Part shown: positions 1 to 64,000 of the stretch, piece after piece | Position numbering within the stretch: position 1 is the first letter of the stretch | Layout of the letters: each line of letters begins with the position of its first letter | Assembly (NCBI GenBank): GCA_049304095.1 | Contig: JBAQNU010000024.1 | Coordinates: 87,644 to 151,643, forward strand | Length of the DNA: 64,000 nucleotides | Direction: 5' to 3' | Origin: Candidatus Moraniibacteriota bacterium | GTDB lineage: Bacteria; Patescibacteriota; Minisyncoccia; Moranbacterales; UBA2206 | Program-made: the position numbers and the translations under genes | Notes under the pieces: generated by a model | What the model saw: only the letters and a program-made list of their open reading frames with translations | Told to the model about the DNA's origin: nothing | Database searches by the model: none

Positions 1-662
1 TGGAGCTGATTGAAAAAGAAAAACTGAGTATTACTGAGTTGAATTTGGCGCGGGTAACCGACCAATATCTAGAGCATATTCGTGACAATCAAGGTATTCA
101 CCTGGAAAATCTGGCGGATTTTTTGTCGGTGGCGGCAAAATTAATCCTGATCAAATCGCGCGCACTTTTGCCAGTTTTGAAACTAAGCGAAGAAGATGAA
201 GAAGAGATTGGTGATTTGACACGGCAACTGGAGGAGTATAAAAAATTTAAGGAGATTTCGGCGCAAATGGGAAAGCTCGCCAGCCTTGGGCGCATTAGCT
301 ATGCGCGCCCAGCATATTTTGGTTTGAAAGCAGTTTTCTATCCGCCGGAAAATCTCACTGCAACGGATCTCAAAAACTATTTTGAAAAAGTGCTTTTGGA
401 TGTGCCATCTGTTCAAATTCTGCAAGAAGAATTAGTTGGCGAGATTGTAACGCTAGAAGAGCGGATTAGTGATTTGGAAGTAACGCTGAGAAAAAAAATG
501 GAAACTTGTTTTTCAGAAGTGGTTGCTCAGGCGAAAGACAAGGTGGATGTGATTATTTCTTTTCTGGCTATGCTTGAAATGGTTAAGCAAAGAATGATTC
601 ATGTTGAACAATCAGAATTGTTTCACGAAATCAAACTGAGCATGCGCAGTGGCAATGAATAA
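1..662 (+). CDS. scpA: Segregation and condensation protein A (ScpA), 5' partial; the in-frame translation runs from the window edge (ELIEKEKLSITELNLARVTDQYLEHI...)
   Basis: Kleisin N-terminal motif (LIEKEKLxIxEIxLAxVTDQYL) continues in frame to position 1. The listed ORF begins at an internal TTG. It is followed by scpB. Confidence 0.8.
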   Translation, partial: ELIEKEKLSITELNLARVTDQYLEHIRDNQGIHLENLADFLSVAAKLILIKSRALLPVLKLSEEDEEEIGDLTRQLEEYKKFKEISAQMGKLASLGRISYARPAYFGLKAVFYPPENLTATDLKNYFEKVLLDVPSVQILQEELVGEIVTLEERISDLEVTLRKKMETCFSEVVAQAKDKVDVIISFLAMLEMVKQRMIHVEQSELFHEIKLSMRSGNE

Positions 663-682
663 AAAATAATTTAAAAATATTT

Positions 683-1282
683 ATGGAAACAGAAAAATTG
701 AAAATCACGATTGAAAGTTTGCTTTTTGCCAGTGGGGAGCCGATCAAGATCGCTAAGTTGGCCAAAATTTGCGCTGTGAGCGAAGAAGAGGTGGAGGGCG
801 CCGTTTCATTGCTAGGAGAGGACTATGCCAAAGGGCGAGGCCTAGCGCTCGCCAGAATCGCTGATGCGGTGCAACTAGTGACCAATCCGGCGAGTGCGGA
901 ATATGTGGCTGAGCTGATGAAAAGTGATATTTCCGAGAATTTGAGCCAAGCCTCGCTCGAAGTGCTTTCCATTGTGGCCTATCGTGGTCCAATCACGCGA
1001 GCGGAAATCGAAGAAATCAGGGGCGTCAATTGCACTTTCACCTTGCGGGCATTGGCCATTCGCGGCCTCATCGATAAGATTGAAAACATCAAAGACAACC
1101 GACGCTATCTCTATAGCGTTTCGTTTGATTTTTTGAAAAAAATGGGATTGGAAAGTGTGGAAAAGTTGCCAGACTGGGAAAGACTAAACAAAAAACCGGA
1201 AAATCACGAAGAAGTTTCCGCAATGGAAAAAGTGGAAGTGGTTGAGGGTGAGAAAGAAAAAGAAAATGAGAGTGAGATCTAA
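683..1282 (+). CDS. scpB: Segregation and condensation protein B (ScpB)
   Basis: IESLLFASGEPIKIAKLAKI... winged-helix ScpB signature, acidic C-terminal tail, adjacent to scpA. Confidence 0.8.
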   Translation: METEKLKITIESLLFASGEPIKIAKLAKICAVSEEEVEGAVSLLGEDYAKGRGLALARIADAVQLVTNPASAEYVAELMKSDISENLSQASLEVLSIVAYRGPITRAEIEEIRGVNCTFTLRALAIRGLIDKIENIKDNRRYLYSVSFDFLKKMGLESVEKLPDWERLNKKPENHEEVSAMEKVEVVEGEKEKENESEI

Positions 1283-1358
1283 AAATAGCCTTGTACGGTG
1301 TATTGAAGATAACTAGCGGATATGCTAGAGTTAATAGGCGTTAAAATCAAAATAATTC

Positions 1359-2390
1359 ATGTTTAGCATAATCTCAACTTTTTTATTTTTCCTTCTGCTC
1401 CCCGGATTTCTTCAGGGGAATTTTGATCTTAGTTTGACGCATCAAAAAAACACTATCATTGTCCAGCAACCGGTTGAGGAAAAAGTGTTGGGAGAGGAAA
1501 ATGAGAATGTGTCAACGGAAGACGGAAGCGCGCAAAATATTTTTTCTGCCTACTCGGGTAATGTGGGTATTGTGCCGGTGCGCAAAGCAGATTGTCCTGA
1601 TCTCAAAATGTGGGCGGGAGCTTCTGTTTCCATTGATGTGACGAGCGGAACAATTTTGCATTATGATAATGGAAGGAAGCAGACGCAGATTGCCTCACTT
1701 ACCAAGATAATGACAGCCATTCTGGCCGTGGAAAACATCAAAGATTTTGATGAGGTGGTGACAATTCCCAAAGAAGCGCTCCAGGTTGATGGCACAGTTG
1801 TGGGTTGTCCGACCAGTGTTTTTTGCAATGGCAACCGCATGTTTGTGGGAGAAAAAGTGCGCGCGATTGATCTTTTGAAAGCGATGCTTTTGAATAGCGC
1901 CAATGATGCAGCCACGGCTCTGGGCATTCACATCGCTGGCTCAAAAGAAAATTTTGTGATTATGATGAATGAGCGGGCGCATGAATTGGGACTTATTGAT
2001 ACGCATTTTTGCACTCCATCGGGCCTTGAGATTGATGGACGGGAAAATGAATGTTATTCTTCCGCCTATGACATTGCGCGCATTGGCGCTGAATCAATGA
2101 AGCACGAGCTTATCTGGGAAACAATGAAGATTGAAGAAGGGCAGTTTTTTTCAACCGATGGAAAGCGCATGCATCTATTGAAAAACACTGACTTGCTTTT
2201 GGGCAACATTTCCAATTGCTTGGGAGGAAAAACCGGCTTTACGCCAATGGCGGGAAAATCACTTTTGATGGGGTCTACCGATGTTACGGGAAAACACAAA
2301 ATAATCTCTGTGCTTTTGAATGATGAGAAACGCTGGGAAGATATGCGGACGCTTGTCAACTGGGTGAATAATAGCTATATTTGGAAATAA
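1359..2390 (+). CDS. Serine-type D-alanyl-D-alanine carboxypeptidase (PBP5/DacA family)
   Basis: Signal/TM N-terminus. Active-site motifs SLTK (SxxK), SANDAA (SxN) and KTGFT (KTG) are present. Confidence 0.8.
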   Translation: MFSIISTFLFFLLLPGFLQGNFDLSLTHQKNTIIVQQPVEEKVLGEENENVSTEDGSAQNIFSAYSGNVGIVPVRKADCPDLKMWAGASVSIDVTSGTILHYDNGRKQTQIASLTKIMTAILAVENIKDFDEVVTIPKEALQVDGTVVGCPTSVFCNGNRMFVGEKVRAIDLLKAMLLNSANDAATALGIHIAGSKENFVIMMNERAHELGLIDTHFCTPSGLEIDGRENECYSSAYDIARIGAESMKHELIWETMKIEEGQFFSTDGKRMHLLKNTDLLLGNISNCLGGKTGFTPMAGKSLLMGSTDVTGKHKIISVLLNDEKRWEDMRTLVNWVNNSYIWK

Positions 2391-2404
2391 TTTTTTATAA
2401 TAAT

Positions 2405-2583
2405 AGGAGTTACGCATTTCCCCTCACAGCCATATTGACTAAAAAAATAACTCGAACGCTCTTTTTTCTTTTCAAAACTTTCCCTCTCTCGACGGCATCC
2501 AGTGGAAAGTTTTGAAGAAAAAAGGCATTCTCAGACAGGATTTTTTTAGCCAATACGGCTGACTCGGGTAAATGCGTAAGTCG
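2405..2583 (+). mobile_element. Copy 1 of a ~180-bp MITE-like structured repeat: terminal inverted repeats ttacgcattt / aaatgcgtaa, a long flanking helix and a conserved central 13-bp hairpin (ttcaaaactttcc ... ggaaagttttgaa); flanked by 7-bp direct repeat taataat (2398-2404 and 2584-2590)
   Basis: About 90 percent nucleotide identity to copies at 4847-5030 and 30979-31157. It fills the dacA|mraY spacer. The minus-strand ORF 2410-2601 is an artefact of this repeat. Confidence 0.7.
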
Positions 2584-2593
2584 TAATAATTTT

Positions 2594-3700
2594 ATGGACA
2601 TTGCTCAAATTCAAACTATTCCTGAAGTTGTAAATGCGATGAAAGTGCTCCTTACTGGCTTTTTGGCTTTTGTGATTGCCTTTGCCCTCACTCCGCTCAT
2701 GACTCATTTTTTATATAAATATAAAATTGGAGTCAAAATTAAAACTAATGATGTTTCTGGGGAAAAATTGACTTTTGTCAGTGAGATGCACAAGCATAAA
2801 AGTGGCACGCCAGTGATGGGCGGTATTTTGGTCTGGTTTAGTGTGCTTATTTTAGTCTATGCTTCACATTACCTTTTTCCTTTGATTGCACAATGGACCG
2901 GAGTCAATTTTTTTGCGCGATTGGACTTTCTTAGTCGCAAGCAAGTTTGGTTGCCACTTTTCGCACTTGTGGCGGCTGGAATCTTGGGACTTTGCGATGA
3001 TTGGGCGAGTGTCAAAGGCTTGGGAAAAAACAAGGGCGGTGGGATTAGATTTCTTTCTCGTTTTGGCTGGCTGATTGCTATTTCCGCCTTGGGCGCTTGG
3101 TGGTTTTTCGCTAAATTGGGTTGGGACAAAGTGCATCTTCCGGCAATGGGGGATTTTAGTATTGGTTTTTGGTATATACCGCTTTTTATGTTTATTATCC
3201 TTTTCACGGCAATTTCTTCCAACGAAACGGACGGATTGGATGGCCTTAATGGTGGAGTACTGCTCATTGCCTTTAGTTCATTTGCGCTGATTTCTTTTTC
3301 GCAAAACAAGATGGATCTGGCGGCTTTTTGCGCAGCTATTTCCGGCGCGCTTTTGGCTTTTCTTTGGTTTAATATCTATCCCGCACGTTTTTTTATGGGG
3401 GATACGGGTGCGGTTTCTTTGGGAGCGACGCTTGGCGTGGTGGCGATGCTTACTAATTCAGCCTTGGTTCTCTTGGTGATTGTTTTTATCTATATTCTAG
3501 AATCAGGTTCAGTCGTGATCCAACTCACCTCCAAAAAACTATTCAAACAAAAAGTTTTCCTGGCAGCACCGCTCCATCATCATTTTGAAGCTAAGGGTTG
3601 GCCAGAAACAAAAGTGACGATGCGCGCCTGGATTTTCACGCTGGTCACTGCACTCATTGGCGTGATTGTGGGAATCTTGGGAATGGGGAAATATCATTAA
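2594..3700 (+). CDS. mraY: Phospho-N-acetylmuramoyl-pentapeptide transferase (MraY; polyprenyl-phosphate GlcNAc-1-P transferase superfamily)
   Basis: HKHKSGTPVMGG, LGLCDDW, NETDGLDGL and MGDTGAVSLG motifs; about 10 TM segments. Confidence 0.8.
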   Translation: MDIAQIQTIPEVVNAMKVLLTGFLAFVIAFALTPLMTHFLYKYKIGVKIKTNDVSGEKLTFVSEMHKHKSGTPVMGGILVWFSVLILVYASHYLFPLIAQWTGVNFFARLDFLSRKQVWLPLFALVAAGILGLCDDWASVKGLGKNKGGGIRFLSRFGWLIAISALGAWWFFAKLGWDKVHLPAMGDFSIGFWYIPLFMFIILFTAISSNETDGLDGLNGGVLLIAFSSFALISFSQNKMDLAAFCAAISGALLAFLWFNIYPARFFMGDTGAVSLGATLGVVAMLTNSALVLLVIVFIYILESGSVVIQLTSKKLFKQKVFLAAPLHHHFEAKGWPETKVTMRAWIFTLVTALIGVIVGILGMGKYH

Positions 3701-3718
3701 TTTAGTTTTGCAAAAAAA

Positions 3719-4840
3719 ATGAAAATTGCCATTCAAGCGGCGGACCTCGATGCAAGAAGAATTGATGGTACCCGCGTCTATATCCTCAATCTGCTCAAAT
3801 TTTTTGGACAACTGGACATTACTAGCAAGTTTTTGATCTATCATCGAAAAAAATTTAATCCGGAACTCATTCCGCCGGATTTTTCCAACTACGAAATTAT
3901 TCAAAAAAGCGCACCATTTCTCTGGACGCAAACGCGCTTTGCCTATGAGCTCAAAAAAGACTTGCCAGACGTGCTTTGGATGCCGATGCAGGCCTTGCCT
4001 CTTTTGCGACCAAAAGGCATGCAGACTGTGATCACGGTGCATGATTTGGCTTTCAAAGTTTTTCCCAAGATGTTCCCCAAAAAAGATTTATGGCAATTGA
4101 ATTTTTATGCTGATTATGCGATTAAAAATTCCGACAAAATTATTGCTGTTTCTGCCTCGACGAAAAAAGATATTTTGCGATTTTATCCTAAAATTAATCC
4201 GCAAAAAATTCGGGTGATTCATCATGGTTTCGACGCGGAATTATTTTCTCAAAAAATCGACAAGGAGACGCAAAAAAGATTTCGAGCGAAATATTTAATT
4301 GACGACGCACCCTATTTGCTCTATGTTGGAGCGATTCAGCCGCGCAAAAATCTGGTTACATTAATCGAAGCTTTTGGAAAGCTAAAAGAGACCGGCAATT
4401 ATCCTAAGCTGAAATTAGTTTTGGCTGGCGCGCCGGCTTGGCAAGCGGAAGGCACGCTCGAGGCGGTGCAAAACTCACATTATTCCAAGGAGATTATTCT
4501 CACTGGACGAGTTAGTTTTTCTGATTTGGCTAAATTTTATCAGTGCGCAGATGTATTTATTTTTCCTTCACTCTATGAAGGTTTTGGCATTCCTATTTTG
4601 GAATCTTTCGCTTCCGGCACGCCAGTTATTTGCGCCAATAATTCTTCACTTCCAGAAGTGGCAGGGAACGCCGCACTCTATTTTACCAGTGGAGACGTAG
4701 CTGAACTCGAAACTAAAATTAAAGAAATATTGGAAAATGCTCCATTGAAAGAAAACTTGATCAAAAAAGGTTATTTGCGCTTGGAAGAATTTTCCTGGGA
4801 AAAATGCGCCGAGGAATCTTTGGAGTTTATTAAAATCTAG
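3719..4840 (+). CDS. GT-B glycosyltransferase (GT4-like / glycosyltransferase group 1)
   Basis: C-terminal EGFGIPILESFASGTPVI...E motif typical of retaining GT4 enzymes. Confidence 0.75.
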   Translation: MKIAIQAADLDARRIDGTRVYILNLLKFFGQLDITSKFLIYHRKKFNPELIPPDFSNYEIIQKSAPFLWTQTRFAYELKKDLPDVLWMPMQALPLLRPKGMQTVITVHDLAFKVFPKMFPKKDLWQLNFYADYAIKNSDKIIAVSASTKKDILRFYPKINPQKIRVIHHGFDAELFSQKIDKETQKRFRAKYLIDDAPYLLYVGAIQPRKNLVTLIEAFGKLKETGNYPKLKLVLAGAPAWQAEGTLEAVQNSHYSKEIILTGRVSFSDLAKFYQCADVFIFPSLYEGFGIPILESFASGTPVICANNSSLPEVAGNAALYFTSGDVAELETKIKEILENAPLKENLIKKGYLRLEEFSWEKCAEESLEFIKI

Positions 4841-4846
4841 AGTTAT

Positions 4847-5030
4847 AGAAATTGCGCGTTTACCTTCACAGCTGTATTTTCTAAAAAAATAACTCGAACG
4901 CTCTTTTTTCTTTTCAAAACTTTCCCTCCCTCGACGGCATCCAATGGAAAGTTTTGAAGAAAAAAGGCATTCTCAGACAAGATTTTTTTAGAAAATCCAG
5001 CTGACTCAGGTAAGGGTGCAAGCAAGTCGT
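4847..5030 (+). mobile_element. Copy 2 of the MITE-like repeat, flanked by a perfect 7-bp direct repeat gagttat (4840-4846 and 5031-5037) that overlaps the stop codons of both convergent flanking genes
   Basis: Conserved core shared with copies 1 and 3. The flanking helix sequence differs from the other copies but keeps pairing through compensatory changes. The minus-strand ORF 4843-5025 is an artefact. Confidence 0.7.
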
Positions 5031-5033
5031 GAG

Positions 5034-6827
5034 TTATTTATTCAAAAGATAAATTTTGCCGTTCGTGGTGTTTTCTGTTTTTTGTGGCAAGCCAATTGGA
5101 GCACTAGGCATTTCTTCTGGGTCAAAGGTGGAAAGGAAAGTCCTATCCAGTGCATAATCTTTGTAGACGCTAAATTTAGCAAGAAATCCATCCTTCTCAT
5201 AGAAGGCTAAATTTTTATCGGGAACAATTAGATAGACATTGGAAAATTTTGTTGTGTCAATTTTAGCCAAATCATTGGGGTTAAAAAAATAGACTGCATT
5301 TTTGCCAAAGAGAAAACTCATGGGTGCGCCGAGCATTGACCAGCCATCGCCAGAAGCCAAGCGGTCAACAAGGATAAGATCGGTGTTGGAAAAATTTTCG
5401 CTAAGCTGGTTGGTTTGCGCAGTCAAGTCGGCGTTTTCTCGGAAAGTGAAATAGGGCCAAGAAATAATTAGGTTGGTAATGATTAGAATACTAATCAAGA
5501 TTGACGCATAGATTTTTTTGGTAAACAGTCGATCAATGACGAGAATGGAATAAAAAATCGCTCCAGGAATAATAGTGAAAGCAAAACGTCTGAGCATCCA
5601 GGGATGATCGAGTGAGATGCCGGGATGAATGAGATAGATGAAGGTGGGCAAAATTATGAGAGCAGGCACGAGAATGACGTAGTTTCTTTTGAGCAAAAAA
5701 TAGCTTAGTCCGATTGCTCCAATGATCAGAAATGGCAGGATGTTATAGAGAGAGAATATTTCAAAGAGATAACTAACAGCGGAAAAAGGCACAGAACTGC
5801 TTTCGCCAGGTGAAAATGAGCGTAGAAGACCTTTGAGAGAGGCTAGGTAGAATTGATTATTGACAAATATATTGATGAGATAGACGAAAAAAAATCCGCC
5901 CAAGAGCCAGACTGTTTTTTTCAGTAGTGTTTTTTCCAATCCAAACTTAGTCTTTTTTTGAACTATGCCAAACAGGACTAATAGCATCAAAAGAAATGCC
6001 CAGGTTTCTATTCGAGTGAAAGTGAGGATGAGAAAGGCCGAGAGCGCACCTAGAAGATAGAGAGACTTTTTGAATTTGAAAAATAGGCTGAGCTCTAAAA
6101 GACCAAACCAAATAAAGGCTAGTGCGATATTTTCGCTGAGTGTGAATTTGAAAAGCCAGGCGAAAACAAACGAACTGAAAAGACAACCAAACGCCCAAAA
6201 AGCCGGCTTGGTCGAAGAGTGAAGTTCCGTGAGTAGGAAAAAAGCTAGAAGGAAAAGAAAGAATGTGATGCTGTTGGCAATGACGAACCCAATGAGGCCA
6301 AAGAGGGAGTAGAACGTTGCTAGCCATGCAATGTAGCCAAGGGAAAAATGGGTAATCAGGCTTCCTGAGCGAGTATAATTGAAGCCGGGAAAATTGAGCG
6401 CCGTGCCTGGGCCATAGATTTTGAAAAATTCTTGCGAAGCGGTTGAGCTAAAGGCTAATTGATGATTTTGCGCCAGGCGCACGGCTGCTTCGCTAAAGGA
6501 GCCTTGGTCGCGTCCAGAAAAAACAGTTGGCACAAAAGAGAAGGCTAGGAAAATAATAAAGCCAAGCGAGAGGAATGTAGCGGAAAGGAAACTGGCTGAT
6601 TTCAAAGCTTGACGATTGTGAACGAAAAGCGAGAGGAAGAATGAGCCACCGAAAAAAAGATAGCCAGCCAAAATCGGCCAATAGAAAAAATTAGTTAGCG
6701 CGAGCACAATTGCCAAAACTTCCAGGCCAATGAAAAAGAGTCCTAGAAAAGAAAATAGCTGGTATTTGTTGAGGTTTTTTGGTAGTTTCATTATTCCAAT
6801 TATAGCGTCAAAAATTCTTTTTGCCAA
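5034..6827 (-). CDS. Multi-pass membrane protein, probable GT-C-fold glycosyltransferase (ArnT/PMT-like)
   Basis: More than 10 TM helices N-terminal with an RDQGSFSEAA loop after TM segments (resembles the DE/RDE motif of GT39/GT83 enzymes); soluble C-terminal domain; sits in the glycan locus. Confidence 0.4.
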   Translation of the reverse strand: MAKRIFDAIIGIMKLPKNLNKYQLFSFLGLFFIGLEVLAIVLALTNFFYWPILAGYLFFGGSFFLSLFVHNRQALKSASFLSATFLSLGFIIFLAFSFVPTVFSGRDQGSFSEAAVRLAQNHQLAFSSTASQEFFKIYGPGTALNFPGFNYTRSGSLITHFSLGYIAWLATFYSLFGLIGFVIANSITFFLFLLAFFLLTELHSSTKPAFWAFGCLFSSFVFAWLFKFTLSENIALAFIWFGLLELSLFFKFKKSLYLLGALSAFLILTFTRIETWAFLLMLLVLFGIVQKKTKFGLEKTLLKKTVWLLGGFFFVYLINIFVNNQFYLASLKGLLRSFSPGESSSVPFSAVSYLFEIFSLYNILPFLIIGAIGLSYFLLKRNYVILVPALIILPTFIYLIHPGISLDHPWMLRRFAFTIIPGAIFYSILVIDRLFTKKIYASILISILIITNLIISWPYFTFRENADLTAQTNQLSENFSNTDLILVDRLASGDGWSMLGAPMSFLFGKNAVYFFNPNDLAKIDTTKFSNVYLIVPDKNLAFYEKDGFLAKFSVYKDYALDRTFLSTFDPEEMPSAPIGLPQKTENTTNGKIYLLNK

Positions 6828-6919
6828 ACTGGCGTTTTTCGGGTAGAATAATAATGTTTTCTATGGGGCGAAAATGAACCTAAAAATTAATCCGCCAGAG
6901 GGCGAAAAAATAATTTAAT

Positions 6920-8380
6920 ATGTCGAGAATAATGTTTGAACAGAGAAAGCCTAATCGGCTAAGGGTTAAGTTGTATTTGTGGAAAATAAAGTTGATGCAA
7001 AAAAAGGTGCTTATGCGATTAGCCCTTTTTGTTTTGTTCATAGGTGTCTCTGTGTTTCTTTTTTCCTTCGTGCGGACCAATAAACAAATAATTGGCATGA
7101 AAACATTGTCTGCTCTGAACCGCTTTTCCTCACTGTTGCCAATTACTCCCGATGAACAAAAAGAGTTGAATGTTTTGGACCAGTTGGTGGAAAACTTTAG
7201 CAAAAAAGATGGCGTGACCAGGACATTTATGCTGATGCTACAAAATAACATGGAACTGCGACCCGGTGGGGGATTTTTGGGTCAATATGCCATCATCAAA
7301 CTCAAAGATGGCGCAGTTGTTTCATCGTACTTTGAAGATGCAAATCTTTTGGATCAGAGAATTAAAACCAAAGTACCGACGCCTTATCCGTTTGAACGGA
7401 TGATGCAACTCAAAAATTGGAAATTTCGTGATTCCAACTTTTCGCCAGATTTTCCCACTAACGTTGAAAAAGCCAAATATTTCTATCGTCTAGCAGGCAT
7501 GGGAACGAGTACTTTCGATGGAGTGATTGCCGTTAATTCCCAGGTCTTAAACGATATTTTGAAAGTAACTGGACCAATTACTGTCCCGGGCTATAGCGCC
7601 GAATTTACAGCCGATAATGCCTTTCTCAAATTGGAGGAAATAGTGGAAAAACAATATATCTTGAATCCAGACATTGATACGCAAAACCGAAAAGCAATTA
7701 TGAAAAAAATGCTACCAATCATTATTGACAAGTTGTTTAGCGTAAATAACATTTCCAAGCTGGCGGATTTGGCTCATCAAGAATTCAAAGCCAAAAATAT
7801 TATGGTCAATTTCAAGGATGAAAATCTCCAAGCACTGGCGGCGAGCGTTTTTTGGACCGGTGAGATGGCCAAAGATTGGAGCGGGGACTACTTAATGATG
7901 GTGGACTCTAATATGGGAGCACTCAAAACGGATTATTATATGAAACGAGAAATCAACTATGACATTGATCTCACAGGCGAAAAACCAATCGTTAACTTGG
8001 GAATTCTCTACAAAAATACTGCTCCCTATGGCGATTGGCGCACCAGCGACTATCATTCCTATATGCGTCTTTATCTTCCTTTGGGCGCGAAATTACTGGA
8101 AAGAACAATGGTCAACAACATCAGCTCCGGCGAAGATTTCGGCAAAACTTGGATTGGTTTTATGGCGCACGTGCTTATTAGCAGAGAAACTGACGCCAAG
8201 ATTAAATATGAGTTACCAGCCGATTTTCCCCGCGATAACTATCGCTTGCTCATCCAAAAACAATCCGGCGTGACCGACATTCCGGTGAGAGTGCATGTCA
8301 AAACCAAAGATGGTGATTTCAATCAAGAACAACTAATGACCCAGGATTTGAAATTTGAAGTTAAAAATGAGGAAAAATAA
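6920..8380 (+). CDS. N-terminal TM-anchored extracytoplasmic protein, DUF4012-like (NNMELRPGGGFLGQY, DGVIAVN motifs)
   Basis: Single TM after a basic N-terminus. Motifs recalled from the DUF4012 family, which is often found beside polysaccharide genes. The true start may be the internal MQKKVLMRL. Confidence 0.4.
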   Translation: MSRIMFEQRKPNRLRVKLYLWKIKLMQKKVLMRLALFVLFIGVSVFLFSFVRTNKQIIGMKTLSALNRFSSLLPITPDEQKELNVLDQLVENFSKKDGVTRTFMLMLQNNMELRPGGGFLGQYAIIKLKDGAVVSSYFEDANLLDQRIKTKVPTPYPFERMMQLKNWKFRDSNFSPDFPTNVEKAKYFYRLAGMGTSTFDGVIAVNSQVLNDILKVTGPITVPGYSAEFTADNAFLKLEEIVEKQYILNPDIDTQNRKAIMKKMLPIIIDKLFSVNNISKLADLAHQEFKAKNIMVNFKDENLQALAASVFWTGEMAKDWSGDYLMMVDSNMGALKTDYYMKREINYDIDLTGEKPIVNLGILYKNTAPYGDWRTSDYHSYMRLYLPLGAKLLERTMVNNISSGEDFGKTWIGFMAHVLISRETDAKIKYELPADFPRDNYRLLIQKQSGVTDIPVRVHVKTKDGDFNQEQLMTQDLKFEVKNEEK

Positions 8381-9552
8381 TGAACATATCGCTTAAAATT
8401 GACAAGGTTCGGACTTTAATTCGCAGTAATGGAATTTTCGGCAGTGCGAAAAAAGTTTTTGGCTATGCTCAAAAATATCGCGCTGCTTTTACTGTAGCGC
8501 CAGGGGATATTCTTTTCATCGCTTCTGGTGTTGGTGATAGCGCGCATTTTCGCACTTGGAATGTGGCAGAGGAATTGCAGTTGCACGGTTTTCGCGCGTC
8601 AGTGACAATTGCTGATAATCCCAATCTTTTGAAATTAGTCGATGATTTCAAGATATTTATTTTTCACAAAACGGTTTATTCGGAAAAAATTGCCAAAGTA
8701 GTTGAAAAAATTAAAGCGCAAAAAAAAGAAATTATTTTCGACACGGATGATTTGAATTTTGATCCCGCATATTTGGCGCAGATTGATTATCTAAAAAATG
8801 TTGGCGAGGCGGAAAAAGCGCAATATGCCAAAGGGTTGGGGCGAGAAATTTTGGAAGACTCTTATGTGAAAGTGGCAACGACTACAACGACCTATTTAGC
8901 AAAAATTATGAAAGAAAAAGGCAAAAAAGTTTTTGTGGTGACTAATAAGATTTGTAATGAGGAATTGGAAATAGCAAATAAACTAAGGCACGCTGGGAAA
9001 AAAATCAAAGACGATTTTGTTTATCTGGGATATTTCAGTGGAACTCCGAGTCATAATAAAGATTTTGCTACAATCACAGACGCGCTTCTTGCGGTAATGC
9101 GAAAATATAAGAAGACTAAATTGATTCTTGCTGGACCATTGGAGCAGGAAAATAGTCTCAATGAATTTTCTGACAGAATTATTAAATTGCCATTAGTGCC
9201 GAGAGGTGAGCATTATCGAAATGTTCAAAAAGCGGATATTAATCTTGCTCCCCTGGAGAGCACTCCGTTTTGTGAAGCGAAATCAGAAATTAGATTTACC
9301 GGAGCGGGGATTCTTGGTATCCCGACGGTAGCTGTGAGAAATGAAACGTTCTCTGGCGCAATCGAAGACGGCGTGACTGGATTTTTGGCTGGAAATAAGC
9401 TAGAATGGACGGAGAAATTGGGGCGCTTGATTGAAGATGTAAATCTGCGCCGTGTGCTGGGCGAGCGGGCGCGAGAGAAAACGCTCAAGGATTACACGAA
9501 TAAAAACAGTCATAGAGAGGATTACTATAATTACTTAAGAAAAAAACTATGA
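8380..9552 (+). CDS. GT-B glycosyltransferase (GT4-like)
   Basis: C-terminal ESTPFCEAKSEIRFTGAGILGIPTVAV...EDGVTGFL resembles the GT4 E-x7-E region. Confidence 0.5.
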   Translation: MNISLKIDKVRTLIRSNGIFGSAKKVFGYAQKYRAAFTVAPGDILFIASGVGDSAHFRTWNVAEELQLHGFRASVTIADNPNLLKLVDDFKIFIFHKTVYSEKIAKVVEKIKAQKKEIIFDTDDLNFDPAYLAQIDYLKNVGEAEKAQYAKGLGREILEDSYVKVATTTTTYLAKIMKEKGKKVFVVTNKICNEELEIANKLRHAGKKIKDDFVYLGYFSGTPSHNKDFATITDALLAVMRKYKKTKLILAGPLEQENSLNEFSDRIIKLPLVPRGEHYRNVQKADINLAPLESTPFCEAKSEIRFTGAGILGIPTVAVRNETFSGAIEDGVTGFLAGNKLEWTEKLGRLIEDVNLRRVLGERAREKTLKDYTNKNSHREDYYNYLRKKL

Positions 9553-10502
9553 AAATACTTATCACAGGAGGAGCGGGGTTTATTGGATCAAACTTGGCAA
9601 ACAAATTGCTGGAGCGCGGGGATCAAGTCGTTATTATTGATAACTTCAATGATTACTATGACCCGAAAGTGAAACGTGATCGGATTAAAACAATCCTTAA
9701 AGGCAAAAAATTTAAGCTCTACAAAGGTGATATTCGCGATGTGAAACTTTTGGAGCGCATTTTCAAAACCGAAAAATTGGACAAGGTGGTGCATCTCGCT
9801 GCAATGGCCGGTGTGCGTTATGCGATTGAAAATCCCTTGATTTATGCGGACGTGAATGTTTTGGGCACAACCAACCTTTTGCAACTGGCGGCGAAATATA
9901 AATTGAAAAATTTTGTCTATGCCTCGTCTTCTTCGGTCTATGGAAATAATAAAAAATTGCCGTTTTCCGAAACGGATTCGGTGGACACGCCAATCTCACC
10001 CTACGCCGCAACCAAAAAAGCAACGGAGTTGATGGCGCATGTTTTTTCTCATGTACATGGATTGCCTACAACTGGATTGCGATTCTTCACAGTCTATGGA
10101 CCGTGGGGGCGACCGGATATGGCGCTTTTCAAATTTACTAAAAATATTTTGGCCGGGCTTCCAATTGATGTCTATAATCATGGCAAAATGAGTCGCAATT
10201 TTACCTATGTCGATGACATTGTTTCCGGCACAATCACTGTGCTTGATGCGAATTTGCCCTGCGGTGTGATGAATATTGGCGGAGACAAAGAAGAAACACT
10301 GATGCGTTACATTGAAGTGTTGGAAAAATGTCTAGGGAAAGCTGCAAAGAAAAATATGATGCCAATGCAACAGGGTGATGTGCCATCAACTGTGGCAGAC
10401 ATCAAAAAATTGCGTAAATTAGGCTGGAAGCCGACAACGAGGATTGAAAAAGGCATTGCCAATTTTGTCGCGTGGTATAAGGAATATTATAAAATTAAAT
10501 AA
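9549..10502 (+). CDS. NAD-dependent UDP-glucuronate 4-epimerase-like SDR (GalE family)
   Basis: GGAGFIGSNL Rossmann motif, YAATK catalytic YxxxK, FFTVYGPWGRPDMA typical of UDP-GlcA/UDP-GalA epimerases. Confidence 0.8.
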   Translation: MKILITGGAGFIGSNLANKLLERGDQVVIIDNFNDYYDPKVKRDRIKTILKGKKFKLYKGDIRDVKLLERIFKTEKLDKVVHLAAMAGVRYAIENPLIYADVNVLGTTNLLQLAAKYKLKNFVYASSSSVYGNNKKLPFSETDSVDTPISPYAATKKATELMAHVFSHVHGLPTTGLRFFTVYGPWGRPDMALFKFTKNILAGLPIDVYNHGKMSRNFTYVDDIVSGTITVLDANLPCGVMNIGGDKEETLMRYIEVLEKCLGKAAKKNMMPMQQGDVPSTVADIKKLRKLGWKPTTRIEKGIANFVAWYKEYYKIK

Positions 10503-10512
10503 GCCAAATTGC

Positions 10513-11463
10513 ATGAGCGAGAAAAAAATAATCTCAATTATTGTTCCGGTCTATAACGAAGAAAAAAACGTGCCGCTTTTCTATAAGAAAATCAGGCCGA
10601 TTTTGGAAAAATTGTCCTATGATTGGGAATTAATTTTCATAAATGATGGCAGTTTAGACAAGAGCATTATTGAATTGGAAAAGCTAGAAAAAGCCGATTC
10701 ATGTGTACGGGTGATTGATTTTTCGCGTAATTTTGGCAAAGAATTGGCAGTGACGGCAGGCATTAATAATTGCCAAGGGGCGGCCTGTATTATTTTGGAC
10801 GCCGATTTGCAACATCCAATTGAAAAGATTCCTGAGTTTGTCGCGAAATGGGAGCGTGGCGCTGAGGTGGTAGTGGGTGTGCGGGAGAAAAATAAAGGCG
10901 AAGGCTGGGTGAAAAAAATGGGATCGTATTTTTTCTATAAACTGATTAACCGCATTTCAGATATGGAAATCGTCACACGTGCAACAGATTATCGCTTGCT
11001 CGATCGTGGAGTAATTGCGGAGTTTAATCGATTGACAGAAAAAAATCGTATGACCAGGGCACTCATTGATTGGCTGGGCTTTCGACGCGAATATATCTAT
11101 TTTGAGGCGAATGAAAGAATTCATGGCGTTCCCTCATACAATTTTTGGAAATTGGTAAAGTTAGCTTTTAATAGTGTGGTTTCTTTTAGTCTTCTGCCTT
11201 TGAAGTTTGCTGGATATCTCGGAATGTTTATTATGCTTTTTTCGGGTGCGGCGGGGCTCTATATACTTTTGGGAAAATATTTTTTTCACACGCCTTTTGC
11301 TTCTACTTTTTCCGATGCGGAGAATCTGGCAATTATGATTGTTTTTCTGGTGGGAATTATTTTGGTTTCCATTGGACTTTTGGCGCTCTATATTGCCAAC
11401 ATTCACACCGAGGTGACGAATCGTCCACTCTACATCGTGCGAAGGCCTAATAAAAAAGAATAA
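10513..11463 (+). CDS. GT2 polyprenyl-phosphate glycosyltransferase (DPM1/ArnC/GtrB-like) with C-terminal TM helices
   Basis: IIVPVYNEE...NDGSLD...DADLQH GT-A motifs plus 2 C-terminal TM segments. Start moved to ATG 10513; the listed ORF overlaps the previous gene. Confidence 0.75.
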   Translation: MSEKKIISIIVPVYNEEKNVPLFYKKIRPILEKLSYDWELIFINDGSLDKSIIELEKLEKADSCVRVIDFSRNFGKELAVTAGINNCQGAACIILDADLQHPIEKIPEFVAKWERGAEVVVGVREKNKGEGWVKKMGSYFFYKLINRISDMEIVTRATDYRLLDRGVIAEFNRLTEKNRMTRALIDWLGFRREYIYFEANERIHGVPSYNFWKLVKLAFNSVVSFSLLPLKFAGYLGMFIMLFSGAAGLYILLGKYFFHTPFASTFSDAENLAIMIVFLVGIILVSIGLLALYIANIHTEVTNRPLYIVRRPNKKE

Positions 11464-11466
11464 GCT

Positions 11467-11964
11467 ATGAATCTATCATTACCAGTCCATTTGTCTATCC
11501 ATATTTTTTTCAGTCTTTGTGCAGGACTAATTGTTTGGCGCATTTGGAAAAAACCGCTGGTCGCTTTTGCTGGTGGTATTTTGGGTGGGTTTTTGGTTGA
11601 CCTAGATCATTTCATTGACTATTTTCTAGCTTTTGGTTTTGATTGGAGCTGGTTCTATTTCAAAAACGCCTTTCAAGTTCTAAAATCAGGTAAAATTTAT
11701 GTCTTGCTTCATGGTTGGGAATTTGTGACGATTTTACTGCTTTTAGTGTTTTTGTTTAGGAATAAATATGCTAAAACTATTTTTCTCAGCCTAGCAATTG
11801 GACTCTTCTTTCATCTCTGGGCTGATGTTGTGATTGATGATGTTACGCCAAAAGCCTATTTCCTAACCTATCGCATAAAACATAATTTCAATAACAAAGC
11901 CATTAGTAGCCCGGAAAATTATGAAAAATATCTCTATTATAGAGTTCAAGCGGGGTTTGAATAG
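11467..11964 (+). CDS. Hypothetical 4-TM membrane protein
   Basis: ORF with hydrophobic segments; no recognised motif. Confidence 0.4.
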   Translation: MNLSLPVHLSIHIFFSLCAGLIVWRIWKKPLVAFAGGILGGFLVDLDHFIDYFLAFGFDWSWFYFKNAFQVLKSGKIYVLLHGWEFVTILLLLVFLFRNKYAKTIFLSLAIGLFFHLWADVVIDDVTPKAYFLTYRIKHNFNNKAISSPENYEKYLYYRVQAGFE

Positions 11965-12013
11965 AGTTGATTTGACAATTGGCGTAAATTTGTGAAATAC
12001 TAAGCATAAGCTT

Positions 12014-12091
12014 ATGCGAAAAAATAATTTAGCAACAAAAATTAATTGCTGTTGTCTCGAAATAATATTGTCGAGAAATTTTTGTTGTTGA
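12014..12091 (+). CDS. Candidate 26-codon leader peptide MRKNNLATKINCCCLEIILSRNFCC (five Cys codons) upstream of cysK
   Basis: ATG sits inside the perfect 14-bp palindrome gcataagcttatgc. Cys codons are at 12047-12055 and 12083-12088. The ORF overlaps alternative hairpin arms tctcga (12055-12060), tcgaga (12071-12076) and the terminator arm tctcgac (12123-12129). Confidence 0.45.
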   Translation: MRKNNLATKINCCCLEIILSRNFCC

Positions 12092-12122
12092 TTATTCTAA
12101 GCCTAAACTCATAAACAAACTT

Positions 12123-12148
12123 TCTCGACCTGGTCGAGATTTTTTTTA
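12123..12148 (+). terminator. Intrinsic terminator / attenuator hairpin tctcgac-ctg-gtcgaga followed by 8 T, 20 nt upstream of the cysK start
   Basis: 7-bp GC-containing stem with a 3-nt loop and a U8 tract; its 5' arm is complementary to the upstream tcgaga at 12071-12076 (candidate antiterminator). Confidence 0.6.
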
Positions 12149-12168
12149 ATTCTTAATTACTAAATCAA

Positions 12169-13068
12169 ATGATCTATAAAAATATAATTGAAATGATTGG
12201 CAACACGCCAATGGTGAAAATTAACAAACTCAATCCCAATTCTAATGTGACAATTCTAGCCAAATTGGAAGGAAGTAATCCCGGTGGAAGCATCAAAGAT
12301 CGCATTGCGCTCAAGATGCTGGAAAAGGCTATTTTGGAAAAAAAGCTAACGAAAGATAAAACGATTATTGAACCGACCTCAGGAAACACCGGCATCGGCT
12401 TGGCTATGCTTGGCACAGTTTTAGGTTATGCGGTGGAAATTGTGATGAGCGAAGCAGTTTCAGCGGAAAGAAGAAAAATGATTAGTGCTTTTGGCGCCAA
12501 AATTATCCTGACTGATCCGCAAAAAGGTACAGACGGTGCGATCATCAAAGCGCGTGAGCTGGTGGCAAAAAATCCGCAAAAATATTTTATGCCCGATCAA
12601 TTTTCCAACTCTGGCAATATCGCGGCGCACTATGAGGCAACGGCAGATGAGATTTGGAAAGACGCTGATGGCAAGGTGGACTATTTGGTTTCCAGTATTG
12701 GAACTTCCGGCACGATTATGGGCGTTTCCAAGAGGCTAAAAGAGCTTAATCCTGAAATAAAAATTGTCTGTGCCTATCCGGAAAAAGGCCACTATATCCA
12801 AGGGCTCAAAAACATGGAAGAGGCAATTGTGCCTAAAATCTATGACCGCGCAAAGATTGACGAGTTTATTACGATTGAAAGTGAGAAGGCCTTTGAGATG
12901 GTGCGACTTTTGGCCAAAAATGAAGGACTGTTTGTGGGAATGTCTAGTGGCGCGGCAATGCTGGCCGCACTGGAAATGGCGAAAAAAATCAAAAAAGGCC
13001 AAATCGTGGTAATCTTTCCTGACCGCGGAGAAAAATATCTCAGCACGGAGCTGTTCGGTATGAAATAG
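12169..13068 (+). CDS. cysK: Cysteine synthase (O-acetylserine sulfhydrylase, CysK/CysM family)
   Basis: PLP-fold motifs GSIKDR and PTSGNTGIGLAM; 299 aa. Confidence 0.85.
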   Translation: MIYKNIIEMIGNTPMVKINKLNPNSNVTILAKLEGSNPGGSIKDRIALKMLEKAILEKKLTKDKTIIEPTSGNTGIGLAMLGTVLGYAVEIVMSEAVSAERRKMISAFGAKIILTDPQKGTDGAIIKARELVAKNPQKYFMPDQFSNSGNIAAHYEATADEIWKDADGKVDYLVSSIGTSGTIMGVSKRLKELNPEIKIVCAYPEKGHYIQGLKNMEEAIVPKIYDRAKIDEFITIESEKAFEMVRLLAKNEGLFVGMSSGAAMLAALEMAKKIKKGQIVVIFPDRGEKYLSTELFGMK

Positions 13069-13133
13069 CTAAATTTGAACAAATTTAACAAAAGCGCTAT
13101 AATTGAGAAAGATTAAATATTAACTAAAAAAGC

Positions 13134-14072
13134 ATGGAAGAGAAAAAAGAGTTATCAATTATTGTGCCACTTAACAATGAAGAAGGAAATGTGAAAGAAA
13201 TGCACAGGCGAATTGTGGAGGCTTGTGAAAAAATGGGCAAGAGCTACGAGATTATTTTTATCAACGATGGATCTACAGATAAAACCCTTGAGAATTGTAG
13301 GGGTCTCTCACCACTCAAGTTGATTAATTTTCGAAAATGGTTTGGTCAAACAGCTGGGTTTGATGCGGGAATTAAACTTGCTAAGGGGGATATTATTATT
13401 ACGACAGATGGAGATTTACAAAACGACCCAGCTGATATCCATTTACTTCTGGAGGAAATGGCAAAGGGCTATGATGTCGTAGCTGGTTGGCGTTGGCAAA
13501 GAAAGGATTCGCTGAGTAAAAAAATATTTTCACGAGGCGCAAACTTGTTGCGAAAAGTTTTGATTCAAGACAAAATTCACGACAGTGGGTGTAGTCTTAA
13601 GGCATATAGAAGGGAATGTTTTGCCGATGTGGATTTATTTGGTGAGATGCATCGCTTTATCCCAGCAATCCTGGAAATGCAAGGCTATCGAGTTGGAGAA
13701 GTGAAAGTGTCGCATCATCCGCGGATTCACGGTGTAACTTTCTATAACTGGAAAAGAGGAATCAAGGGCTTTGTCGATATGATTTCGATTTGGTTTTGGC
13801 GCAAATATGCTAACCGGCCACTGCATCTTTTTGGCGGATCAGGCATCGTTTTGTCTGTCCTAGGAGCGGCAATCCTTTTTTGGATGGCGATTGAAAAAAT
13901 CTTTTTTCATAGCTCATTGGCACAAAGAATTTGGCCATTAATTGGGATCTTTTTAATCTTGGCTGGTATCCAGCTCTTCATTTCTGGATTGCTTGCCGAC
14001 ATCCTAATTAAAAATCACTATAAAAACCAAGGTCGGATGAACTATTCCATTAAAGAAATCATTGAAAGTTAA
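13134..14072 (+). CDS. GT2 glycosyltransferase (dolichyl/undecaprenyl-phosphate hexosyltransferase-like) with C-terminal TM helices
   Basis: IIVPLNNEE...NDGSTDKT...TDGDLQNDP GT-A motifs plus 2 C-terminal TM segments. Confidence 0.75.
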   Translation: MEEKKELSIIVPLNNEEGNVKEMHRRIVEACEKMGKSYEIIFINDGSTDKTLENCRGLSPLKLINFRKWFGQTAGFDAGIKLAKGDIIITTDGDLQNDPADIHLLLEEMAKGYDVVAGWRWQRKDSLSKKIFSRGANLLRKVLIQDKIHDSGCSLKAYRRECFADVDLFGEMHRFIPAILEMQGYRVGEVKVSHHPRIHGVTFYNWKRGIKGFVDMISIWFWRKYANRPLHLFGGSGIVLSVLGAAILFWMAIEKIFFHSSLAQRIWPLIGIFLILAGIQLFISGLLADILIKNHYKNQGRMNYSIKEIIES

Positions 14073-14095
14073 AAAATAAATAATCGAGCAATTTT

Positions 14096-15421
14096 ATGAA
14101 AATCGCAATGATTGGCACAGGCTATGTGGGCCTGGTGAGTGGCGCTTGTTTTTCCGAGATGGGCAATGATGTGATTTGCGTGGATGTGAACACGCAAAAA
14201 ATTGAAAATCTTAAAAATGGCATTATCCCAATCTATGAACCGGGACTGGAGGATATGGTCCTTAAAAATAGTGCTAATGGCAGTCTGACTTTCAGCACTG
14301 ATTTCAAAGGCGCGTTGGAAAAGGCACATATTATTTTTGTTGCCGTAGGCACACCGATGGGTGAGGATGGTAGCGCTGATTTGCAATATGTCTTGGGAGT
14401 GGCCAAGGAAATCGGTCAAAATATGACACATCATTTGATTGTGGTGGACAAATCAACTGTGCCGGTGGGAACGGGAGAGCGAGTGCGCGCCGCGATTCAA
14501 GCTGAACTTGACGCGAGAAAATCAGATTTGACGTTTGATGTGGTGAGCAATCCAGAATTTCTCAAAGAAGGGGACGCCGTTAAGGATTTTATGAAACCGG
14601 ATCGCGTTGTCGTTGGCGCTGACAATGAAAAAGCACTGGAAGAAATGCGCGAACTGTATGCGCCATTCATGCACTCACACGAGCGCTTCTATGCAATGGA
14701 TATTCGCAGTGCGGAATTAACCAAATATGCTGGTAACGCCATGCTCACTACCAGAATTTCTTTTATGAACGAGTTAGCACTCCTTTGTGAAAAAGTGGGA
14801 GCAGATATCAACAAAGTGCGTGTGGGCATTGGTAGTGATAGTCGCATTGGTGGAGCCTTTCTCTATCCCAGTTGTGGCTATGGTGGATCATGTTTTCCCA
14901 AAGATGTGCGGGCATTGGAAAAATTAGCGGCGGATAATGGCATTGAGCTTAAGATTATTCGTTCCGTGCAAGATGTGAATGATCGGCAAAAATTGGTGAT
15001 TGTGCAAAAAGTTGTGAAAAAATTTGGGCAAGATCTCACGGGAAAAACTTTTGCAGTTTGGGGTTTGGCCTTCAAGGCAGAAACGGATGATATGCGCGAA
15101 GCCAGCTCGATTGTGATTATCAGTGAGCTAACTAAATTGGGCGCAAAAATCGTGGCCTATGACCCGAAAGCTATGGACGAAGCGAAGCGCTGCTATTTGA
15201 AAGATAATGTCGCTGTGAGTTATGTGGAAAGCAAATATTCCGCCCTCACTGGCGCCGATGCGCTCATTCTACTCACTGAATGGAAAGAATTTCGCAGTCC
15301 GGATTTTGAAGAAATGAAAAAGCGTCTCAAAAATCCAATTATCTTTGATGGCAGAAATATCTATGACAAAGACCGAGTCAGGGAAGACGGTTTTGAATAC
15401 TCGGGAATCGGAATTGCCTAG
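14096..15421 (+). CDS. ugd: UDP-glucose 6-dehydrogenase
   Basis: MKIAMIGTGYVGLVSGACF N-terminal NAD motif and GGSCFPKD catalytic Cys motif. Confidence 0.85.
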   Translation: MKIAMIGTGYVGLVSGACFSEMGNDVICVDVNTQKIENLKNGIIPIYEPGLEDMVLKNSANGSLTFSTDFKGALEKAHIIFVAVGTPMGEDGSADLQYVLGVAKEIGQNMTHHLIVVDKSTVPVGTGERVRAAIQAELDARKSDLTFDVVSNPEFLKEGDAVKDFMKPDRVVVGADNEKALEEMRELYAPFMHSHERFYAMDIRSAELTKYAGNAMLTTRISFMNELALLCEKVGADINKVRVGIGSDSRIGGAFLYPSCGYGGSCFPKDVRALEKLAADNGIELKIIRSVQDVNDRQKLVIVQKVVKKFGQDLTGKTFAVWGLAFKAETDDMREASSIVIISELTKLGAKIVAYDPKAMDEAKRCYLKDNVAVSYVESKYSALTGADALILLTEWKEFRSPDFEEMKKRLKNPIIFDGRNIYDKDRVREDGFEYSGIGIA

Positions 15422-15493
15422 AATACTTTTGTGGCATTTGTATTAATCTGAAATTTATTTTATAATTGAAAGGTAAAATAAAATATTTTTGGA

Positions 15494-16762
15494 ATGGGTA
15501 TTTTTTCTAAAATTTTAGGCGGAAGCAAATCGTCTTCGCAGTATTATTTATCGCTTGATATTGGCACGGAAGTGGTCAAGGCGCTCGTGTTTAAGGTGGA
15601 CGTAGAAAATGGCACGGGCATCGTGAAGGGTGTGGGACGAGCCAGGCAAGGCATCAAAGATATGCACAGCGGTGCTGTTTCTGATATTACGGGCGTAATT
15701 GAAAATTGCGCGCGGGCGATTGAAGCTGCCAAATCAATGGCGGGGGCAAAAAAAGTGGAAAAAGCGATTGTGGGCATTGCCGGCGAGTTGGTCAAAGGCA
15801 CAACCACCACTGTGCACTACGAACGCATCAAGCCAGAAGTGCGCATTGATTTTCCAGAACTGAAAAATATTATTCAAAAAGTGCAATGGAAGGCGTTTGA
15901 TCGTATTAGGCAACAACTAGCCTGGGAAACAGGACACAATGAAATTGAAGTGAAACTGATCAATGCAGCCATTGTGGATGTGCGCATCGATGGCTATAAA
16001 ATTACTAATCCCTTGGGTTTTCAAGGCAAGGATGTATCTATTGCCGTTTTCAACGCCTATGCTCCAATGGTGCACTTAGGCGCATTGCAGACAATTGCAG
16101 ATGAATTGAAATTGGAACTGCTTTGCATCGCAGCAGAGCCCTATGCGGTAGCCAAATCAATGGGCGTGGATGACGTTTTGGATTTTAGCGCCATTTTCAT
16201 TGACATTGGTGGTGGCACAACTGACATTGCCCTTGTGCGAAACGGAGGTTTGGAAGGTACAAAAATGTTTGCGCTAGGTGGACGAGCCTTTACTAAGCGC
16301 CTTGCGATGGAACTTAATGTTGGATTTGAAGAGGCAGAAAGTTTCAAGATTCGCTATGCAGAGGGAAAGCTCGGCAAAGATGTTTCGGATAAGTTGGAGA
16401 AAATATTTTTTGATGATTGTAATGTTTGGCTCTCGGGAGTGGAGTTGTCATTGTCAGAATTTTCCGATAGTGATCTTTTGCCACATCGCATTTTCCTTTG
16501 CGGTGGTGGCTCAGGATTGCCTGGAATCAAAAAAGCTTTGCTTTCAGCGCAATGGACAAAGAATTTGCCTTTTGCTAAGGAAGTGGAGGTTAATTTTTTG
16601 CAGCCAAAAGATGTGGTAAATATTTTTGATGAAACGAGAGAGTTACGTGACCCACAAGATATCACTCCGATGGGCTTGGCTAATCTCGCACTTGAAGCGG
16701 TTGGCGAAGAGAAGGTATTGGCCGGAATATTGCGCAGAGCTGTGAAGATGATTCAAAAATAA
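15494..16762 (+). CDS. Actin-fold ATPase, FtsA-like (alternatively PilM-like)
   Basis: LSLDIGTEVVKALVF phosphate-1 and IDIGGGTTDIALV phosphate-2 motifs. The basic/hydrophobic C-terminal segment (LAGILRRAVKMIQK) resembles the FtsA membrane-targeting helix. No ftsZ is adjacent. Confidence 0.5.
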   Translation: MGIFSKILGGSKSSSQYYLSLDIGTEVVKALVFKVDVENGTGIVKGVGRARQGIKDMHSGAVSDITGVIENCARAIEAAKSMAGAKKVEKAIVGIAGELVKGTTTTVHYERIKPEVRIDFPELKNIIQKVQWKAFDRIRQQLAWETGHNEIEVKLINAAIVDVRIDGYKITNPLGFQGKDVSIAVFNAYAPMVHLGALQTIADELKLELLCIAAEPYAVAKSMGVDDVLDFSAIFIDIGGGTTDIALVRNGGLEGTKMFALGGRAFTKRLAMELNVGFEEAESFKIRYAEGKLGKDVSDKLEKIFFDDCNVWLSGVELSLSEFSDSDLLPHRIFLCGGGSGLPGIKKALLSAQWTKNLPFAKEVEVNFLQPKDVVNIFDETRELRDPQDITPMGLANLALEAVGEEKVLAGILRRAVKMIQK

Positions 16763-16810
16763 AATAAGTTAAATTTGCATTTTGATTTTTAATTTTTGAT
16801 TTTTTAAAAT

Positions 16811-18757
16811 ATGCACCAAACATTTTATATTGACATTGATGAGGAAATAACTTCAATCGTGGAAAAGTTGCGAAAAACTGAAGCGCCAGAGGTAATTATG
16901 GTTGTGCCAAAACGGGCACTGCTTATTCAAAGTATCGTTAACTTAAAACTTTTGCGAAAAGTGGCGGAGGAGCTGGGATTGAAAATCAGTATTGTGACCC
17001 AAGATAAACTAGGTAAAATGCTTGTCAACAAAGCAGGCATTGCTGTGCAACAAAAATTGGAAGATGACCCCGAGGAGTTGGAAGCGACTTCGGATAATGG
17101 AGAAAATGGCAAAAAAGTAGTCTTGGAAGATGGCGCAGAGGGTGAACCAGCATCATTGCTAAATAGCAAACAAAACAGACGTCTTGATAGGATTGGTTCC
17201 GCGGAATATTTTAATTATAATAATGAAGAAAATATTCACACCGAATTGGAGCAAATCGAAAAACCAAAAAAACCTTTGGCGCAGAAAGTGCCAATATATG
17301 TTGAAAAAAATAGGCCGAGTGTTGAAAATCCACTTTCTGGCATTCGTTTAGATGAGGAAATACCGGTTGTCAAAAAAAGATCTCCTAGTATGGATGTTTC
17401 GCGTTCAAACATGAGAAAGCCAATCCCAACGCGGGTCGTGCGAGAAAAAACGGTTTTTCCTGAGGAGAAGCAAGGGGAATCTTCTCGCGATGAGCAACTG
17501 GAACAGTTTTTCTATGCGAATAATTTTGCGGATAGAAAAAAATCTGATTCTCTTGGAGAAGAACGTAGCAAAAAAAACGTTGGAACAGGGCTTAAGATCC
17601 TGGCTATTATTTTGGCCATTGCACTGACCGGAGGATTGGCTTATGGAGCCTATCTCTATGTGCCTAAAGCTATAATCACTCTTTCTGCTAAAAAGGAAGT
17701 AAAATCAACTGAAGCAAACATCACTGCTACTACCAACCAAGAAAGCATTGATTTGGAAAAATCAATTATTCCAGCAAAAGTGTTAGATTTTGATGATACA
17801 GTTTCTCAAACCTTTGTAGCTACTGGGGAAAAGAGTGTTTCTGATCAAAAAGCCAAAGGTAAGATTACAATCTATAATGAATTCAGTTCTTTGCCGCAAC
17901 CGCTAGTGGCAACAACCAGGTTTATAAGCGAAGACCAGAAAATATTTCGTTTAGTGCAAAGTGTGACCATTCCCGGTACCACTAAAGTTGGCACGGAAAT
18001 AAAGCCAGGCGTTACCGAAGCGGAAGTTATTGCTGATGAATCTGGCGATGGCTATAACATTCCTGCGGCCAATTTTTCCATCCCTGGTTTCAAAGATAGT
18101 GGCAGTGAGAAATATGCCAAGATTTATGCCAAGTCTACCGCGGCAATGACTGGTGGTGGAACGGGTGGCAGTACTGTGAAAATGATTACTGACAAGGATT
18201 TGGCAGACGCAAAAGACAAAATTTCCCTGGAGATTACTGATGCGATAAAGCAAAAAGTTAAGGATTCAGTCGGCTCTGGTCAGGTCGTTTTGGACAAAGC
18301 AATTTCCCTGGAGGAACCAGTTTATACCTTGTCTGGTGCAGTTGGTGATATTGTGGATAATTTTGAAATAAAAGTTCAAGCCAAAGCCAAGGCAATTGTA
18401 TTTCTGGAAAGTGACCTAAAAAAACTTGCTAACACCATCATTGTTAAAACAAAAAATAGTAAGGTAAACCTGAACGATGGGGCATTGATTATCGACTATG
18501 GGCAAGTAAATGCTGACTTTAGTGCAAATACTCTGGATATTGCAATAAAAGCTTCCAGCGTGACAGAGCCGAATTTTGACTTGGAAGCTATGAAAAAAGG
18601 CTTCCTGGGGAAAGACACAGAAGCGTTGACGGATTATCTGAAGAGTTATCCTAACATTGAAAAAGCGGAAGTGGAATATTGGCCGCCAGTGTTTGTGAAC
18701 AAGGTTCCAATGCAAGAGAAGAGAGTGGAAGTGATTTTGGATTATATCATGCCCTAG
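16811..18757 (+). CDS. Hypothetical bitopic membrane protein: ~255-aa cytoplasmic N-domain, one TM, ~370-aa extracytoplasmic domain
   Basis: TM segment GLKILAIILAIALTGGLAYGAYLYV. Downstream of and likely co-transcribed with the FtsA-like gene. Confidence 0.4.
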   Translation: MHQTFYIDIDEEITSIVEKLRKTEAPEVIMVVPKRALLIQSIVNLKLLRKVAEELGLKISIVTQDKLGKMLVNKAGIAVQQKLEDDPEELEATSDNGENGKKVVLEDGAEGEPASLLNSKQNRRLDRIGSAEYFNYNNEENIHTELEQIEKPKKPLAQKVPIYVEKNRPSVENPLSGIRLDEEIPVVKKRSPSMDVSRSNMRKPIPTRVVREKTVFPEEKQGESSRDEQLEQFFYANNFADRKKSDSLGEERSKKNVGTGLKILAIILAIALTGGLAYGAYLYVPKAIITLSAKKEVKSTEANITATTNQESIDLEKSIIPAKVLDFDDTVSQTFVATGEKSVSDQKAKGKITIYNEFSSLPQPLVATTRFISEDQKIFRLVQSVTIPGTTKVGTEIKPGVTEAEVIADESGDGYNIPAANFSIPGFKDSGSEKYAKIYAKSTAAMTGGGTGGSTVKMITDKDLADAKDKISLEITDAIKQKVKDSVGSGQVVLDKAISLEEPVYTLSGAVGDIVDNFEIKVQAKAKAIVFLESDLKKLANTIIVKTKNSKVNLNDGALIIDYGQVNADFSANTLDIAIKASSVTEPNFDLEAMKKGFLGKDTEALTDYLKSYPNIEKAEVEYWPPVFVNKVPMQEKRVEVILDYIMP

Positions 18758-18803
18758 GGTGGAGGCAGTGGGCAAAAATTAATTTTTATGCTATCCTAAA
18801 ACT

Positions 18804-19418
18804 ATGAAAAAAATGGAAAATACAGAAGAAGAGATTGTAATTTTAGCCAGTGATTCGCGAGAAGATAAACTATTGACACGTCTTTTTTTTGTGGTGTTTT
18901 TTGGTTCAATATTTTTTGGTTTTCTCCGGTTTGTAGTTTTTAAAAACTATTATATCGAAGCACAGAGTGATTGCGATCCGACGGCGGAAAAATGTTTTGT
19001 TTGGCAGTGCGATCCCGAATCGACAGTAGAAGGCGAGGCTTGCACGGGCGACCCGGAGAGTGATGCTTCTTATTATAAAATAATTAAAAAGAAAGCTAAT
19101 ACGGTTCCGGCTTGCGATCCGAATAATGATGAAAATTGTCCGCAAATAATTTGTGCGCTAGGTGAAAAAAATTGCACGGAAATTTTTTGCAATGAGGAAA
19201 ATAAGATTGACCAGGAAGCGGAGTGTAATGATCCAGAACAATATTTAAAAGATAATCCACCCGAAGAGGAGGAGGATTTAGTTGATGATGGGGATGCTGC
19301 CGAAGAAAGCGATGAATTGGTTGACGAAGTGGATTCTAGCGATACTTCTGAAGCGAGTATCCAAGCTGTCGAAACTACTACTGACCCAACTGCTGTTGAG
19401 AATAGTTCTGATAACTAG
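18804..19418 (+). CDS. Hypothetical N-terminally anchored Cys-rich protein (about 12 Cys) with an acidic D/E-rich C-terminal tail
   Basis: TM at residues ~25-45, then CDPxxxxC / CxxDPES repeats, then EEEEDLVDDGDAAEESDELVDEVDSSD. Confidence 0.4.
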   Translation: MKKMENTEEEIVILASDSREDKLLTRLFFVVFFGSIFFGFLRFVVFKNYYIEAQSDCDPTAEKCFVWQCDPESTVEGEACTGDPESDASYYKIIKKKANTVPACDPNNDENCPQIICALGEKNCTEIFCNEENKIDQEAECNDPEQYLKDNPPEEEEDLVDDGDAAEESDELVDEVDSSDTSEASIQAVETTTDPTAVENSSDN

Positions 19419-19432
19419 CAATATTACGCACA

Positions 19433-19661
19433 ATATCCGAAAACACTTCGCATATAAACGAGTTGTGGCGAAATGTCACGCGCTCCGCTTGTTCCATTTC
19501 ACCACAACGTGAAGCTATGCGAAGGGGGCTCTCTCATTTCAGAATAGAACCGCCCTTAACCGCCGCACGTGACACATCGCACAACACCAGATATGCGGCT
19601 ATCGCCCAAATCCCGATGAGTACATCGGGACTTCGCATAGCTTCACGTTATCGGAAATAAT
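19433..19661. repeat. GC-rich island of nested inverted repeats: hairpin gttgtggcgaaatg/catttcaccacaac (19462-19507), perfect 19-bp inverted repeat aacgtgaagctatgcgaag (19506-19524) / cttcgcatagcttcacgtt (19631-19649), 9-mer cttcgcata three times, outer atatccgaaaac / gttatcggaaat
   Basis: Seen directly in the sequence. Local GC is far above the surrounding AT-rich DNA. ORFs 19282-19512 and 19463-19660 are Arg-rich and probably non-coding. Confidence 0.5.
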
Positions 19662-19727
19662 TAAAATTTTTTATCTTTTTTTAAAAATAATTAGCTGGAA
19701 CTATTTTTTAAAATTAACATAAATTGT

Positions 19728-19985
19728 ATGAAAAAAACTACTTATTTAATCATCGCCATAATTTCTTTGATTGTTTCTTATCTCTCTTACGAATTGCTTA
19801 TCGCAACTATTGCATGCACTAATTGCTCTGAATGTGTTAGTGCTTGCACTATATTGTTTTTCAAGATAGGCGAAAATAAATTATCTTCTGGTGAATTATT
19901 CAACATATCCAGATTAGTTTCCGTTTTTATTTTCATTTTAACTTTTTTAGGAATATACTTTTTTAAAAAAAATAGTTTCAAATAA
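19728..19985 (+). CDS. Hypothetical small 2-TM protein with CTNCSECVSAC motif
   Basis: 85-aa ORF: hydrophobic helix, Cys cluster, hydrophobic helix. Confidence 0.35.
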   Translation: MKKTTYLIIAIISLIVSYLSYELLIATIACTNCSECVSACTILFFKIGENKLSSGELFNISRLVSVFIFILTFLGIYFFKKNSFK

Positions 19986-20121
19986 TTTTTCAATAATGAG
20001 GATAAAAAATTCTAATTACATCCGATAACACGGCATATCCGGTTCAGGAATTTTTTTTGGCAATTTTCTAGGTCGGAATAGCTCATCCTAAGATAATAAT
20101 TTTTTTAACAAAACAAATATT

Positions 20122-20508
20122 ATGAAAAAAATAGTAACATTAAGTTTTGTGGTGCTTGGGGTAGTCTTTTTGGCTGGGTGTGGTCAACAGGCAGCGACGA
20201 CAGTACCAGCGGCGCAGCAACCAACTCAGTCAGTTACAACTCAACAGTTCGCAGCTACACCAGTTGCAGAAACTAAAATTGTTTTACCAATTGATTCCAA
20301 AGAAGAAGCTTGTTTGGCTTGGGATAATTTAAAAATTTCATATGGATCATATGGTCCACAAAGTTGTTATGATGCTCAAGATAAAGGTGATTATTGGGAA
20401 ATAAGAGCTTCGGGAAATGGTTGTACTGGTTGCGACGGTAGAATAAATAAACAGGATGGATCTTTTGTTGACAAACAATGTTTCATAGCTAATACCTGTA
20501 ATGAATAA
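20122..20508 (+). CDS. Hypothetical secreted lipoprotein (lipobox LAGC), 8 Cys
   Basis: MKKIVTLSFVVLGVVFLAGC signal peptide with lipobox, Q/T-rich linker, Cys-rich C-terminal domain. Confidence 0.45.
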   Translation: MKKIVTLSFVVLGVVFLAGCGQQAATTVPAAQQPTQSVTTQQFAATPVAETKIVLPIDSKEEACLAWDNLKISYGSYGPQSCYDAQDKGDYWEIRASGNGCTGCDGRINKQDGSFVDKQCFIANTCNE

Positions 20509-20801
20509 ATTACCAAAGAAATACACTAAGGAAGAAGAAATTTCTGGCTACATCACATAACAACGCATATCTGGCTACAGGAAATTGACCAAAGCGATTC
20601 AAGGAGTGTCAATTTCCCTTCGCCCAAATTTTCATTCCTTAGTTTTGATGAAGGTTTAGGCGGGGATAATTAAATAAAGCTTTGTCTGAAATCAAGAGTC
20701 TATCCTGCTAAGTCGGGATGAAAACTTCAGATGATGCGTAAACGTTGTGGCGAAATAGATTTTTTTGTGTTTGCGAGAAACCCCAAATCCGATTATAATA
20801 A

Positions 20802-20830
20802 CAGCAGAGAGAAATCTCTGCTGTTTTTTT
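20802..20830 (+). terminator. Intrinsic terminator cagcagag-agaaat-ctctgctg followed by 7 T, ending immediately before the ATG of the ABC exporter
   Basis: Perfect 8-bp stem and T7 tract. It lies inside the listed ORF 20765-22618, whose true start is therefore ATG 20831. Confidence 0.6.
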
Positions 20831-22618
20831 ATGCAAATTATTATGCCAAAAGAAGTAGAAGCAAAAATTGATCTAAGGAGTTTTTGGAAGCATATTTGGA
20901 AACTTCTGGAGCCAAGTCAAAAACAGATAAAACACTTGCTCGTTTTGATTATGGCAATGGAGGTTGTGCGCTTGGCTGGTCCCTATATGCTCAAATTAGT
21001 AATTGATAAAATTACTCACTTTGACGTGGCCCAGCTCGGAGGCGTTTTATTTTTAGTGGGAATGATGTTTCTTATCAATCAAATTCTTTCATTGACTGAT
21101 TATATAACGGATATAAAAATATTTAACATTTTCGTGGACATTGACGCCTATTTAGCCAACAATGCTCACAAAAAAATGGTTTTTTTGAGTTTGGGTTATC
21201 ATGAAAAAGAAAATACTGGCAGTAAAGTCATCAAAATAACTCGCGGTATTGATAAGATTGATGGTTTGTTTGGTGATTTTTGTTGGGAGGTAGCGCCAAC
21301 TGTTTTTCAAATCATCCTAACGACAGTTACCCTTTTTGTGGTTAACTGGCGTTTTGGATTGATCATTTCGATCTTTGTGCCTATCTTTGTTTTTCTTACT
21401 CTGCGTGTTAATAGACTGGTGTTTCCTTTTCGCAAAAAACGGTTTGATGAGCAGGAGGTGGCGGCAAGTCTCATGACTCAATCAATCATCAACATCAACA
21501 CGGTGAAATCTTTTGTAGCGGAAATGCGTGAATATACTAAATTTTCTCAAGCAACAAAAAATGTAAAAAACAGTGTGCTTAAGGAATATGGCAAAATTAT
21601 CCAATATAACGTAGCTCGAAACCTAGTAATTGATCTTGGGCGCGCGTTTGTTTTGATTTTTGGCATTTATCTTGTGATTAAGGGGCAAATCACCATTGGT
21701 AGTATCGTTTTTGTCTACACTATTTCGGAAAAAGCCTTGCTATCACTGTTTCGCATCTCGCGCCTCTATGATCGCATTATGGAGTCCAGTGAAGCGGTTG
21801 AACGCCTATATGCACTGTCAATCGAAAAAGAGACCATCAAAAATAATCCCAGGGGGTTGAAACCAAAAAATATCGAGGGTACGATTGAGTTCAAAGACCT
21901 ATCGTTTTGTTATGCGGATAGCGATAACCGGGCACTTGATAGGGTAAGTTTTACGATTGGTTCTGGCTGTGTAACGGCGCTGGTTGGTCCGTCGGGCGGA
22001 GGGAAGACTACGGTTGTCCGGATGCTCTATCGGCATTATGATCCCGCGAGCGGACAAATTCTTTTGGATGGACATGATTTGCGCGACTATGATCTCTATG
22101 CTTTTCGCCGTTTTATGGCGATTGTTCCTCAGGAAGTGGAAATTTTTGATACGAGTGTGCGAGAAAACATTGCTTATGCTAAAGCTAACGCAACGTTGGC
22201 AGAAATAAAAGCGGCGGCGCGCATTGCCAATGCCGAGGAGTTTATCTTGCAATTGAAAGATGGCTATGACACGACAGTTGGAGAGCGCGGAATCAAGCTT
22301 TCTGGAGGACAAAGACAACGCGTGGGAATTGCTCGAGCAATTCTGGCCAATCCGCGCATTCTTGTTTTTGACGAAGCAACATCTAGCCTTGACTCCTATT
22401 CGGAACGACTCATTCAAGATGCTATGGATAAAATTAGCAAAAATAGAACGGTGATTGTGATTGCTCATCGCTTAAGCACAATCAAAAAAGCGGACAAGAT
22501 CATAGTTCTCGAACGAGGAAAAGTGGTTGAGGCGGGCAGTCACCTAGAATTGTCTCATATGGCTGGCGGACTTTATCATAAATTGATCAAGCTGCAAGAA
22601 GTGGGGGATGTGGAATAA
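20831..22618 (+). CDS. ABC transporter, fused permease/ATPase (MsbA/lipid-A exporter-like, type I exporter)
   Basis: 6-TM domain followed by Walker A GPSGGGKTT, signature LSGGQRQR and Walker B ILVFDEATS. Confidence 0.8.
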   Translation: MQIIMPKEVEAKIDLRSFWKHIWKLLEPSQKQIKHLLVLIMAMEVVRLAGPYMLKLVIDKITHFDVAQLGGVLFLVGMMFLINQILSLTDYITDIKIFNIFVDIDAYLANNAHKKMVFLSLGYHEKENTGSKVIKITRGIDKIDGLFGDFCWEVAPTVFQIILTTVTLFVVNWRFGLIISIFVPIFVFLTLRVNRLVFPFRKKRFDEQEVAASLMTQSIININTVKSFVAEMREYTKFSQATKNVKNSVLKEYGKIIQYNVARNLVIDLGRAFVLIFGIYLVIKGQITIGSIVFVYTISEKALLSLFRISRLYDRIMESSEAVERLYALSIEKETIKNNPRGLKPKNIEGTIEFKDLSFCYADSDNRALDRVSFTIGSGCVTALVGPSGGGKTTVVRMLYRHYDPASGQILLDGHDLRDYDLYAFRRFMAIVPQEVEIFDTSVRENIAYAKANATLAEIKAAARIANAEEFILQLKDGYDTTVGERGIKLSGGQRQRVGIARAILANPRILVFDEATSSLDSYSERLIQDAMDKISKNRTVIVIAHRLSTIKKADKIIVLERGKVVEAGSHLELSHMAGGLYHKLIKLQEVGDVE

Positions 22619-22639
22619 TAAATTAGCTAAACTAAATCT

Positions 22640-23350
22640 ATGCTAGACCAAATAGATAGAAAAAAAATAATTTTTTCCGCGGATGATTTTGGAGTGAATG
22701 CTCTCGCCAGTGCTAATATTTTGCAATTGGCAAAAGCAGGTAAACTAGATCGGGTGGAAGTGATGATCAATGCTAGCTTGCAAAAAGCGCAGGCATTGGA
22801 ACTGCAAGCAACTGGCGTGAAGCTAGATATTCACTTGCACTTGATTGATTATGCTTGCGATTATTGGCAAGGTAATCGGCACCTAGAAAGAGGCGCCTTG
22901 AAAAGAATGCTACTTTTTGTGGGTCATTATTTGAGTGGCAAAAATAGTACTCAAAAAGTTACCGCGCGCTGGGAAGATCAGATTAAAAAATTCAAAGAAC
23001 TTTTTGGCACCTATCCGGCAGGCATTGGTTCGCATGAATATATTCATCATTTTCCGCCCTACTTCAAAATTGCTGTGGGTTTATGTGAAAAATATAAAAT
23101 CAGTTTTTTGCGTTATGGTCTTGGCAATTTTGAACACAGTTGTCTGATTAGTAAAATCCTCAATAGGCTCCGTGGTCAAAATAGACAGTATTTTAAAAAG
23201 ACCAACCTAGAAACTTCTGATTATTTGGTTAGTTTTGATTGGACCGATAATCTGGAGTTTATCACTAGCCTGCCGACAGAAAGTCGCACAGAAGTGGTTT
23301 TTCATCCGGAAAGAGCCCAAGAATTTGGTTTTTTGCAAGAATTGAATTAA
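22640..23350 (+). CDS. YdjC/ChbG-family carbohydrate deacetylase
   Basis: N-terminal KKIIFSADDFGVN motif typical of the YdjC family. Confidence 0.6.
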   Translation: MLDQIDRKKIIFSADDFGVNALASANILQLAKAGKLDRVEVMINASLQKAQALELQATGVKLDIHLHLIDYACDYWQGNRHLERGALKRMLLFVGHYLSGKNSTQKVTARWEDQIKKFKELFGTYPAGIGSHEYIHHFPPYFKIAVGLCEKYKISFLRYGLGNFEHSCLISKILNRLRGQNRQYFKKTNLETSDYLVSFDWTDNLEFITSLPTESRTEVVFHPERAQEFGFLQELN

Positions 23351-23403
23351 TGTTTTTAAGCTAAAAAGCTTTGAAAAATTACGTCTAGTGAACAAATTTA
23401 GGC

Positions 23404-23432
23404 TTGACAAGGGCATTTTTTTGCGCTAGAAT
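23404..23432 (+). promoter_or_regulatory. Sigma70-type promoter TTGACA-17 nt-TAGAAT, placing the start site at or next to the yidD ATG (leaderless transcript likely)
   Basis: Near-consensus hexamers with a 17-nt spacer; the -10 ends 7 nt before ATG 23440. Confidence 0.45.
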
Positions 23433-23439
23433 AAGGCCA

Positions 23440-23679
23440 ATGAAACGAATCATTTTGGGCGCAATTAAGCTCTATCAAAAGACACTTTCTCTTGATCAGG
23501 GACCGCTTTCCTATCTTTTCTCTGAACGGATTTGTCGTTTTCATCCGTTGTGTAGTCAGTATGCCGTTGAAGCAATTGAGCGTTTTGGGGTCGTCAAAGG
23601 ATCCTGGCTGGGGATCAAACGTGTCGCACGTTGTCATCCTTGGAACGACGGCGGATATGATCCGGTGCCTAAAAAATAA
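23440..23679 (+). CDS. yidD: Membrane protein insertion efficiency factor YidD
   Basis: [44 protein letters not shown] matches the YidD family. Start moved to MKRIILGAI. Confidence 0.8.
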
Positions 23680-23699
23680 TTTTTTAAACGAACAATATT

Positions 23700-24659
23700 G
23701 TGTTTACCGATGAAGTAAAAATTTCGGTCATTGCTGGTCGCGGAGGCGATGGGGTAGTGGCTTTCAATAAAGTCAAAATGAGTCTTGGTCCGACTGGCGG
23801 AAGAGGTGGCAATGGTGGCAGTGTCTATTTTGAAGGTGTCTCCAACTTGTCCGCTCTGAATAAATATAAGCACAAAAACGAGTATTATGCCGAAAATGGA
23901 ATGAATGGCAAAAAGGATAACTCAGAAGGCAAAAGAGGAGAAGATTTGATTTTGACTGTGCCGATTGGCAGCGTTCTTCACAATTTGAAAACAAAAAAAG
24001 ATATTGATATTGTGGAAGTCGGACAAAAAGTAATGGTTTCTAAGGGCGGAATTGGTGGTCGAGGTAATTTTTGTTTTCGTGGGCCCACCAATACTTCCCC
24101 CAAAGAAAAAGAGTTTGGTCAGCCAGGCGAAGAAGCGACCTTCTATATTGAATTGCGATTCATCGCTGACATTGGCCTTATCGGTCTTCCAAGTGCCGGA
24201 AAATCATCTCTACTAAACGAACTGACCAAGGCCAATGCTAAAGTGGGAAACTATGACTTCACCACATTGGAGCCCAATTTGGGCGTGATGGATGATGTGA
24301 TTCTGGCGGATATCCCCGGTCTCATTGAAGGCGCTTCTGCTGGGAAAGGCTTGGGCGTGAAATTTTTGCGTCACATTCAAAGAACAAAAGTGTTAGTGCA
24401 TTGCATCAGTCTTGAATCGCTCGATCCTAAAAAAGATTATGCGATCATTCGCAAAGAACTGGAAAATTATAGCCCTGACTTGGTGGCCAAAAAAGAAATC
24501 ATTTTGCTAACCAAAACAGACTTAGTTGATGAAAAAATGATTAATAAAACAAAAAAACAGATGCAAAAACTCAACCCGGATGTGGCTGTTTCTTCTATTC
24601 ACGACGAAGAAAAACTACTCCTACTAAAGAAAACACTACTAACTATGCTGGAGAAATAA
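23700..24659 (+). CDS. obg: GTPase Obg (short form lacking the C-terminal domain)
   Basis: Gly-rich Obg fold N-terminus (GGDGVVAF...GGRGGNGG), G1 GLIGLPSAGKSSL and G3 DIPG. Confidence 0.85.
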   Translation: MFTDEVKISVIAGRGGDGVVAFNKVKMSLGPTGGRGGNGGSVYFEGVSNLSALNKYKHKNEYYAENGMNGKKDNSEGKRGEDLILTVPIGSVLHNLKTKKDIDIVEVGQKVMVSKGGIGGRGNFCFRGPTNTSPKEKEFGQPGEEATFYIELRFIADIGLIGLPSAGKSSLLNELTKANAKVGNYDFTTLEPNLGVMDDVILADIPGLIEGASAGKGLGVKFLRHIQRTKVLVHCISLESLDPKKDYAIIRKELENYSPDLVAKKEIILLTKTDLVDEKMINKTKKQMQKLNPDVAVSSIHDEEKLLLLKKTLLTMLEK

Positions 24660-24663
24660 ACCT

Positions 24664-25371
24664 ATGTATTGGATTTTTTCTGTTTTGTTTATAATTGCAG
24701 TGATGATTCCTGATATTATTCGAGATAGTGTCTATTTTTTAGCGGAAGAGCGCGCGGAAGAAGTAGTGCTTTTCATTTTAGGTTCAGTGGCCTTTCTGGC
24801 TTTTTTGCAAAATGAACGGCGCATAGCGATTCAGCGCAAGGAAAAAGAAAACGCCCAAAAAAAGATGAATCAGACCGTCAAAGACCTAGTTGATTCCTAT
24901 AGCTATATTGGTGAAGTGAATCGCAAGATGGACATTTTGATGGAAGTGGCGCTAGGCCTTGCTGATCGATCGCTTTTGGACCGAAAAAAGGAGCGCGAAG
25001 TTTATGAGTCTATTGTTAATGCCGCTAATTTTCTTTTAAAAGCTGACGCAACAACTCTGCGTTTTGTTAATGCTAAAACAGGGAAGACGGAACAAGAGCT
25101 GGGACTACCAGAGAAAGCCAATATATCCGTTTCCAACGAAGCACTGCTCGATATGCCAGAAAATGTGAATGTGAAAAAAGAAAAAAATTGTTTGATCATT
25201 TCTTCCTCGCAGACGATCAATCAGATCAAGGGCTATTTCATAATTAGCGATTATGATGATAGTGAGGAGAAAAAGCCAAAAAATATTGAGATATTGAAGC
25301 TCTTTGCTTCTCAGGCGATTTTCCTACATGCTTATGCCGAAAAAGAAGCAGGCGTGGAGTGTCGCTGCTAG
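24664..25371 (+). CDS. Hypothetical N-terminally TM-anchored protein
   Basis: ORF with an N-terminal TM; no recognised motifs. Confidence 0.4.
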   Translation: MYWIFSVLFIIAVMIPDIIRDSVYFLAEERAEEVVLFILGSVAFLAFLQNERRIAIQRKEKENAQKKMNQTVKDLVDSYSYIGEVNRKMDILMEVALGLADRSLLDRKKEREVYESIVNAANFLLKADATTLRFVNAKTGKTEQELGLPEKANISVSNEALLDMPENVNVKKEKNCLIISSSQTINQIKGYFIISDYDDSEEKKPKNIEILKLFASQAIFLHAYAEKEAGVECRC

Positions 25372-25402
25372 AAAAAAAGCTAATCATTAATTTATTAAAA
25401 AT

Positions 25403-25675
25403 ATGCAAAAAAATATCAAACCGCTAGGGGAAAACGTATTGGTTAAGCTTATGAAGGCCGACTCGAAAACCAAATCAGGCATTGTGCTTCCCGAAACAAC
25501 AGAAACTGATCGTCCTCAAGAAGGGAAAGTTATGGCGATTGGGGAGAGTGAAAAAATTAAAGTCAAAAAAAATCAAATCGTTATTTTTGCCAAATATTCT
25601 GGATCAGAAATTAAATTGGCTGGAGAAGAATTCTTAATCCTCAAAGCGGAAGATATTCTTGCGATAGTAGAATAG
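25403..25675 (+). CDS. groES: Co-chaperonin GroES
   Basis: IKPLGENVLVKLMKADSKTKSGIVLPE...GKVMAIGE; 90 aa; no groEL adjacent. Confidence 0.85.
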   Translation: MQKNIKPLGENVLVKLMKADSKTKSGIVLPETTETDRPQEGKVMAIGESEKIKVKKNQIVIFAKYSGSEIKLAGEEFLILKAEDILAIVE

Positions 25676-25676
25676 C

Positions 25677-26519
25677 TTAGTTTGCAATTTCAAAGCCTTG
25701 TTTTTTCCAACCGTCCAGTCCGTCAGACAGGGCAAAGACATTGAAAAAACCAAGATCAAACAGGCGCACGGCGCCCTTGAACGCATCGATTCCTGTAGTG
25801 GCATAAAGAATAGTTTTTCTGTTGAAAGGAATTTCTTTGCTTCTTTTTTCCAGCTCTTCCAAGGGAATATTTATTGCCCCCACAAGATGTCCCGAACTAA
25901 ATTCGGGACTTTTTCGCAGATCAACAATAGTCAGCTTTTGATTACTGATTTTTTTTAGCTCAACGCTTGCGATGAAGTTAACCTTGGCTTGATCGGAAAA
26001 AGAGGTGGGGTCTCCTGCACTGATGGTAGATCCGAATTCTTTTTTCCAAGCCTCAAATCCACCTTCCAGATAATGGATATTTTTGAAGTTTTTAGCTGAA
26101 AGAGCGTCAGCAAAGGCGTTTACGATAATTGTTTCACATTGCGTGTCAAAAAGCACATATTCTTTGTTTTTGTCTAAGCGGTCAAAAGCGGAAAAACCCT
26201 CAGAGAGAGGGATATTTTGCGATTTTACAAGGTGTTCTTTTTCATAGTCAGCTCTTTCTCGCAGGTCGATAATGAGCATAGCGCCAGAGTCAGCTTGATT
26301 TTTTTTGCCAAGTTCTGCTGGTGTGATTTTGCTAATTTTCGTGCTATCGACACTTTCGCGTGCTTTCAAATCAAGGTCGGTTTTTTGATTGGCTTTTATG
26401 GGATTTTTGATGAAACCGGATTTGAGCAGTGTGATTGAAGCGATGATAAGGATGAGCCCAAAGCCAATCGCTAGCGCTTTGAGATTGCCATTTTTTTGCT
26501 CGGAGTAATTGTTTTGCAT
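25677..26519 (-). CDS. Tandem rhodanese-domain sulfurtransferase with N-terminal TM anchor
   Basis: Two rhodanese-like modules (DLRERADYEKEHL...; VDLRKSPEFSSGHL...); catalytic loop Cys in CETIIV. Confidence 0.6.
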   Translation of the reverse strand: MQNNYSEQKNGNLKALAIGFGLILIIASITLLKSGFIKNPIKANQKTDLDLKARESVDSTKISKITPAELGKKNQADSGAMLIIDLRERADYEKEHLVKSQNIPLSEGFSAFDRLDKNKEYVLFDTQCETIIVNAFADALSAKNFKNIHYLEGGFEAWKKEFGSTISAGDPTSFSDQAKVNFIASVELKKISNQKLTIVDLRKSPEFSSGHLVGAINIPLEELEKRSKEIPFNRKTILYATTGIDAFKGAVRLFDLGFFNVFALSDGLDGWKKQGFEIAN

Positions 26520-26526
26520 AAAGAAA

Positions 26527-27489
26527 CTATTTTAAAATACTGCCGATGAAATCAGGGTTGCCATTCAAAAAGTCTTTGATTTTGAGATTAGTTTTGCCTT
26601 CGCGTTGCAATTCTTCTAGAAAAATGAGGCCTTTGCCAGCTTGAACCGCAATTTTCTCTTGCGTCTCAAAAACCTCTCCGATGCGATGATTTTCCGGCAG
26701 ATTGTTTTCACTAAAACTGATGTTATTTAGTTTGATGCGAACGAGCGCCGAAGCTTTCTCCCAATGGGTGAAAATTCCCGGCCAAGAAAAAAAAGCGCGA
26801 TATTGATTATGGATTTCTCGCGCCGAATCGGACCAGATTATTTTTCCATCACCCCGTTCAATTAGTTGGCATAGCGAGGCTTTCTTGTCATCTTGCGCAG
26901 TGGGCTTCACTTTTCTCTCAATCCACTGGGGAATTGTTTCCAAGAGTAATTTTGCGGATAATTGTGCCAGGCGCGCGGAAAGCTCGTCGCTTGTTTCATT
27001 AGGTCCAATTGCGAGTTTTTTTTGACTAAGCATTGCTCCTGTGTCAATTCCGGCGTCCATCAGCATAATAGTTGCACCAGTTTCTTTTTCGCCAGAAAGG
27101 ATGGCATTTTGAATGGGAGACGGTCCGCGATAATTGGGCAAAAGTGAAGCGTGCACATTGATTGCACCAAAACCAGGCAAATCTAAAACCGCTTGAGGTA
27201 AAATTTTTCCATAAGCGGCTACAATTAAAAGATCTGGTTTTTGCGTCTCCAGTTTTGTGATTTCCGTTGCGTCAAATCTTGTGGGAGAAAAAACAGGAAT
27301 TTTCGCTGTCTCGGCGGTGATTTTGACGGCCGATTTTTCTAGCTTCTGTTCACGGCCAACTTTTTTGTCCGGCTGAGTATAGACGCCAATAATATTATAT
27401 TTATTCGCCAGAAGCGCCGTTAGGATTGCATCGGCAAAACTGGATGTGCCCATGAAGATAACTCGCAGTTTGATGGATTTTTTTGGCAT
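26527..27489 (-). CDS. fmt: Methionyl-tRNA formyltransferase
   Basis: RVIFMGTSSFA N-terminus and NVHASLLPNYRGPSPIQ catalytic motif. Confidence 0.85.
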   Translation of the reverse strand: MPKKSIKLRVIFMGTSSFADAILTALLANKYNIIGVYTQPDKKVGREQKLEKSAVKITAETAKIPVFSPTRFDATEITKLETQKPDLLIVAAYGKILPQAVLDLPGFGAINVHASLLPNYRGPSPIQNAILSGEKETGATIMLMDAGIDTGAMLSQKKLAIGPNETSDELSARLAQLSAKLLLETIPQWIERKVKPTAQDDKKASLCQLIERGDGKIIWSDSAREIHNQYRAFFSWPGIFTHWEKASALVRIKLNNISFSENNLPENHRIGEVFETQEKIAVQAGKGLIFLEELQREGKTNLKIKDFLNGNPDFIGSILK

Positions 27490-27518
27490 AGTTTTCTTTT
27501 TATGTTTTGTGCTTATTT

Positions 27519-27959
27519 TTAGATTCTGTCGATATAGAGAATTCCATCCAAGTGATCAATTTCGTGTTGAAAGGCGCGGGCTAAAAGTCCTTCCGCTTCA
27601 AGCAAAACTTCTTTTCCGGCCTTATTCTTTGCGCTCACTTTGACTTTTTTGGAACGTTTGACAGGCAAAAATTGCCCGGGAAAAGAAAGGCAACCTTCGT
27701 CGGCGATTTCTTTGCCCCAAGATTTGGACTTTATTTTTGGATTAATGAGCACATAGGTTTTTCGTTCAAATTTGACGACACAAAGGCGCAGTGATTTTCC
27801 CACTTGTGGAGCAGCTAAACCCATGCCATTGTTTTCCTTCATCGTTTCGAGCATATCCAAAATCAACTCCTGAATCATAGGGTCTTTGGGATTTTCGACT
27901 TCCTCAGCCTTCTTCAAAAGGCAGGGCGCGGGATAAATTTTAATTGGGAGTGTAGTCAT
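27519..27959 (-). CDS. def: Peptide deformylase
   Basis: GLAAPQVG, EGCLSFPG and QHEIDHLDG motifs. Confidence 0.9.
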   Translation of the reverse strand: MTTLPIKIYPAPCLLKKAEEVENPKDPMIQELILDMLETMKENNGMGLAAPQVGKSLRLCVVKFERKTYVLINPKIKSKSWGKEIADEGCLSFPGQFLPVKRSKKVKVSAKNKAGKEVLLEAEGLLARAFQHEIDHLDGILYIDRI

Positions 27960-27967
27960 GAGTTATT

Positions 27968-29983
27968 TTAAGTAGTAGAAATTGGATCAATGTCAATGTT
28001 CCAGCCAGCATGGAGAGTTTTGAGGATTTTTGTTGCCTCCTCTGGCAGCGCCAAGTTGAATTTAATAATCAGTTGTTTAGAAAAACGTCCGCGGACCTTT
28101 GGCACAAAAGCTTCCTGGGGTTCAGTTATTCGCAGACTATTTTCAATAGCAACTAATTGCTCAAAAACCGCTTTTGTTTCAGTGTCAACCTTTTTTTTAT
28201 TATAATCTTGAAAGGTCAATTTGGCAATTTTTCCGAGAGGGGGATAGCTGAGTGCTTCGCGATCAGCCAACTCTTTTTGATAGAAGGAGAGATAATTTTT
28301 TTCGGCTACTGCCGCGAGAAATTTGTTTTGTGGGTGATAGGTCTGCATAATCACTACCCCTGGAAAGCGTGCGCCGGGACGAGCTACTCGACCAGACAGT
28401 TGCACGAGATCAGCATAAGCTTTTTCTCCCGTGTTCCAACTAGGAAAAGTTAAAAGGTTGTCGGCGTCAATCACGGCGACCAGCGCCACACGTGGCAAAT
28501 CCCATCCCTTGGTGATCATTTGGGTGCCAATGAGGATGTCGAATTCACCGCGGGAAAATTCTTGATAGGCCTTTTGTTGAAAATCTTTAGTCTTGGCGTT
28601 TTGTGCGTCGATGCGTAAAATTTTAGCTTCTGGAAAAAGACTCGCCACTTCTTTTTCCACTTTTTGCGTGCCCAGGCCAATATTGCGAAAAACAATTTTT
28701 TTACACTTGGAGCATTCAGGAATAACTGGCGAGCGATAATTGCAAGAGACACAGCGATACTCTCCTGTATTGCCATAAACTAATGCGCGATCGCACTTGG
28801 GACAGCGCAAAACGGTCTTGCAAGCGTCACAAACAGAAAAAGCGCTCATGCCTTGGCGGTTAATAAAAAGAATGACCTGCAAGCGATTTTTGAGCGCATA
28901 ACTGATTTCTGCTTTAAGTTTTTTGGAAATACAAGAATAGTTTTTAACCCAGCGTTCTTTTTTCATGTCCACTAAAATTGTTTCCATTGGTGGTTGTTTG
29001 AGTCGGTCTAATTTTAGCGGTGGCAGTTCAAGCAGTTGAGCCGTTCCGATTTGCGTCCGATAGAAAGATTCCACTCTTGGTGTGGCAGAACCGAAAACAA
29101 TCTGGCAGTCATATATCTCTGCCAGTTTTTCCGCTACCGTTCTAGCGTCATAGCGCGGGCTCATATCCCAAGACTTGAAAGACATGTCTTGTTCTTCATC
29201 AATCACAATGAGCGAGAGTTTTTGAAAAGGTGCAAAAATGGCCATGCGTGTGCCGATAATAATTTTCGCCTCGCCAGAGGCGATGCGCGACCAGTTGGCA
29301 AAAAATTCTCCGGCAGAGAGATTACTACTGAGTAGTGCGATCTCGTTTGGATTAAAATAGGCGCCATAACGTTCTAGTGCTTGTGGCGTTAATGTTTTTT
29401 CTGGTACTAAAATCAAAAATTGATTTTCGGGATTTTGTTTTTTGAACTCGATGACGGAGTGAATATAGACTTCTGTTTTTCCTGCTCCGGCTGGACCGAA
29501 AAGCAAGTAAGTTCTATTTTTCGCAGCGTCTTTTTTTGAATTAGTTTTGGAAATCAATATTACAGCTTTTTTTTGTTCTGGTGTTAATGTAATCTTTGGC
29601 GTTATTTTCTCCCCGATAGTTATCGTGGATTTTTTTGGTTTTGTTTTTTGGGATTTTATTACAAAGCTTTTGAGCACAACGCCAAGTGACGAAAAATAAT
29701 ACCCAGAAATATATTCGGCTAATTTGAGTTGTTGTGCTGTGAGAAAATTTTCCTCCAAAACTTTCTCGATTTTTTTAAGCACCATTCCACCTGAGCGAGA
29801 AAAATCAGATTTACTTTCAATCACAACACCGGAAATAGTTTTTCGTGAAAAAGGAATAGACACCAATGTTCCGGCGGATAATTTTTTACTCGCTAGGTAA
29901 TAGAAAAACTGCTCGCGACTAAGCGGGATTTTGACGAGCGGAACAACGCTAAGGATGAATTGTTGTCCTTTTTCTTTTGCCAT
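27968..29983 (-). CDS. priA: Primosomal protein N' (PriA helicase)
   Basis: Walker A GPAGAGKTEVY, DEEQD box, two CxxC...CxxC zinc motifs. Start trimmed to MAKEKGQQ because the longer ORF N-terminus (AELVDAHDSKSCGSN...) is the translated tRNA gene. Confidence 0.8.
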   Translation of the reverse strand: MAKEKGQQFILSVVPLVKIPLSREQFFYYLASKKLSAGTLVSIPFSRKTISGVVIESKSDFSRSGGMVLKKIEKVLEENFLTAQQLKLAEYISGYYFSSLGVVLKSFVIKSQKTKPKKSTITIGEKITPKITLTPEQKKAVILISKTNSKKDAAKNRTYLLFGPAGAGKTEVYIHSVIEFKKQNPENQFLILVPEKTLTPQALERYGAYFNPNEIALLSSNLSAGEFFANWSRIASGEAKIIIGTRMAIFAPFQKLSLIVIDEEQDMSFKSWDMSPRYDARTVAEKLAEIYDCQIVFGSATPRVESFYRTQIGTAQLLELPPLKLDRLKQPPMETILVDMKKERWVKNYSCISKKLKAEISYALKNRLQVILFINRQGMSAFSVCDACKTVLRCPKCDRALVYGNTGEYRCVSCNYRSPVIPECSKCKKIVFRNIGLGTQKVEKEVASLFPEAKILRIDAQNAKTKDFQQKAYQEFSRGEFDILIGTQMITKGWDLPRVALVAVIDADNLLTFPSWNTGEKAYADLVQLSGRVARPGARFPGVVIMQTYHPQNKFLAAVAEKNYLSFYQKELADREALSYPPLGKIAKLTFQDYNKKKVDTETKAVFEQLVAIENSLRITEPQEAFVPKVRGRFSKQLIIKFNLALPEEATKILKTLHAGWNIDIDPISTT

Positions 29984-30037
29984 AGGTTTATTCCAGTATA
30001 GCAGAAAAAGGGATATTTGGGGAAGATTTTTGCTTTG

Positions 30038-30121
30038 TGCCAAAGGAGAGAATCGAACTCTCATGGGATTACTCCCGCACGATTTTGAGTCGTGTGCGTC
30101 TACCAATTCCGCCACTTCGGC
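30038..30121 (-). tRNA. tRNA-Leu (anticodon CAA) with long variable arm
   Basis: Reverse complement folds as a cloverleaf: acceptor stem GCCGAAG/CUUUGGC, D arm, anticodon loop CUCAAAA, 16-nt variable arm, T arm GAGAGTTCGATTCTCTC. CCA is not encoded. Confidence 0.8.
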
Positions 30122-30166
30122 AAATATTTGGACTTAAATTTGATTTGTAGTATACTGTAATTAATT

Positions 30167-30958
30167 ATGGCAAAGATTATTTCATTAGTCAACCAAAAGG
30201 GCGGAGTGGGCAAAACTACCTCGGCCATTAACCTTGCGACATACCTTGCGTCAGCAGGGAAATTTGTGCTCCTTGTTGACCTTGATCCGCAGGGCAATGC
30301 TTCGTCAGGTCTGGGAATTGACATCCGTTCAGTCAAAAAAAGCCTCTATCACACAATGATTTTGGGGGAACACCCGAAAAATGTCATTATGCGTACGGAA
30401 ACATTGGGACACGATTTGATGCCTTCATCGCAAGATTTGGCCGGAGCGGGGATTGAGCTTGTGCACATGGACAATCGCGAATTTCGACTCTACAATGTTC
30501 TGCGTGAAATTCGTACCAGCTATGATTACATCATTATTGATTCGCCACCGAGCCTCGGATTGCTCACGATTAACGGCCTCGTGGCAAGTGATGAAATCAT
30601 TATCCCTGTCCAGACAGAATATTTCGCCCTAGAAGGCTTGAGCCAACTTTTGAATACGATCAGCCTTGTGAAAGAAAATTTACAACCCAAGTTGAAAATT
30701 ATGGGAGCGTTGCTCACGATGTATGACAAGCGCAATCGCTTGTCGCGTCAAGTGGTGAAGGAAGTGCAAGATCATTTTCCCGGGCATGTTTTTGACAGCG
30801 TGATTCCACGCAGTGTGCGCTTGGCTGAAGCGCCAGGATTTGGCAAATCAATCTTAGGATTTGATGCATTTTCTCGTGGCGCGAGGTCATATAAAAGTTT
30901 TGCGAAAGAAGTGATTGGCCTTGAAAAGACAGAGGAGCCAAGAAAATTTAGTGTTTAA
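30167..30958 (+). CDS. parA: Chromosome partitioning ATPase ParA/Soj
   Basis: Deviant Walker A KGGVGKTT; followed by parB. Confidence 0.85.
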   Translation: MAKIISLVNQKGGVGKTTSAINLATYLASAGKFVLLVDLDPQGNASSGLGIDIRSVKKSLYHTMILGEHPKNVIMRTETLGHDLMPSSQDLAGAGIELVHMDNREFRLYNVLREIRTSYDYIIIDSPPSLGLLTINGLVASDEIIIPVQTEYFALEGLSQLLNTISLVKENLQPKLKIMGALLTMYDKRNRLSRQVVKEVQDHFPGHVFDSVIPRSVRLAEAPGFGKSILGFDAFSRGARSYKSFAKEVIGLEKTEEPRKFSV

Positions 30959-30978
30959 AAGATTTATTTAAATAATAT

Positions 30979-31157
30979 AGGAGCTACGCATTTCACCTCG
31001 CAGCCGCATTGACTAAAAAAATAACTCGAACGCTCTTTTTTCTTTTCAAAACTTTCCCTCACTCGGCGGCATCCAATGGAAAGTTTTGAAGAAAAAAGGC
31101 ATTCTCAAACAGGATTTTTTTAGCCAATACGGCTGACTCGGATAAATGCGTAGGTCA
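30979..31157 (+). mobile_element. Copy 3 of the MITE-like repeat, inserted between the parA stop and the parB start
   Basis: Near-identical to copy 1 (same ends aggagnTACGCATTT ... AAATGCGTAgGTC). Degenerate AT-rich flanking repeats (aaataat / aaataaa). Confidence 0.7.
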
Positions 31158-31169
31158 TGAAATAAAAAA

Positions 31170-32102
31170 ATGGCACAAAATTATGGATTAGGTCGGGGAC
31201 TTTCTTCACTTATTCCCCAAAAAGCAAAAAAACTGACTGAACCAGAAGCGGATTTTAATTATTTTGGCTCAGGAAAAAGAGAGGAGAATGATAAGATTGC
31301 ACCAACTAGTGCGCCAAAGTTGATTGAAGACAATGAAGTCGAGATTTCGCGCATCGTGCCCAATCCACATCAACCGCGTTTTCATTTTGATGAAACGAAA
31401 TTGCAAGAGTTGGCCAATTCCATCAAAGAGCATGGCATCATCCAACCGATTGTGGTGAGCAAAAATAATGAAAATAGTTTTGAAATTATTGCCGGGGAAC
31501 GGCGTTTTCAGGCTGCCAAACTGGCGGGACTACTGAAAGTGCCGGTGGTGGTGCGTGATGTAACAGAGCAACAAAAACTAGAGCTGGCGATTATTGAAAA
31601 CATTCAACGGCACGATTTAAATCCAGTGGAAGAGGCCAGATCATATCAAAAACTAATTGATGAGTTTGATTTGAGTCAAGAAGAAGCGGCCACAAAACTT
31701 GGTAAGAGTCGCTCTTCCGTGGCGAATAAGTTACGAATTTTAAGTTTGCCGGTGGAGATTCAAAAAGCGCTGATGGAAGGCAAGATCACCGAAGGTCATG
31801 CCAAGGCAATTCTCGCCATTGAAAACCCCGAAAAGCAAAAAGCGCTATACGAGCTAATTTTGAAAAGTGGTCTGACGGTGCGTCAAACGGAAGAGAAAAC
31901 CAAAGAAGTTTCCGTACGCACACACAAACGCTTAGTCAATGTCGACCCAGAGCAAAAAGCTCTAGAAGACAATCTTTCGCAAGCCCTGAAAACAAAAGTC
32001 AAACTGCAAAAATCCGGCACCGGCGGAAAAATTGTGATTGAATTTTATTCCCAAGAGGAGTTGCAAAGCATCGCAGAGAATATCGAGAGGATTGGGAGAT
32101 AA
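31170..32102 (+). CDS. parB: Chromosome partitioning protein ParB/Spo0J
   Basis: ParB box IIAGERRFQAAKLAG and HTH domain. Confidence 0.85.
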   Translation: MAQNYGLGRGLSSLIPQKAKKLTEPEADFNYFGSGKREENDKIAPTSAPKLIEDNEVEISRIVPNPHQPRFHFDETKLQELANSIKEHGIIQPIVVSKNNENSFEIIAGERRFQAAKLAGLLKVPVVVRDVTEQQKLELAIIENIQRHDLNPVEEARSYQKLIDEFDLSQEEAATKLGKSRSSVANKLRILSLPVEIQKALMEGKITEGHAKAILAIENPEKQKALYELILKSGLTVRQTEEKTKEVSVRTHKRLVNVDPEQKALEDNLSQALKTKVKLQKSGTGGKIVIEFYSQEELQSIAENIERIGR

Positions 32103-32140
32103 AATATTAAATTAACAAAAATTAACTTTAATCAAAAAAT

Positions 32141-32671
32141 ATGGAAAATATTTACAAGCGCGACGTTCGGCCTGGTAATTGGGAAGACTTACAGCATGAT
32201 AAAAGGGCTAATAGCCTCTTAAATTTAAACGAAAACTTAAATTTTCTTGGATTGAAAAAACAAATCACGTCCGATTCGAATATATTAGATATTGGCTCAG
32301 GGAAAGGAGCATTTTCGGAACAATCGATGGAAGAGGGTTTTAAAAATACGATTTCACTTGATATAAATCCAAGGAGCAATAATAAATCATTGAATGAAGT
32401 TAAGGCCAGAATTGAAAGACTTCCTTTTGCTGATGAAACACTTGACCTTGTTCATTCTCAAATGTGTTTTGATGATGAGGTTTATAAACAAAATCAAAAG
32501 CAGATGATGGCAGAAATCGCAAGAGTTTTAAAAAAAGGAGGAATTTATTTTTCATCTGAATATTATTTAAACTCTCAAATTGCTGAAGAGTGTGGACTAA
32601 AGAGAATGATACCTAAAGGGAGGTATCCAGGATATATTGGAGTAGCATCAATTTATTCAAAAGCTGAATAA
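32141..32671 (+). CDS. Class I SAM-dependent methyltransferase
   Basis: Motif I ILDIGSGKGAFSE and post-I acidic residue (SLDIN). Confidence 0.6.
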   Translation: MENIYKRDVRPGNWEDLQHDKRANSLLNLNENLNFLGLKKQITSDSNILDIGSGKGAFSEQSMEEGFKNTISLDINPRSNNKSLNEVKARIERLPFADETLDLVHSQMCFDDEVYKQNQKQMMAEIARVLKKGGIYFSSEYYLNSQIAEECGLKRMIPKGRYPGYIGVASIYSKAE

Positions 32672-32708
32672 AAGGGATTTTTTGTAAATTTGACGTTTAT
32701 TCGTTTTT

Positions 32709-32960
32709 GTGCTAATGTCGTGGTATAAAGTAATTAATTATATGCGTAAAATTGATCTAAAAAATGTGGTTTGGAAAGAGGGGGAGTATTATGTTGCCCA
32801 GTGTTTGAACGTGGACGTTTCTAGCTTTGGAACAACCAAAAAAGAGGCACTGTGCGCATTAGACGAAGCACTTGAATTATATTTTGAGGATATAAAAGTT
32901 CCCAAAGTGACTAGCATTGAAAGACCGGAACTTGTCCAAATGTCAATTTGCCATGCCTAA
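32709..32960 (+). CDS. hicB: HicB-family antitoxin (UPF0150, RNase-H-like fold)
   Basis: 83-aa protein with the YVAQCLNVDVSSFGTTKKEALCALDEALELYFE pattern; overlaps hicA by 8 nt (ATGCCTAA). Confidence 0.6.
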   Translation: MLMSWYKVINYMRKIDLKNVVWKEGEYYVAQCLNVDVSSFGTTKKEALCALDEALELYFEDIKVPKVTSIERPELVQMSICHA

Positions 32961-33171
32961 ACTTTATTCATCTTCAGAAATTATCAAAGTCCTGCAAAAA
33001 CGGGGCTTTGTTTATATTTCCCAAAAAGGCAGTCACGCAAAATTTAGAAAAACTGCCAGTCCAACCTTGACAGCGATTGTTCCAGCGGGGAAAAGAGAAA
33101 TTCCTTTTGGAACTTTCAGATCAATTTTGCGTCAAGCTAATCTAAGTGAAGATGATTTTAGGAAAAAATAA
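32953..33171 (+). CDS. hicA: HicA-family mRNA interferase toxin
   Basis: GSHAKFRK...VPAGKREIPFGTFRSILRQANL matches the HicA/YcfA family. Start set to MPKLYSS, overlapping the hicB stop. Confidence 0.6.
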   Translation: MPKLYSSSEIIKVLQKRGFVYISQKGSHAKFRKTASPTLTAIVPAGKREIPFGTFRSILRQANLSEDDFRKK

Positions 33172-33179
33172 TTCCCTGT

Positions 33180-33206
33180 GTCATCCCCGAGAAGTCGGGG
33201 ATCCAG
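33180..33206 (-). repeat. Small GC-rich palindromic element, inverted-orientation variant gtcat-ccccga-gaag-tcgggg-atccag
   Basis: Same flanks (ctggat...atgac) as the elements at 33308-33335 and 55778-55805; the stem sequence differs but pairing is kept by compensatory changes. Confidence 0.6.
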
Positions 33207-33307
33207 GCACCTCAGGTAATAAAAAAAGAAAAACGAGATTTATTAGTTAAGAAATAGAAGTTAGAGGATTTATAATTCGATTGTTTGTAATCTATAGCCA
33301 GTGGAAC

Positions 33308-33335
33308 CTGGATTCCCGCCTTCGCGGGAATGACA
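33308..33335 (+). repeat. Small GC-rich palindromic element ctgga-ttcccgc-cttc-gcgggaa-tgaca
   Basis: 28-nt identical copy also at 55778-55805. Confidence 0.65.
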
Positions 33336-33343
33336 TTTCTTAG

Positions 33344-34840
33344 CTACAACAAATTATCCTTTTTCAAATACTTCTTAATATGACTCTTAGCCGCAGACGT
33401 GCGGACGAATTTTAGCCAGTCGCGGCTGGGATTTTTGTGGTCGCGAGAAGTGATGATGTCGATTACTTCGCCATTTTGAATCTTATAATCCAAAGTGACC
33501 ATCTTGCCGTTCGCTTTGGCTCCTGTGGCGCGATTGCCAATTTCACTGTGCACGCGATAGGCAAAATCAATCGGCGTGGCGTCTTCCGGCAAATCAATGA
33601 TGTCGCCCAGTGGAGTGAAGGCAAAAATGTGATTTTTGAAAAAATCTAATTTGAGACCCTCCATAAATTCTTGATTGTCCGTGCCCAGTTCAGTTTGCCA
33701 TTCGCGCAGTTGCTTGACCCAAACTAGATCTTCTTCCGGTACAGCGTGCTTGCTTTTGATAAAGAAATTTTTCAACGTGCGCTTTTTTTCGGAATAGATC
33801 CAGTGCGAAGCGATACCATATTCCGCTTCGTCATCCATTTTTTTGGTGCGAATTTGCACTTCTAGGAATGTGCCTTCTGGACCAAAGATTGTCGTGTGAA
33901 TGGATTGATAGCCATTGGGCTTAGGTAGGGAAATATAATCCTTGATTCGTCCAACTAGTGGGCGATATTTTTTATGCACAATACCCAGTGTTTCATAGCA
34001 ATTAGCCAAGTCTGGCACAATCACGCGCACACCAACCAGGTCATAAATTTTGCTAATATCCATGTCATGACGTTTTAGTTTTTGAAAGAGGCTGTGCAAA
34101 TGTTTGGTTCGGCCAAAAATATCGAGCACATTAATGCCTTCCTTGAGCAGTTCTTTTTTGAGCTCATTGACAATGCGATCGATATTTTTTCGGCGTTGTC
34201 CATATTGATCGTGCAATAACTGCTTAGTATAGTTGTAGTTTTTTAGATCAAGATATTGAAAAGCCAGATCTTCCAAGCGCACTTTGACTTCTCCGATTCC
34301 CAGACGGTTAGCAATTGGCACATAGACTTCCATAGTTTCCAAGGCGATGCGTTGTTGTTTTTCCGGTGGCAAATATTCTAGCGTCTCCATATTGTGCAAA
34401 CGGTCAGCCAGCTTTATGAGCACCACACGAATATCAGATGCCATGGCCAGAAACATTTTGCGCAAATTTTCCAAATACAATTCTTCCTTTGTTCCGCGCA
34501 ACTTAATCTTTCCTAGTTTTGTTACGCCGTCCACAAGACTTGCAATTTCTTTGCCAAATTTTTGCTCGATTTCTTTGAGCGTTACTTGTGTATCTTCCGG
34601 GACATCATGCAGAAGTCCTGCGGTGATTGTTTTTGCGCCAAGTCCGATTTTGGCCAAGTTAAGTGCTGTGTTTAGAGGGTGCTCAATATATTCATCGGTG
34701 CCAGATTTCCTTTTTTGTCCCAAATGAGCCTTTTCCGCCATAACATAGGCACTTCTAATTAGCGCCTCGTGCTTGAAATCGAGTTTGAATTTGACATTTT
34801 TGAGGACATCATCAATGGTTATTTTTTTTTCCGCAAACAT
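33344..34840 (-). CDS. rel: Bifunctional (p)ppGpp synthetase/hydrolase (Rel/SpoT homolog, short form)
   Basis: HD hydrolase motif (LLHDVPEDT) and synthetase motif RIKDYISLPKPNGYQSIHTTI. Confidence 0.8.
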   Translation of the reverse strand: MFAEKKITIDDVLKNVKFKLDFKHEALIRSAYVMAEKAHLGQKRKSGTDEYIEHPLNTALNLAKIGLGAKTITAGLLHDVPEDTQVTLKEIEQKFGKEIASLVDGVTKLGKIKLRGTKEELYLENLRKMFLAMASDIRVVLIKLADRLHNMETLEYLPPEKQQRIALETMEVYVPIANRLGIGEVKVRLEDLAFQYLDLKNYNYTKQLLHDQYGQRRKNIDRIVNELKKELLKEGINVLDIFGRTKHLHSLFQKLKRHDMDISKIYDLVGVRVIVPDLANCYETLGIVHKKYRPLVGRIKDYISLPKPNGYQSIHTTIFGPEGTFLEVQIRTKKMDDEAEYGIASHWIYSEKKRTLKNFFIKSKHAVPEEDLVWVKQLREWQTELGTDNQEFMEGLKLDFFKNHIFAFTPLGDIIDLPEDATPIDFAYRVHSEIGNRATGAKANGKMVTLDYKIQNGEVIDIITSRDHKNPSRDWLKFVRTSAAKSHIKKYLKKDNLL

Positions 34841-34851
34841 ATTGATTGAAT

Positions 34852-37110
34852 TTAGCTAGCAAAATCACAATCCTTATTGGAACACTTGTTCTTTCCTTTT
34901 GTAGCGAAAACTAACAGCGAATTGCACTTGGGGCAGGCGTCTCCGGTAGGCTTGGTCCACAGAGAAAAATCACAAGCTGGATAAGTGTTGCAACCATAGA
35001 AGGAGCGTCCTCGTTTAGACTTCCTTTCAACAATGTCTCCAGTTTTACATTTTGGACACTTAACGCCGGTTTTATTTTCAATCCGTTTGATGTTTTTGCA
35101 AGTTGGATAGTTGGAGCAACCTAAGAATGTGCCGAATTTGCCTTTTTTGACAGCCATCTTAGCGCCACATTTTTCGCAAATTTCTCCGGAAAATTCTTGT
35201 TCTAATTTTTTCTCTTCGCCGGTTTTTTCTGTATAACGACAATTAGGATAATTAGAGCAAGCGATGAATTTGCCAAACCGCCCAAATTTCATAATCAGTT
35301 CGCCTCCGCAATCCGGACAGTTTCGATCCAGTTTTTCTTGAAATTCTTCTTTCTTAACTTCCTTGGTTTTGCTTTTCAAGTTTTTGTGAAACGGTTCATA
35401 GAACGCGCGAATGACTGGTACCCATTCTTTTTTGCCTTCAGCAATTTCATCAAAATCTTTTTCTAGTGTCGCGGTAAAGGTAATGTCCACAATTTGCGGA
35501 AAATGCGCAGTCAGAAGATCACTCACCAGTGTGCCAATTTCCAGAGGATAGAGCCTTTTTTCTTCATTTTTATCCACATATTTTCGATCAATAATTGTGG
35601 AGATGGTCGGCGCATAGGTTGATGGTCGGCCGATGCCATGCTCTTCTAGGACCTTCACCAGCGTTGCTTCGTTGTAGCGAGGAGGTTCTTTGGTGTTTTT
35701 TTCTTCCGGAATAGCAGAAACCAGGTCTAATTTATCACCAGTTTCCATTGGAGGCAAAAGTGCATCAGTTTCACTAGTTTTCTTCCCAGCATAAACTTTG
35801 AGATAGCCTTCAAAAGCAACTGTTGATCCGCTAGCGCTGAGCAAATAACTATTTTTTAAATTTTTAGCTGACGCCCCAATCTCAACCTTGACTGAATTGA
35901 AAATGGCTGGTGCCATTTGAGAGGCCAGCATGCGATTCCAGATTAAGCGGTAAAGTTTGTGTTGCTTTGGCTCCAGTTTTGCAGCCAGACTTTCTGGCGA
36001 TTTTTGGGGATCAGTCGGACGAATCGCCTCATGCGCTTCTTGAGCCCCCTTAGAATTATTTTTATAATAGCGTGGCGAATCCAGTGCGAATTCTTTCCCA
36101 AATGTTTTTTGAATCATTTTTTGCGCCGAAACGAGTGACTCCAAGGAAAGATTGACGCTGTCTGTTCGCATATAGGTAATAAAACCTTGTTCATAGAGTT
36201 TTTGGGCCAGCATCATGGTTTGTTTCGAGCTATAACCGAGATTGCTAATGGCTGATTGTTGCAATGTCGAAGTAGTGTATGGCGGTGGCGGAGTTTTTTT
36301 GGTTTCGCGCTTAGTCACATCACTCACAACATATTGACACTTCTCCAAATCAGCGACGATGGTTGTTGCTAATTTTTCTTTGTCTAGAATTGTTTTTTTG
36401 ATTTTATAATCTCCCGCGAAGAGTTTTAATGTTGTTACAGCTTCAAGTTTAGTGTCATTTTGTTTAACTAATTCTGCGGAAAATTCATTGTCCGTGGTTT
36501 CTCTTTGTGTTTTTAGGCGCAGATTAATATTCCAAAAATTTTCACTCTTAAATTTTTCAATTTCTTTTTCCCGTTCAGAGATGATGCGCAAAGCCATTGA
36601 TTGAACGCGTCCAGCGCTGAGGCCTCGACGAATTTTTTTCCAGAGAAATGGCGACAGTTCATAGCCCACCAAGCGGTCGAGGACACGTCTGGCTTGTTGC
36701 GCATCAACTAGATTGAGATCAATCTCTCGAGGATTGGCCAGCGCTTTTTCAATGGCGCTTTTGGTGATTTCATGAAAAACGATGCGGGCAATTTTTTCGC
36801 CATGCATTTTCTTTTGAAGTTCAAGCGCTGTGGCGAGGTGCCAGGAAATCGCCTCTCCTTCGCGGTCTTCGTCAGTTGCCAGAATTACCTCGTCAGCTTT
36901 TTGGGTTAGTTTTTTCAGTTCAATAACGCGATCTGCTACTTTATTGGGAATGACATACTGGGGGGTAAAATTGTTTTCAATATCCACGCCCATTTCTTTT
37001 TCCGGCAAATCGCGAATATGGCCAAAACTAGACTTGACTGTGTAGCTTTTATCTAGAAATTTGGAAATGGTTTTGGCTTTAGTAGGGGACTCAACGATAA
37101 TTAGTTTCAT
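34852..37110 (-). CDS. topA: DNA topoisomerase I
   Basis: Toprim N-terminus MKLIIVESPTKAKTI, catalytic core, C-terminal C4 zinc ribbons. Confidence 0.9.
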   Translation of the reverse strand: MKLIIVESPTKAKTISKFLDKSYTVKSSFGHIRDLPEKEMGVDIENNFTPQYVIPNKVADRVIELKKLTQKADEVILATDEDREGEAISWHLATALELQKKMHGEKIARIVFHEITKSAIEKALANPREIDLNLVDAQQARRVLDRLVGYELSPFLWKKIRRGLSAGRVQSMALRIISEREKEIEKFKSENFWNINLRLKTQRETTDNEFSAELVKQNDTKLEAVTTLKLFAGDYKIKKTILDKEKLATTIVADLEKCQYVVSDVTKRETKKTPPPPYTTSTLQQSAISNLGYSSKQTMMLAQKLYEQGFITYMRTDSVNLSLESLVSAQKMIQKTFGKEFALDSPRYYKNNSKGAQEAHEAIRPTDPQKSPESLAAKLEPKQHKLYRLIWNRMLASQMAPAIFNSVKVEIGASAKNLKNSYLLSASGSTVAFEGYLKVYAGKKTSETDALLPPMETGDKLDLVSAIPEEKNTKEPPRYNEATLVKVLEEHGIGRPSTYAPTISTIIDRKYVDKNEEKRLYPLEIGTLVSDLLTAHFPQIVDITFTATLEKDFDEIAEGKKEWVPVIRAFYEPFHKNLKSKTKEVKKEEFQEKLDRNCPDCGGELIMKFGRFGKFIACSNYPNCRYTEKTGEEKKLEQEFSGEICEKCGAKMAVKKGKFGTFLGCSNYPTCKNIKRIENKTGVKCPKCKTGDIVERKSKRGRSFYGCNTYPACDFSLWTKPTGDACPKCNSLLVFATKGKNKCSNKDCDFAS

Positions 37111-37202
37111 AATTTAACATAAGACTAGAAATTAGACGTCCACAATGTATCATAAACTAAAACTGCGATTTCTCCAAACTTACTTGATTTTTCCTTGTGA
37201 CA

Positions 37203-38318
37203 CTAGGAGAGAATATAATTTTGTCCGCCGATATTTTTTGTCCAGCCTTTGAGTTCCATCATGGTGAGGACGGAAGTAGTCATGGCAGTTCCAAGATTTG
37301 TTATTTTTCCAATGACATCAATGTGAAGTGGCACTTCAGAAAGCACTCCTAAAATTAGTTCCTCCTCTTTATTTTCAGCGATACGCAATGGCCTTGTTTC
37401 AGTTTTTGCTTGCTGTGAAAAATTCAATTCTTCCAAAATATCCGTAATATTGGTGACTGATTTTGCTCCACTTTTAATGAGATTATTGGTACCAATAGAG
37501 TTCTCGGAAAAAATAGATCCAGGAATGGCAAACACTTCGCGATTATTTTCCAGCGCCATCCTGGCTGTGATAAGTGCCCCACTTCTTTCTCCTGCTTCGA
37601 TAACGAGTGTTCCCAATGACAGCCCGGCAATTAGTCGGTTTCGCGCGGGAAAGGTAAAATTATTAGCTGGAGTCTCTGGCGGATAATCACTCAAAAGTAA
37701 TCCGTCACACGCAATAATTTCATGAGCAAGCGCCAGATTTGCTCGAGGATAGATATTTCTCTCATCAATACTACTGCCTAAAACCGCTAGGGTTTTTCCT
37801 TGGGATTCCAGCGCGCTTTTGTGAGAAATGGCATCAATGCCCAGTGCTAATCCACTAACAATCACAAATCCAGCGGCAACTAAGTCATGCGCGAAACTGG
37901 TGGCCAGTTGTGCGCCATAGGGGGAATTTTTTCGAGAACCGACAATTGCAATGGCGGGATGTGCGTTCAAATCTAGTCGTCCTCTTGTATAGAGTAAATA
38001 GGGAGGATTATGAGCTTCCTTGAGAAGCGTGGGATAGGCGGGATTTTCAAAATCAATCAGCCGAATTTGTTCTCTTTCCAAATTTTTCCACTCCGCATCA
38101 GGGTTGATCCTATCTTTTTCTTGCCAAATTTTTTGGGCTAATTTGTGCCCCTCTAAAGCTGCGTTTAATTGAAAAAGATCAGCGCGCCAAATACTTTCGG
38201 CCGTGCCAAAATAGGCCAGAAGCTTTTTTATTTTTTGTGGCCCGACATTTTCAATTTTATTCAACGCATGAAGATATTTCATTTCAAAAGCATACCATAA
38301 ATAGTGAAAGGTTGACAA
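37203..38318 (-). CDS. dprA: DNA processing protein A (DprA/Smf)
   Basis: Rossmann-like IAIVGSRKNSPYG...GIDAISH motifs; usual smf-topA linkage. Confidence 0.8.
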   Translation of the reverse strand: MSTFHYLWYAFEMKYLHALNKIENVGPQKIKKLLAYFGTAESIWRADLFQLNAALEGHKLAQKIWQEKDRINPDAEWKNLEREQIRLIDFENPAYPTLLKEAHNPPYLLYTRGRLDLNAHPAIAIVGSRKNSPYGAQLATSFAHDLVAAGFVIVSGLALGIDAISHKSALESQGKTLAVLGSSIDERNIYPRANLALAHEIIACDGLLLSDYPPETPANNFTFPARNRLIAGLSLGTLVIEAGERSGALITARMALENNREVFAIPGSIFSENSIGTNNLIKSGAKSVTNITDILEELNFSQQAKTETRPLRIAENKEEELILGVLSEVPLHIDVIGKITNLGTAMTTSVLTMMELKGWTKNIGGQNYILS

Positions 38319-38341
38319 ATTTAGGGGATATGTGATAGTAT
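38312..38341 (+). promoter_or_regulatory. Candidate sigma70-type promoter TTGACA-18 nt-TAGTAT in the dprA-divergent intergenic region
   Basis: Hexamers read off the sequence about 45 nt upstream of ATG 38383. Confidence 0.35.
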
Positions 38342-38382
38342 GTATGGAAGTCTAGTCTAACTATTTTTATCAAACCTAACAA

Positions 38383-39435
38383 ATGGAACTACAACCCAAA
38401 AAAGAAGTGGCCCCGGAAAGAGAATATGAATTTTTTACTGTAGCTATGAATCTGCTCTCTGAGTTGCCTGAGCGAGCACAAAGCATTTTTTGCCAACGTT
38501 TTGGCTTGGCTTCTAGTTTTAAGGTGGAAACACTGGATCAGATTGGTGCAAATCATAAAGTCACGCGAGAGCGCATCCGGCAGATACTCACTTTTCACAA
38601 AAAACAAATCGCGCAAAAATGCGAAGGACCAGAGTTTAAGAAAGCAGAAAAAGAATTACTTTTTACGATTGCAAATAATTATGGTATAGTGAAAGAAGCT
38701 CATGCTATAAGACATCTGAATAAAAAGGAAGCGCTTGCCGAAGAGAATGCTTTGCGCTTTTTGGTTCATTGTTCCAAAAAAATCCAAGCTGTTTTTGAGC
38801 GAACTTTTTTGGAAAAATCTTGGGTGACTTCGCGTGAAGCATTGAATCAAGCGAAAAAGCTGATTGTAGAAGCGGAAAATACTCTAAAAAAAGAAAAACA
38901 ACCGCTGACCGGTGACGCCCTAGCCAAAAAGCTGAGCGCGCAATTTCCTGCTCTTTCCAAAAAAGCTATTTTGAATTTCTTGGAAAGTTCCGCTCAACTC
39001 AAGAGAAATAAATTTGGAAAATGGGGCTTTCATGACTGGTCAGAAATTAATCCAAAGGGTAGTCGAGAAAAAATTTATCTTGTTTTGAAAGAATCAAAAA
39101 AACCTCTGCATTTCACCAAGATCGCCAGCTTGATTGACAAACATGAATTGGGAAAGCGAAAGGCACATCCACAAACCATCCATAATGAACTAATTAAAGA
39201 CAAAAGATTCATTCTAGTTGGTCGAGGTATTTACGCCCTTTCCGAATGGGGTTATTATAGAGGAACAGTGCAAGATGTTATTCGCGACATCCTAACTAAA
39301 AATGGACCAATGGAGCGCAACGTGTTGATTGCCGAGATTCTCAAAATTAGAAAAGTGCAAAAATCAACAATTACGATTAATTTGAACCAAAAAAAATTCT
39401 TTAATCGAGCAGGAGATATCTATAGTTTGAAATAG
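38383..39435 (+). CDS. Putative DNA-binding regulator: N-terminal sigma-70 region-4-like HTH plus C-terminal HARE-HTH-like domain
   Basis: LPERAQSIFCQRFGL...TLDQIGANHKVTRERIRQIL resembles sigma region 4.2. The C-terminal FILVGRGIYALSEWGYY resembles the HARE-HTH/RNAP-delta fold (from memory). Confidence 0.45.
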   Translation: MELQPKKEVAPEREYEFFTVAMNLLSELPERAQSIFCQRFGLASSFKVETLDQIGANHKVTRERIRQILTFHKKQIAQKCEGPEFKKAEKELLFTIANNYGIVKEAHAIRHLNKKEALAEENALRFLVHCSKKIQAVFERTFLEKSWVTSREALNQAKKLIVEAENTLKKEKQPLTGDALAKKLSAQFPALSKKAILNFLESSAQLKRNKFGKWGFHDWSEINPKGSREKIYLVLKESKKPLHFTKIASLIDKHELGKRKAHPQTIHNELIKDKRFILVGRGIYALSEWGYYRGTVQDVIRDILTKNGPMERNVLIAEILKIRKVQKSTITINLNQKKFFNRAGDIYSLK

Positions 39436-39476
39436 TATAAACCAAACAGGCGAGGATAATCCTAAAAAATAAAAAA

Positions 39477-40748
39477 ATGGATAGTCCGATAAATTCTTTT
39501 GAAATATTAAAAACTTTTGGCACAGTTTTCTATCATGCTTGGTGGATTGTTTTAGTTTGGCCATTTTGGTATATTTTCAGTGATATATGGGGAGAATATG
39601 TTGCAATCTACGCTGACAACTCATTTTATAGCAAATACAAATGGACGATGCTGGAAATCATTCCGCCTCGTGACATTGAACGCGGTCCTAAGCCGATGGA
39701 AAATATTTTTGCTGGCTTGACTGGTGTTTGGTCAACTCGTAATCCTTTTGATTCGCATATTACTGGAGCCTATCGGCAAGATCCGTTTAGTTTTGAATTG
39801 GTCGGCGAAGAAGGTCGCGTACATTTCTATATTCGCACCCTAAAAGGTCGGCGCAATATGCTGGAAGCGCAAATTTATGCCCAATTTCCCGGAGCGCAAA
39901 TTATTGAAGTAGAGGATTACTATAATAAATTCCCAAAAATTGTACCCAATCGTGATTGGGATCTCTGGGGATCGGATTTTGATTTTGTGCAAAAAGACCC
40001 CTATTACCCGATCAAAACTTATGATCAATTTGAAGAGAGCATTACGGGTGAAATGATTGATCCAATGGCGGCGATTGTGGAGCAACTGGGAACACTTGGC
40101 CCGGGGCAACACATCTGGCTCCAATATATGACTGTTATGATTAGTGAGCCTGAGTCTTTTAAGGCTGGAAAGGCCTTGATAGACAAATTAAAAGGCAAAG
40201 AAGCGCCTGTAGCGATGGGTCTTTTTGGACATCTTCTCGATGTGTTTAAAAATATCCTCCCAGCTCTTTCTGCGCCAGTGGAATTCAAGACTTCTTCTAA
40301 AAAAGAAGACGCACCACTTGACACGCGCCTTTCGCCAATGGAACGAGAAGTCTTGAAATCTGTCGAAGAAAATGCGGGAAAGAATTTCTTCAAAACCAAG
40401 ATGCGCATGATCTACATTGGAAGAAAGGATGGTTTTGATCGAGGATATGTTGGTGGTTTTATTGGTGCGATCAAGCAATTTAATGATTCTCATTTTAATG
40501 GAGTGAAGCCGGAAGCGGTGAGTAAAACTGTGGGAACAATTTTTTTCACAAAGCAAAGAGCGGACTTTCGCAAGCGCAAAATTTATGATCGCTACAGAAG
40601 GCGCAATATGGATGGCTACAACTTGATACTTTCTGCAAAAGAACTGGCCACAATGTATCATTTTCCAGATATGATGGTAAAATCACCCTCTCTCACTCAG
40701 ATCACGTCTAAGGTGGGGGTTGCTCCAGCTAATTTGCCAGTGGAATAA
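39477..40748 (+). CDS. Hypothetical protein with one N-terminal TM helix and a ~390-aa soluble domain
   Basis: ORF only; FGTVFYHAWWIVLVWPFWYIF TM segment; no recognised motif. Confidence 0.4.
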   Translation: MDSPINSFEILKTFGTVFYHAWWIVLVWPFWYIFSDIWGEYVAIYADNSFYSKYKWTMLEIIPPRDIERGPKPMENIFAGLTGVWSTRNPFDSHITGAYRQDPFSFELVGEEGRVHFYIRTLKGRRNMLEAQIYAQFPGAQIIEVEDYYNKFPKIVPNRDWDLWGSDFDFVQKDPYYPIKTYDQFEESITGEMIDPMAAIVEQLGTLGPGQHIWLQYMTVMISEPESFKAGKALIDKLKGKEAPVAMGLFGHLLDVFKNILPALSAPVEFKTSSKKEDAPLDTRLSPMEREVLKSVEENAGKNFFKTKMRMIYIGRKDGFDRGYVGGFIGAIKQFNDSHFNGVKPEAVSKTVGTIFFTKQRADFRKRKIYDRYRRRNMDGYNLILSAKELATMYHFPDMMVKSPSLTQITSKVGVAPANLPVE

Positions 40749-40762
40749 AATCGAAACAACAT

Positions 40763-42601
40763 ATGAGTGAAATCAATTTTTTCGCCAAAACCAATTTTCG
40801 CAATCAAGAACGGATTTTCGGTATCAAAGAAGATGACCGGAGACGCCACATGTATATCATTGGAAAAACTGGCATGGGCAAATCCAGTCTCTTGGAAAAT
40901 ATGGCCATTCAGGATATTCGAAATGGTAAAGGTCTTTGCGTGGTTGATCCGCACGGAGAATTCGCGGAAAAGATGCTTCGCGCCATTCCCAAAAATCGCA
41001 TCAATGATGTGGTCTATTTCAATCCGTCTGATGTGGAATTTCCAGTGGCTTTCAATATCCTGGAAGCAGTTGATCCAGATAAGAAAAATTTAGTGGCATC
41101 AGGTCTCATGGGAGTATTTAAAAAGATTTGGCCAGATGTATGGAGCTCGCGCATGGAATATATTCTCAATAACGCTATTTTGGCTCTTCTCGATTATCCT
41201 GGCTCAACCCTTTTAGGGGTAAATCGCATGATGTCAGATGGAAATTTTCGCAAAAGAATCTACACAAAAATTACCGACCCCGTTGTGAAAGCTTTTTGGA
41301 TTAATGAGTTTGACAAATGGGATGACAAATTTAGGAAAGAAGCGGTAGCGGCGATTCAAAACAAGGTAGGACAATTTCTATCCTACACGCTTGTGCGACA
41401 CATCATCGGCCAACCCAAGTCTACAATCGATATGCGCGAGATAATGGACAATCAAAAAATTCTAATTGTCAATCTTTCCAAAGGAAAAATCGGTGAAGAT
41501 GCAATGCGACTGCTTGGCGGAATGATTATCACCAAAATTCAATTGGCCGCAATGAGTCGCGTGGATATTCCCGAAGACGAGCGCAAAGATTTCTATCTCT
41601 ATGTCGATGAATTCCAAAATTTTGCCACAGAAAGCTTTGCCAACATTCTCTCGGAAGCGAGAAAGTATCGCCTCGCTCTTATTTTAGCCCATCAGTATAT
41701 CAACCAACTGATTTTTGATGGCAATGCCACAGTGAAAGACGCTATTTTTGGCAACGTGGGAACGATGCTTACTTTTCGAGTTGGCGCGGAAGACGCGGAG
41801 GCACTAGAAAAAGAATTTGATCCAGTCTTTCTCATGAATGATATTGTTAATTTGTCAAAATATGATATCTATTTGAAACTGATGATTGATGGAATCGCTG
41901 GTGACGCTTTTTCAGCCAGGACTCTTCCTCCAGTCGATCTTTCCGAGACAGCCGCTAACACAGAAAAAGTGATTGCCATCTCTCGTGAACGCTATGGAAA
42001 ATCAAGTGTTGAGGTGGCGGAAAAAATTTCCCGCTGGAGTGGGATGGATTGTTTCGAAGAGGGAACAAATAATGTTCAAAAGATAACCTTGAGTGAACAA
42101 AAAACAACTCCAGTTGCCAGACAAGAAATAACCAGAGAAAGACAAGTAGTAGAAAGTATTACCCCTAAATCAGAAGAAAGCAAATTGGTCGCAATGACTC
42201 CGCCAACAAAACCACAGACTGATCTATTTGAAGCCACTTGCTATACTTGTGAAGAAAAAATTACTGTACCCTTTAAACCTGACCCCAGTCGAAAAACTTT
42301 TTGCAAAGAATGTCTCAAGGAATACCAAAGAATGAAAGCGAAGGTTGCACCGCCTATTGAAAACATCAAAAAGCCATTATCCAATTCCACGCCTGCCCTA
42401 GGAGCAGAAAAGACGGAACGAGTGCCTAGTCGAGAAGCGCAAGCCTTTCAATCGCCAGGACATGTGTCAAGTGAAAAAACAATTAGTCTCAATCAGATTA
42501 GCAATATTGCCCCAAAAAAATTTACTGCTCAAAAAAAGAATCTCAATCTTGACTCGGATGGGATTAGGGCGCTAATTAATAAAACCAAGGTTGCGCAATA
42601 A
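40763..42601 (+). CDS. FtsK/HerA-superfamily P-loop ATPase (DUF87/AAA_10-like) with C-terminal CxxC...CxxC zinc ribbon
   Basis: Walker A IIGKTGMGKS at residues ~33-40, followed ~20 aa later by VVDPHGEF, Walker B FYLYVDEFQNF, ARKYRLALILAHQ. C-terminal CYTCEEK...FCKECLKEY. Confidence 0.6.
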   Translation: MSEINFFAKTNFRNQERIFGIKEDDRRRHMYIIGKTGMGKSSLLENMAIQDIRNGKGLCVVDPHGEFAEKMLRAIPKNRINDVVYFNPSDVEFPVAFNILEAVDPDKKNLVASGLMGVFKKIWPDVWSSRMEYILNNAILALLDYPGSTLLGVNRMMSDGNFRKRIYTKITDPVVKAFWINEFDKWDDKFRKEAVAAIQNKVGQFLSYTLVRHIIGQPKSTIDMREIMDNQKILIVNLSKGKIGEDAMRLLGGMIITKIQLAAMSRVDIPEDERKDFYLYVDEFQNFATESFANILSEARKYRLALILAHQYINQLIFDGNATVKDAIFGNVGTMLTFRVGAEDAEALEKEFDPVFLMNDIVNLSKYDIYLKLMIDGIAGDAFSARTLPPVDLSETAANTEKVIAISRERYGKSSVEVAEKISRWSGMDCFEEGTNNVQKITLSEQKTTPVARQEITRERQVVESITPKSEESKLVAMTPPTKPQTDLFEATCYTCEEKITVPFKPDPSRKTFCKECLKEYQRMKAKVAPPIENIKKPLSNSTPALGAEKTERVPSREAQAFQSPGHVSSEKTISLNQISNIAPKKFTAQKKNLNLDSDGIRALINKTKVAQ

Positions 42602-42603
42602 AA

Positions 42604-42771
42604 ATGGATAAATTCAATCTGGACCAAAAAATTTCCAGCTATCTAGCTTTTTGCTTTATTCTAATCCTAAGTTTTGTTGTGGCCTGGAAAGCGCTATCAG
42701 TGGGAAACACAATTATTGAAAATGCCCCAAATTCAAACGCTTTCAATCCAATGAAAGACGCACTGAAATAA
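42604..42771 (+). CDS. Candidate 55-aa single-TM small protein (MDKFNLDQKISSYLAFCFILILSFVVAWKAL...), not in the ORF track because it is under 60 aa
   Basis: ATG 3 nt after the ATPase stop and ends 4 nt before mnmA; one hydrophobic helix. Confidence 0.3.
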   Translation: MDKFNLDQKISSYLAFCFILILSFVVAWKALSVGNTIIENAPNSNAFNPMKDALK

Positions 42772-42775
42772 GCCT

Positions 42776-43855
42776 ATGCAAAAAAACGATTCTGTTTCTG
42801 AGAAAAAAGTATTAGTGGGGATTTCTGGCGGAGTTGACTCTGCTGTGACTCTCGCACTTCTCAAAAATGCTAATTATGCCGTGGAAGCGGTTTTTTTGCG
42901 TCTGGCAGACACTTCTCAAAAGGCCAAAGAATCACTCCAAGACGCTAAAAAAATCTGCCAACTATTGGCTGTGCCACTGCACATTAAAGATGCGCGCGCT
43001 GTTTTTGAAAAAACAGTAATTAAATATTTTCTGGCTGAATATGCCAAGGGCAACACGCCCAACCCTTGCGTTTTTTGCAATGAACAAATCAAATTTAAAC
43101 TACTATTAGAAATCGCTAAAAAATTAGAGTTTGATTTTGTAGCAACTGGACACTACGCTCGTATAAAAAAAGTAACAGATGGCGTGGAAATAAAATATAA
43201 ACTTGTAGCAGCAAAAGATGAAAAAAAAGATCAAAGCTATTTTCTGTATCGCTTAAAACAAGAGCAATTGGCGAAAATTATTTTTCCGCTAGGTGATTAT
43301 CAAAAAGACGATGTGCGTGAATTAGCAAAAAAATTCAATTTACCCGTTTTCAATAAACTTGATTCGCAAGATGTTTGTTTTATGCAAAATAATAAGCTAG
43401 AGGAATTTTTGCGGAAAAAAATAAAACTGATCAGGGGCAAAATTGTCGATACGAAAAATAAAATTATTGGTGAGCACAAGGGCCTCGCACTCTATACAAT
43501 TGGTCAACGCAAGGGAATTGAGATTGGTGGTAGTGGGCCATATTTCGTAGTCGCTAAAAATTTGAAAAAAAATCAACTTATTGTGACCAATAATCCAGCG
43601 CATCCGGCACTTTCTCTGAAAAAAATAAACCTCAAAAAACTTTCTTGGACCAACGCTTGTCCCAGACTACCATTGGCCGTTCTCGTGCGGACGCGCTACC
43701 ATAATTTTTTGGAATCTGCTATAATTAAAACCGATAAGGCAAAAAAGACTTATTGGCTAGAACTTAGAAAACCCCAAAAAGCTGTCGCCCCTGGACAGTC
43801 CGCCGTATTCTACACAAAAAACGGGGAAATCTTGGGTGGAGGAATAATCAAATAG
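42776..43855 (+). CDS. mnmA: tRNA-specific 2-thiouridylase MnmA
   Basis: PP-loop VLVGISGGVDSAV and catalytic Cys residues. Confidence 0.85.
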   Translation: MQKNDSVSEKKVLVGISGGVDSAVTLALLKNANYAVEAVFLRLADTSQKAKESLQDAKKICQLLAVPLHIKDARAVFEKTVIKYFLAEYAKGNTPNPCVFCNEQIKFKLLLEIAKKLEFDFVATGHYARIKKVTDGVEIKYKLVAAKDEKKDQSYFLYRLKQEQLAKIIFPLGDYQKDDVRELAKKFNLPVFNKLDSQDVCFMQNNKLEEFLRKKIKLIRGKIVDTKNKIIGEHKGLALYTIGQRKGIEIGGSGPYFVVAKNLKKNQLIVTNNPAHPALSLKKINLKKLSWTNACPRLPLAVLVRTRYHNFLESAIIKTDKAKKTYWLELRKPQKAVAPGQSAVFYTKNGEILGGGIIK

Positions 43856-43883
43856 GCTTATATCAACCTAATGTAATAGCATT

Positions 43884-44315
43884 ATGAAAACTAAATTAAA
43901 AAAAATGGATAAAAAAACAGAGGAGCTATTTAAAGCCAGTAGCGTGGCGGTTCTTTTGGAAAATATGAACGACAATATTAAAATTCTCGCGGAAGGACAA
44001 CTGAGTTTGCGAGAAGAAATGCACAGAAATACTGACGACCTGCGAGGAGAAATAAGCGATTTGCGAGGAGAGATGCGCGGAGCAATAAATAATCTACGAG
44101 GAGAGATGAAGGAGATGAGAGGGGGTTTCGATTTACTCATGGAATACGTGAAGCGCATTGATGAAGAAGTGACTAGCATCAGAAAAGAATTCGAAGGCGT
44201 GAAAGAAAAAAAGGTTGATTGGAGTATTTATTCCGCCTTGGAAAAACAAATGAACGTGGCCGAAATTCAGATAGAAAAAATGAAAGTCTTGCTTAAGTTA
44301 AAAAATAGTAACTAA
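43884..44315 (+). CDS. Hypothetical coiled-coil protein with tandem (D/N)LRGE(I/M) repeats
   Basis: DLRGEISDLRGEMRGAINNLRGEMKEMRGG; encoded by imperfect ~24-nt tandem DNA repeats at about 44040-44125. Confidence 0.4.
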   Translation: MKTKLKKMDKKTEELFKASSVAVLLENMNDNIKILAEGQLSLREEMHRNTDDLRGEISDLRGEMRGAINNLRGEMKEMRGGFDLLMEYVKRIDEEVTSIRKEFEGVKEKKVDWSIYSALEKQMNVAEIQIEKMKVLLKLKNSN

Positions 44316-44316
44316 T

Positions 44317-44619
44317 ATGTATATTCGAAACGCAACAAGCACGAGCACCGATGACACTGAGGACAAGCAAAAAAAAGCGGAAATTGAAAGCAAAAAAAGA
44401 CGCATTCAGATGGAGATTTTGATTATGGAGGGCGATTTACGGAAAATAAATACCGACAAAATTTCTGCTGACAATGACATTCGTAAATTAACTCGTGACG
44501 CTGAGCGCATTCGCATCAATTTGGACGAAAAAAAACGCCATCTGGCAAAACTGATGCAAGACGCCAGAACGACTGAAGACGAATTGCGCACCCTCCGCAA
44601 AAAACTTAATTTGTTATAA
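44317..44619 (+). CDS. Hypothetical 100-aa coiled-coil protein
   Basis: Charged heptad-rich ORF. Confidence 0.35.
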   Translation: MYIRNATSTSTDDTEDKQKKAEIESKKRRIQMEILIMEGDLRKINTDKISADNDIRKLTRDAERIRINLDEKKRHLAKLMQDARTTEDELRTLRKKLNLL

Positions 44620-44638
44620 TTTTTAAAATTAAAATTGT

Positions 44639-44863
44639 ATGTTGTCAAATTTCAAAGGCATCGTAGAAGATATTGCTAAAACTAAAGATAAAATAGATGC
44701 GTATGACTGGGAGAAGAAAACTGAATATATCGAAGAGGATTTAAATAATGGCAAGATAGATCTATCAACAGCATTGGAAACATTAAAGGATACTTTCAAG
44801 TCTGAATTAAGTGCTGATGACTATAGGAAGATAGAAAAAGAGGTGGGGTATAATGTTAAGTAA
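44639..44863 (+). CDS. Hypothetical 74-aa acidic protein
   Basis: ORF only. Confidence 0.3.
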   Translation: MLSNFKGIVEDIAKTKDKIDAYDWEKKTEYIEEDLNNGKIDLSTALETLKDTFKSELSADDYRKIEKEVGYNVK

Positions 44864-44869
44864 AATTTT

Positions 44870-46690
44870 ATGATTACCGCGAAAGATCTCCGACAAAAAT
44901 ATCTCGATTTTTTCAAAAGCAAAGGACATGCTGTCATCCCTTCTGCGCCACTGGTGCCGGAAAATGATCCGACGACGCTCTTTATTAATTCCGGCATGCA
45001 TCCGCTGGTGCCATATTTGATGGGCGAAAAGCATCCACTGGGAAAAAGACTAACTGATGCGCAAAAATGTATCCGCACGGGGGACATTGATGAGGTGGGG
45101 GACACGACTCATCATACTTTTTTTGAAATGCTGGGAAATTGGTCGCTTGGTGATTATTTCAAAAAAGACGCACTGGAGTGGAGTTGGGAATTTCTAACTT
45201 CGCCAGAATGGTTGGGCCTTGATAAAAAAAGAATCGCTTGCTCGGTTTTCGAAGGAGATGAGGACGCGACTTTTGACGACGAAGCGCACAAGATTTGGCT
45301 CGAGATCGGAATGCCAGAAAAAAAGATTGCCAAATTGCCTAAGAAAAACAATTGGTGGGGGCCAGCTGGAGTGACAGGCCCGTGCGGACCAGACAGTGAA
45401 ATGTTCTATTGGGTGGGCGAAGAAGACAGCGTGCCAGATAGCTTTAATGATGATAATGCTTTGTGGATAGAAATCTGGAATGATGTTTTTATGGAGTTTA
45501 ATAAAAACGAAAAAGGAGAATATGGAAAACTAGCCGCGCAAAATGTGGACACAGGCATGGGGCTGGAGCGAGTTTTGGCGGCGCTAAATGGACAAAGCGA
45601 TAATTATCGCACAGAACTTTTTTGGCCATTGATTCAAAAAATAGAGGAATTGTCAGGAAAAAAATATGCCGAAAGTGATGGCATAAAAAAAGCCATGCGA
45701 ATTATTTCTGATCACATTAAAGCCGCCGCTTTTATTATTGCTGACGGCGTAGAGCCATCCAACACAGAAAGGGGCTATATTCTGCGTCGTCTTATTCGTC
45801 GTGCGATTCGACAAGGACATCTTTTGGGAATTAATAAAAATTTTACAACTGAAATTGTGAAAGTTGTGCAAAATATTTATGGCGAAATTTATCCGGAAAT
45901 TTTGCAAAACAAAATTTTAGTTGAATTGGAAAAAGAAGAAGAAAAGTTCAGAAAAACGCTAGAAAATGGGCTAAAAGAATTAAAAAGAATTATTGATAGT
46001 AGAATCAAGGGATTTGATCCTGCTGGTTCGAATAAATTTATTGATTGTAAAATAAGAGTCAATGGAAGAGATATTTTTAATGTTTATCAAACATATGGTT
46101 TCCCGCCGGAGCTTTCCCAAGAGGTGGTTTCGGATTGGGGGATTGCATTTGATGAAGAAACAATGAATGAATGTAAGAGAGAATTTGAAAAACATCAAGA
46201 ACTCTCTCGCACAGCTTCCGCCGGAATGTTTAAGGGTGGGCTTTCAGACACAAAAGAAAAAACAACCGAGCTACATACTGTGGCGCATTTGATGCTGGCG
46301 GGACTGCGCAAAGTGCTTGGAGAAAATGTGCATCAAAAAGGATCAAACATTAATGGCGAACGCATTCGTTTTGATTTTTCGCATCCGGACAAAATGACTG
46401 ACGAACAGAAAAAAGCTGTGGAGGATTTTGTGAATAAGGCAATTGAATCAAAAACAGAAGTAGCAATGGAAGAAATGACTCCAGATGAAGCGAAAAATGC
46501 CGGAGCAGAAGGGGAGTTTGGGCATAAATATGGTGATCGGGTCAAGGTCTATTCTATTGGAGAATATTCCAAAGAAATTTGTGGCGGACCACATATTAGC
46601 AATACTTCCGAGATCCAGGGAAAGTTTAAGATTCAAAAAGAAGAAAGCTCTTCGGCTGGTGTGCGGAGGATTAAAGCGGTGCTGATTTGA
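44870..46690 (+). CDS. alaS: Alanine--tRNA ligase, truncated form (catalytic plus editing domains, no C-Ala domain)
   Basis: Class II AlaRS N-terminus (FFKSKGH..., GDIDEVGDTTHHTFFEMLGNWSLGDYFK) and editing-domain HxxxH ... GGPH. Confidence 0.85.
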   Translation: MITAKDLRQKYLDFFKSKGHAVIPSAPLVPENDPTTLFINSGMHPLVPYLMGEKHPLGKRLTDAQKCIRTGDIDEVGDTTHHTFFEMLGNWSLGDYFKKDALEWSWEFLTSPEWLGLDKKRIACSVFEGDEDATFDDEAHKIWLEIGMPEKKIAKLPKKNNWWGPAGVTGPCGPDSEMFYWVGEEDSVPDSFNDDNALWIEIWNDVFMEFNKNEKGEYGKLAAQNVDTGMGLERVLAALNGQSDNYRTELFWPLIQKIEELSGKKYAESDGIKKAMRIISDHIKAAAFIIADGVEPSNTERGYILRRLIRRAIRQGHLLGINKNFTTEIVKVVQNIYGEIYPEILQNKILVELEKEEEKFRKTLENGLKELKRIIDSRIKGFDPAGSNKFIDCKIRVNGRDIFNVYQTYGFPPELSQEVVSDWGIAFDEETMNECKREFEKHQELSRTASAGMFKGGLSDTKEKTTELHTVAHLMLAGLRKVLGENVHQKGSNINGERIRFDFSHPDKMTDEQKKAVEDFVNKAIESKTEVAMEEMTPDEAKNAGAEGEFGHKYGDRVKVYSIGEYSKEICGGPHISNTSEIQGKFKIQKEESSSAGVRRIKAVLI

Positions 46691-46727
46691 CAAAAAATCA
46701 AATCCGCTCTATACTATAAATATTAAA

Positions 46728-46749
46728 AAAAGCCCCCGAAAGGGCTTTT
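46728..46749. terminator. Bidirectional-type terminator hairpin aaaagccc-ccgaaa-gggctttt between alaS and secE
   Basis: 8-bp stem flanked by an A-run and a T-run. Preceded by promoter-like TTGACA (46687-46692, overlapping the alaS stop), 17-nt spacer, TATACT (46710-46715). Confidence 0.5.
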
Positions 46750-46771
46750 AAAAGAGCTTAAAAAATGCCCT

Positions 46772-46963
46772 ATGCAAAATAACAAAATTGTTCAATTTCT
46801 AAGAGAGGCCAAGGTGGAATTGCAAAAAGTTAACTGGCCAACCAAGCAGCAAACAATCAACTATACCTTGATTGTAATTGGAATTAGCGTGGCGATTTCT
46901 CTTTTTCTGGGTGGGCTAGATTTCATCTTTGAGTTTATTCTAAAAACATTCATTTTAAAGTAA
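46772..46963 (+). CDS. secE: Preprotein translocase subunit SecE
   Basis: 63-aa single-TM protein upstream of nusG. Confidence 0.8.
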   Translation: MQNNKIVQFLREAKVELQKVNWPTKQQTINYTLIVIGISVAISLFLGGLDFIFEFILKTFILK

Positions 46964-46991
46964 GTAAATTTAATTAGTTTTAGAGAAAACA

Positions 46992-47537
46992 ATGGCAAAA
47001 CAATCACAACATCATGGAAGGTCTTGGTATGTGCTGCATACCTATTCTGGTTATGAGGACAATGTGTCGCGTAACTTGAAACAAAGAATTGAATCGATGG
47101 ACATGCAGGAGTTCATTTTTGACGTTATGGTTCCGGTAGAAAAAAAGATTAAATTGAAAGGTGGAAAAAAGACCGTGATTGAAGAGCGCATCTATCCGGG
47201 CTATGTGCTTGTGGACATGATTGTAACAGATGCTTCATGGTATGTGGTGCGAAACACGCCTAATGTGACTGGCTTTATCGGCCTAGGCACAACCCCAACA
47301 CCAGTTGATCCACGCGAAATCGAAGCACTCAAAAAACGCATGGGTGTGGCTGAGCCAAAATACAAGATGGATGTGGCGGAAGGGGAGACAGTTAGGATTA
47401 TTGACGGACCGTTTAAGGATTTTGATGGAAAAGTAAGTGAAGTGGATGAAGAAAAGGGTCGCGTGAAGGTTTTGGTTTCTATCTTTGGTCGCGAAACTCC
47501 AGTTGAACTAGATTTCTTGCAAATTCATAAATTATAA
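46992..47537 (+). CDS. nusG: Transcription termination/antitermination factor NusG
   Basis: NGN domain [11 protein letters not shown] and C-terminal KOW motif. Confidence 0.9.
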
Positions 47538-47554
47538 TTTATAGCATTACACAT

Positions 47555-47980
47555 ATGGCCAAGAAAATTAAAACAGTAGTTAAATTACAAATCCAAGCCG
47601 GAAAAGCCAATCCAGCGCCTCCAGTCGGACCAGCCTTGGGACAGCACGGAATTAATATTGGTGATTTTTGCGCCAAGTTTAATGATGCAACCAAAGACAA
47701 AATGGGCGACATCATTCCAGCCGAAATCACAATCTATGAAGACAGAAGTTTTGACTTCATCTTAAAAACTCCTCCAGCATCAGACCTATTGCGAAAAGCA
47801 GCTGGCGTGGAAAAAGGTGCTGGCAATCCATTGAAAGATAAGGTTGGAAAAATCACTGCCGCAAAATTGCGAGAAATTGCGGAAAAGAAAATGAGTGACC
47901 TGAACGCCAATGACGTGGAAGCAGCGGAGAAAATTATCGCCGGAACTGCGCGTTCAATGGGAGTGAAAATTGAAGGGTAA
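47555..47980 (+). CDS. rplK: 50S ribosomal protein L11
   Basis: [35 protein letters not shown]. Confidence 0.95.
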
Positions 47981-48032
47981 TTAACATTTAATCAGTGGGA
48001 GGCTAAAAAGTCGCTTGAACCACAAAAATCAT

Positions 48033-48722
48033 ATGACACACGGAAAAAAGTATCGGGCAGTTGCCGAAAAGCTTGATCGAGAAAAAAGCTATTCTTTGGA
48101 AGAGGCTTTGAAACTCGTTCGAGAAAACAAAATTGCCAAATTTGACGAATCAGTTGAGGTGCATATCAAAACTGGGATTGATCCGAAAAAAACTGACCAA
48201 CAAGTGCGCAGTGCGGTTTCTTTGCCACATGGCACAGGAAAGAACAAGAAAGTTGCTGTCATCACTTCGACGAGCGTTGAAGACGCTAAAAAAGCTGGAG
48301 CAGAAATCGTAGGCGGAGAAGAATTGATCGAAAGAATCAAAAATGGAAAAATCTTTTCTGAAGATGGAGGATTTGATGTTCTCGTCGCAACCCCTGAGAT
48401 GATGCCAAAACTGGCAATTGTCGCAAAAATTCTGGGACCCAAAGGCCTCATGCCAAACCCAAAAACGGAAACTGTAACGACTAAAATCAAGGAAACTGTA
48501 GACGCTTTGAAAAAAGGTCGCGCCGCTTATAAAACTGACAACTCTGGCAATATCCATCAAGTGGTGGGAAAATTATCTTTTACTGACGAAAAACTTTTGG
48601 AAAATATTAAAGCTTTCCTTGAGAGCGTGGAAAAAGTTAAGCCGGCCAGTCTTAAGGGCAAATTGGTGAGGAATCTATCACTTTGCTCTACAATGGGCGT
48701 CAGCTTCAAAATCACAATCTAG
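48033..48722 (+). CDS. rplA: 50S ribosomal protein L1
   Basis: L1 family; start set to MTHGKKYRAV. Confidence 0.9.
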   Translation: MTHGKKYRAVAEKLDREKSYSLEEALKLVRENKIAKFDESVEVHIKTGIDPKKTDQQVRSAVSLPHGTGKNKKVAVITSTSVEDAKKAGAEIVGGEELIERIKNGKIFSEDGGFDVLVATPEMMPKLAIVAKILGPKGLMPNPKTETVTTKIKETVDALKKGRAAYKTDNSGNIHQVVGKLSFTDEKLLENIKAFLESVEKVKPASLKGKLVRNLSLCSTMGVSFKITI

Positions 48723-48796
48723 TTCATATCACACAAAAATCTTTCAGTTTTAGCTGAAAATTTTTGTTTTTTGTCGCTTAATATTAAACAAAAAAT

Positions 48797-49360
48797 ATGC
48801 AAAAAAAAATAATCATTGGACTGATTGGGGAAAAAGGCGCGGGCAAAGGTACTGTGTCAGATCGCTTGATTGAGAAATATTCGGCAGTGCATTATGGCAC
48901 ATCCAAAATTTTGCGTCGCACACTAGAAGATCTGCATTTGCCTGTAACGCGTGATAATCTAATTAAACTTGCGCTAGTGCTCAAGGAAGGTTATGGTCCA
49001 TCAGTTATCATTGATTCTCTAATCCAGGATATGGAAAAAGACAGCGCGAATGTAATTATTGCTGATGGAATCAGAATGCATGGAGATGTGGAACCGTTTC
49101 GCAAAAAATATGGCGCTGATTTTTATTTGGTCTATGTGACAGCTGATTTGCAATTGCGCTACGCGCGCACAAAATTGCGCAAAGAAAAAATCGGCGAAGC
49201 CGATGCGACACTTGAACAATTCTTGGAAGAAGAGGGGAAGTTAACTGAAATTTCAATCCATGAAATTGGTAGAACGGCTGAATTTAAGATAAACAACAAT
49301 GGTTCTTCTGAGAACCTGGGAAAGCAAGTGGACGAAATGATGCAACAACTTTTAGGCTAA
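48797..49360 (+). CDS. P-loop nucleotide/nucleoside kinase-like protein (adenylate/dephospho-CoA kinase superfamily)
   Basis: Walker A GLIGEKGAGKGTV; 187 aa; specific substrate not assignable. Confidence 0.4.
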   Translation: MQKKIIIGLIGEKGAGKGTVSDRLIEKYSAVHYGTSKILRRTLEDLHLPVTRDNLIKLALVLKEGYGPSVIIDSLIQDMEKDSANVIIADGIRMHGDVEPFRKKYGADFYLVYVTADLQLRYARTKLRKEKIGEADATLEQFLEEEGKLTEISIHEIGRTAEFKINNNGSSENLGKQVDEMMQQLLG

Positions 49361-49903
49361 AATCATTTTTTCAATTATCTGAAAAATAGCTGGCTTGGTT
49401 TTTTCGATTTTTTCCTGCTCAGCTTTGGTCAATTTTCCCAAAACAAAATCACTCGTTTCTATTGGCGAAGGCGCAGATGCGTCTTCGTTTTTGTTTCCAA
49501 TGCCAACGCGCAAACGAGCAAATCTTTTAGTGCCCAGCACATCGATGATATTTTGCACTCCGTTGTGTCCAGCCGAAGACGATTCAACTGCCAGGCGAAA
49601 GTCTCCACACGAGATATCTTTGTCATCATGCAAGACTAAAAGATCTTCTGGTGTTAATTTGTAGAACGCCAAAATCTTTTGCACCGCCGTGCCAGAAAGA
49701 TTCATAAAAGTGTGCGGTTTAACAAGAATCACTTTTTCACCACCACGCACCGCTTGAGAAATCTCCGCTTCTATTTTTTTTTGCAAAGCAAATATTGGAA
49801 ATTGCCATTCTGCTTGCAATTGATCCAGCAAAAAAAAGCCCACGTTATGCCGCGTTCCCTCATATTTTTGACCAGGATTGCCCAGGCCGACAATTAGTTT
49901 CAT
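49352..49903 (-). CDS. pth: Peptidyl-tRNA hydrolase
   Basis: MKLIVGLGNPGQKYEGTRHNVGF. Confidence 0.9.
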   Translation of the reverse strand: MKLIVGLGNPGQKYEGTRHNVGFFLLDQLQAEWQFPIFALQKKIEAEISQAVRGGEKVILVKPHTFMNLSGTAVQKILAFYKLTPEDLLVLHDDKDISCGDFRLAVESSSAGHNGVQNIIDVLGTKRFARLRVGIGNKNEDASAPSPIETSDFVLGKLTKAEQEKIEKTKPAIFQIIEKMILA

Positions 49904-49907
49904 ATTT

Positions 49908-51413
49908 TTAATTAGTTGGATTAGTCAAATAATCTTCGGTCTCTTGTGCTTTTTTGAAATCTTCAATTGAGTCTTCTGCCATATTGTAACGCGAAATCAA
50001 ATCCTTGCCAATAACTAGCACGATTTCTGCTTGATTTTTTTCACCAAGTTGACGATAACGTTCTGGCAAAGCATAGGAAACACTGGCCGGAAGTTTCAAG
50101 GCTAACTCATCAAGTGTGAAAGGCTTAATTCCGTCAGTCAAATCATAGACAAAAGTTGTGTTCTCGCTATCAGCATTCGCGTCATCCATAACAGAAACTT
50201 TTTGATAGGTTAGATTTTCACCCAGCATCTTTTTTATTTTTGGAGTAATTGTATTGTCACCGCTCTTATTAATCAAAATGATTGACGCGTTCTCCTTGGC
50301 AATTTCTGCTCGACGTCTTTTGATCACATTGAGATCAAAAATATTTTGTGCCAAATCTTCGATTTCACTATAATTTCCCACACGAGGAATAAGCACAAAA
50401 GCGAGAACGTCCCCATAGAGAATATGCGAGACGCGCAGAAGACTATCAGGATTCCAGGCATCCACGGCTGCATTGGAAATATTTACCGTGTCCAATTTTT
50501 TAGTCAACTCAAAAAAATCACTTAATTCTTCCTGGGAAAGATTGGTTTTGATATTATCGCCCAGGGTGTTAAATAGATTATTTAGGGTTGTTATATTAAA
50601 AAGGGTGCTGGTAGAAAAAACCTTGTTTTTGACTGCTTGGATGATCTGCTGTTGACGCCTAGAGCGCCCAAAATCGCCATCAGGGTCATCATGTCGCTCT
50701 CTGGCATATTTAAGCGCCATATCTCCATTTAGGTGCTGGAGGCCCTTTTTGAGCTCGAATGTCTCATAGCTATAATTTGCTCCGGGATAGCGCGGATCAT
50801 AAATATCCCGTTCATTAGTAATATTCACTCCGCCAATAGCATCAATGATTTTTTTAAAGCCATCAAAATTAAGCACAGCATAATAATCCACTTCTTGAGA
50901 AGTAATTCCTTTGACACTGGTTAATAGTGGAGTAATTGCTTCGCTATCATTTTTAGCATTATTTAGTCCCGCCTGGTAGATAGCATTTATTTTCATATTC
51001 ATATCTGGAACATAAAAATCCCGTGGCAAAGAAAGCAAGGCTACTTGGTTGGTCTTGAGATTAATACTCAAAAGAATGACTGTGTCGGTTAGGTTCTGTC
51101 CGGGCTTACCCTTTCCGGCCACGCCCAAAAGCAGTACATTGATTCGTCCGTCTGCGGATTTCTTTAAATTTATCTCTTTACTTTCCACTGATTTCACAAG
51201 GGAGTTAATAGTGCTGAAAATTCCGACTGATTTGCTGTCACTGACCCGATTGCTCAGAGAGTTTATTCTATAGAGCAAAAAAGCGCCATAGGCAATTGCG
51301 CCAACTAAAATTAGCAAAATAAGCCACAGAATTATTTTGACCACTATTTTTCGTGCTGTCATCTCTAAATCATACCCCAAAAAAACCCCAATCGTCAAAT
51401 CGTGGCTTAACAA
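49908..51413 (-). CDS. LytR-CpsA-Psr (LCP) family cell-envelope glycopolymer transferase with C-terminal LytR_C-like extension
   Basis: N-terminal TM; LCP motif YARERHDDPDGDFGRSRRQQQI. The true start may be the internal MTARK. Confidence 0.75.
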   Translation of the reverse strand: MLSHDLTIGVFLGYDLEMTARKIVVKIILWLILLILVGAIAYGAFLLYRINSLSNRVSDSKSVGIFSTINSLVKSVESKEINLKKSADGRINVLLLGVAGKGKPGQNLTDTVILLSINLKTNQVALLSLPRDFYVPDMNMKINAIYQAGLNNAKNDSEAITPLLTSVKGITSQEVDYYAVLNFDGFKKIIDAIGGVNITNERDIYDPRYPGANYSYETFELKKGLQHLNGDMALKYARERHDDPDGDFGRSRRQQQIIQAVKNKVFSTSTLFNITTLNNLFNTLGDNIKTNLSQEELSDFFELTKKLDTVNISNAAVDAWNPDSLLRVSHILYGDVLAFVLIPRVGNYSEIEDLAQNIFDLNVIKRRRAEIAKENASIILINKSGDNTITPKIKKMLGENLTYQKVSVMDDANADSENTTFVYDLTDGIKPFTLDELALKLPASVSYALPERYRQLGEKNQAEIVLVIGKDLISRYNMAEDSIEDFKKAQETEDYLTNPTN

Positions 51414-51510
51414 AGAGGAAAAAAGGCCTTGCCAAGCAAATAAATTTCTGCTATGCTTAGAATGTTGTTTCGCCTAAGCTAAACCACACTAAGCAGTAGC
51501 TTGCCAAAGA

Positions 51511-52146
51511 ATGGAATTACACAATAAAATCGACGAACCTAACAAAAGCAACGATTCAGAGTATGTCGGCGTAGGTGGTTTTGTTTTGGAGGTGATCAAG
51601 ATTATTCTGCTCGCTTTTTTTATCATCGTGCCAATTCGTGTTTTCTTGTTCCAACCTTTTTTTGTGCAAGGCGCTTCAATGGAACCAAATTTTGAAAATG
51701 AGCAATACCTCATCATCAACGAACTGGGTTACAAAAAAACTACCATCGGAATCAGTGACATCAATTTTTTCTCCGTCAATCCGTTTCGCAAAATTGAACG
51801 AGAAAAAGTTTTGGTTTTTCGCTATCCAAGAGATCCTAAGAAATATTTTATCAAGCGTGTTATTGGACTGCCTGGTGAAAAAATAGAAATTAAAAATGGA
51901 GTTGTTACAATTTTCAACACAGATCATCCCGAGGGCTTTGCTCTTGATGAAAGAGCCTACCTAGCACCCGAAGTCAAAACTGCCGGCGACATTGTCCTGA
52001 CACTTAAAAATAATGAATATTATATGCTAGGCGATAATCGCACTGCCAGCTCTGACTCCCGCTTTTGGGGACCCGTTACGGATGATCTGATTGTTGGAGA
52101 AGTGCTACTTCGCGCCTGGCCACTGACTGAAATTAAAACATTCTAG
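51511..52146 (+). CDS. lepB: Signal peptidase I
   Basis: GASMEPNF (S box), K box, GDNRTASSDSRFWGPV. Confidence 0.85.
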   Translation: MELHNKIDEPNKSNDSEYVGVGGFVLEVIKIILLAFFIIVPIRVFLFQPFFVQGASMEPNFENEQYLIINELGYKKTTIGISDINFFSVNPFRKIEREKVLVFRYPRDPKKYFIKRVIGLPGEKIEIKNGVVTIFNTDHPEGFALDERAYLAPEVKTAGDIVLTLKNNEYYMLGDNRTASSDSRFWGPVTDDLIVGEVLLRAWPLTEIKTF

Positions 52147-52176
52147 TTTATATATCTCTAATTAAAATGCATCTTT

Positions 52177-53592
52177 ATGATTAAACTGAAAAAAGCGCCC
52201 GCCAAAGAAAAAGCTTCCAAGCCAATTAAAAAGGCTGTGGTTGGGAAAAAAGTCAAAGCAGAAAAAGCCAAAGAAGAGCCCCTAGTTCTTCAGACGCTTC
52301 GCGGAATGAAAGATGTCGTACCAGAAGAACAGCCCTATTGGGATCAAGTACGCCGAGTTAGCGAACGTTTGGCACGTGACTATGGTTTTTCCCGTCTTGA
52401 CACTCCTATTGCGGAATTTAGCAATCTATTTGTCCGCAGTATTGGTGAAGGCACAGATATTGTGGAAAAAGAAATGTATTCTTTCGTTACTCGTGGTGGA
52501 GATAAAATTGCCCTTCGTCCAGAATTGACCGCTGGCAATTGTCGCGCCTACATCCAACACGGAATGCACACGATGCCAAAGCCAGTCAAGATTTTTTCCA
52601 CCGGCCCAGTCTATCGCTACGAAAGACCCCAAGAAGGTCGCTATCGCGAACATCACCAAATTAATTTTGACGCTTTTGGTGAACAAGATCCAATTTTGGA
52701 CGCGCAAATAATTCAAATTGCCCACCGATTGGTCCAATGTTTGGGCATAAAAACAATTCAAATTCAAGTTAATTCTATCGGATGCCCAGTTTGTCGCAAA
52801 AATTATCGCGATTTACTTATCAACTATCTTGAGTCTAGAAAAAGCAAGCTTTGTCAAGATTGCAAACGAAGATTGGAGCTAAACCCTTTGCGCGTATTGG
52901 ATTGCAAGGAGGACAAATGTTCTCAAATAGCTGCCACAGCGCCTCAATCTGTGGATCACTTATGTGAAGAATGTCGCGTGCACTTCAAAACTCTTTTGGA
53001 ATATCTCGATGAGTTAGCGTTGCCCTATACCATCAATCCACATCTAGTGCGTGGCTTGGATTATTACACTAAAACTGTCTTCGAAGTTCTCTCTGGACAA
53101 GAAGAAGGAAAGCAAAGCGCCCTTTTTGGTGGTGGTCGCTATGATCGTCTCATGAAAACGATGGGCGGCGAAGACACGCCAGCGATTGGCTTTGGCATGG
53201 GCATCGAACGGATCATTATGGAAATGAAGCGCGTTCAAGCAAAATCATACAAGCCTCTGCGACCACGTGTCTTTTTGGCTCAACTTGGCAACCTGGCAAA
53301 GAAGAAAAGTTTGCGCCTATTCGCCGAACTAGAAAAAAATGGTATTTTGGTGGCCGAAAGTTTTGGCCGAGGCAGTCTCAAATCTCAACTCAAAATTGCT
53401 AATCGTTTGGGGGCGGAAATTACTTTAATGCTGGGACAAAAAGAGGCATTGGACGGAACAGTAATTGTCAAAAATATGGCAACTGGCGCGCAAGAAACTG
53501 TTAGTATGGAAAAATTAGTTGATCTCATTAAGAAAAAACTAAAAACAGACAATGTAATTGTCTATCACAATGGTGACGGAGAGCATAACTAA
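52177..53592 (+). CDS. hisS: Histidine--tRNA ligase with Lys-rich N-terminal extension and Cys4-pair insertion
   Basis: Class II motifs including YRYERPQEGRYREHHQINFDAFG. N-terminal KKAPAKEKASKPIKKAVVGKKVKAEKAK. Insertion CPVCRK...CQDCKRR...CKEDKC...CEECRVHF. Confidence 0.85.
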   Translation: MIKLKKAPAKEKASKPIKKAVVGKKVKAEKAKEEPLVLQTLRGMKDVVPEEQPYWDQVRRVSERLARDYGFSRLDTPIAEFSNLFVRSIGEGTDIVEKEMYSFVTRGGDKIALRPELTAGNCRAYIQHGMHTMPKPVKIFSTGPVYRYERPQEGRYREHHQINFDAFGEQDPILDAQIIQIAHRLVQCLGIKTIQIQVNSIGCPVCRKNYRDLLINYLESRKSKLCQDCKRRLELNPLRVLDCKEDKCSQIAATAPQSVDHLCEECRVHFKTLLEYLDELALPYTINPHLVRGLDYYTKTVFEVLSGQEEGKQSALFGGGRYDRLMKTMGGEDTPAIGFGMGIERIIMEMKRVQAKSYKPLRPRVFLAQLGNLAKKKSLRLFAELEKNGILVAESFGRGSLKSQLKIANRLGAEITLMLGQKEALDGTVIVKNMATGAQETVSMEKLVDLIKKKLKTDNVIVYHNGDGEHN

Positions 53593-53612
53593 ACAAAAAC
53601 AATCATAAAAAT

Positions 53613-53972
53613 ATGTGTATTTTTTGTAAAATTATCAAAAAAGAGCTTCCTGCAGTCACAGTCTATGAGGACAATGATGTTTTGGCTTTCAAAGATGTGC
53701 GTCCACTCGCTCCAGTTCACATCCTCATTATCCCTAAAAAACACATCGAGAGCGTCAATGAATTAACGGAAAGCGATAACGAGCTAATAGGCAAATTAAT
53801 CCTCACCGCTAAGAAAATTGCCATTGACTTTGACATTTCGCCAAAAGGGTATAAACTACTATTTCGGGTCGGGGAGTGGGGCGGACAAGAAGTTCCCCAT
53901 ATTCACCTGCATCTGATTGGCGGAGTGCGACTATTTGAAAATATTCGCCCCTGGACAAATATTAAGGAATAA
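53613..53972 (+). CDS. HIT-family (HinT-like) nucleotide hydrolase
   Basis: Histidine triad HIHLHLIGG. Confidence 0.8.
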   Translation: MCIFCKIIKKELPAVTVYEDNDVLAFKDVRPLAPVHILIIPKKHIESVNELTESDNELIGKLILTAKKIAIDFDISPKGYKLLFRVGEWGGQEVPHIHLHLIGGVRLFENIRPWTNIKE

Positions 53973-53994
53973 AATTGTAGAAAGGAGGTTTTTT

Positions 53995-54249
53995 ATGATT
54001 GAAGTTAAAAGAAAAGATCGCGAAACACCAGAAAGTTTGATTCGCCGTTTTAGCCGAAGAATTCAACAAAGTGGCGTTTTGTCACGCGCGCGAAAAGTGC
54101 GTTTTCGAACTGATGAAAAAAGCAAAACTGAACTGCGCGCTGGCGCTATGTATAAAGTCAAGGTTCGCAAAGTGGTTAATCGATTGAAAAAAATCGGCAA
54201 GTTTGATGAACAAAATTTCAAAAACACGAAAAAGAAATTAATCAAGTAA
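53995..54249 (+). CDS. rpsU: 30S ribosomal protein S21
   Basis: MIEVKRKDRETPESLIRRFSRRIQQSGVL; preceded by a GGAGG ribosome-binding site. Confidence 0.75.
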   Translation: MIEVKRKDRETPESLIRRFSRRIQQSGVLSRARKVRFRTDEKSKTELRAGAMYKVKVRKVVNRLKKIGKFDEQNFKNTKKKLIK

Positions 54250-54260
54250 AAAATATCACT

Positions 54261-54713
54261 ATGTTAAAACAACAGCTACTTGATGAATTAAAAACAGCTA
54301 TGAAATCTGGCGATACCGCCAAAAGGGATGTTCTTCGCATGCTTGATTCAATGATTAAAAACGTTGAGATTGAAAAGCAAAAACGCGAAACAGGACTAAC
54401 TGATGAGGAAACGCTCGAAGTGATTGGTAAGGCCGTGAAACAAAGAAAAGACGCCGCAGCGCAATATTCCGCCGGTGGCAGAGCAGATTTGGCTGAAAAA
54501 GAACAAGCAGAAATTGCAATCCTCTCTGCCTATCTTCCAGCTCAACTGGACGAAGCGACTGTACGCGAAGCTGTGAAAGCGGTGATCGTCGAAACTGGCG
54601 CAACCAGCCCAACTGACATTGGACGCGTAATGGGCGCATCGATGGCAAAATTGAAAGGTCAGGCAGATGGTAATCTGGTGAAAAAAATCGCCGAAGAAGA
54701 ATTAGGAAAATAG
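54261..54713 (+). CDS. GatB/YqeY-domain protein
   Basis: MLKQQLLDELKTAMKSGDTAKRDVLRML matches the YqeY family. Confidence 0.75.
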   Translation: MLKQQLLDELKTAMKSGDTAKRDVLRMLDSMIKNVEIEKQKRETGLTDEETLEVIGKAVKQRKDAAAQYSAGGRADLAEKEQAEIAILSAYLPAQLDEATVREAVKAVIVETGATSPTDIGRVMGASMAKLKGQADGNLVKKIAEEELGK

Positions 54714-54730
54714 AGCCTCAAAAAAAATAA

Positions 54731-54766
54731 CAAAAACCGTTCTTTTTTTAGAACGGTTTTTGTGTT
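54731..54766. terminator. Intrinsic terminator aaaccgttc-ttttttta-gaacggttt followed by a T-rich tail
   Basis: 9-bp stem; A-run before and T-run after (bidirectional shape); follows the yqeY stop. Confidence 0.6.
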
Positions 54767-54777
54767 AATATGGTATT

Positions 54778-55320
54778 ATGAAACGAAAAATATTTATTAG
54801 CATCAATCTAGCAAGCCAAGTCAGGCGACGACTGATCAAAAGTTGTGCGAAATGGCAAACGCTTCCGGTGAAATGGACCAAGGAGGAAAATTTGCACGTT
54901 GAGCTGTTTTTCCTAGGCTACATCGATAATGACGTGGTGGCTGATGCTTGTCAAAAAGTGCAGGAAGCTGTCTGCGACATTGAACTATTTGATTTGGAGT
55001 TTGAAAAAATCATCCTCGCTCCCAGCGCTGAGAATCCACAAGAGTTTCGCGTCATTGGAAAAGCCAGCGAACAACTAAAAACTCTTCGCGAAGCAATTGA
55101 AAAAGAACTGGGAATTTTTATTGTGTCCAAAAAAGTTTTTTCTCCACACATCACTTTGGGGAAAATCCGCAAAGAAAAGTGGGCGGAGCTAGAAAACACG
55201 CCAGAAGTGAACGAAAAAGCCTCTTTCGCCGTCAGTGTCGAAGCTGTGGACATTATGGCCAGTCATTTTGATGAAGGGAAAAATAGTTTTGTTTTGATTG
55301 AGAGTTGTCCTCTGAAATAA
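54778..55320 (+). CDS. thpR: RNA 2',3'-cyclic phosphodiesterase (ThpR/LigT, 2H family)
   Basis: Two HxT/S motifs (HVELFF... and SPHITLGKI). Confidence 0.75.
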   Translation: MKRKIFISINLASQVRRRLIKSCAKWQTLPVKWTKEENLHVELFFLGYIDNDVVADACQKVQEAVCDIELFDLEFEKIILAPSAENPQEFRVIGKASEQLKTLREAIEKELGIFIVSKKVFSPHITLGKIRKEKWAELENTPEVNEKASFAVSVEAVDIMASHFDEGKNSFVLIESCPLK

Positions 55321-55321
55321 T

Positions 55322-56065
55322 ATGAAAATTTTAGGTGTGCGGGTAGATAATCTTTCTCAAAAAGAAATCCTCGAAAAAGTTGAGTGTTTTTTGAATGAAG
55401 AAAAGTTTCATCAGATTGCCACAGTTAATCCGGAATTTATCCTGGAAGCACAAGATAGTCCAGAGTTTAAAAATATTCTCAATAGTTGCGCGCTGAATGT
55501 GGCTGATGGATTTGGTGTTCGCTGTGCTTTTTGGCGCTTTGGTAAACATCTAACAGCTAGGATGACTGGAGCGGACTTGCTACAAGAAATTCTCAAAATT
55601 GCCAATGAAAAAAACCTGAAAGTGTTTTTAGCGATAAATAAAGATGGGCTTAGTAGTTTTGAAGAGATAAAAAAAGCAATCTTGAAAATTTATCCAAAAT
55701 TGCAAATAGAGGGTGCCAGCTTGGATTGCTATTCTCATGAAGACACAAAGCCCATCGCTCATTCTTTGGCATCTACACTGGATTCCCGCCTTCGCGGGAA
55801 TGACAAGTATATACTTTTTTGCAACTTCGGCGCTCCACATCAAGAAATCTTTCTTAATTCTCAAAAAGATGCTACAATACGCCTAGCGATGGGTGTGGGA
55901 GGATCCTTTGATTTTTTGACGGGAAAAGTCAGGCGCGCCCCGGTTTTTATGCGAACAATTGGCCTGGAATGGCTTTGGAGACTTGCTCAACAGCCTAGGC
56001 GTCTGCCAAGAATTCTGCGCGCCACAATTTTGTTTCCCCTGAGGATAATTTTTAATTTCAAATAA
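55322..56065 (+). CDS. WecG/TagA/CpsF-family glycosyltransferase (GT26) carrying an in-frame 9-codon insertion (LDSRLRGND)
   Basis: MKILGVRVDNLSQKEIL N-terminus and NFGAPHQE, GLEWLWRL motifs. The insertion is encoded by the palindromic element at 55778-55805. Confidence 0.8.
   Translation: MKILGVRVDNLSQKEILEKVECFLNEEKFHQIATVNPEFILEAQDSPEFKNILNSCALNVADGFGVRCAFWRFGKHLTARMTGADLLQEILKIANEKNLKVFLAINKDGLSSFEEIKKAILKIYPKLQIEGASLDCYSHEDTKPIAHSLASTLDSRLRGNDKYILFCNFGAPHQEIFLNSQKDATIRLAMGVGGSFDFLTGKVRRAPVFMRTIGLEWLWRLAQQPRRLPRILRATILFPLRIIFNFK
55778..55805 (+). repeat. GC-rich palindromic element ctggattcccgccttcgcgggaatgaca inside the wecG/tagA-family CDS, in frame
   Basis: 28-nt identical to 33308-33335. 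It sits between the conserved IHAS and ILFvnFGAPKQE blocks, where the E. coli WecG sequence (recalled from memory) has no equivalent residues. Confidence 0.6.
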
Positions 56066-56072
56066 AAAAAAT

Positions 56073-56492
56073 ATGACAAAAACAACTAAAATTATTCGCA
56101 CAGTTTATCTCTATATCGCAGCGCTAGTCAGCCTCATTTTTGTAGCAGTCGGGTCTGGAACACTGATTAATACTGCTCTCAAAACCTATGTTTTCCCAAA
56201 AGCAGAAAAAGGCGGTTATGGCCGTTGCAACCAACAGCCTCCAGTCTATGGGCTAGATAATCTCAAAGGAGCAAATCTGACAACCGAAGAACAGAAACAA
56301 CAGGTTGCGAATATGCTTACTGATTATGAAACTTGGAAAAAAGACAATTCTGGCGAAGAATGTCTAAGTGCTGAGAGGCAAAATAATGTGGTAAATGCGC
56401 TCACAATGATTATCATCGCTCTGCCAATTTATTTATTTCATTGGAGGATAATTAAGAAAGAAAAAGAGGAGAAAGAAGAAAAAACAGCCTAA
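56073..56492 (+). CDS. Hypothetical 2-TM membrane protein with K/E-rich C-terminus
   Basis: ORF only. Confidence 0.4.
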   Translation: MTKTTKIIRTVYLYIAALVSLIFVAVGSGTLINTALKTYVFPKAEKGGYGRCNQQPPVYGLDNLKGANLTTEEQKQQVANMLTDYETWKKDNSGEECLSAERQNNVVNALTMIIIALPIYLFHWRIIKKEKEEKEEKTA

Positions 56493-56511
56493 TATTTTCA
56501 GTCTAAACTTT

Positions 56512-58008
56512 ATGGATGATAACAAAAAAGTTAGGGTTAGATTTGCTCCGTCGCCAACCGGATTTATTCACATCGGAAATCTGCGCACTGTTTTGTTTGG
56601 ATATTTATTTGCCAAAAAAAATAATGGCACTTTTGTTGTTCGTATAGAAGATACTGATCAAAGCAGGGAAGTAGCAGGATCATTGAAAAAAGTACTAGAA
56701 ATGCTTCAATGGATAAACCTAACAACCGACGAGGGTGCGATGCTGGATGAAAAAAATAATGTGATTGAGAAAGGTGACTATGGGCCGTATATTCAGTCAA
56801 ATAGACTAGAACTATATAGAAAATATGCCCAAGAGTTGATTGAAAAGGACAAGGCTTATCCCTGTTTTTGCAGTGAAGAAAGATTAAAGCAGATGCGAGA
56901 AGATCAACAGAAAGATGGCGTTGCTCCAAAATATGATGGATGTTGCCGCAAATTATCTCAAACTGAGGCGCAAGAAAAAATAGCTAACGGGGAAAAATAT
57001 GTCATTCGAATGAAAATTCCTGAAAATGAAACTGTGAAATTTACCGATCTGGTTTATGGAGATATTAAGATTGAATCTGATAATATTGATGATCAGGTTC
57101 TCATGAAATCTGATGGTTTTCCCACCTATTTTCTAGCCGTTGTGGTTGATGATCATTTGATGGAAATTTCACATATTTTCAGAGGGGATGATTGGATTTC
57201 CAGCGCTCCCAAATTGGTCTTATTGTATGATTTTTTTGGTTGGGACATTCCTGCCTTTGTCCATGTACCTAATGTTATTAGTAATAATGGGAAAAAGTTA
57301 TCCAAAAGACGTGATAGTGTGAGCGTGGAGCAATTCAAAACTGATGGATATTTACCAGAAGCTTTGGTGAATTTTCTGGCTCTTCTTGGTTGGAATCCAG
57401 GCGCAGGGGAGACACAAGAGATTTTTTCGATTGATGAAATCATTCAAAGATTTGATTTAGGTCATGTACACAAGGCCGGCGCGGTTTTTGATTTGAAAAA
57501 ATTAGATTGGATCAATGGTCAATATATTAAAAAATTATCTATCGATGATTTATATAAACAAGCCTTGCCATTTTTTGAACAAAAAGATTTCTATCAAAAA
57601 GCTGGCACTGAAAAAAAATCTTCAGATTTTTTGAAGCGAGTCTTGACTGTTGAATTGGATCGCTTGCCTAAACTATCTGATGTGGGAGAAAACAATCAAT
57701 TCTTTTTTGCGACTAATTTGCAATATGAAAAATCCCTTTTGCGCTGGAAAGAAATGAGTGATGCAGAGCTGAAAGAAACATTGGAAAAAGCAAAAAATAT
57801 TTTGGAAAATATTTCCGCTGAAAATTGGACAAAAGAAAACTTAGAAAAAAATTTAATGGAAGCAGCAGGGGATAGGCGAGGAGAGCTCCTCTGGCCATTA
57901 CGCGCAGCGCTGACTGGAGCACAAAAATCACCTTCCCCTTTTGAGGTGGCTTGGGTTTTGGGAAAAACAGAGAGCCTTAGGAGAATTGAAAAAGCCCTGG
58001 CGCTTTAA
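56512..58008 (+). CDS. gltX: Glutamate--tRNA ligase
   Basis: HIGH-type motif PSPTGFIHIGNLRT, KLSKR (KMSKS), Cys-cluster region. Confidence 0.9.
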   Translation: MDDNKKVRVRFAPSPTGFIHIGNLRTVLFGYLFAKKNNGTFVVRIEDTDQSREVAGSLKKVLEMLQWINLTTDEGAMLDEKNNVIEKGDYGPYIQSNRLELYRKYAQELIEKDKAYPCFCSEERLKQMREDQQKDGVAPKYDGCCRKLSQTEAQEKIANGEKYVIRMKIPENETVKFTDLVYGDIKIESDNIDDQVLMKSDGFPTYFLAVVVDDHLMEISHIFRGDDWISSAPKLVLLYDFFGWDIPAFVHVPNVISNNGKKLSKRRDSVSVEQFKTDGYLPEALVNFLALLGWNPGAGETQEIFSIDEIIQRFDLGHVHKAGAVFDLKKLDWINGQYIKKLSIDDLYKQALPFFEQKDFYQKAGTEKKSSDFLKRVLTVELDRLPKLSDVGENNQFFFATNLQYEKSLLRWKEMSDAELKETLEKAKNILENISAENWTKENLEKNLMEAAGDRRGELLWPLRAALTGAQKSPSPFEVAWVLGKTESLRRIEKALAL

Positions 58009-58034
58009 GCGCAAAAAAGTGAGAAAATAAACAT

Positions 58035-59366
58035 ATGCGTAAAATACAAATTTATAATTTAATATTTCTTGCAACTTTTGCGCTAGTTTTTTTTGACGGA
58101 AAAAACGCACTGGCTGATTCTTGTAGCGATACATGTGAAACAAAATGTGTGGCCCTCTATCCAGATAGCACTAGCAAAAAAGATGACTGTCAAGATAGTT
58201 GCGTAGATGATTGCAAAAACCTGGAAAAAAAGGCCAAGATCTATGAGGATCTAATTAGGTTGAAAAATAAACAGCAAAGCGCATTGGCTGATCAGTTAGA
58301 TAATATTAACAGCGAACAAGCCAAAACCCTAGCACAGTTGCAAACAGCCCAGACGCAAGTGCAAACATTGCAACAACAAATTGATAGCCTAGAGCAAGAC
58401 ATTAAAGATAAGGAAGCTATGATGGTGTTGCAAAAGAAAATGTTGACCAGTTTTATGCAATCCTACTATGAATATGATCAGCAAGACGTTTTGCCCATAG
58501 TACTCACCAACAAAGATTTTTCTGATATTTTTAATCAATCCGATTATCTGGGGCAGTCCAGCTCAAAAGTTTCCACAACGTTAGCGGAAATTTTAGCTAT
58601 CAGAAAGTCGCTCCAAGATAACCAAGACATTCTAAAGCAAAAAAAGGCAGACAGTGATAACGCCAAGGCAGATTTGGTTGATAAAAAAGAAAATTTGCAA
58701 GCCACTGAAAATCAAAAAACAAATCTTTTGGTTCAAACTCAGGGCGAAGAAGAAAAATACAAGCAGCTGCTCGCTCGAGTTGAAGCGCAAAAACAAGAGC
58801 TGTTTGATTTCGGTGCTGCGAGCAACCTTGATGATGTCAGTTCGAGTGTGAAAAATTATCCTAGCCCTTCTGATAATCTTGCTCCAACTAGTTGGTATTT
58901 TTCTCAAAAAGATTCACGCTGGGGGAATAAAAGAATTGGCAATTCAAAAACACTAATGAAAGATTATGGTTGTGCTGTCACTGCTGTTGCTATGGTTTTC
59001 CGTGAAAAAGGTGCAAGTATTGACCCTGGAAGAATGTCCTCACAAAAAATCTATTCCTATGACCTCATCAATTGGCCCACCACCTGGTCCCCAGGTATCA
59101 GCCTGAAATCATCTACTGGGCACGGAAATATTAACTGGTCTACCATTGATGCACAAATCAAAAAAGGTAATCCGGTCATTGTCTACATCAAGCGCAGTCG
59201 TGGCGGTGGCCACTACGTGGTAGTTACCGGAAAGGATAAAAAAGATTATATCGTTCATGATCCATATTTTGGAGCAAATCTCTATCTGGGCACCTCAAAA
59301 TCATTGGTAGGAAAATTAGGAACAAATAGCAGTGTTTCAATTGATCAAATGATTGTTTATAACTAA
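58035..59366 (+). CDS. Secreted protein: Cys-rich N-region, long Q-rich coiled coil, C-terminal papain-like (C39_2/CHAP-like) cysteine peptidase domain
   Basis: Signal peptide; DYGCAVTAVAMVF (Cys nucleophile) and GGGHYVVVTG...HDP (His). Architecture resembles cell-wall hydrolase activators/peptidases. Confidence 0.45.
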   Translation: MRKIQIYNLIFLATFALVFFDGKNALADSCSDTCETKCVALYPDSTSKKDDCQDSCVDDCKNLEKKAKIYEDLIRLKNKQQSALADQLDNINSEQAKTLAQLQTAQTQVQTLQQQIDSLEQDIKDKEAMMVLQKKMLTSFMQSYYEYDQQDVLPIVLTNKDFSDIFNQSDYLGQSSSKVSTTLAEILAIRKSLQDNQDILKQKKADSDNAKADLVDKKENLQATENQKTNLLVQTQGEEEKYKQLLARVEAQKQELFDFGAASNLDDVSSSVKNYPSPSDNLAPTSWYFSQKDSRWGNKRIGNSKTLMKDYGCAVTAVAMVFREKGASIDPGRMSSQKIYSYDLINWPTTWSPGISLKSSTGHGNINWSTIDAQIKKGNPVIVYIKRSRGGGHYVVVTGKDKKDYIVHDPYFGANLYLGTSKSLVGKLGTNSSVSIDQMIVYN

Positions 59367-59770
59367 AAATATATTCGTCTTTTTTATTAACTACTCAGTT
59401 AGGGGAGATACCAAAAAAATAAAAACTTTTCCAAAAAACGAGCCTCAAAATTGAGCTAGGAGCAAATTAAATTAACAGGTTGGTGCAAGCGTATCAAGCT
59501 ATTGAATCAAATTAAAAGATTTCATAAGACCCAGTTGGTCAGTTTAAAAAACCCACCGTGTCGCAAAAGTTACCTTGTGCGACACGCTCAATATTTCTCA
59601 AAGGGCCACTAATAACCAAAAAACCACACTTCCCTTTCGTATAAAACGAATTTTAGGTTGGTGGTTTTTAAAATAGAAATAAATAAAAAATAAATATATT
59701 TCTATTATTATTTTCTATTATCTTCCCTGCTATTATAACTCCAGCTTGCCGTAATCTTACAAAAGTTTTT

Positions 59771-60154
59771 TTATTTCTTTTTTCTATAATTATCAATTGC
59801 CGCCGTCAAAGCTTCACTGGCAAGATTCGAACAATGCATTTTAATTGGTGGCAATCCATTCAAGGCCTCGGCAACATCATCTCGAGTGATTTTGCTCGCC
59901 CGCTCAATAGTTTTACCTTTAGCGAGATCCGTAATCATGGAAGACGTCGCAATGGCACTGGCACAACCCAGTGTTTCAAATTTGATATCAGAAATAATCT
60001 TTTCGCCTTTTTTATTCTTCTTTATTTTGAGATAGATCTTCATCAAATCTCCGCAAATTGGATTGCCAACCATCCCCACACCATCAGGACTCTTAATTGC
60101 GCCCTGGTTATGCGGATTAGTAAAATGTTCTAACACTTCTTTGGAATAATTCAT
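59771..60154 (-). CDS. iscU: Fe-S cluster assembly scaffold IscU/NifU-like
   Basis: NPICGDLMKIYL, LGCASAIATSSM, KMHCSNLASEAL motifs. Confidence 0.85.
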   Translation of the reverse strand: MNYSKEVLEHFTNPHNQGAIKSPDGVGMVGNPICGDLMKIYLKIKKNKKGEKIISDIKFETLGCASAIATSSMITDLAKGKTIERASKITRDDVAEALNGLPPIKMHCSNLASEALTAAIDNYRKKK

Positions 60155-60176
60155 AATTTTTTTTAATTAACGCGAG

Positions 60177-61388
60177 TTATTTCTTAGCATAATATTCAGC
60201 CAAAACTCCACCAGAAACTTTTCGCAACTTTATTATTATTTTTTCTAATTTAGAAATAAAAACAGTCAACTCTTTTTTAGTAGTGTGCTTGCCAAGACTT
60301 ATGCGCAATGATCCGTGTGCTTCTTCTGCTTTCAGTCCCAAGGCAATAAGGACATGAGAGGGACTGAGCGATCCAGAAGAACAGGCGGAACCAGTAGAAG
60401 CAGCGATGCCTTCGGAGTCAAGATATAGCAGGAGACTCTCCCCTTCCACTCGCGCAAAACTAAAATTGGCATTATTGGGGGAGCGTTTTTTGCGTGATCC
60501 GTTTAGTTTTACATCGGGAATTTTTTTGAGCACTTCGGAAATCAAATAATCACGTAATTTTTCAATTTTTTTCGCGTCTTTATCTTTATTCTTTTCCAAC
60601 ACTTCAATTGCTTTTCCGAGACCTACAATACCCGTGGAATTGAGCGTGCCAGCACGCAAAGCAAATTCTTGTGTTCCACCATCTTGAATTTGCTTGATTT
60701 TTGTGCCTTTTTTGACCATTAGCATCCCGATACCCTTGGGACCATATATCTTATGCGCCGACATTGAGAGCAAATCAACACCCAATCTTTTGACATTTGT
60801 GTCGAAATAGGCCACGGCTTGTGTCGCATCAGTATGAAAAATTATTCTCTCTTCTCGTTTTGCGTTAACACGCGCCAGCAGTTTTCCAATTTGCGCAATT
60901 GGTTGCACTGTCCCAATTTCATTGTTCACATACATAATGGATATGAGTAGTGTGTTTTCCTTGATAGCTTTTTCCACATCAGCCACTCTAATAATTCCAT
61001 CAGCATAGACTGGAAGATAGGTTACTTCCGCCCTCCCCTCTTTTTCCATTTTTTGACAAGTTTTCAAGACACAACTATGTTCAAAAACGGTCGTGATGAT
61101 ATGGGGAATCTTCTTATTCTTATCATGAGCACGCAGCGCTCCCTTGATCGCCAAATTATTCGACTCTGTTGCACCGCTCGTGAAAATAATCTCTTCCGGA
61201 ATGCATTTAAAAAAATGGGCTAGCTTTTTACGCGCATCAAAAATAGCATCAGCCGCAGTTCGACCAAACGAGTGGAGTGACGAAGCATTACCAAAATCTT
61301 CACTGAAATATGGCAACATCGTGCCTAGTACATCAGCATCGACTGGAGTTGTCGCTGCGTAATCTAGATATATCTTCTTGCTATCCAT
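60177..61388 (-). CDS. iscS: Cysteine desulfurase (IscS/NifS)
   Basis: PLP lysine in SAHKIYGPKGIG, catalytic Cys loop SACSSGS. Confidence 0.9.
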   Translation of the reverse strand: MDSKKIYLDYAATTPVDADVLGTMLPYFSEDFGNASSLHSFGRTAADAIFDARKKLAHFFKCIPEEIIFTSGATESNNLAIKGALRAHDKNKKIPHIITTVFEHSCVLKTCQKMEKEGRAEVTYLPVYADGIIRVADVEKAIKENTLLISIMYVNNEIGTVQPIAQIGKLLARVNAKREERIIFHTDATQAVAYFDTNVKRLGVDLLSMSAHKIYGPKGIGMLMVKKGTKIKQIQDGGTQEFALRAGTLNSTGIVGLGKAIEVLEKNKDKDAKKIEKLRDYLISEVLKKIPDVKLNGSRKKRSPNNANFSFARVEGESLLLYLDSEGIAASTGSACSSGSLSPSHVLIALGLKAEEAHGSLRISLGKHTTKKELTVFISKLEKIIIKLRKVSGGVLAEYYAKK

Positions 61389-61401
61389 GATATTTTTTAA
61401 T

Positions 61402-61785
61402 TTATATTAATTCACTTAATTTAATTGCGAATAGGGTTTTTTTGATTTGAAATGCTAGTTTGTTCCAAACAAGACTGGACGCGCAAACTTTTGCTTTCAT
61501 ACAATTACTTCCATCGCATTTAGAAACAATTGGTCCCTCCATAATTTCAATAATTTCTCCAGCAGAAATATTTTTTGGATTTTTGATCAGTGTATATCCC
61601 CCACTTTTGCCCTTTTGGCTTTTGACCAAACTATTTTTACGCAATCTTCCAATCAGTGTCTCCAGATATTTAGCTGAGATGTTTTCTTCCTGAGAAATTT
61701 CGGTGATATTTTTTTGGCCTGGATAAGCCCGCGCCAAACATACCATCGCACGCAGTCCATATTCAGCTTTAGTGGAAAAATGCAT
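61402..61785 (-). CDS. iscR: Rrf2-family transcriptional regulator (IscR-like)
   Basis: MHFSTKAEYGLRAMVCLAR winged HTH and 3 Cys (CDGSNCMKAKVC); first gene of the isc operon. Confidence 0.8.
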   Translation of the reverse strand: MHFSTKAEYGLRAMVCLARAYPGQKNITEISQEENISAKYLETLIGRLRKNSLVKSQKGKSGGYTLIKNPKNISAGEIIEIMEGPIVSKCDGSNCMKAKVCASSLVWNKLAFQIKKTLFAIKLSELI

Positions 61786-61875
61786 CTATTTGATGAGTAT
61801 TAACGCTTATTAAACCCTACTAGATTAGTATGGTTTAATTATAGCGCTTTTGAGCTTTCTGTCAAATCTGCTATA

Positions 61876-63039
61876 ATGCAGAGGCTAAATAGCCTAAAAA
61901 CAACTACTATGCGCATTTCATATTCTGCCCTTGATACCTATAAAAGCTGTCCGTTGAAGTATAAATATCAGCAAATCGACAAGATTAAAACGCCCAAATC
62001 CAAAGAAGCTGTATTTGGGACAATTTTGCACTCAACAATGAAATTCATTCACACGCCTGGCATTCTCTCCCCCACGCTGGAGCAAGCGATGGAGTTTTTT
62101 TCCAATTCTTGGAACCCAGCTGTGTTTGATTCGCCCGAAGAAGAACGCGCCGCTTTTGTGCAGGGCGTGAAAATTATTCAAGATTATTATCAAAAAAATA
62201 ATCCGGCTGATTTTAATATTGTGAACTTGGAATCACGATTTCAGATTGAAATTGGAGAGAAGGATAATCGACATATTATTTCCGGAATTATTGACCGGAT
62301 TGATCGCACGGCGGATGGGTTTGAAATCATTGATTACAAAACAACCAAAAAAATGCCCACGCAAGATCGCGTTGAGGGTGATATGCAACTTTCGGTCTAT
62401 CTCGCCGCTTTTCTTTCCTATTATCCCGAGGAAAGGAAAAATTTAGACAAACTCAAGGTTAGTCTCTACTTTCTGAAACACGGGGTAAAATTATCAGCCA
62501 CACGAACTGAAGAACAGCTCAAAGAAAATGAGGCAATCTTTTTGGAAACAATCAAGCTGATTGAAGAAGGAAACTTTGAACCAACCATTTCCCCGCTTTG
62601 CGATTGGTGTGGCTATCAAAATATCTGTCCCATGTGGAAGCATAAATTCAAGGAAGCGAGAAAAATTGACACTCAAGAGATTGCGGGACTGATTGATGAA
62701 TATATTGAACTCAAATCTGCTATGTCACTCACGAAAGATCGTTTGGCAAAAATCCAAGAAGACATTGTGACATATATGGGCCAAGAAGGCGTCGAGCGGG
62801 TTTTTGGCAGTCAGGGCATCATAGCGAGGAGCCTCCGCGTGACCTATAAATATGACGAGGAAAAGATTCAAGCAATCCTAGAGCCCCTGGGAAGGTGGCA
62901 AGAGGTACTAAAACTCGACAAAACCGCCCTCAAAAATGTAACTGAACTTTTGCCAGCACCGGTCAAAAAGGAAATTGAAAAAGCCAAAATTGAAGATAAA
63001 ACGACTAGCAGTTTGATTGTGAAAAAAGGAAGCCAATAA
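61876..63039 (+). CDS. PD-(D/E)XK nuclease with C-terminal Cys cluster (Cas4/AddB-like, PDDEXK_1 family)
   Basis: N-terminal ISYSALDTYKSCPLKYKY (first Cys), IIDYKTTKK core motif, C-terminal CDWCGYQNICPMW. Confidence 0.55.
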   Translation: MQRLNSLKTTTMRISYSALDTYKSCPLKYKYQQIDKIKTPKSKEAVFGTILHSTMKFIHTPGILSPTLEQAMEFFSNSWNPAVFDSPEEERAAFVQGVKIIQDYYQKNNPADFNIVNLESRFQIEIGEKDNRHIISGIIDRIDRTADGFEIIDYKTTKKMPTQDRVEGDMQLSVYLAAFLSYYPEERKNLDKLKVSLYFLKHGVKLSATRTEEQLKENEAIFLETIKLIEEGNFEPTISPLCDWCGYQNICPMWKHKFKEARKIDTQEIAGLIDEYIELKSAMSLTKDRLAKIQEDIVTYMGQEGVERVFGSQGIIARSLRVTYKYDEEKIQAILEPLGRWQEVLKLDKTALKNVTELLPAPVKKEIEKAKIEDKTTSSLIVKKGSQ

Positions 63040-63040
63040 A

Positions 63041-63502
63041 ATGTATTGCTATATCCAAAAAACTAAAAAATACGTCAAACAGTTTTTTCTGATTGATGAC
63101 ACCCCACACAAAGTCGCGGCTGGTTTTGCGCTGGGTGTTTTTTGGGGCATTATGCCGGGCGAAGGTGTTGGAATAACCCTGCTTACCGCCTATATTTTGC
63201 GTCTCAATCGACTTTCAGCAACCGCTGGGGTTCTCGCTAGCAATATGTGGATGACTTTTGTTGTCTTGCCCCTTGCCACAACGGTTGGTAGTTTCATTTT
63301 TCGCGTCAGTCCGGAATTTTTGATGAACAGTTTTCACGAAACCTATGGCTTGGGCTGGAAATATTTTTTCACTGAAACAATTTTTCTCAAAATTCTCACA
63401 CCGTTTTTTGTCGGATTTTTTATTGTTTCAATCGCAATTGCTTTATTTTTTTACGTCTTGCTTTATTTTCCTTTGAAATATAAAAAGATTAAATTTAAAT
63501 AA
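63041..63502 (+). CDS. DUF2062-family small membrane protein
   Basis: AAGFALGVFWGIMPGEGVGITL motif; 4 TM segments. Confidence 0.5.
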   Translation: MYCYIQKTKKYVKQFFLIDDTPHKVAAGFALGVFWGIMPGEGVGITLLTAYILRLNRLSATAGVLASNMWMTFVVLPLATTVGSFIFRVSPEFLMNSFHETYGLGWKYFFTETIFLKILTPFFVGFFIVSIAIALFFYVLLYFPLKYKKIKFK

Positions 63503-64000
63503 CTTTTCTTGTGTTTTCTCCCGCAAGATATCCCGTACTCCAACAAATCTGCAAATTATACCCGCCCGTCGGACCATCGAGGTCTAAAATTTCTCCGGCG
63601 AAATATAGATTTTCGATAATTTTTGATTGCATGGTTTTAGGATCAACTTCCTTGAGAGCTATTCCCCCGCTGGTGATCATCGCTGACTCAAAACCCATTA
63701 CATCGAGGACGGTAAATTTCAAAGACTTCAAAAGCGCCACGACTTTCTGGCGTTCTTTTTTTGTGAGAAAGTTTAGCTTTTTGTCCGGATCAATCTCGGC
63801 TAGTTTCAAAATTAGCTCTAGCATTTTTCGCGACAAAATTTCTCTAAAATAGTTTTTAATATCTTTTTTATTATTCTTCTCAAAAGCCAAGACTAGCTTT
63901 TTGTCTAATTCAAAGGTAGCTAGTTCAGGAAAAAGTTCCAACTCAATTGTGACCGAACCCTTTTGCAAAAACGCGCTAATAGCTTTGCTCGCATTAATAA
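63495..64000 (-). CDS. HI0933/BaiN-like FAD-dependent flavoprotein, C-terminal part only; the gene continues beyond the window end
   Basis: ENLYFAGEILDLDGPTGGYNLQICWSTGYLAGEN C-terminal signature. No stop upstream in frame before position 64000. Confidence 0.6.
   Translation of the reverse strand, partial: INASKAISAFLQKGSVTIELELFPELATFELDKKLVLAFEKNNKKDIKNYFREILSRKMLELILKLAEIDPDKKLNFLTKKERQKVVALLKSLKFTVLDVMGFESAMITSGGIALKEVDPKTMQSKIIENLYFAGEILDLDGPTGGYNLQICWSTGYLAGENTRKVI

Follow-up and report, generated by a model that had tools for sequence, protein, structure and literature searches.

Between the stop codon of a dacA-like gene (Peptidase_S11) and the start codon of mraY, the 64,000-nt stretch of DNA analysed here (the window) carries on its plus strand a full-length element at positions 2404-2585, and two further copies of it lie on the same strand at 4846-5031 and 30978-31159. 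Gene calls were taken from contig JBAQFD010000024.1 of a Candidatus Moraniibacteriota metagenome-assembled genome (GCA_049287085.1), whose positions 84184-148227 cover nearly the whole window. The coordinates above are refined boundaries. A repeat search of the window returned the three copies as same-strand, direct members of a single repeat family with 87-94% identity (2403-2582, 4845-5024, and 30977-31156), and core probes of 32 and 35 nt matched exactly these three sites, with zero matches expected by chance. An earlier reading made from the letters of the DNA alone (the sequence-only reading) had proposed a repeat in three copies, and this is confirmed. No further copy in the window was detected with an nhmmer profile built from 15 copies of the element.

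Copies 1 and 3 belong to sub-family A and are flanked by co-oriented plus-strand genes, dacA and mraY in the case of copy 1 and parA and parB in the case of copy 3, which sits in the ParA-ParB spacer. Copy 2 represents a sub-family B, with an ATTTTCT/AGAAAA helix variant and a 4-nt indel near its right end, and lies between convergent genes, facing the stop codon of a GT4 gene on one side and that of a gene for a 597-aa membrane protein on the other. The initial statement that each copy has the same orientation as the surrounding genes is therefore correct for copies 1 and 3, but copy 2 agrees with only one of its neighbours because its flanking genes converge.

The element is an imperfect palindrome over its whole length, which is 182 bp, or 202 bp in copies with a nested palindrome. 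Moving inward from the ends, it comprises the outer helix, the A7/T7 clamp, the inner helix, and, at the apex, a loop of 20 nt. In copy 1, read on the plus strand, the 5' arm of the outer helix (2410-2448) pairs with 2540-2579, with the A7 run at 2441-2447 and the T7 run at 2541-2547. The near-invariant 5' arm of the inner helix (2454-2483) pairs with 2504-2530 and includes a perfect 13-bp stem, TTCAAAACTTTCC/GGAAAGTTTTGAA. The apical loop, CTCNCTCGRCGGCATCCRRT, occupies 2484-2503 and has 3-4 hot variable positions, and the 3' internal loop starts at 2531-2539 (TCTCAGACA of TCTCARACARGA), where four other copies hold the nested palindrome at the 5' edge. The 13-bp hairpin and the single long helix described from the letters alone are thus both present, and the rod is far more stable than shuffled sequence: the predicted folding energy of copy 1 is -70.7 kcal/mol (z -9.5) for the plus strand and -83.9 kcal/mol (z -12.0) for the minus strand, and that of copy 2 is -67.9 kcal/mol for either strand.

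The terminal inverted repeats (TIRs) are imperfect and 16 nt long, reading TAGGAGTTACGCATTT on the left and AAATGCGTAAGTCATA on the right; the end pair can also be written TAGGAGTTACGCATTT ... AAATGCGTAACTCCTA. In copy 1, the left TIR occupies 2404-2419 and the right TIR, AAATGCGTAAGTCGTA, occupies 2570-2585, both given on the plus strand. Across copies, TAGGAG at the left end is well preserved and the last six nucleotides on the right are hypervariable. AGGAG is element sequence and part of the TIR, since a right-end remnant on another contig (L012, described below) carries the perfect mirror of the left TIR, CGTAACTCCTA. We also asked whether AGGAG might be the Shine-Dalgarno sequence of a host gene, separated from the start codon by the insertion and returned to its vicinity by the helix, and rejected this because empty ParA-ParB sites in relatives contain no AGGAG and parB has no Shine-Dalgarno sequence there. 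The shorter inverted repeat named at the outset, ttacgcattt/aaatgcgtaa, is found in copies 1 and 3, and copy 2 has a diverged, partly compensated version of it.

When every offset around both ends of 15 aligned copies was scanned for direct repeats, the best boundary pair ran from TAGGAG... to ...GTAAGTCATA (182 bp) and was directly abutted by a 5-bp direct repeat, which we interpret as a target-site duplication (TSD). The duplication is exact in 6 of the 15 copies at identical offsets, and the six sequences are AT-rich and all different (AAGTT, TTATT, ATAAA, AAACT, ATTAA, and AATCT). As a control, left and right flanks of different copies were combined in 200 pairings, where exact matches at the best offset averaged 1.3 and did not exceed 3. 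Three further copies match at four of the five positions, and the exact total comes to 7-8 of the 15 copies.

Within the window, the three copies illustrate how this duplication varies. Copy 1 is indeed flanked by the 7-bp repeat TAATAAT first taken for its TSD, but the family-wide duplication is 5 bp, and the 7-bp repeat represents the same AT-rich sequence with its boundaries shifted; for copy 1 the duplication would be AATAA, at 2399-2403 on the left and at 2585-2589 on the right if the element ends at 2584, whereas at the fixed boundary of the family the match is only two of five. Copy 2 has AGTTA at 4841-4845 and again at 5032-5036, exact after correction for the 4-nt indel, and its flanks also show a GAGTTAT repeat. 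The TTA in its right TSD is the TAA stop codon of the convergent minus-strand gene, which means that the stop-to-stop gap before insertion was only about 2 nt. Copy 3 has TAATA on the left (30973-30977) and AAATA on the right (31160-31164), a match at four of five positions. A TA duplication of the IS630, Correia, or ERIC type was considered as well, but right ends read TA in only 8 of 14 cases by eye, and the 5-bp model fits better.

Empty sites in related genomes, one of the checks that the sequence-only reading had proposed, provide two comparisons of filled and unfilled loci. We fetched the ParA-ParB locus of relatives via ParB homologues. The ParA-ParB spacer is 211 nt long in the window. 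By comparison, L016, whose ParB is 92% identical, has a spacer of 24 nt, L017 one of 11 nt, and L019 one of 12 nt; the spacer of L024 reads the same as that of L016 and has no element. At the exact place where TAATA and AAATA flank the element in the window, L016 and L024 both show ...AAATACAAAAAAATGG, also written ...TTAAATACAAAAAAATGG, with AAATA at the point of the copy 3 TSD. The second comparison concerns a copy outside the window (L007a), which lies between the genes for a polyprenyl synthase and UppS; the corresponding spacers of L025 (22 nt) and L019 (12 nt) are both empty. As a separate observation, the ParA-ParB spacers of relatives contain at least two other palindromic fillers.

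Beyond the window, contigs from groundwater and other metagenomes contributed 15 more copies, full, truncated, or decayed, each flanked by different genes, so that the whole sample comprises only 18 copies. The genome and metagenome scans used a core pattern. An exact 22-mer scan of 185,579 species-representative genomes yielded one true copy, on a 20-kb low-coverage groundwater contig that is binned as 'Hyphomicrobium' and whose genes look CPR-like; a second match, in Halotia (L001), is a chance 22-mer inside a gene. A scan of metagenomes returned nine contigs with the element, all from JGI sample Ga0172379, and BLAST within the contigs L002-L011 gave 12 full copies and one truncated copy. 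A protein search with the translated minus-strand ORF led, through a single called 'hypothetical protein', to a 245-kb contig (L012), the sequence of which was also recovered from a second sample (L013). L012 carries three forms of the element: a full copy with 86% identity, a 'mini' copy that has lost the entire core through an internal deletion and lies immediately upstream of mraY, and a solo right end. This contig is syntenic with window positions 3.7-13 kb at a nucleotide identity of only 67-75%, which shows that the family spans clearly different genomes. Copies 1 and 2 of the window are probably not orthologous to the L012 copies; their TSDs and neighbouring genes differ, making independent insertions more likely.

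Two features of these outside copies bear on how the family spreads. The nested 20-nt GC palindrome, CCTGCCTRCCGGCAGGCAGG, is present in the 3' internal loop of four copies, each at a different locus, indicating that a variant master was copied. Additionally, the assembly contig L015 breaks inside an element. Together with the empty sites, the TSDs, and the decayed copies, the spread of this marked variant and the break in L015 identify the sequence as a mobile, non-autonomous DNA element.

We therefore conclude with considerable confidence that the element is a 182-bp non-autonomous DNA transposon, i.e., a miniature inverted-repeat transposable element (MITE), of a Candidatus Moraniibacteriota lineage. 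It is small and non-coding, has TIRs and a TSD of constant length, and occurs in dispersed copies that are polymorphic for presence and absence between relatives. The proposal of a novel MITE-like structured repeat family made by the sequence-only reading is thus upheld by the 5-bp TSD, the two empty sites, and the further copies, among them a sub-family with a nested insertion and decayed copies. The sequence family is previously undescribed and the kind of element is well known. A transposase encoded elsewhere in the genome or in the community would recognise the element ends, and insertion would take place into AT-rich 5-mers, with a staggered cut repaired into the 5-bp duplication. Intergenic spacers in these genomes are only about 2-25 nt long, and because they are so short, surviving insertions lie exactly stop-to-start or between convergent stops and fill the spacer. 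Copies inside operons would be co-transcribed with their neighbours, giving an mRNA with a long hairpin.

Several observations sit less comfortably with a MITE. The searches turned up no autonomous partner sharing these ends; variability is highest at the ends, with the right-terminal 6 nt hypervariable, and lowest in the interior; the TSD is exact in only 7-8 of the 15 aligned copies; and the strong orientation bias is unexpected for a simple cut-and-paste DDE element. With regard to the first of these, the genes called on contig positions 84184-148227, which span almost the entire window, include no transposase Pfam domain, in agreement with the original statement that the window has no transposase gene. 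Neither these called genes nor the viral contigs contained an autonomous partner, and the annotated 64 kb contain no Y1 (HUH) transposase or TnsE-like gene. In collections of plasmids, phages, and viral contigs, nothing similar to the element reached threshold. The Rfam search that had been suggested gave no family matching the element: at gathering thresholds only a tRNA-Leu passes in the window, and at permissive thresholds the best matches are generic hairpins at 25 bits, compared to gathering scores of 55-140. We found no description of MITEs in CPR bacteria in the full-text literature that was searched.

Two other identities were tried and rejected. The element is not an intrinsic terminator, for which a GC-rich stem, a loop of 3-8 nt, and an immediate U run would be expected; its loop is 20 nt, the U7 run lies 10 nt beyond the inner hairpin on the plus strand and 6 nt beyond it on the minus strand, and no terminator-like site was detected in copies 1 and 2. 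The notion that the minus-strand orientation is disfavoured because it would act as a terminator is speculation only, given how weak this asymmetry is (a gap between hairpin and U7 run of 6 versus 10 nt). Nor is it an integron attC site, which would have R''/R' core sites (RYYYAAC...GTTRRRY) and lie in a cassette array beside an integrase: by inspection, GTTRRRY does not match the ends, the neighbours are housekeeping genes (mraY, parB, uppS), and the called genes include no integrase.

Bacterial MITEs, such as RUP of Streptococcus pneumoniae and Nezha of cyanobacteria, are shorter than 300 bp and non-coding, have TIRs and TSDs, and occur as dispersed intergenic copies. The present element shares with them the insertion polymorphism between relatives and the absence of a transposase of its own. 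It differs from other MITEs in that its sequence has no similarity in the collections searched, its host belongs to the CPR, its ends are more variable than its interior, and its orientation is strongly biased, and it differs from IS630-derived MITEs specifically in having a 5-bp TSD where theirs is TA. Correia elements (CREE/NEMIS) of Neisseria are 100-155 bp long, have TIRs, lie adjacent to genes, and are co-transcribed with them, giving a long RNA hairpin that RNase III can cut; they have a TA duplication, 26-bp TIRs of another sequence, an IHF site, and promoter elements, as opposed to the 5-bp TSD here and no promoter consensus in the scanned copies. ERIC/IRU elements of enterobacteria are imperfect palindromes of about 127 bp over their whole length, located in transcribed intergenic regions and with orientation-dependent effects on mRNA; they differ in taxon, sequence, and duplication (TA for ERIC), and ERIC orientation is not strongly biased. 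Correia, ERIC, and RUP, being intergenic, co-transcribed, and hairpin-forming, would by analogy be the closest counterparts.

Other known systems share either the 5-bp duplication or the hairpin with the element. Tn3-derived TIMEs and elements of the Tn7/Mu type make 5-bp TSDs, and the TnsE pathway of Tn7 has a replication-related orientation bias; however, Tn3 TIRs are 38 bp long and begin with GGGG, and Tn7 ends begin with TGT and have multiple TnsB sites, whereas the element begins with TAGGAG and has a variable right terminus. REP/BIME sequences and the PATEs derived from IS200/IS605 are hairpin-forming, strand-biased, intergenic, and abundant, and are moved by Y1 (HUH) transposases. They lack both TIRs and TSDs, with hairpins in sub-terminal positions and insertion 3' of a fixed tetra- or pentanucleotide, and the element, with its TIRs and 5-bp TSDs of variable sequence, therefore fails the definition of an IS200/IS605-derived PATE or a REP-RAYT sequence.

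To describe how conservation is distributed along the element, variability was counted over the 13 sub-family A copies. Only 2 of 80 columns are variable in the A7/T7 clamp and the arms of the inner helix, compared to 35 of 73 in the outer helix and ends (outer versus inner, Fisher p = 6e-12); the apical loop has 8 variable columns out of 20 and the 3' internal loop 3 out of 9. With L007b also set aside, leaving 12 copies, alleles found in a single copy number 17 in the outer part and 2 in the inner arms. In a typical MITE, the TIRs are the conserved part to which the transposase binds, and it is for this reason that the profile of the element is back to front for a MITE. Collapse of repeats during assembly is unlikely to have produced the invariant core, because copy-specific variation persists in the apical loop, which forms the midpoint of the element. 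The most economical reading may be that the inner hairpin is needed for propagation and only lineages retaining it leave progeny; along the same lines, most of the differences sampled would, on the simplest reading, separate transposing lineages from one another, not decaying copies from intact ones. The core-less mini copy and the solo end argue against a necessity at the level of the host at every site. This unusual profile alone overturns nothing.

The orientation of the copies is likewise uneven. Among 15 copies with an unambiguous context, 13 are co-oriented with the neighbouring genes and two are opposed, namely L008 and the full copy of L012 (two-sided binomial p ~0.007); two more copies lie between divergent or convergent genes. 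Copies lie 2-24 nt past a stop codon and 0-17 nt ahead of a start codon. GC skew is positive on the strand of the element at 11 of 12 loci, with only L008 disagreeing, although skew and gene direction are confounded at most loci. At L012, the skew is -0.08 to -0.145 on the plus strand of the locus across a block of plus-strand genes, and the element lies on the minus strand. The agreement with skew, L012 included, means that the orientation of the element may be set by replication rather than transcription, two possibilities that the present data cannot separate.

If transcription were the relevant process, the element could be a MITE recruited by its host to act in cis as a hairpin within operon mRNAs, for instance as a site for RNase III or other processing, as a stability element, or as an uncoupler of neighbouring cistrons. 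Selection at the level of RNA would then explain both the orientation bias and the conserved helix. The co-orientation with flanking genes and the tight spacing to stop and start codons would fit such a role, a plus-strand RNA would hold a near-perfect helix of about 27 bp with conserved arms and varying loops, and comparable effects are known for Correia, ERIC, and REP elements. Nevertheless, we regard co-option as unlikely: close relatives lack the element at the corresponding spacers, the flanking genes are functionally unrelated, decayed copies exist, and GC skew predicts the orientation at least as well as gene direction does, including at L012.

If replication were the relevant process, the element might move in a single-stranded, hairpin-dependent manner coupled to replication, as do IS200/IS605, REP-RAYT, or Tn7 through TnsE. 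The replication fork would then set the orientation, and the enzyme would recognise the hairpin and not the terminal sequence. In addition to the skew, this would fit the conservation of structure alongside variable terminal sequence, with compensatory changes in the outer helix, and the asymmetry of mismatches described below would fit a single preferred folding strand. However, IS200/IS605 and REP elements have no TSDs or TIRs, both of which are present here, L008 breaks the skew rule, skew and gene direction are confounded at most loci, and neither a Y1 (HUH) transposase nor a TnsE-like gene was seen in the annotated 64 kb. We thus rate this mode of movement as quite unlikely.

The pairing of the rod was assessed in a 67-pair structure over the 15-copy alignment, which bears on whether the element is instead a functional structured RNA of the minus strand. 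Standard pairs make up 89.9% of cells when the plus strand is read and 97.8% when the minus strand is read. Ten pairs have changed on both sides, more than with shuffled columns (2-3) or slid partners (0-3), so that complementarity has been kept while the sequence changed. These double-sided changes come mainly from copy 2 (w2), L012, L007b, L003, and w3/L011, with most of them from the first three, and because so few lineages contribute they represent few independent events. The sequence-only reading had pointed to plus-strand A.C mismatches that would be G.U wobbles on the minus strand; these are real and extend across the family. At each of the seven positions where the mismatch is family-wide, the plus strand has A.C and the minus strand G.U, and the only alternatives there are G-C and A-U. 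An asymmetry of 7 versus 0 has p ~0.016 if both transition-type mismatches are equally likely. In contrast, recent changes confined to a single copy are symmetric, with about nine wobbles on each strand.

Such an RNA would be antisense to the flanking operons, with its near-perfect helix and G.U wobbles as the feature under selection; either the copies would be mobile only secondarily or they would represent paralogous genes for the RNA. The excess of standard pairs and G.U positions on the minus strand, the minus-strand fold of copy 1 (13 kcal/mol more stable than the plus-strand fold), the almost invariant inner helix with its varying loop, and the double-sided pairs all lean in this direction. 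Against it stand the symmetry of recent changes, the decay of copies (one has lost its core, another survives as a solo end), insertion at the level of DNA as shown by TSDs and empty sites, the small number of events behind the double-sided pairs, the lack of a matching Rfam family, and the absence of any promoter-like site on either strand of the scanned stretch holding copies 1 and 2. The A.C asymmetry is a reflection of the ancestral master sequence and not evidence of ongoing selection on RNA, and a preferred single-stranded DNA form could fit it equally. Of the earlier leaning toward a minus-strand RNA, the ancestral asymmetry stands and the RNA itself is not established, the element behaving as mobile DNA; we consider such an RNA improbable as an account of the element.

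The last candidate, a small protein such as the 63- and 60-aa products of the minus-strand ORFs that span copies 1 and 2, or a peptide of the type I toxin kind, is already effectively refuted, even though one homologous 'hypothetical protein' is called in JGI data: a 20-nt insertion shifts the frame in four copies, no ORF of at least 60 aa is listed over copy 3, the helix arms are invariant at all codon positions and changes elsewhere are matched by changes in the opposite arm, a search of 5.8 billion proteins gave only one matching cluster, and small ORFs on both strands, including type-I-toxin-like peptides, are not conserved.

Returning to the element as a MITE, the inner hairpin, with arms of about 80 nt, may be a functional structure in its own right, either a recognition element for replication-coupled movement that makes 5-bp TSDs or an RNA hairpin or minus-strand RNA selected by the host and active within operons of a CPR bacterium whose genome is minimal, and we put this forward only as a doubtful possibility. 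If true, hairpin- and strand-specific, replication-coupled transposition with 5-bp TSDs would be a combination not described before. The invariant inner hairpin, the variable ends, the strand asymmetry, and the orientation bias together offer a tractable lead on how such an element is recognised and tolerated.

CPR (Patescibacteria) genomes are about 1 Mb in size, tightly packed, and usually described as repeat-poor. The element and the other ParA-ParB fillers show that small mobile hairpins are actively colonising the 10-25-nt spacers between CPR genes. Metagenome assemblies are broken by elements of this sort, as in L015; the elements also yield spurious 'hypothetical proteins', such as P0001, and can act as strain-level markers.

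Separately, the nested palindrome of the four variant copies was also seen alone in another Moranbacteria genome, where it is followed by GTG and a run of six T, like a terminator hairpin.

In other Moranbacteria, the spacer between the ParA and ParB genes, which in the window holds the third copy of the 182-bp element, is occupied by palindromic elements that differ from it. In one relative (locus L021) the spacer is filled at positions 9815-9985 by an element of 190 nt that has TGTCATCCTGAGCG ends; in another (locus L025) it is filled at positions 1522-1649 by an AT-rich inverted repeat of 128 nt. The ParA-ParB spacer is an apparent hot spot for the insertion of small hairpin elements.

A 20-nt GC palindrome, CCTGCCTRCCGGCAGGCAGG, was found nested within four copies of the 182-bp element on other metagenome contigs (L004 732-751, L007 1628-1647, L009 1663-1682, and L011 4161-4180). 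The same palindrome stands alone in a different genome (L019 2998-3017), where it is followed by GTGTTTTTT and resembles a terminator hairpin.

Directly downstream of the parAB-methyltransferase block, the window encodes a HicB-like/HicA toxin-antitoxin pair (32709-33171) in two overlapping ORFs (32709-32960 and 32917-33171), with Pfam matches to DUF7387 (weak) and HicA_toxin, respectively. A second MITE-like element (33177-33336), unrelated to the 182-bp element, sits in the gap that separates the hicA-like gene from the relA stop; its ends, TGTCATCCCCGAGAAGTCGGGGATCCAGG ... CCTGGATTCCCGCCTTCGCGGGAATGACA, are both hairpins in themselves. The 28-nt right end of this element recurs alone, as an exact match, at window positions 55778-55805, inside a WecG-like ORF.

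The 182-bp repeat also gives rise to practical artefacts, namely a contig end and a gene call. A Logan assembly contig (L015) terminates within the element, upstream of parB (positions 1-41), and a JGI gene call of 70 aa annotated as "hypothetical protein" (P0001, positions 10001-10213 of the 245-kb contig L012) is a minus-strand reading frame of the element. A full copy of this Moranbacteria element is also present on JBAZYB010000045.1 (L002), a 20-kb contig with a coverage of 1.7 in a MAG labelled "Hyphomicrobium sp." The genes of this contig, among them a Bro-N gene as well as genes resembling type IV pilins, are CPR-like in appearance, and the contig has probably been mis-binned.

Elsewhere in the window, the mechanically listed 715-aa PriA ORF (27968-30115) extends into a tRNA-Leu(CAA) gene on the minus strand (30037-30121), and PriA as called has 671 aa; the true PriA start therefore lies further downstream.

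Follow-up and report, generated by a model that had tools for sequence, protein, structure and literature searches.

The window analyzed here, a 64,000-nucleotide stretch of DNA from a Candidatus Moraniibacteriota bacterium, contains two convergent genes with a repeat between their ends. The GT1 gene (3719-4840, plus strand) ends in a TAG stop at 4838-4840, and an open reading frame of 597 amino acids (5034-6827, minus strand) ends in a TAA stop that appears as TTA at 5034-5036. Between them lies copy 2 of the repeat (W2, 4846-5031, plus strand), which is 186 nt long and runs from TAGAAATTGCGC to GCAAGTCGTG, with bounds set by an in-register 5-bp duplication and by empty sites in relatives. 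Copy 1 (W1, 2404-2584, plus strand, 181 nt) has a D-Ala-D-Ala carboxypeptidase gene (1359-2390) on its left and a GT4 (Glycos_transf_4) gene (2594-3700) on its right, its 3' end 9 nt before the GT4 ATG, and copy 3 (W3, 30978-31159, plus strand, 182 nt) separates parA (30167-30958) from parB (31170-32102). All three are direct repeats on the plus strand, with 87 to 94% identity over segments 2403-2582, 4845-5024, and 30977-31156.

The family extends beyond the window to at least 15 copies in total, including nine in metagenome Ga0172379, on contigs that have nothing else in common with the window, and three in the relative L021. Copies are 181 to 202 nt long (typically about 182 nt), near-palindromic, AT-rich, and non-coding. 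The element runs from TAGGAGTTACGCATTT to AAATGCGTAAGTCGTG and has terminal inverted repeats, the left end (TAGGAGTTACGCATTTCCCC...) matching the right end once the latter is reverse-complemented (CACGACTTACGCATTTACCC...), and from there the arms stay paired as far as a loop of 20 nt. Its sole open reading frames, of 60 to 63 amino acids on the minus strand of W1 and W2, are interrupted in W3 and most other copies, and a small protein gene was rejected on that ground. The orientation is that of the adjacent genes in 11 of 12 copies, and a downstream ATG follows within 5 to 16 nt of the element in eight. The left end includes TAGGAG, which resembles a Shine-Dalgarno sequence and might be placed near the downstream ATG by the hairpin; such a bridged ribosome-binding site was rejected because a Shine-Dalgarno-like 4-mer precedes only 8 of the 49 window genes, leaders are merely A/T-rich, and empty sites have no Shine-Dalgarno sequence either.

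The original prediction described a perfect 7-bp target duplication around W2, formed by gagttat heptamers at 4840-4846 and 5031-5037 that overlap both stop codons. The heptamers are present and W2 is indeed flanked by a duplication, but its true length is 5 bp: AGTTA occurs at 4841-4845, immediately past the TAG stop, and again at 5032-5036, where the last three bases form the stop of the convergent gene. In the left heptamer, the G is part of the native TAG stop and the t opens the element; in the right heptamer, the g closes the element and the T comes from the native flank. The additional G and T coincide with the element's end bases by chance. W1 is flanked by AATAA on both sides (2399-2403 and 2585-2589). 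At W3, the left flank TAATA (30973-30977) matches the right copy AAATA (31160-31164) at four of five positions, and the junction is slightly imprecise, with an extra ATA relative to empty sites. When 11 copies are compared in one register, 43 of 55 positions of the 5-bp duplication match, a value reached by none of 100,000 permutations (mean 22.4, maximum 40). The duplication is perfect in six of these copies, with W1 as a seventh after a 1-nt register shift, and is not recognizable in three. The duplicated pentamers differ among copies (AATAA, AGTTA, AAGTT, TTATT, AAACT, ATTAA, and AATCT).

Comparison with relatives supports the proposal that the flanking repeat of W2 arose by duplication of the target upon insertion and that the two genes would adjoin where the element is absent. 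In both L020 and L022, the GT1 gene adjoins the convergent gene, with a single AATTA and no element between them (alleles CTA[G/A]-AATTA-TTTATTC). L021 carries the W2 insertion with the identical AGTTA duplication. Similarly, the W1 site is filled in L021 and empty in L022, where a single AATAA is followed by TTTTATGG, and the W3 site is empty in L023, L024, L062, and L063. The reverse case is also seen, as L021 holds an additional copy (L021 1198-1378, minus strand) and the matching target in the window, CCTAA at 11446-11450, is unoccupied. Filled and empty alleles thus occur among genomes that are 80 to 98% identical, and the element is mobile. The W2 insertion contradicts the tree of the flanking genes, being present in the window and L021 but not in the closer L020; a recombination tract as the source of this distribution was rejected, as the near flanks in the window resemble L020 and not L021.

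Taken as a whole, the repeat very probably represents a new family of non-coding MITEs, with a maintained hairpin, in a Candidate Phyla Radiation (CPR) bacterium. It is shorter than about 500 bp and has no transposase gene, and it combines terminal inverted repeats and a duplication of constant length with dispersed copies and empty sites. We infer that the element is, or recently was, mobilized in trans, the likely agent being a transposase that cuts with a 5-bp stagger and is not encoded in the window. Insertion would be directed to AT-rich pentamers in the very short intergenic spacers of Candidatus Moranbacteria genomes, and landing on a stop codon (W2) or just before a start codon (W1 and W3) would be harmless because the target is duplicated. 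Once inserted, the element would be co-transcribed with its neighbors, nearly always in one orientation. A transposase was not found among the 49 large open reading frames of the window, all of which are housekeeping genes or have no Pfam match, and solitary element ends were not found in about 200 kb of related loci. The three copies without a recognizable duplication, the missing autonomous partner in the window, and the conflict of the W2 distribution with the gene tree were counted against the MITE reading. Two further features also count against it. Classical MITEs are best conserved at their termini, whereas in this element variation is greatest at the termini and the center is invariant, and decay would be expected of fixed MITE copies, whereas these do not decay.

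Folded as RNA, the W2 region reaches -68.9 kcal/mol (z = -7.8), with none of 200 shuffles equally stable, and as DNA it reaches -41.4 kcal/mol (z = -7.6); the minus strand of the element folds about 13 kcal/mol better than the plus strand. On the plus strand, the outer helices are formed by a left arm at 4852-4890 (columns 7-45 of alignment A2) and a right arm at 4982-5021 (columns 157-196), and they enclose an inner helix and loop at 4896-4972, in which 4896-4925 pairs with 4946-4972 around the 20-nt loop CTCCCTCGACGGCATCCAAT (4926-4945). All copies have an identical inner helix, and the hypervariable positions sit in the loop. Variation at the three loop positions named in the original prediction is seen, and with 13 to 15 copies, four to six loop positions vary.

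As was claimed, the outer helix of W2 differs from that of W1 and W3, and three double changes keep its pairing, from C-G to T-A (columns 28/174), from G-C to T-A (34/168), and from A.C to G-C (29/173). Lineage-specific changes lie at columns 9, 13, 17, 20, 28, 29, 34, and 35 of the left arm, with matching changes at 194, 190, 189, 183, 174, 172, 168, and 167 of the right; additional pairs changed in W2 are 9/194, 20/183, and 35/167. The covariation is significant: both-sided changes affect seven pairs, a number reached in none of 500 shuffles, and in the W2 lineage six of the eight left-arm changes fall on partners that have also changed (hypergeometric p = 3.6e-4). Two consensus mismatches (29/173 and 35/167) became perfect pairs in this lineage. 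Two dinucleotide transversions mirror each other across the arms, GA>TT at columns 34-35 and CC>AA at columns 167-168, for which there is no wobble path. About nine G.U states persist in the arms, and at two positions, 13/190 (G.G) and 18/185 (A.A), both arms have changed and the pair is not restored.

These changes had been read as the mark of a hairpin selected in RNA or single-stranded DNA rather than of a passive copy. The second half of that statement holds, as W2 is not passively decaying (see below), but selection acting in RNA or single-stranded DNA does not follow. A strand signal did seem to emerge from a plus-strand RNAalifold structure, in which all 10 one-sided changes gave G.U pairs on the sense strand, the inverted copy L014 included (P ~0.001 by neutral third-position rates), but that structure had left out the A.C columns. 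In the symmetric palindromic register, one-sided changes are sense-strand wobbles in 10 or 11 events versus 3 or 4 (p ~0.1); for this reason, and because the minus strand folds better, the claim about the strand of selection was withdrawn. The GA>TT and CC>AA changes fit arm-to-arm templated conversion in DNA at least as well as they fit selection.

It is conceivable that the compensatory changes were not selected at all but arose mechanically. Intrastrand template switching in a quasi-palindrome, with one arm serving as template for the other during replication or repair, keeps any long inverted repeat paired, as does conversion between copies, which may also have contributed. The mirrored transversions with no G.U intermediate, the two mismatches repaired in a single lineage, and the lack of a significant strand asymmetry in wobble pairs all agree with such copying. 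Exchange between copies is suggested by the derived loop variant CACGGGGCGG, which is common to the non-orthologous copies L021a and L021c and absent from W1, the ortholog; it follows that copies exchange sequence or seed each other. On the other hand, the two positions that changed on both arms and still do not pair argue against frequent copying, which would also have erased the lasting G.U states. Moreover, template switching would leave unexplained both the orientation bias and the identity of the center between genomes and not just between arms. We consider it a plausible, though not the favored, origin of the double changes.

The conservation between genomes is well above the neutral level. 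Orthologous copy pairs are identical at 176 of 186 and 159 of 167 positions (about 95%), compared with 50 to 71% identity at 4-fold sites in the flanking genes, and it is on this basis that W2 can be said not to be a passively decaying copy. The probability of at most one difference in 105 central sites is about 1e-14. The differences between orthologs are confined to positions that are free to vary in the element family, of which about 10 of about 35 differ, a level similar to the divergence at third codon positions (23 to 26%).

Such conservation raises the possibility that the repeat is a former MITE that the host now keeps as an intercistronic RNA structure, for example, as a processing site (for RNase III or otherwise), a stabilizer of mRNA ends, or an insulator between cistrons. 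This would explain conservation at the sequence level and the orientation bias together, as the center is invariant in at least three genomes with synonymous sites 29 to 50% diverged, ortholog differences are restricted to free positions at a near-neutral rate, all but one of 12 copies point the same way as their genes, and the double changes maintain the helix. In Bacillus cereus, moreover, operon and untranslated-region transcripts include bcr-type repeats (PMC3446304). Yet close relatives do well with the W1, W2, and W3 sites empty, and the element bears no site resembling a promoter or terminator; a scan of 2200-5300 detected no terminator-like site inside W1 or W2, the sequence past the hairpin arms being A-rich or mixed with no T-run, so it does not qualify as a Rho-independent terminator, and a promoter or terminator borne by the element was rejected. 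Wobble pairs give no significant strand signal, the antisense strand is the one that folds better, and the inner helix is invariant on both arms with no covariation, which is unusual for a structured RNA. A host-kept RNA structure is therefore possible but somewhat doubtful.

In the MITE family proposed here, the hairpin is kept after insertion, with the outer helix changing jointly on both arms and the inner two thirds staying identical across genomes. Our preferred explanation for this retention is tolerance of, or use as, a self-contained mRNA hairpin, combined with arm-to-arm correction in DNA. More tentatively, the inner region of about 110 nt may be under purifying selection at the sequence level, with copies kept co-oriented in operons; the element could then be more than a parasite and constitute a MITE-borne functional module of CPR bacteria, although we would not call this likely. 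If so, polycistronic mRNAs in an organism without Shine-Dalgarno-led initiation might use it as a hairpin for processing or stability, or it might be a recognition site for a dedicated protein, and the hairpin rather than the termini would be what the mobilizing machinery, the host, or both recognize.

Although the family is new, the kind of element is known, and the nearest in kind is bcr1 of B. cereus. The bcr1 repeat of the B. cereus group is about 155 bp long, has 5-bp direct repeats, and is transcribed, with compensatory changes (PMC3184786, PMC3446304), and it occurs in transcripts as part of untranslated regions or operon spacers (PMC3446304). Like the MITE-like group A repeats bcr1 to bcr3, the element described here is non-coding, about 150 to 200 bp long, and dispersed in intergenic regions with 5-bp direct repeats (PMC3184786), its distribution varies between close strains, and its long double-stranded structure is preserved by compensatory base-pair changes (PMC3184786, PMC3446304, PMC6542083). 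There is, however, no sequence similarity, and the hosts belong to Firmicutes in one case and to CPR Moranbacteria in the other. In addition, bcr1 repeats a fixed TTTAT, whereas the pentamers in Moranbacteria vary, are merely AT-rich, and never include TTTAT, and the inner hairpin of the Moranbacteria element is invariant over species-level divergence. The element is of the same kind as bcr1 and not a member of bcr1.

Other palindromic repeats share some of these features. ERIC/IRU of enterobacteria and the Correia elements of Neisseria (CREE/NEMIS) are imperfect palindromes over their whole length of 100 to 160 bp, insert into intergenic DNA that is transcribed, and form long hairpins as RNA, with orientation-dependent effects on mRNA (De Gregorio et al. 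and the Correia literature; for general MITE features, PMC3184786). They differ from the Moranbacteria element in sequence and in duplicating TA rather than 5 bp, and Correia elements contain IHF sites and promoter parts, neither of which was detected here. MITEs derived from Tn3 or insertion sequences, such as the integron mobilization unit (IMU) and NFM2-MITE, likewise combine terminal inverted repeats with target duplications of 5 bp and are mobilized in trans, as has been shown experimentally for the IMU (PMC3184786), but they are not palindromic over the entire length as the Moranbacteria element is. The inverted repeats of the IMU match ISSod9, a known insertion sequence, whereas no matching insertion sequence was identified for the present element. 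REP/REPIN palindromes, which RAYT (Y1) transposases mobilize, and palindromes derived from IS200/IS605 are also intergenic, and their pairing is maintained because the folded single strand is the substrate. They are, however, GC-rich hairpins of 20 to 40 nt (REPINs being pairs of these) with no target duplication, in contrast to an AT-rich element of 182 nt with a 5-bp duplication and no RAYT, TnpA, or Y1 gene in the window.

The element might also move by a route other than DDE transposition. Site-specific-recombination-like movement, as proposed for bcr1, a pathway through single-stranded DNA hairpins, or target-primed reverse transcription of an RNA intermediate could each leave short duplications, in which case the folded hairpin itself would be the substrate. 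Poorly conserved termini around an invariant hairpin core, co-varying arms, and the lack of a nearby transposase in the window would suit such routes, and for bcr elements a mechanism resembling recombination has been implicated at TTTAT motifs (PMC6542083). Against this, varying duplicated pentamers are typical of staggered-cut transposition and not of fixed-core recombination, Y1/HUH systems (IS200/IS605 and REP) make no duplication, and neither a reverse transcriptase nor a poly-A-like tail was seen. We therefore regard these routes as improbable. An assembly artifact or chance similarity in AT-rich DNA has next to no probability: all of the data are metagenome-assembled and short-k assemblies break inside the element (L019 and L066), but it occurs with different flanks in independent NCBI, JGI, and ENA assemblies, with exact breakpoints and precise empty alleles.

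The element also stands apart from catalogued sequences. In Rfam 15 at the gathering score, it has no match, the only match in the window being a tRNA-Leu, and a permissive search gives only generic hairpin matches resembling miRNA precursors, far below threshold. Plasmid, phage, and viral collections yielded no match outside its own family, and a known RNA family and a phage or plasmid origin were rejected accordingly. Matches limited to the loop (L001-L004, L006, L007, and L009-L011) come from GC-rich sequence, show no hairpin, and were set aside as chance or coding. A nested 20-nt palindrome, CCTGCCTGCCGGCAGGCAGG, may be either a genuine, tiny insertion of wide occurrence or an artifact of library construction or assembly; an ORF-span test of gene avoidance in viral contigs was uninformative in GC-rich DNA.

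The genomes of the Candidate Phyla Radiation are small and compact and are believed to hold few mobile repeats, and no description of a MITE in these bacteria was found in the searchable literature. With filled and empty alleles at several sites in genomes 80 to 98% identical, one insertion on a stop codon, and another harmlessly separating parA and parB, the family offers a clean natural experiment. If its conservation is functional, it would point to a hairpin-based layer of control of operon transcripts in organisms not amenable to culture; if it arises from arm-to-arm and copy-to-copy conversion, it would be a compact example of a self-maintaining palindromic DNA. There is also a practical consequence, in that short-read assemblies of Moranbacteria genomes break at the element, as is seen in Logan contigs L019 and L066, where short-k assemblies end within it.

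Copy 2 of the near-palindromic repeat lies between a GT1-type glycosyltransferase ORF (3719-4840, plus strand, with its TAG stop at 4838-4840) and a convergent 597-aa ORF (5034-6827, minus strand, with its TAA stop read as TTA at 5034-5036). The window holds three direct copies of this repeat, which is about 180 nt long; they are all matched on the plus strand (2403-2582, 4845-5024, and 30977-31156) and share 87-94% identity. The spacers holding these copies are all very short and intergenic, with a D-Ala-D-Ala carboxypeptidase gene on one side of copy 1 and a GT4 gene on the other, and with copy 3 separating parA from parB. The window's 49 large ORFs are housekeeping genes or lack a Pfam match, no transposase is found among them, and homologues of the window's proteins carry the names Candidatus Moranbacteria or Moraniibacteriota (Parcubacteria, Candidate Phyla Radiation).

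As stated in the original prediction, the heptamer gagttat is found at 4840-4846 and again at 5031-5037, where it had been read as a 7-bp target duplication. The duplication is genuine, but its length is 5 bp: the element occupies 4846-5031, between AGTTA at 4841-4845 and AGTTA at 5032-5036. The outer bases of the heptamer are coincidental, as its first base is the final base of the native TAG stop on the left (G) and the element's final base on the right (g), and its seventh is the element's first base on the left (t) and native flank on the right (T). When the flanks of 11 complete copies are aligned on the element ends (T-AGGAG... at the left and ...GTCRT-R at the right) in a single register, left and right agree at 43/55 positions, against a mean of 22.4 and a maximum of 40 in 100,000 permutations. 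A perfect pentamer is present in the common register in six copies, copy 1 has a perfect AATAA after a 1-nt shift, and copy 3 agrees at four of the five positions. The duplicated pentamers are AT-rich and variable among copies. An insertion does no harm, since its duplicated pentamer restores whatever it overlaps; the stop codon of the convergent 597-aa gene is supplied by the right-hand AGTTA of copy 2. Relative to its empty sites (TTAAATACAAAAAAATGG), the junction of copy 3 is inexact (30967-30977 and 31160-31169), with ATA added at the left and CA missing at the right, and these discrepancies fall in low-complexity A/T sequence.

The comparison with relatives that had been proposed as a check gave a positive answer, with the element missing at the copy 2 site in the related loci L020 (96% nucleotide identity in the 597-aa gene) and L022 (78%), where the genes lie 2 nt apart (CTA[A/G]-AATTA-TTTATTC). 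In a third relative, L021 (87%), the site is filled by the identical insertion, with AGTTA on both sides and the divergent outer helix also common to copy 2. The copy 1 site is filled in L021 and empty in L022, which has one AATAA; the copy 3 site is empty in four relatives, one of them 90-98% identical to the window; and a site at 11446-11450 is empty in the window and holds a copy in L021. These differences among relatives show that the element is still mobile or was so until recently. The distribution of the copy 2 insertion, filled at window positions 4841-5036 and L021 7797-7982 and empty at L020 7755-7765 and L022 4970-4980, does not fit the gene tree: in both flanking genes the window is closest to L020, yet L020 is empty, and the more distant L021 is filled. 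Both filled alleles have AGTTA and both empty alleles AATTA. Such a distribution needs excision plus back mutation, or sorting or recombination of old alleles.

The copy 2 region is predicted to fold as a single long hairpin with a 20-nt loop (RNA, -68.9 kcal/mol, z = -7.8; DNA, -41.4 kcal/mol, z = -7.6), and none of the shuffled sequences is as stable. Across an alignment of 13 complete copies, with a consensus hairpin of 57 pairs, seven pairs show pair-preserving changes on both sides; not one of 500 column shuffles reaches this count or the covariation score, and both collapse once partners are slid by 1-3 columns. The double changes are spread over at least four lineages (numbered here by left-arm/right-arm alignment columns): 7/196 in copy 3 and the outside copy L017, 10/193 in L005, 11/192 in L012b and L008, and 9/194, 20/183, 28/174, and 34/168 in the copy-2 lineage. 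Among 36 outer pairs, the latter has eight changed positions per arm; six of the eight left-arm changes have a changed partner (hypergeometric p = 3.6e-4), five of these six make Watson-Crick pairs, and the consensus mismatches 29/173 and 35/167 are now paired. The three compensatory changes named for copy 2 in the original prediction are all right.

Those changes had been taken as the signature of a hairpin selected in RNA or single-stranded DNA, which is not established by the strand comparison. In the symmetric palindromic register, 10-11 wobble versus 3-4 A.C events do not differ significantly, and in every copy the predicted fold of the minus strand is more stable than that of the plus strand by about 13 kcal/mol; where the family consensus opposes A to C on the plus strand, the minus strand has G.U. 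A sense-strand G.U signal was withdrawn as strand evidence: in the predicted plus-strand structure all one-sided changes are G.U wobble on the sense strand, the inverted copy L014 shows the mirror of this pattern, and third-position substitution rates hold no mutational bias able to yield it, but the structure came from an algorithm that admits G.U and refuses A.C. Within copy 2, GA>TT (columns 34-35) has a mirror image in CC>AA (columns 167-168); this double transversion lacks a wobble path and suggests that one arm was copied from the other. Given this change and the strand results, we therefore regard the arms as coupled; the cause could be templated arm-to-arm correction, in whose favor the mirrored change speaks, selection on a folded strand, or both.

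Copy 2 and its L021 ortholog are identical at 176/186 positions, and copy 1 and its ortholog at 159/167; 4-fold degenerate sites in three flanking genes are just 50-71% identical. Differences between orthologs are confined to the loop, bulges, and outermost stem; the roughly 105 central positions outside the loop include one difference (at the lowest neutral rate, P ~1e-14), and alignment columns 36-83 and 100-166 show little or no variation among all copies, which come from at least three genomes. The copy-2 orthologs differ at about 10 of about 35 family-variable positions, near third-position divergence, so the copies have the look of old ones in which a fixed set of sites is free to vary. 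Four loop positions (columns 84, 89, 98, and 99; 4929, 4934, 4943, and 4944 in copy 2) occur in every allele combination, and all four differ between the orthologs; either these are free sites that have become saturated, or the positions are single-stranded and hypermutable. A derived loop variant, CACGGGGCGG, is common to two non-orthologous copies in L021 (10241-10400 and 1198-1378) and is not seen in copy 1, the window ortholog of the former, which suggests that resident copies seed new ones or convert one another.

In 11 of 12 copies, the element's plus strand has the same sense as the neighboring genes (p = 0.006; L014 is the sole exception), and for co-directional gene pairs the orientation is 8 versus 1 (p = 0.04). 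As most window genes are on one strand, this bias may follow the direction of transcription or of replication, which are indistinguishable here. With better-than-neutral conservation and the orientation bias in its favor, the idea that the element is functional rather than a mere passenger can be entertained, if only tentatively, and we consider it rather unlikely.

By every criterion testable on sequence, the element would be a bacterial MITE: it is small, has no transposase gene, and shows terminal inverted repeats, a duplication of constant length, dispersed copies, and empty sites. A coding reading was rejected, as the minus-strand ORFs of 60-63 aa across copies 1 and 2 are interrupted in copy 3 and most others, and a REP/REPIN or IS200/IS605-type identity is ruled out by the target duplication. 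A consensus scan found no promoter-like or terminator-like site within the elements, no Rfam family was matched, and viral, phage, and plasmid collections gave no match to the element. Among described elements, the one nearest to it in kind is bcr1 from the Bacillus cereus group: bcr1 is about 155 bp long, carries 5-bp direct repeats, and is transcribed as part of UTRs and operon spacers, and compensatory changes keep its structure (PMC3184786; PMC3446304; PMC6542083). The Moranbacteria element is not a member of the bcr1 family because it has no similarity to bcr1 in sequence and its target pentamer varies, rather than being TTTAT. It is a new family of an already known kind of mobile element; no description of MITEs in CPR bacteria was found in the literature searched.

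Outside the window, scanning species-representative genomes for the exact pattern yielded chance matches only, a metagenome scan gave nine more copies, all in sample Ga0172379 and on contigs with nothing but the element in common with the window, and the related genome L021 (ERZ27247824) has three more. Three Ga0172379 copies hold a nested 20-nt perfect palindrome, CCTGCCTGCCGGCAGGCAGG (L008 732-751, L017 4161-4180, and, with 1 mismatch, L015 ~1663-1682), which sits in the right arm between GGCATTC and TCAAACAGG without duplication. Not present in the window, it is found at 42 sites in viral contigs, spread over 35 stretches (L027-L061; chance expectation, <1), the contigs being of 38-68% GC and the flanks unrelated. 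Some sites are within tRNA genes (the variable arm of a tRNA-Met in L051 and a D-loop in L058), and 7-14-nt direct repeats flank many of them. No paper containing the 20-mer was found; either it is a very small but widespread insertion, or it arose as a technical artefact.

With regard to the host, just 8 of the 49 window genes (ORFs of at least 150 aa) have a Shine-Dalgarno-like 4-mer within 25 nt upstream, and the leaders are A/T-rich, so that translation initiation seems largely independent of Shine-Dalgarno pairing. What looks like a small accessory island adjoins copy 3: a 1.24-kb segment (32102-33344) in which a methyltransferase gene (32141-32671) is accompanied by a small DUF7387/HicA-toxin-like pair. 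L062, a relative with 90-98% identity, lacks this segment, and there a RelA/SpoT gene directly follows parB. L062 also has about 1.5 kb that the window lacks, close to the tRNA-Leu gene at 30037-30121 (L062 5491-7057 versus window 29985-30078), with two ORFs, one of which has a faint LAGLIDADG homing-endonuclease match.

Follow-up and report, generated by a model that had tools for sequence, protein, structure and literature searches.

The cysteine synthase gene (cysK) in the 64-kb window, meaning the whole stretch of DNA analysed here, is preceded by a region of 204 bp that contains a promoter-like site, a cysteine-rich mini-ORF, a protector hairpin, an antiterminator and an intrinsic terminator. 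The host is an uncultivated, Moranbacteria-like member of the Patescibacteria (CPR), bacteria that are uncultivated, have reduced genomes and whose gene regulation is almost unknown. The 299-residue product of cysK matches the TIGR01136 cysKM profile with 372 bits (cut-off 344) and the PALP fold family at 3.8e-72, placing the gene in the pathway of the amino acid that the leader is proposed to sense. The features of the region are as follows.

11972–11977, plus strand: -35-like hexamer TTGACA, a consensus match only
11993–12001, plus strand: extended -10-like element TGaAATACT, with the hexamer AATACT at 11996–12001 preceded by TG
12004–12017, no strand: perfect 14-bp palindrome gcataagcttatgc around the mini-ORF ATG, from the inverted-repeat search, probably incidental
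12014–12091, plus strand: leader peptide ORF MRKNNLATKINCCCLEIILSRNFCC, 25 codons and TGA, with orthologous ORFs in 17 distinct leaders
12023–12060, plus strand: region 1, 5' arm of the protector (1:2) hairpin, with an outer arm at 12023–12043 and the inner tctcga at 12055–12060, from MFE and centroid folds and an inverted repeat
12047–12055, plus strand: Cys cluster 1, TGC TGT TGT, codons 12–14, the proposed stalling site, read from the sequence and conserved in relatives
12070–12096, plus strand: region 2, pairing with region 1 (through 12071–12096) or with region 3 (through 12070–12082, extended to about 12089), from folds and inverted repeats
12083–12088, plus strand: Cys cluster 2, TGT TGT, codons 24–25, immediately 5' of the stop, read from the sequence; most relatives have a C-terminal Cys or Cys run
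12117–12129, plus strand: region 3, antiterminator 3' arm AAACTTTCTCGAC, its last 7 nt forming the terminator 5' arm, from an inverted repeat, constrained folding and covariation
12133–12139, plus strand: region 4, terminator hairpin 3' arm gtcgaga, in a 7-bp stem with 4 GC pairs and a 3-nt loop
12140–12147, plus strand: T8 tract of the intrinsic terminator, 21 nt 5' of the cysK ATG at 12169
12169–13068, plus strand: the putatively regulated gene, a cysteine synthase of the CysK/CysM family, 299 aa, with TIGR01136 cysKM and PALP profile matches

The mini-ORF and both groups of Cys codons, the second directly before the stop, lie exactly where the initial annotation had placed them. Cysteine makes up 20% of the encoded peptide, compared with 0.94% of the residues in the long ORFs of the window, and at this background the probability of at least five Cys in 25 residues is about 3e-6. 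Runs of three TGY triplets (TGYx3) are similarly scarce, with only three sites on both strands of the 64-kb window; the other two, at 58982 on the plus strand and 58378 on the minus strand, were discarded as not leader-like, there being no short ATG-started ORF around either of them.

The leader folds with a minimum free energy of -33.6 kcal/mol, compared with -21.4 ± 3.7 kcal/mol for shuffled sequences (z = -3.3). Its hairpin arms tctcga (12055–12060) and tcgaga (12071–12076) and its terminator (12123–12139) had all been recognised in the initial annotation and are present, but the protector hairpin and the antiterminator are much larger than it described. In both the MFE and the centroid structure the tctcga/tcgaga stem caps a protector hairpin of about 27 bp spanning 12023–12096, and the antiterminator extends over 13 nt, with 92% complementarity between 12070–12082 and 12117–12129. 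The terminator consists of tctcgac (12123–12129), a ctg loop of 3 nt and gtcgaga (12133–12139), which form seven pairs, four of them GC, and is followed by the T8 tract; this tract ends at 12147, 21 nt before the cysK ATG, and not at 12148 with a spacing of 20 nt as had been proposed. The protector and the antiterminator are mutually exclusive, as are the antiterminator and the terminator (3:4), and their stabilities of approximately -21 (1:2), -16 (2:3) and -8.2 (3:4) kcal/mol follow the order 1:2 > 2:3 > 3:4 that an attenuation model needs. Within the 1:2 hairpin, Cys cluster 1 occupies the internal loop, 14 nt 5' of region 2; Cys cluster 2 falls within the 3' extension of region 2, which forms the antiterminator 5' arm. 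When a ribosome was modelled as a 28-nt footprint and the remaining RNA of the window leader was folded under this constraint, an A site on the first or third Cys codon gave the antiterminator, while an A site on the stop codon gave the terminator, which was also formed by the free RNA. Folding of the alternative structures, which the initial annotation had suggested as a check, thus reproduces switching of the trp type.

Upstream of the mini-ORF, the TTGACA hexamer lies at 11972–11977, one position downstream of where it had been reported, and its partner is the AATACT hexamer at 11996–12001. Together with the 18-nt spacer they form a promoter-like site with 10 of 12 consensus matches and a TG ahead of the second hexamer. 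Only 12 nt separate the end of the -10-like hexamer from the mini-ORF ATG, and the usual distance of 7 nt from this hexamer puts the predicted transcription start at about 12008–12009, which would make the 5' UTR very short, at about 5 nt. Among the relatives, a TAnnnT hexamer is found exactly 6 nt ahead of the mini-ORF ATG in seven of 17 leaders. Judged from these sequence features, the mini-ORF is probably leaderless or nearly so. Neither it nor cysK has a Shine-Dalgarno (SD) motif; since only four of 40 genes here have one and SD motifs are generally rare in this genome, the missing SD was rejected as an argument against translation of the mini-ORF. The perfect 14-bp palindrome gcataagcttatgc described earlier is indeed present, but the operator role suggested for it was rejected as unsupported: it is one of nine such palindromes in the 64-kb window, was not found in the orthologous leaders other than the near-identical one of L081, and would be transcribed only in its right half from the predicted start.

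The most probable reading of this leader, to which we assign a probability of about 0.8 on the basis of sequence comparison and modelled folds, is a ribosome-mediated transcription attenuator through which charged tRNA-Cys is sensed and the cysteine synthase gene controlled. Transcription would begin a few nucleotides 5' of the mini-ORF. If the mini-ORF were not translated, region 1 would hold region 2, and the 3:4 hairpin with its U8 tract would stop transcription before cysK. With plentiful cysteine the ribosome would reach the end of the ORF and cover region 2, so that the 3:4 terminator would again form. When charged tRNA-Cys is scarce, the ribosome would stall at codons 12–14 and cover region 1, leaving region 2, 14 nt downstream, free to pair with the emerging region 3; this 2:3 pairing would block the terminator and allow RNA polymerase to read into cysK. 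The initial annotation had proposed the same scheme of stalling at the Cys codons for the antiterminator and arrival at the stop for the terminator, and the constrained folds of the window leader and of most orthologous leaders agree with it. The transcription start, the translation of the ORF, the coupling of ribosome and polymerase and the response to cysteine are what we infer from these features; such coupling is, to our knowledge, not established for Patescibacteria. Cys cluster 2 is not explained by the simple model. Because this pair of codons lies within the antiterminator 5' arm, stalling there is predicted to favour termination, and in the bacterial leaders it might serve an extra timing or hold function outside the classical model.

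Comparison with 19 related cysK loci from Moranbacteria and other Patescibacteria, which contain 17 distinct leader sequences, supports an attenuator. All 17 leaders carry an ORF in the Cys frame that starts with ATG; no other frame does so throughout, and an ATG-started ORF covers the site in only five of the 34 other frames. These ORFs are 16–32 aa long, contain 12–26% Cys and diverge in their N-terminal sequences, and outside close relatives the only conserved peptide positions are the Cys codons and the stem-encoded residues. At the Cys sites the only variation is between TGT and TGC, and the stops vary among TGA, TAG and TAA. In all 17 leaders the 5' arm of the terminator is complementary to an ORF segment beginning 10–17 nt (mostly 14–17 nt) past the last Cys codon, the stop codon lies 0–19 nt past the core of region 2, and a terminator hairpin with a T-run of T4 to T9 is kept (T8 in the window). 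This design is retained behind differing upstream genes, and in five leaders, those of L003, L004, L006, L007 and L083, some 180 nt lie between the terminator and the cysK ATG. The contig of L081 is 95% identical in DNA over 4.3 kb, with the ORF and stems unchanged.

The pairing is conserved along with the ORF. The antiterminator is more stable than in shuffled sequences in 13 of the 14 leaders tested (z = -2 to -4.5, the window leader having z = -4.5). Covariation was assessed by explicit counts of pairs on the named structures: for helix 2:3, 81% of cells are paired, compared with 33–55% in slid controls, double changes occur at seven of 13 pairs, and none of 500 shuffles reached the observed value. 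Helices 1:2 and 3:4 are likewise 81% paired, compared with 20–55% in controls, and compensatory base changes are present in all helices. Conservation in relatives of the Cys-rich mini-ORF, the terminator and the alternative pairing, which the initial annotation had named as its own test, is therefore borne out. RNAalifold on the raw 17-row MAFFT alignment returned no consensus structure, likely because the same columns are claimed by three competing helices and the alignment of four divergent rows is wrong. Under equilibrium constrained folding, L005, L037 and L055 still form the terminator with a ribosome on the Cys cluster, and the switch in these leaders would therefore have to be kinetic. 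The leader was not found at several Patescibacteria loci with a similar cysK (L009, L012, L035, L045, L066 and L076).

The Cys run is also strongly associated with cysK. Within 250 nt upstream of this gene, TGYx3 occurs on the sense strand at 25 of 152 loci and on the antisense strand at none of the 152, and its density there is 0.98 per kb, compared with 0.056 per kb elsewhere. Short ORFs containing CCC number 37 across all DNA examined, and 30 of them are located just upstream of cysK. An antisense mini-ORF, 'MFSDKFCCC', conserved in three Thermoplasmatota loci, was dropped as no long ORF follows it.

These observations bear on four other explanations, the first two of which keep a regulatory role for the leader. 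The same mini-ORF could sense cysteine with an output that is translational, as in mycobacteria, the position of the ribosome altering an RNA structure that governs cysK initiation, or Rho-dependent, in place of an intrinsic terminator. Among Cys leader ORFs, only those acting on translation have been studied experimentally (10.1101/834739), the actinobacterial Cys leaders are without terminators (PMC1262725), and the present mini-ORF is, like the mycobacterial ones, probably leaderless or nearly so. Against this, the canonical hairpin and T-run are conserved in every one of the 17 leaders, the helix that switches overlaps the terminator and not the start region of cysK, there is no SD at cysK that could be sequestered, and the terminator of the five leaders mentioned above is far removed from the cysK ATG, so this output appears very unlikely. 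A translation-independent RNA switch, in the form of a riboswitch or a protein or tRNA site, with the ORF as a by-product of U/G-rich stems, would account for the conservation of the peptide parts L-E and S-R-N-F through RNA pairing, as these are stem-encoded, and alternative terminator and antiterminator folds are typical of riboswitches too. T-box and S-box/SAM riboswitches are the usual RNA controls of Cys and Met genes in Gram-positive bacteria. A permissive Rfam search (E <= 10) of 11800–12300 gave nothing credible, these two classes included, a gathering-level search of the window and four loci gave no match to the leader, and the searches overall produced only chance-level matches (snoR135 and the terminator part of MicC) and one tRNA elsewhere. 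Besides this lack of an Rfam family, the leader has simple helices only, with no conserved junction resembling a ligand pocket; its Cys run, although unpaired in a loop, is conserved better than any other element, with synonymous variation only; the ATG ORF persists in the Cys frame throughout the 17 leaders despite divergent N-termini, compared with five of 34 other frames; and the stop codon stays in a fixed relation to region 2. A switch that ignores translation is accordingly given an equally slim chance.

Less probable still is a function for the encoded peptide itself, as a Cys-rich micropeptide, for instance a metal-binding or redox-active one, co-transcribed with cysK, with the hairpins as ordinary processing or termination signals. 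This would provide a use for two conserved Cys clusters, of which the C-terminal one is not needed by the attenuation model, and some leader peptides, such as peTrpL (PMC7298713), function in trans. The length (16–32 aa) and the sequence other than Cys and stem residues vary freely, however, the ORF always overlaps the switchable helices ahead of cysK, and a function in trans would add to attenuation and not replace it. Least credible is a functionless arrangement, either a chance ORF beside a constitutive terminator or the remnant of a palindromic mobile element, which the comparative sequence data already disfavour. Many small ORFs and hairpins do arise in AT-rich intergenic DNA, a 19-nt imperfect direct repeat (D1) flanks the long hairpin, and other palindromic inserts occur at the cysK locus in relatives. 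The Cys content (P of about 3e-6), a design kept in 17 distinct leaders behind differing upstream genes, the covariation and the strong strand-specific enrichment upstream of cysK all oppose this explanation. A direct repeat matching at 15 of 19 positions is, by our own estimate, expected about once by chance in a region of this size, and since relatives are also without D1, its interpretation as a target-site duplication was rejected.

Archaeal cysK loci contain very short ORFs of the form M-x(3-14)-CCCC-stop, located about 25–30 nt past a TATA-like box and 53–85 nt ahead of cysK (L042, L049, L059, L065, L103, L114, L128, L130, L140 and L143); these mini-ORFs are probably leaderless. One clade of cysK retains about 70% identity between CPR bacteria, DPANN archaea and Thermoplasmatota. 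It is a tentative and rather doubtful possibility that the window leader represents a module shared across domains, in which a cysK of one clade travels with a poly-Cys sensory mini-ORF. A literature search for ribosome-mediated amino-acid-sensing attenuators in Archaea found none, and we know of no established example; if the archaeal mini-ORFs act as sensors, they would be such attenuators, and as parallels to the bacterial leader they make ribosome-mediated attenuation in Archaea directly testable.

The reading of the window leader as a cysteine attenuator also has implications for its host. A conserved attenuator would imply that ribosomes closely trail RNA polymerase in Patescibacteria, that mini-ORFs without an SD, and probably leaderless, are translated there, and that cysK in these organisms truly serves a regulated synthesis of cysteine. 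The leader family would constitute a compact and portable sensor of Cys-tRNA.

The classical leader-peptide attenuators are those of enterobacteria (trpL, hisL, leuL, thrL and pheL), described by the Yanofsky model. The present leader resembles them in its four regions, with a 1:2 protector, a 2:3 antiterminator and a 3:4 intrinsic terminator that ends in a U tract, in a spacing of about 15 nt from the regulatory codons to region 2, and in a stop codon beside or inside region 2. It differs from the classical operons in that it would sense cysteine, which none of them senses, and would control a single cysteine synthase gene; it also differs in being SD-less and probably leaderless or nearly so, in an ORF that closes with a second Cys cluster, and in belonging to the Patescibacteria (CPR). 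It has no sequence homology to the classical attenuators and matches no Rfam family.

The initial annotation considered attenuation keyed to Cys unusual, and rare it is, but not unprecedented (PMC1262725, 10.1101/834739, PMC8632094, PMC4007540). Mycobacteria encode leaderless polycysteine short ORFs, including Rv2334A upstream of cysK1-cysE (Canestrari 2020, 10.1101/834739), which share with the present leader the consecutive Cys codons ahead of Cys-metabolism genes including cysK and, as predicted for the present leader, stalling as the sensor and a start that is leaderless or nearly so. The mycobacterial Cys tract is C-terminal, its pairing partner is the SD region of the following gene, and control was shown to be translational with no intrinsic terminator (10.1101/834739), whereas here the main Cys tract is mid-ORF in the 1:2 loop, the switch is between terminator and antiterminator, and cysK has no SD. 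The uORFC-8-2 element upstream of cysS in Rhodobacterales is a predicted Cys-keyed ribosome-mediated transcription attenuator (Brewer 2021, PMC8632094), with two tandem Cys codons at approximately positions 14–15 within the first stem and then an intrinsic terminator. The tandem Cys codons of its uORF and the terminator that follows are points of likeness, but uORFC-8-2 belongs to Alphaproteobacteria, precedes cysS and has two Cys codons, while the present leader precedes cysK/M in a Moranbacteria-like host and has a three-codon cluster. No explicit antiterminator with covariation was described for uORFC-8-2 (PMC8632094), unlike the leader here, and, judged from its published description and the lack of an Rfam match to the present leader, the two have no evident sequence relationship. 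Candidate Cys leader peptides ahead of cys/cbs operons in Actinobacteria were proposed to act by attenuation (Seliverstov 2005, PMC1262725), with no recognisable terminators and a mode left open or suggested to be Rho-dependent, and Deinococcus deserti has a leaderless cysS leader peptide with two Cys in 10 aa (de Groot 2014, PMC4007540). Both have in common with the present leader short ORFs with Cys runs or pairs for which attenuation is proposed, but neither has the complete four-region design seen in the present leader. Earlier Cys leaders were thus without terminators, translational or on cysS, and the leader described here, a complete four-region Cys attenuator in front of a cysteine synthase gene in the reading favoured above, would represent a classical mechanism previously unreported for cysK or for this bacterial group.

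The 204-bp intergenic leader in front of cysK is best read, from sequence comparison and folding models and with a probability of roughly 0.8, as a cysteine-sensing leader-peptide transcription attenuator. The 299-aa protein encoded 3' of it is a cysteine synthase of the CysK/CysM subfamily (NCBIfam TIGR01136, 372 bits against a cut-off of 344; PALP domain).

Features of the cysK leader in the window
11467-11964: small membrane-protein gene with a weak YdjM match
11965-12168: intergenic leader, between the membrane-protein gene and cysK
11972-11977: promoter-like TTGACA, with a TG-n-AATACT partner 18 nt downstream
12004-12017: perfect 14-bp palindrome
12014-12091: mini-ORF encoding MRKNNLATKINCCCLEIILSRNFCC, then a stop codon
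12047-12055 and 12083-12088: Cys codons of the mini-ORF
12023-12096: protector hairpin of about 27 bp (region 1, 12023-12060, with region 2, 12070-12096), the tctcga/tcgaga stem being merely its tip
12070-12082 with 12117-12129: antiterminator helix (region 2 with region 3), 13 nt, 92% complementary, extending further into 12084-12089
12123-12139: terminator hairpin (region 3 with region 4, 12133-12139), followed by T8 at 12140-12147
12169-13068 (+): cysK

The mini-ORF, its two groups of Cys codons, the tctcga/tcgaga stem, the terminator with T8, the palindrome and the TTGACA hexamer, all listed in the initial annotation that proposed a cysteine attenuator, are present, most at the positions it gave, but TTGACA and T8 had been placed one nucleotide off. 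The hairpin and antiterminator pairings exist but are larger than described, and the AATACT partner of TTGACA had been missed. The palindrome, offered as a possible operator, is unremarkable, since the window has nine perfect palindromes of 14 bp in all. Three consecutive Cys codons (TGYx3, where TGY is TGT or TGC) occur at only three sites on both strands of the 64-kb window, and with Cys making up 0.94% of residues in its long ORFs, five Cys in 25 residues have a probability of about 3e-6. The leader folds at -33.6 kcal/mol, against -21.4 +/- 3.7 for shuffled sequence (z = -3.3).

Shine-Dalgarno (SD)-like motifs (GGAG/GAGG/AGGA-like, within 20 nt upstream) precede 4 of the 40 window genes of at least 200 aa, and none precedes cysK (12149-12168), so that a missing SD was rejected as an argument against translation of the mini-ORF. 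The genome is essentially without SD motifs; A/T-rich sequence stands in their place before window start codons (e.g. 12149-12168, 13114-13133). A strong SD is present in some other Patescibacteria cysK genes, such as that of L037 (one of the comparison cysK loci, numbered L001-L160, from other genomes and metagenome contigs). Elsewhere in the window, at 20771-20830, a promoter-like TTGCGA-17-TATAAT runs straight into an 11-bp hairpin and T5 ending 5 nt before the ATG at 20831; here the upstream gene's terminator probably overlaps the next promoter.

The antiterminator is mutually exclusive with both the protector and the terminator. Protector, antiterminator and terminator have stabilities of about -21, -16 and -8 kcal/mol, respectively, in the order that the attenuation model requires. 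Folding of each leader with a 28-nt stretch kept single-stranded, in imitation of the ribosome, reproduced the switch anticipated by the initial annotation: the free window RNA forms the protector hairpin and the terminator, placing the ribosomal A site over the first or third Cys codon yields the antiterminator with the terminator lost, and placing the ribosome at the stop codon brings the terminator back. When region 4 was omitted, as not yet transcribed, the terminator 5' arm paired with a segment of the ORF in all 17 leaders. This segment starts 10-17 nt (mostly 14-17) past the last Cys codon of the run, and region 2 is therefore predicted to sit just beyond the leading edge of the stalled ribosome, as it does in E. 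coli trpL. Compared with shuffled sequence, the antiterminator is the more stable in 13 of the 14 lineages tested (z = -2.1 to -4.5). In L005, L037 and L055 the terminator persists at equilibrium despite a ribosome on the Cys run; there the choice would be kinetic, region 3 meeting region 2 before region 4 exists.

The conservation check proposed with the initial annotation found the same construction upstream of cysK in relatives, amounting to 17 distinct leaders. The closest cysK matches in a species-representative genome set are Candidatus Moranbacteria/Moraniibacteriota MAGs (72-79% protein identity), and the construction recurs before cysK in L001-L008, L082, L083 and L081. The last is a metagenome contig 95% identical to the window in DNA, which differs from it at 4.1% of positions over 4.3 kb, with only two substitutions and one extra T in the leader and no change in the ORF or stems. 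Other Patescibacteria or metagenome contigs carry versions that have diverged further (L037, L044, L055, L084, L085, L088, L089 and L091). Genes upstream of the leader differ between loci, and the element therefore belongs to cysK rather than to the preceding gene. Over 152 loci the link to cysK is strong: 25 have TGYx3 on the sense strand within 250 nt upstream and none has it on the antisense strand there (Fisher p = 2e-8), site density is 0.98 per kb upstream and 0.056 per kb elsewhere, and 30 of the 37 CCC-containing short ORFs in all DNA examined are directly upstream of cysK.

The distinct leader ORFs have 16-32 codons and 12-26% Cys, each with a CCC or CCCC run (C-x-C-x-C in L044) and most with an extra Cys or Cys run just before the stop. 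Across leaders the Cys positions hold TGT and TGC only, stops are TGA, TAG or TAA, the N-terminal halves of the peptides vary in both length and sequence, and an ATG-started ORF is found in the Cys frame in 17/17 leaders (5/34 in the other two frames). These patterns point to selection on translation and not on RNA alone.

The helices also covary. In an 11-row MAFFT alignment fitted to no structure, 81% of cells in helix 2:3 are paired, compared with 33-55% in controls with the partner slid 1-3 columns, and two-sided changes affect 7 of 13 pairs (16 cells); all 500 shuffles fall short of these values, a control inflated by kinship of the sequences, so that the slid controls and independent lineages form the stronger argument. 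The inner 1:2 stem and terminator are likewise 81% paired (20-55% in slid controls), and a 17-row alignment gives the same picture. The TCTCGA/TCGAGA of the window becomes TCTCGG/CCGAGA in L003, GCTCT/AGAGC in L037, with GCTCTCGG/CCGAGAGC for 3:4 and 2:3, and GCTCCCGAAA/TTTCGGGAGC in L085.

These comparative data exclude chance ORFs and hairpins. A translation-independent riboswitch is argued against by the coding signatures of the leader ORFs and by the lack of Rfam matches to the leader, in searches of the window and four loci. A translational or Rho-dependent output in place of intrinsic termination is unlikely, given that the conserved switched element is a canonical hairpin with a U tract, that cysK has no SD and that the terminator lies about 180 nt from cysK in five relatives. 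The peptide may additionally act as a functional Cys-rich micropeptide, but it is poorly conserved beyond the Cys and stem-encoded residues.

In the five relatives with the distant terminator, two unrelated palindromic inserts of about 180 nt occur at the same spot between the terminator and the cysK ATG.

Palindromic inserts
L003:2816-3000 and L006:2827-2998: first kind
L004:2825-3000, L007:2825-3000 and L083:1826-2000: second kind

Each has terminal inverted repeats and folds as a whole into one long closed hairpin (-34 and -51 kcal/mol), with no Rfam family match and no further copies among the loci examined; if not MITE-like insertions, they would be a second structured element of the leader.

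As a trp-type ribosome-mediated attenuator, the leader would read the supply of Cys-tRNA; for this we infer the transcription start site, mini-ORF translation, ribosome-polymerase coupling and the physiological response. The predicted start at about 12008-12009 would leave a 5' UTR of about 5 nt. Seven of the 17 leaders (L003, L004, L006, L083, L044, L055 and L089; four independent lineages) have a -10-like TAnnnT exactly 6 nt upstream of the ATG. This spacing suggests that, as in mycobacteria, translation of the sensory ORFs begins on leaderless transcripts. Only 5-8 nt separate the leader ORF of L003-L008 from the stop of the gene before it. Cys cluster 2 and the mini-ORF stop (12083-12091 in the window) fall inside the antiterminator 5' arm, and the classical model therefore predicts that a stall there favours termination; it gives no explanation for the conservation of this cluster. 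Most leaders carry such a pair or triplet right before the stop (FCC*, CCCI*, CCCG*, FFC*, VC*). Speculatively, slow decoding of these codons may keep the ribosome over region 2 until polymerase has completed regions 3-4.

The enzyme itself is 68-74% identical among CPR bacteria, DPANN and Thermoplasmatota archaea, Bacteroidales, Dehalococcoidia and others (L010-L080, L092-L160), a pattern suggesting that anaerobes have often exchanged the gene horizontally. Not all of these lineages have a poly-Cys mini-ORF beside it, and none was seen in Bacteroidales or Chloroflexota cysK loci.

Study of the cysK leader led to a further observation in archaea, where many cysK loci of the same enzyme clade have a very short ORF ending CCCC-stop (METKLCCCC, MKPNQCCCC, MLKQICCCC, MDKNDCCCC and similar). 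The hosts are Thermoplasmatota, Woesearchaeota and Aenigmatarchaeota MAGs and metagenome contigs with archaeal-looking TATA boxes.

Mini-ORFs at archaeal and similar cysK loci
L042:1498-1527, L049:2886-2915 and L059:2891-2938: CCCC-stop, Thermoplasmatota
L065:2913-2942: CCCC-stop, Woesearchaeota
L103:1498-1557, L114:148-177, L128:1918-1947, L130:1355-1384, L140:813-842 and L143:1884-1925: CCCC-stop or similar, metagenome contigs
L021:2673-2726: CCCC-stop, archaeal cysK locus
L049:1966-1995, L059:1972-2001 and L130:436-465 (all -): antisense MFSD(K/N)FCCC

The CCCC-stop ORF lies 53-85 nt before cysK, downstream of TATA-like boxes, and in several loci starts about 25-30 nt past a TATA-like 'tttaaata', which suggests leaderless transcripts. 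A shared TTCTT often comes after its stop. Significant hairpins in L065, L128 and L143 (z = -2.0 to -2.8) join the 5' half of the ORF to sequence past its stop; L114 has a comparable one that falls short of significance (z = -1.3). The hairpin is followed by T6-T8 in L065, L114 and L143 but not in L128, and the Thermoplasmatota versions have no significant fold. These mini-ORFs may represent cysteine-sensing ribosome-mediated control in Archaea. The antisense MFSD(K/N)FCCC is kept in three Thermoplasmatota loci, with no long ORF after it in any of them; in L049 it sits within the gap between thioredoxin (1332-1751) and uracil-DNA-glycosylase (1999-2787) genes on the opposite strand.

Attenuation keyed to Cys is rare, as initially annotated, but Cys-keyed leader ORFs were already known. 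Cys leader peptides were predicted before cys/cbs operons of Actinobacteria, without terminators (Seliverstov et al. 2005, PMC1262725), and leaderless polycysteine ORFs of mycobacteria, one preceding cysK1-cysE, were established by experiment as Cys-responsive translational attenuators in a study stating that uORF-mediated attenuation for Cys had no prior description (Canestrari et al. 2020, 10.1101/834739). The uORFC-8-2 motif before Rhodobacterales cysS has two Cys codons and an intrinsic terminator (Brewer et al. 2021, PMC8632094), and the leader peptide before cysS of Deinococcus deserti, 10 aa long, is leaderless and contains two Cys (de Groot et al. 2014, PMC4007540). Literature searches combining leader peptides, attenuation and Patescibacteria found nothing, and those from 2019 on for cysteine uORFs, transcription termination and cysK found mycobacterial work only. 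The cysK leader belongs neither to the mycobacterial translational class nor to uORFC-8-2; it would work like the classical attenuators and has every defining feature of theirs that is testable in silico. As a probable case of a textbook mechanism it is unusually clean; the combination of amino acid, target gene and host is new, and it is apparently the first regulatory RNA of the leader-peptide attenuator type found for CPR bacteria.
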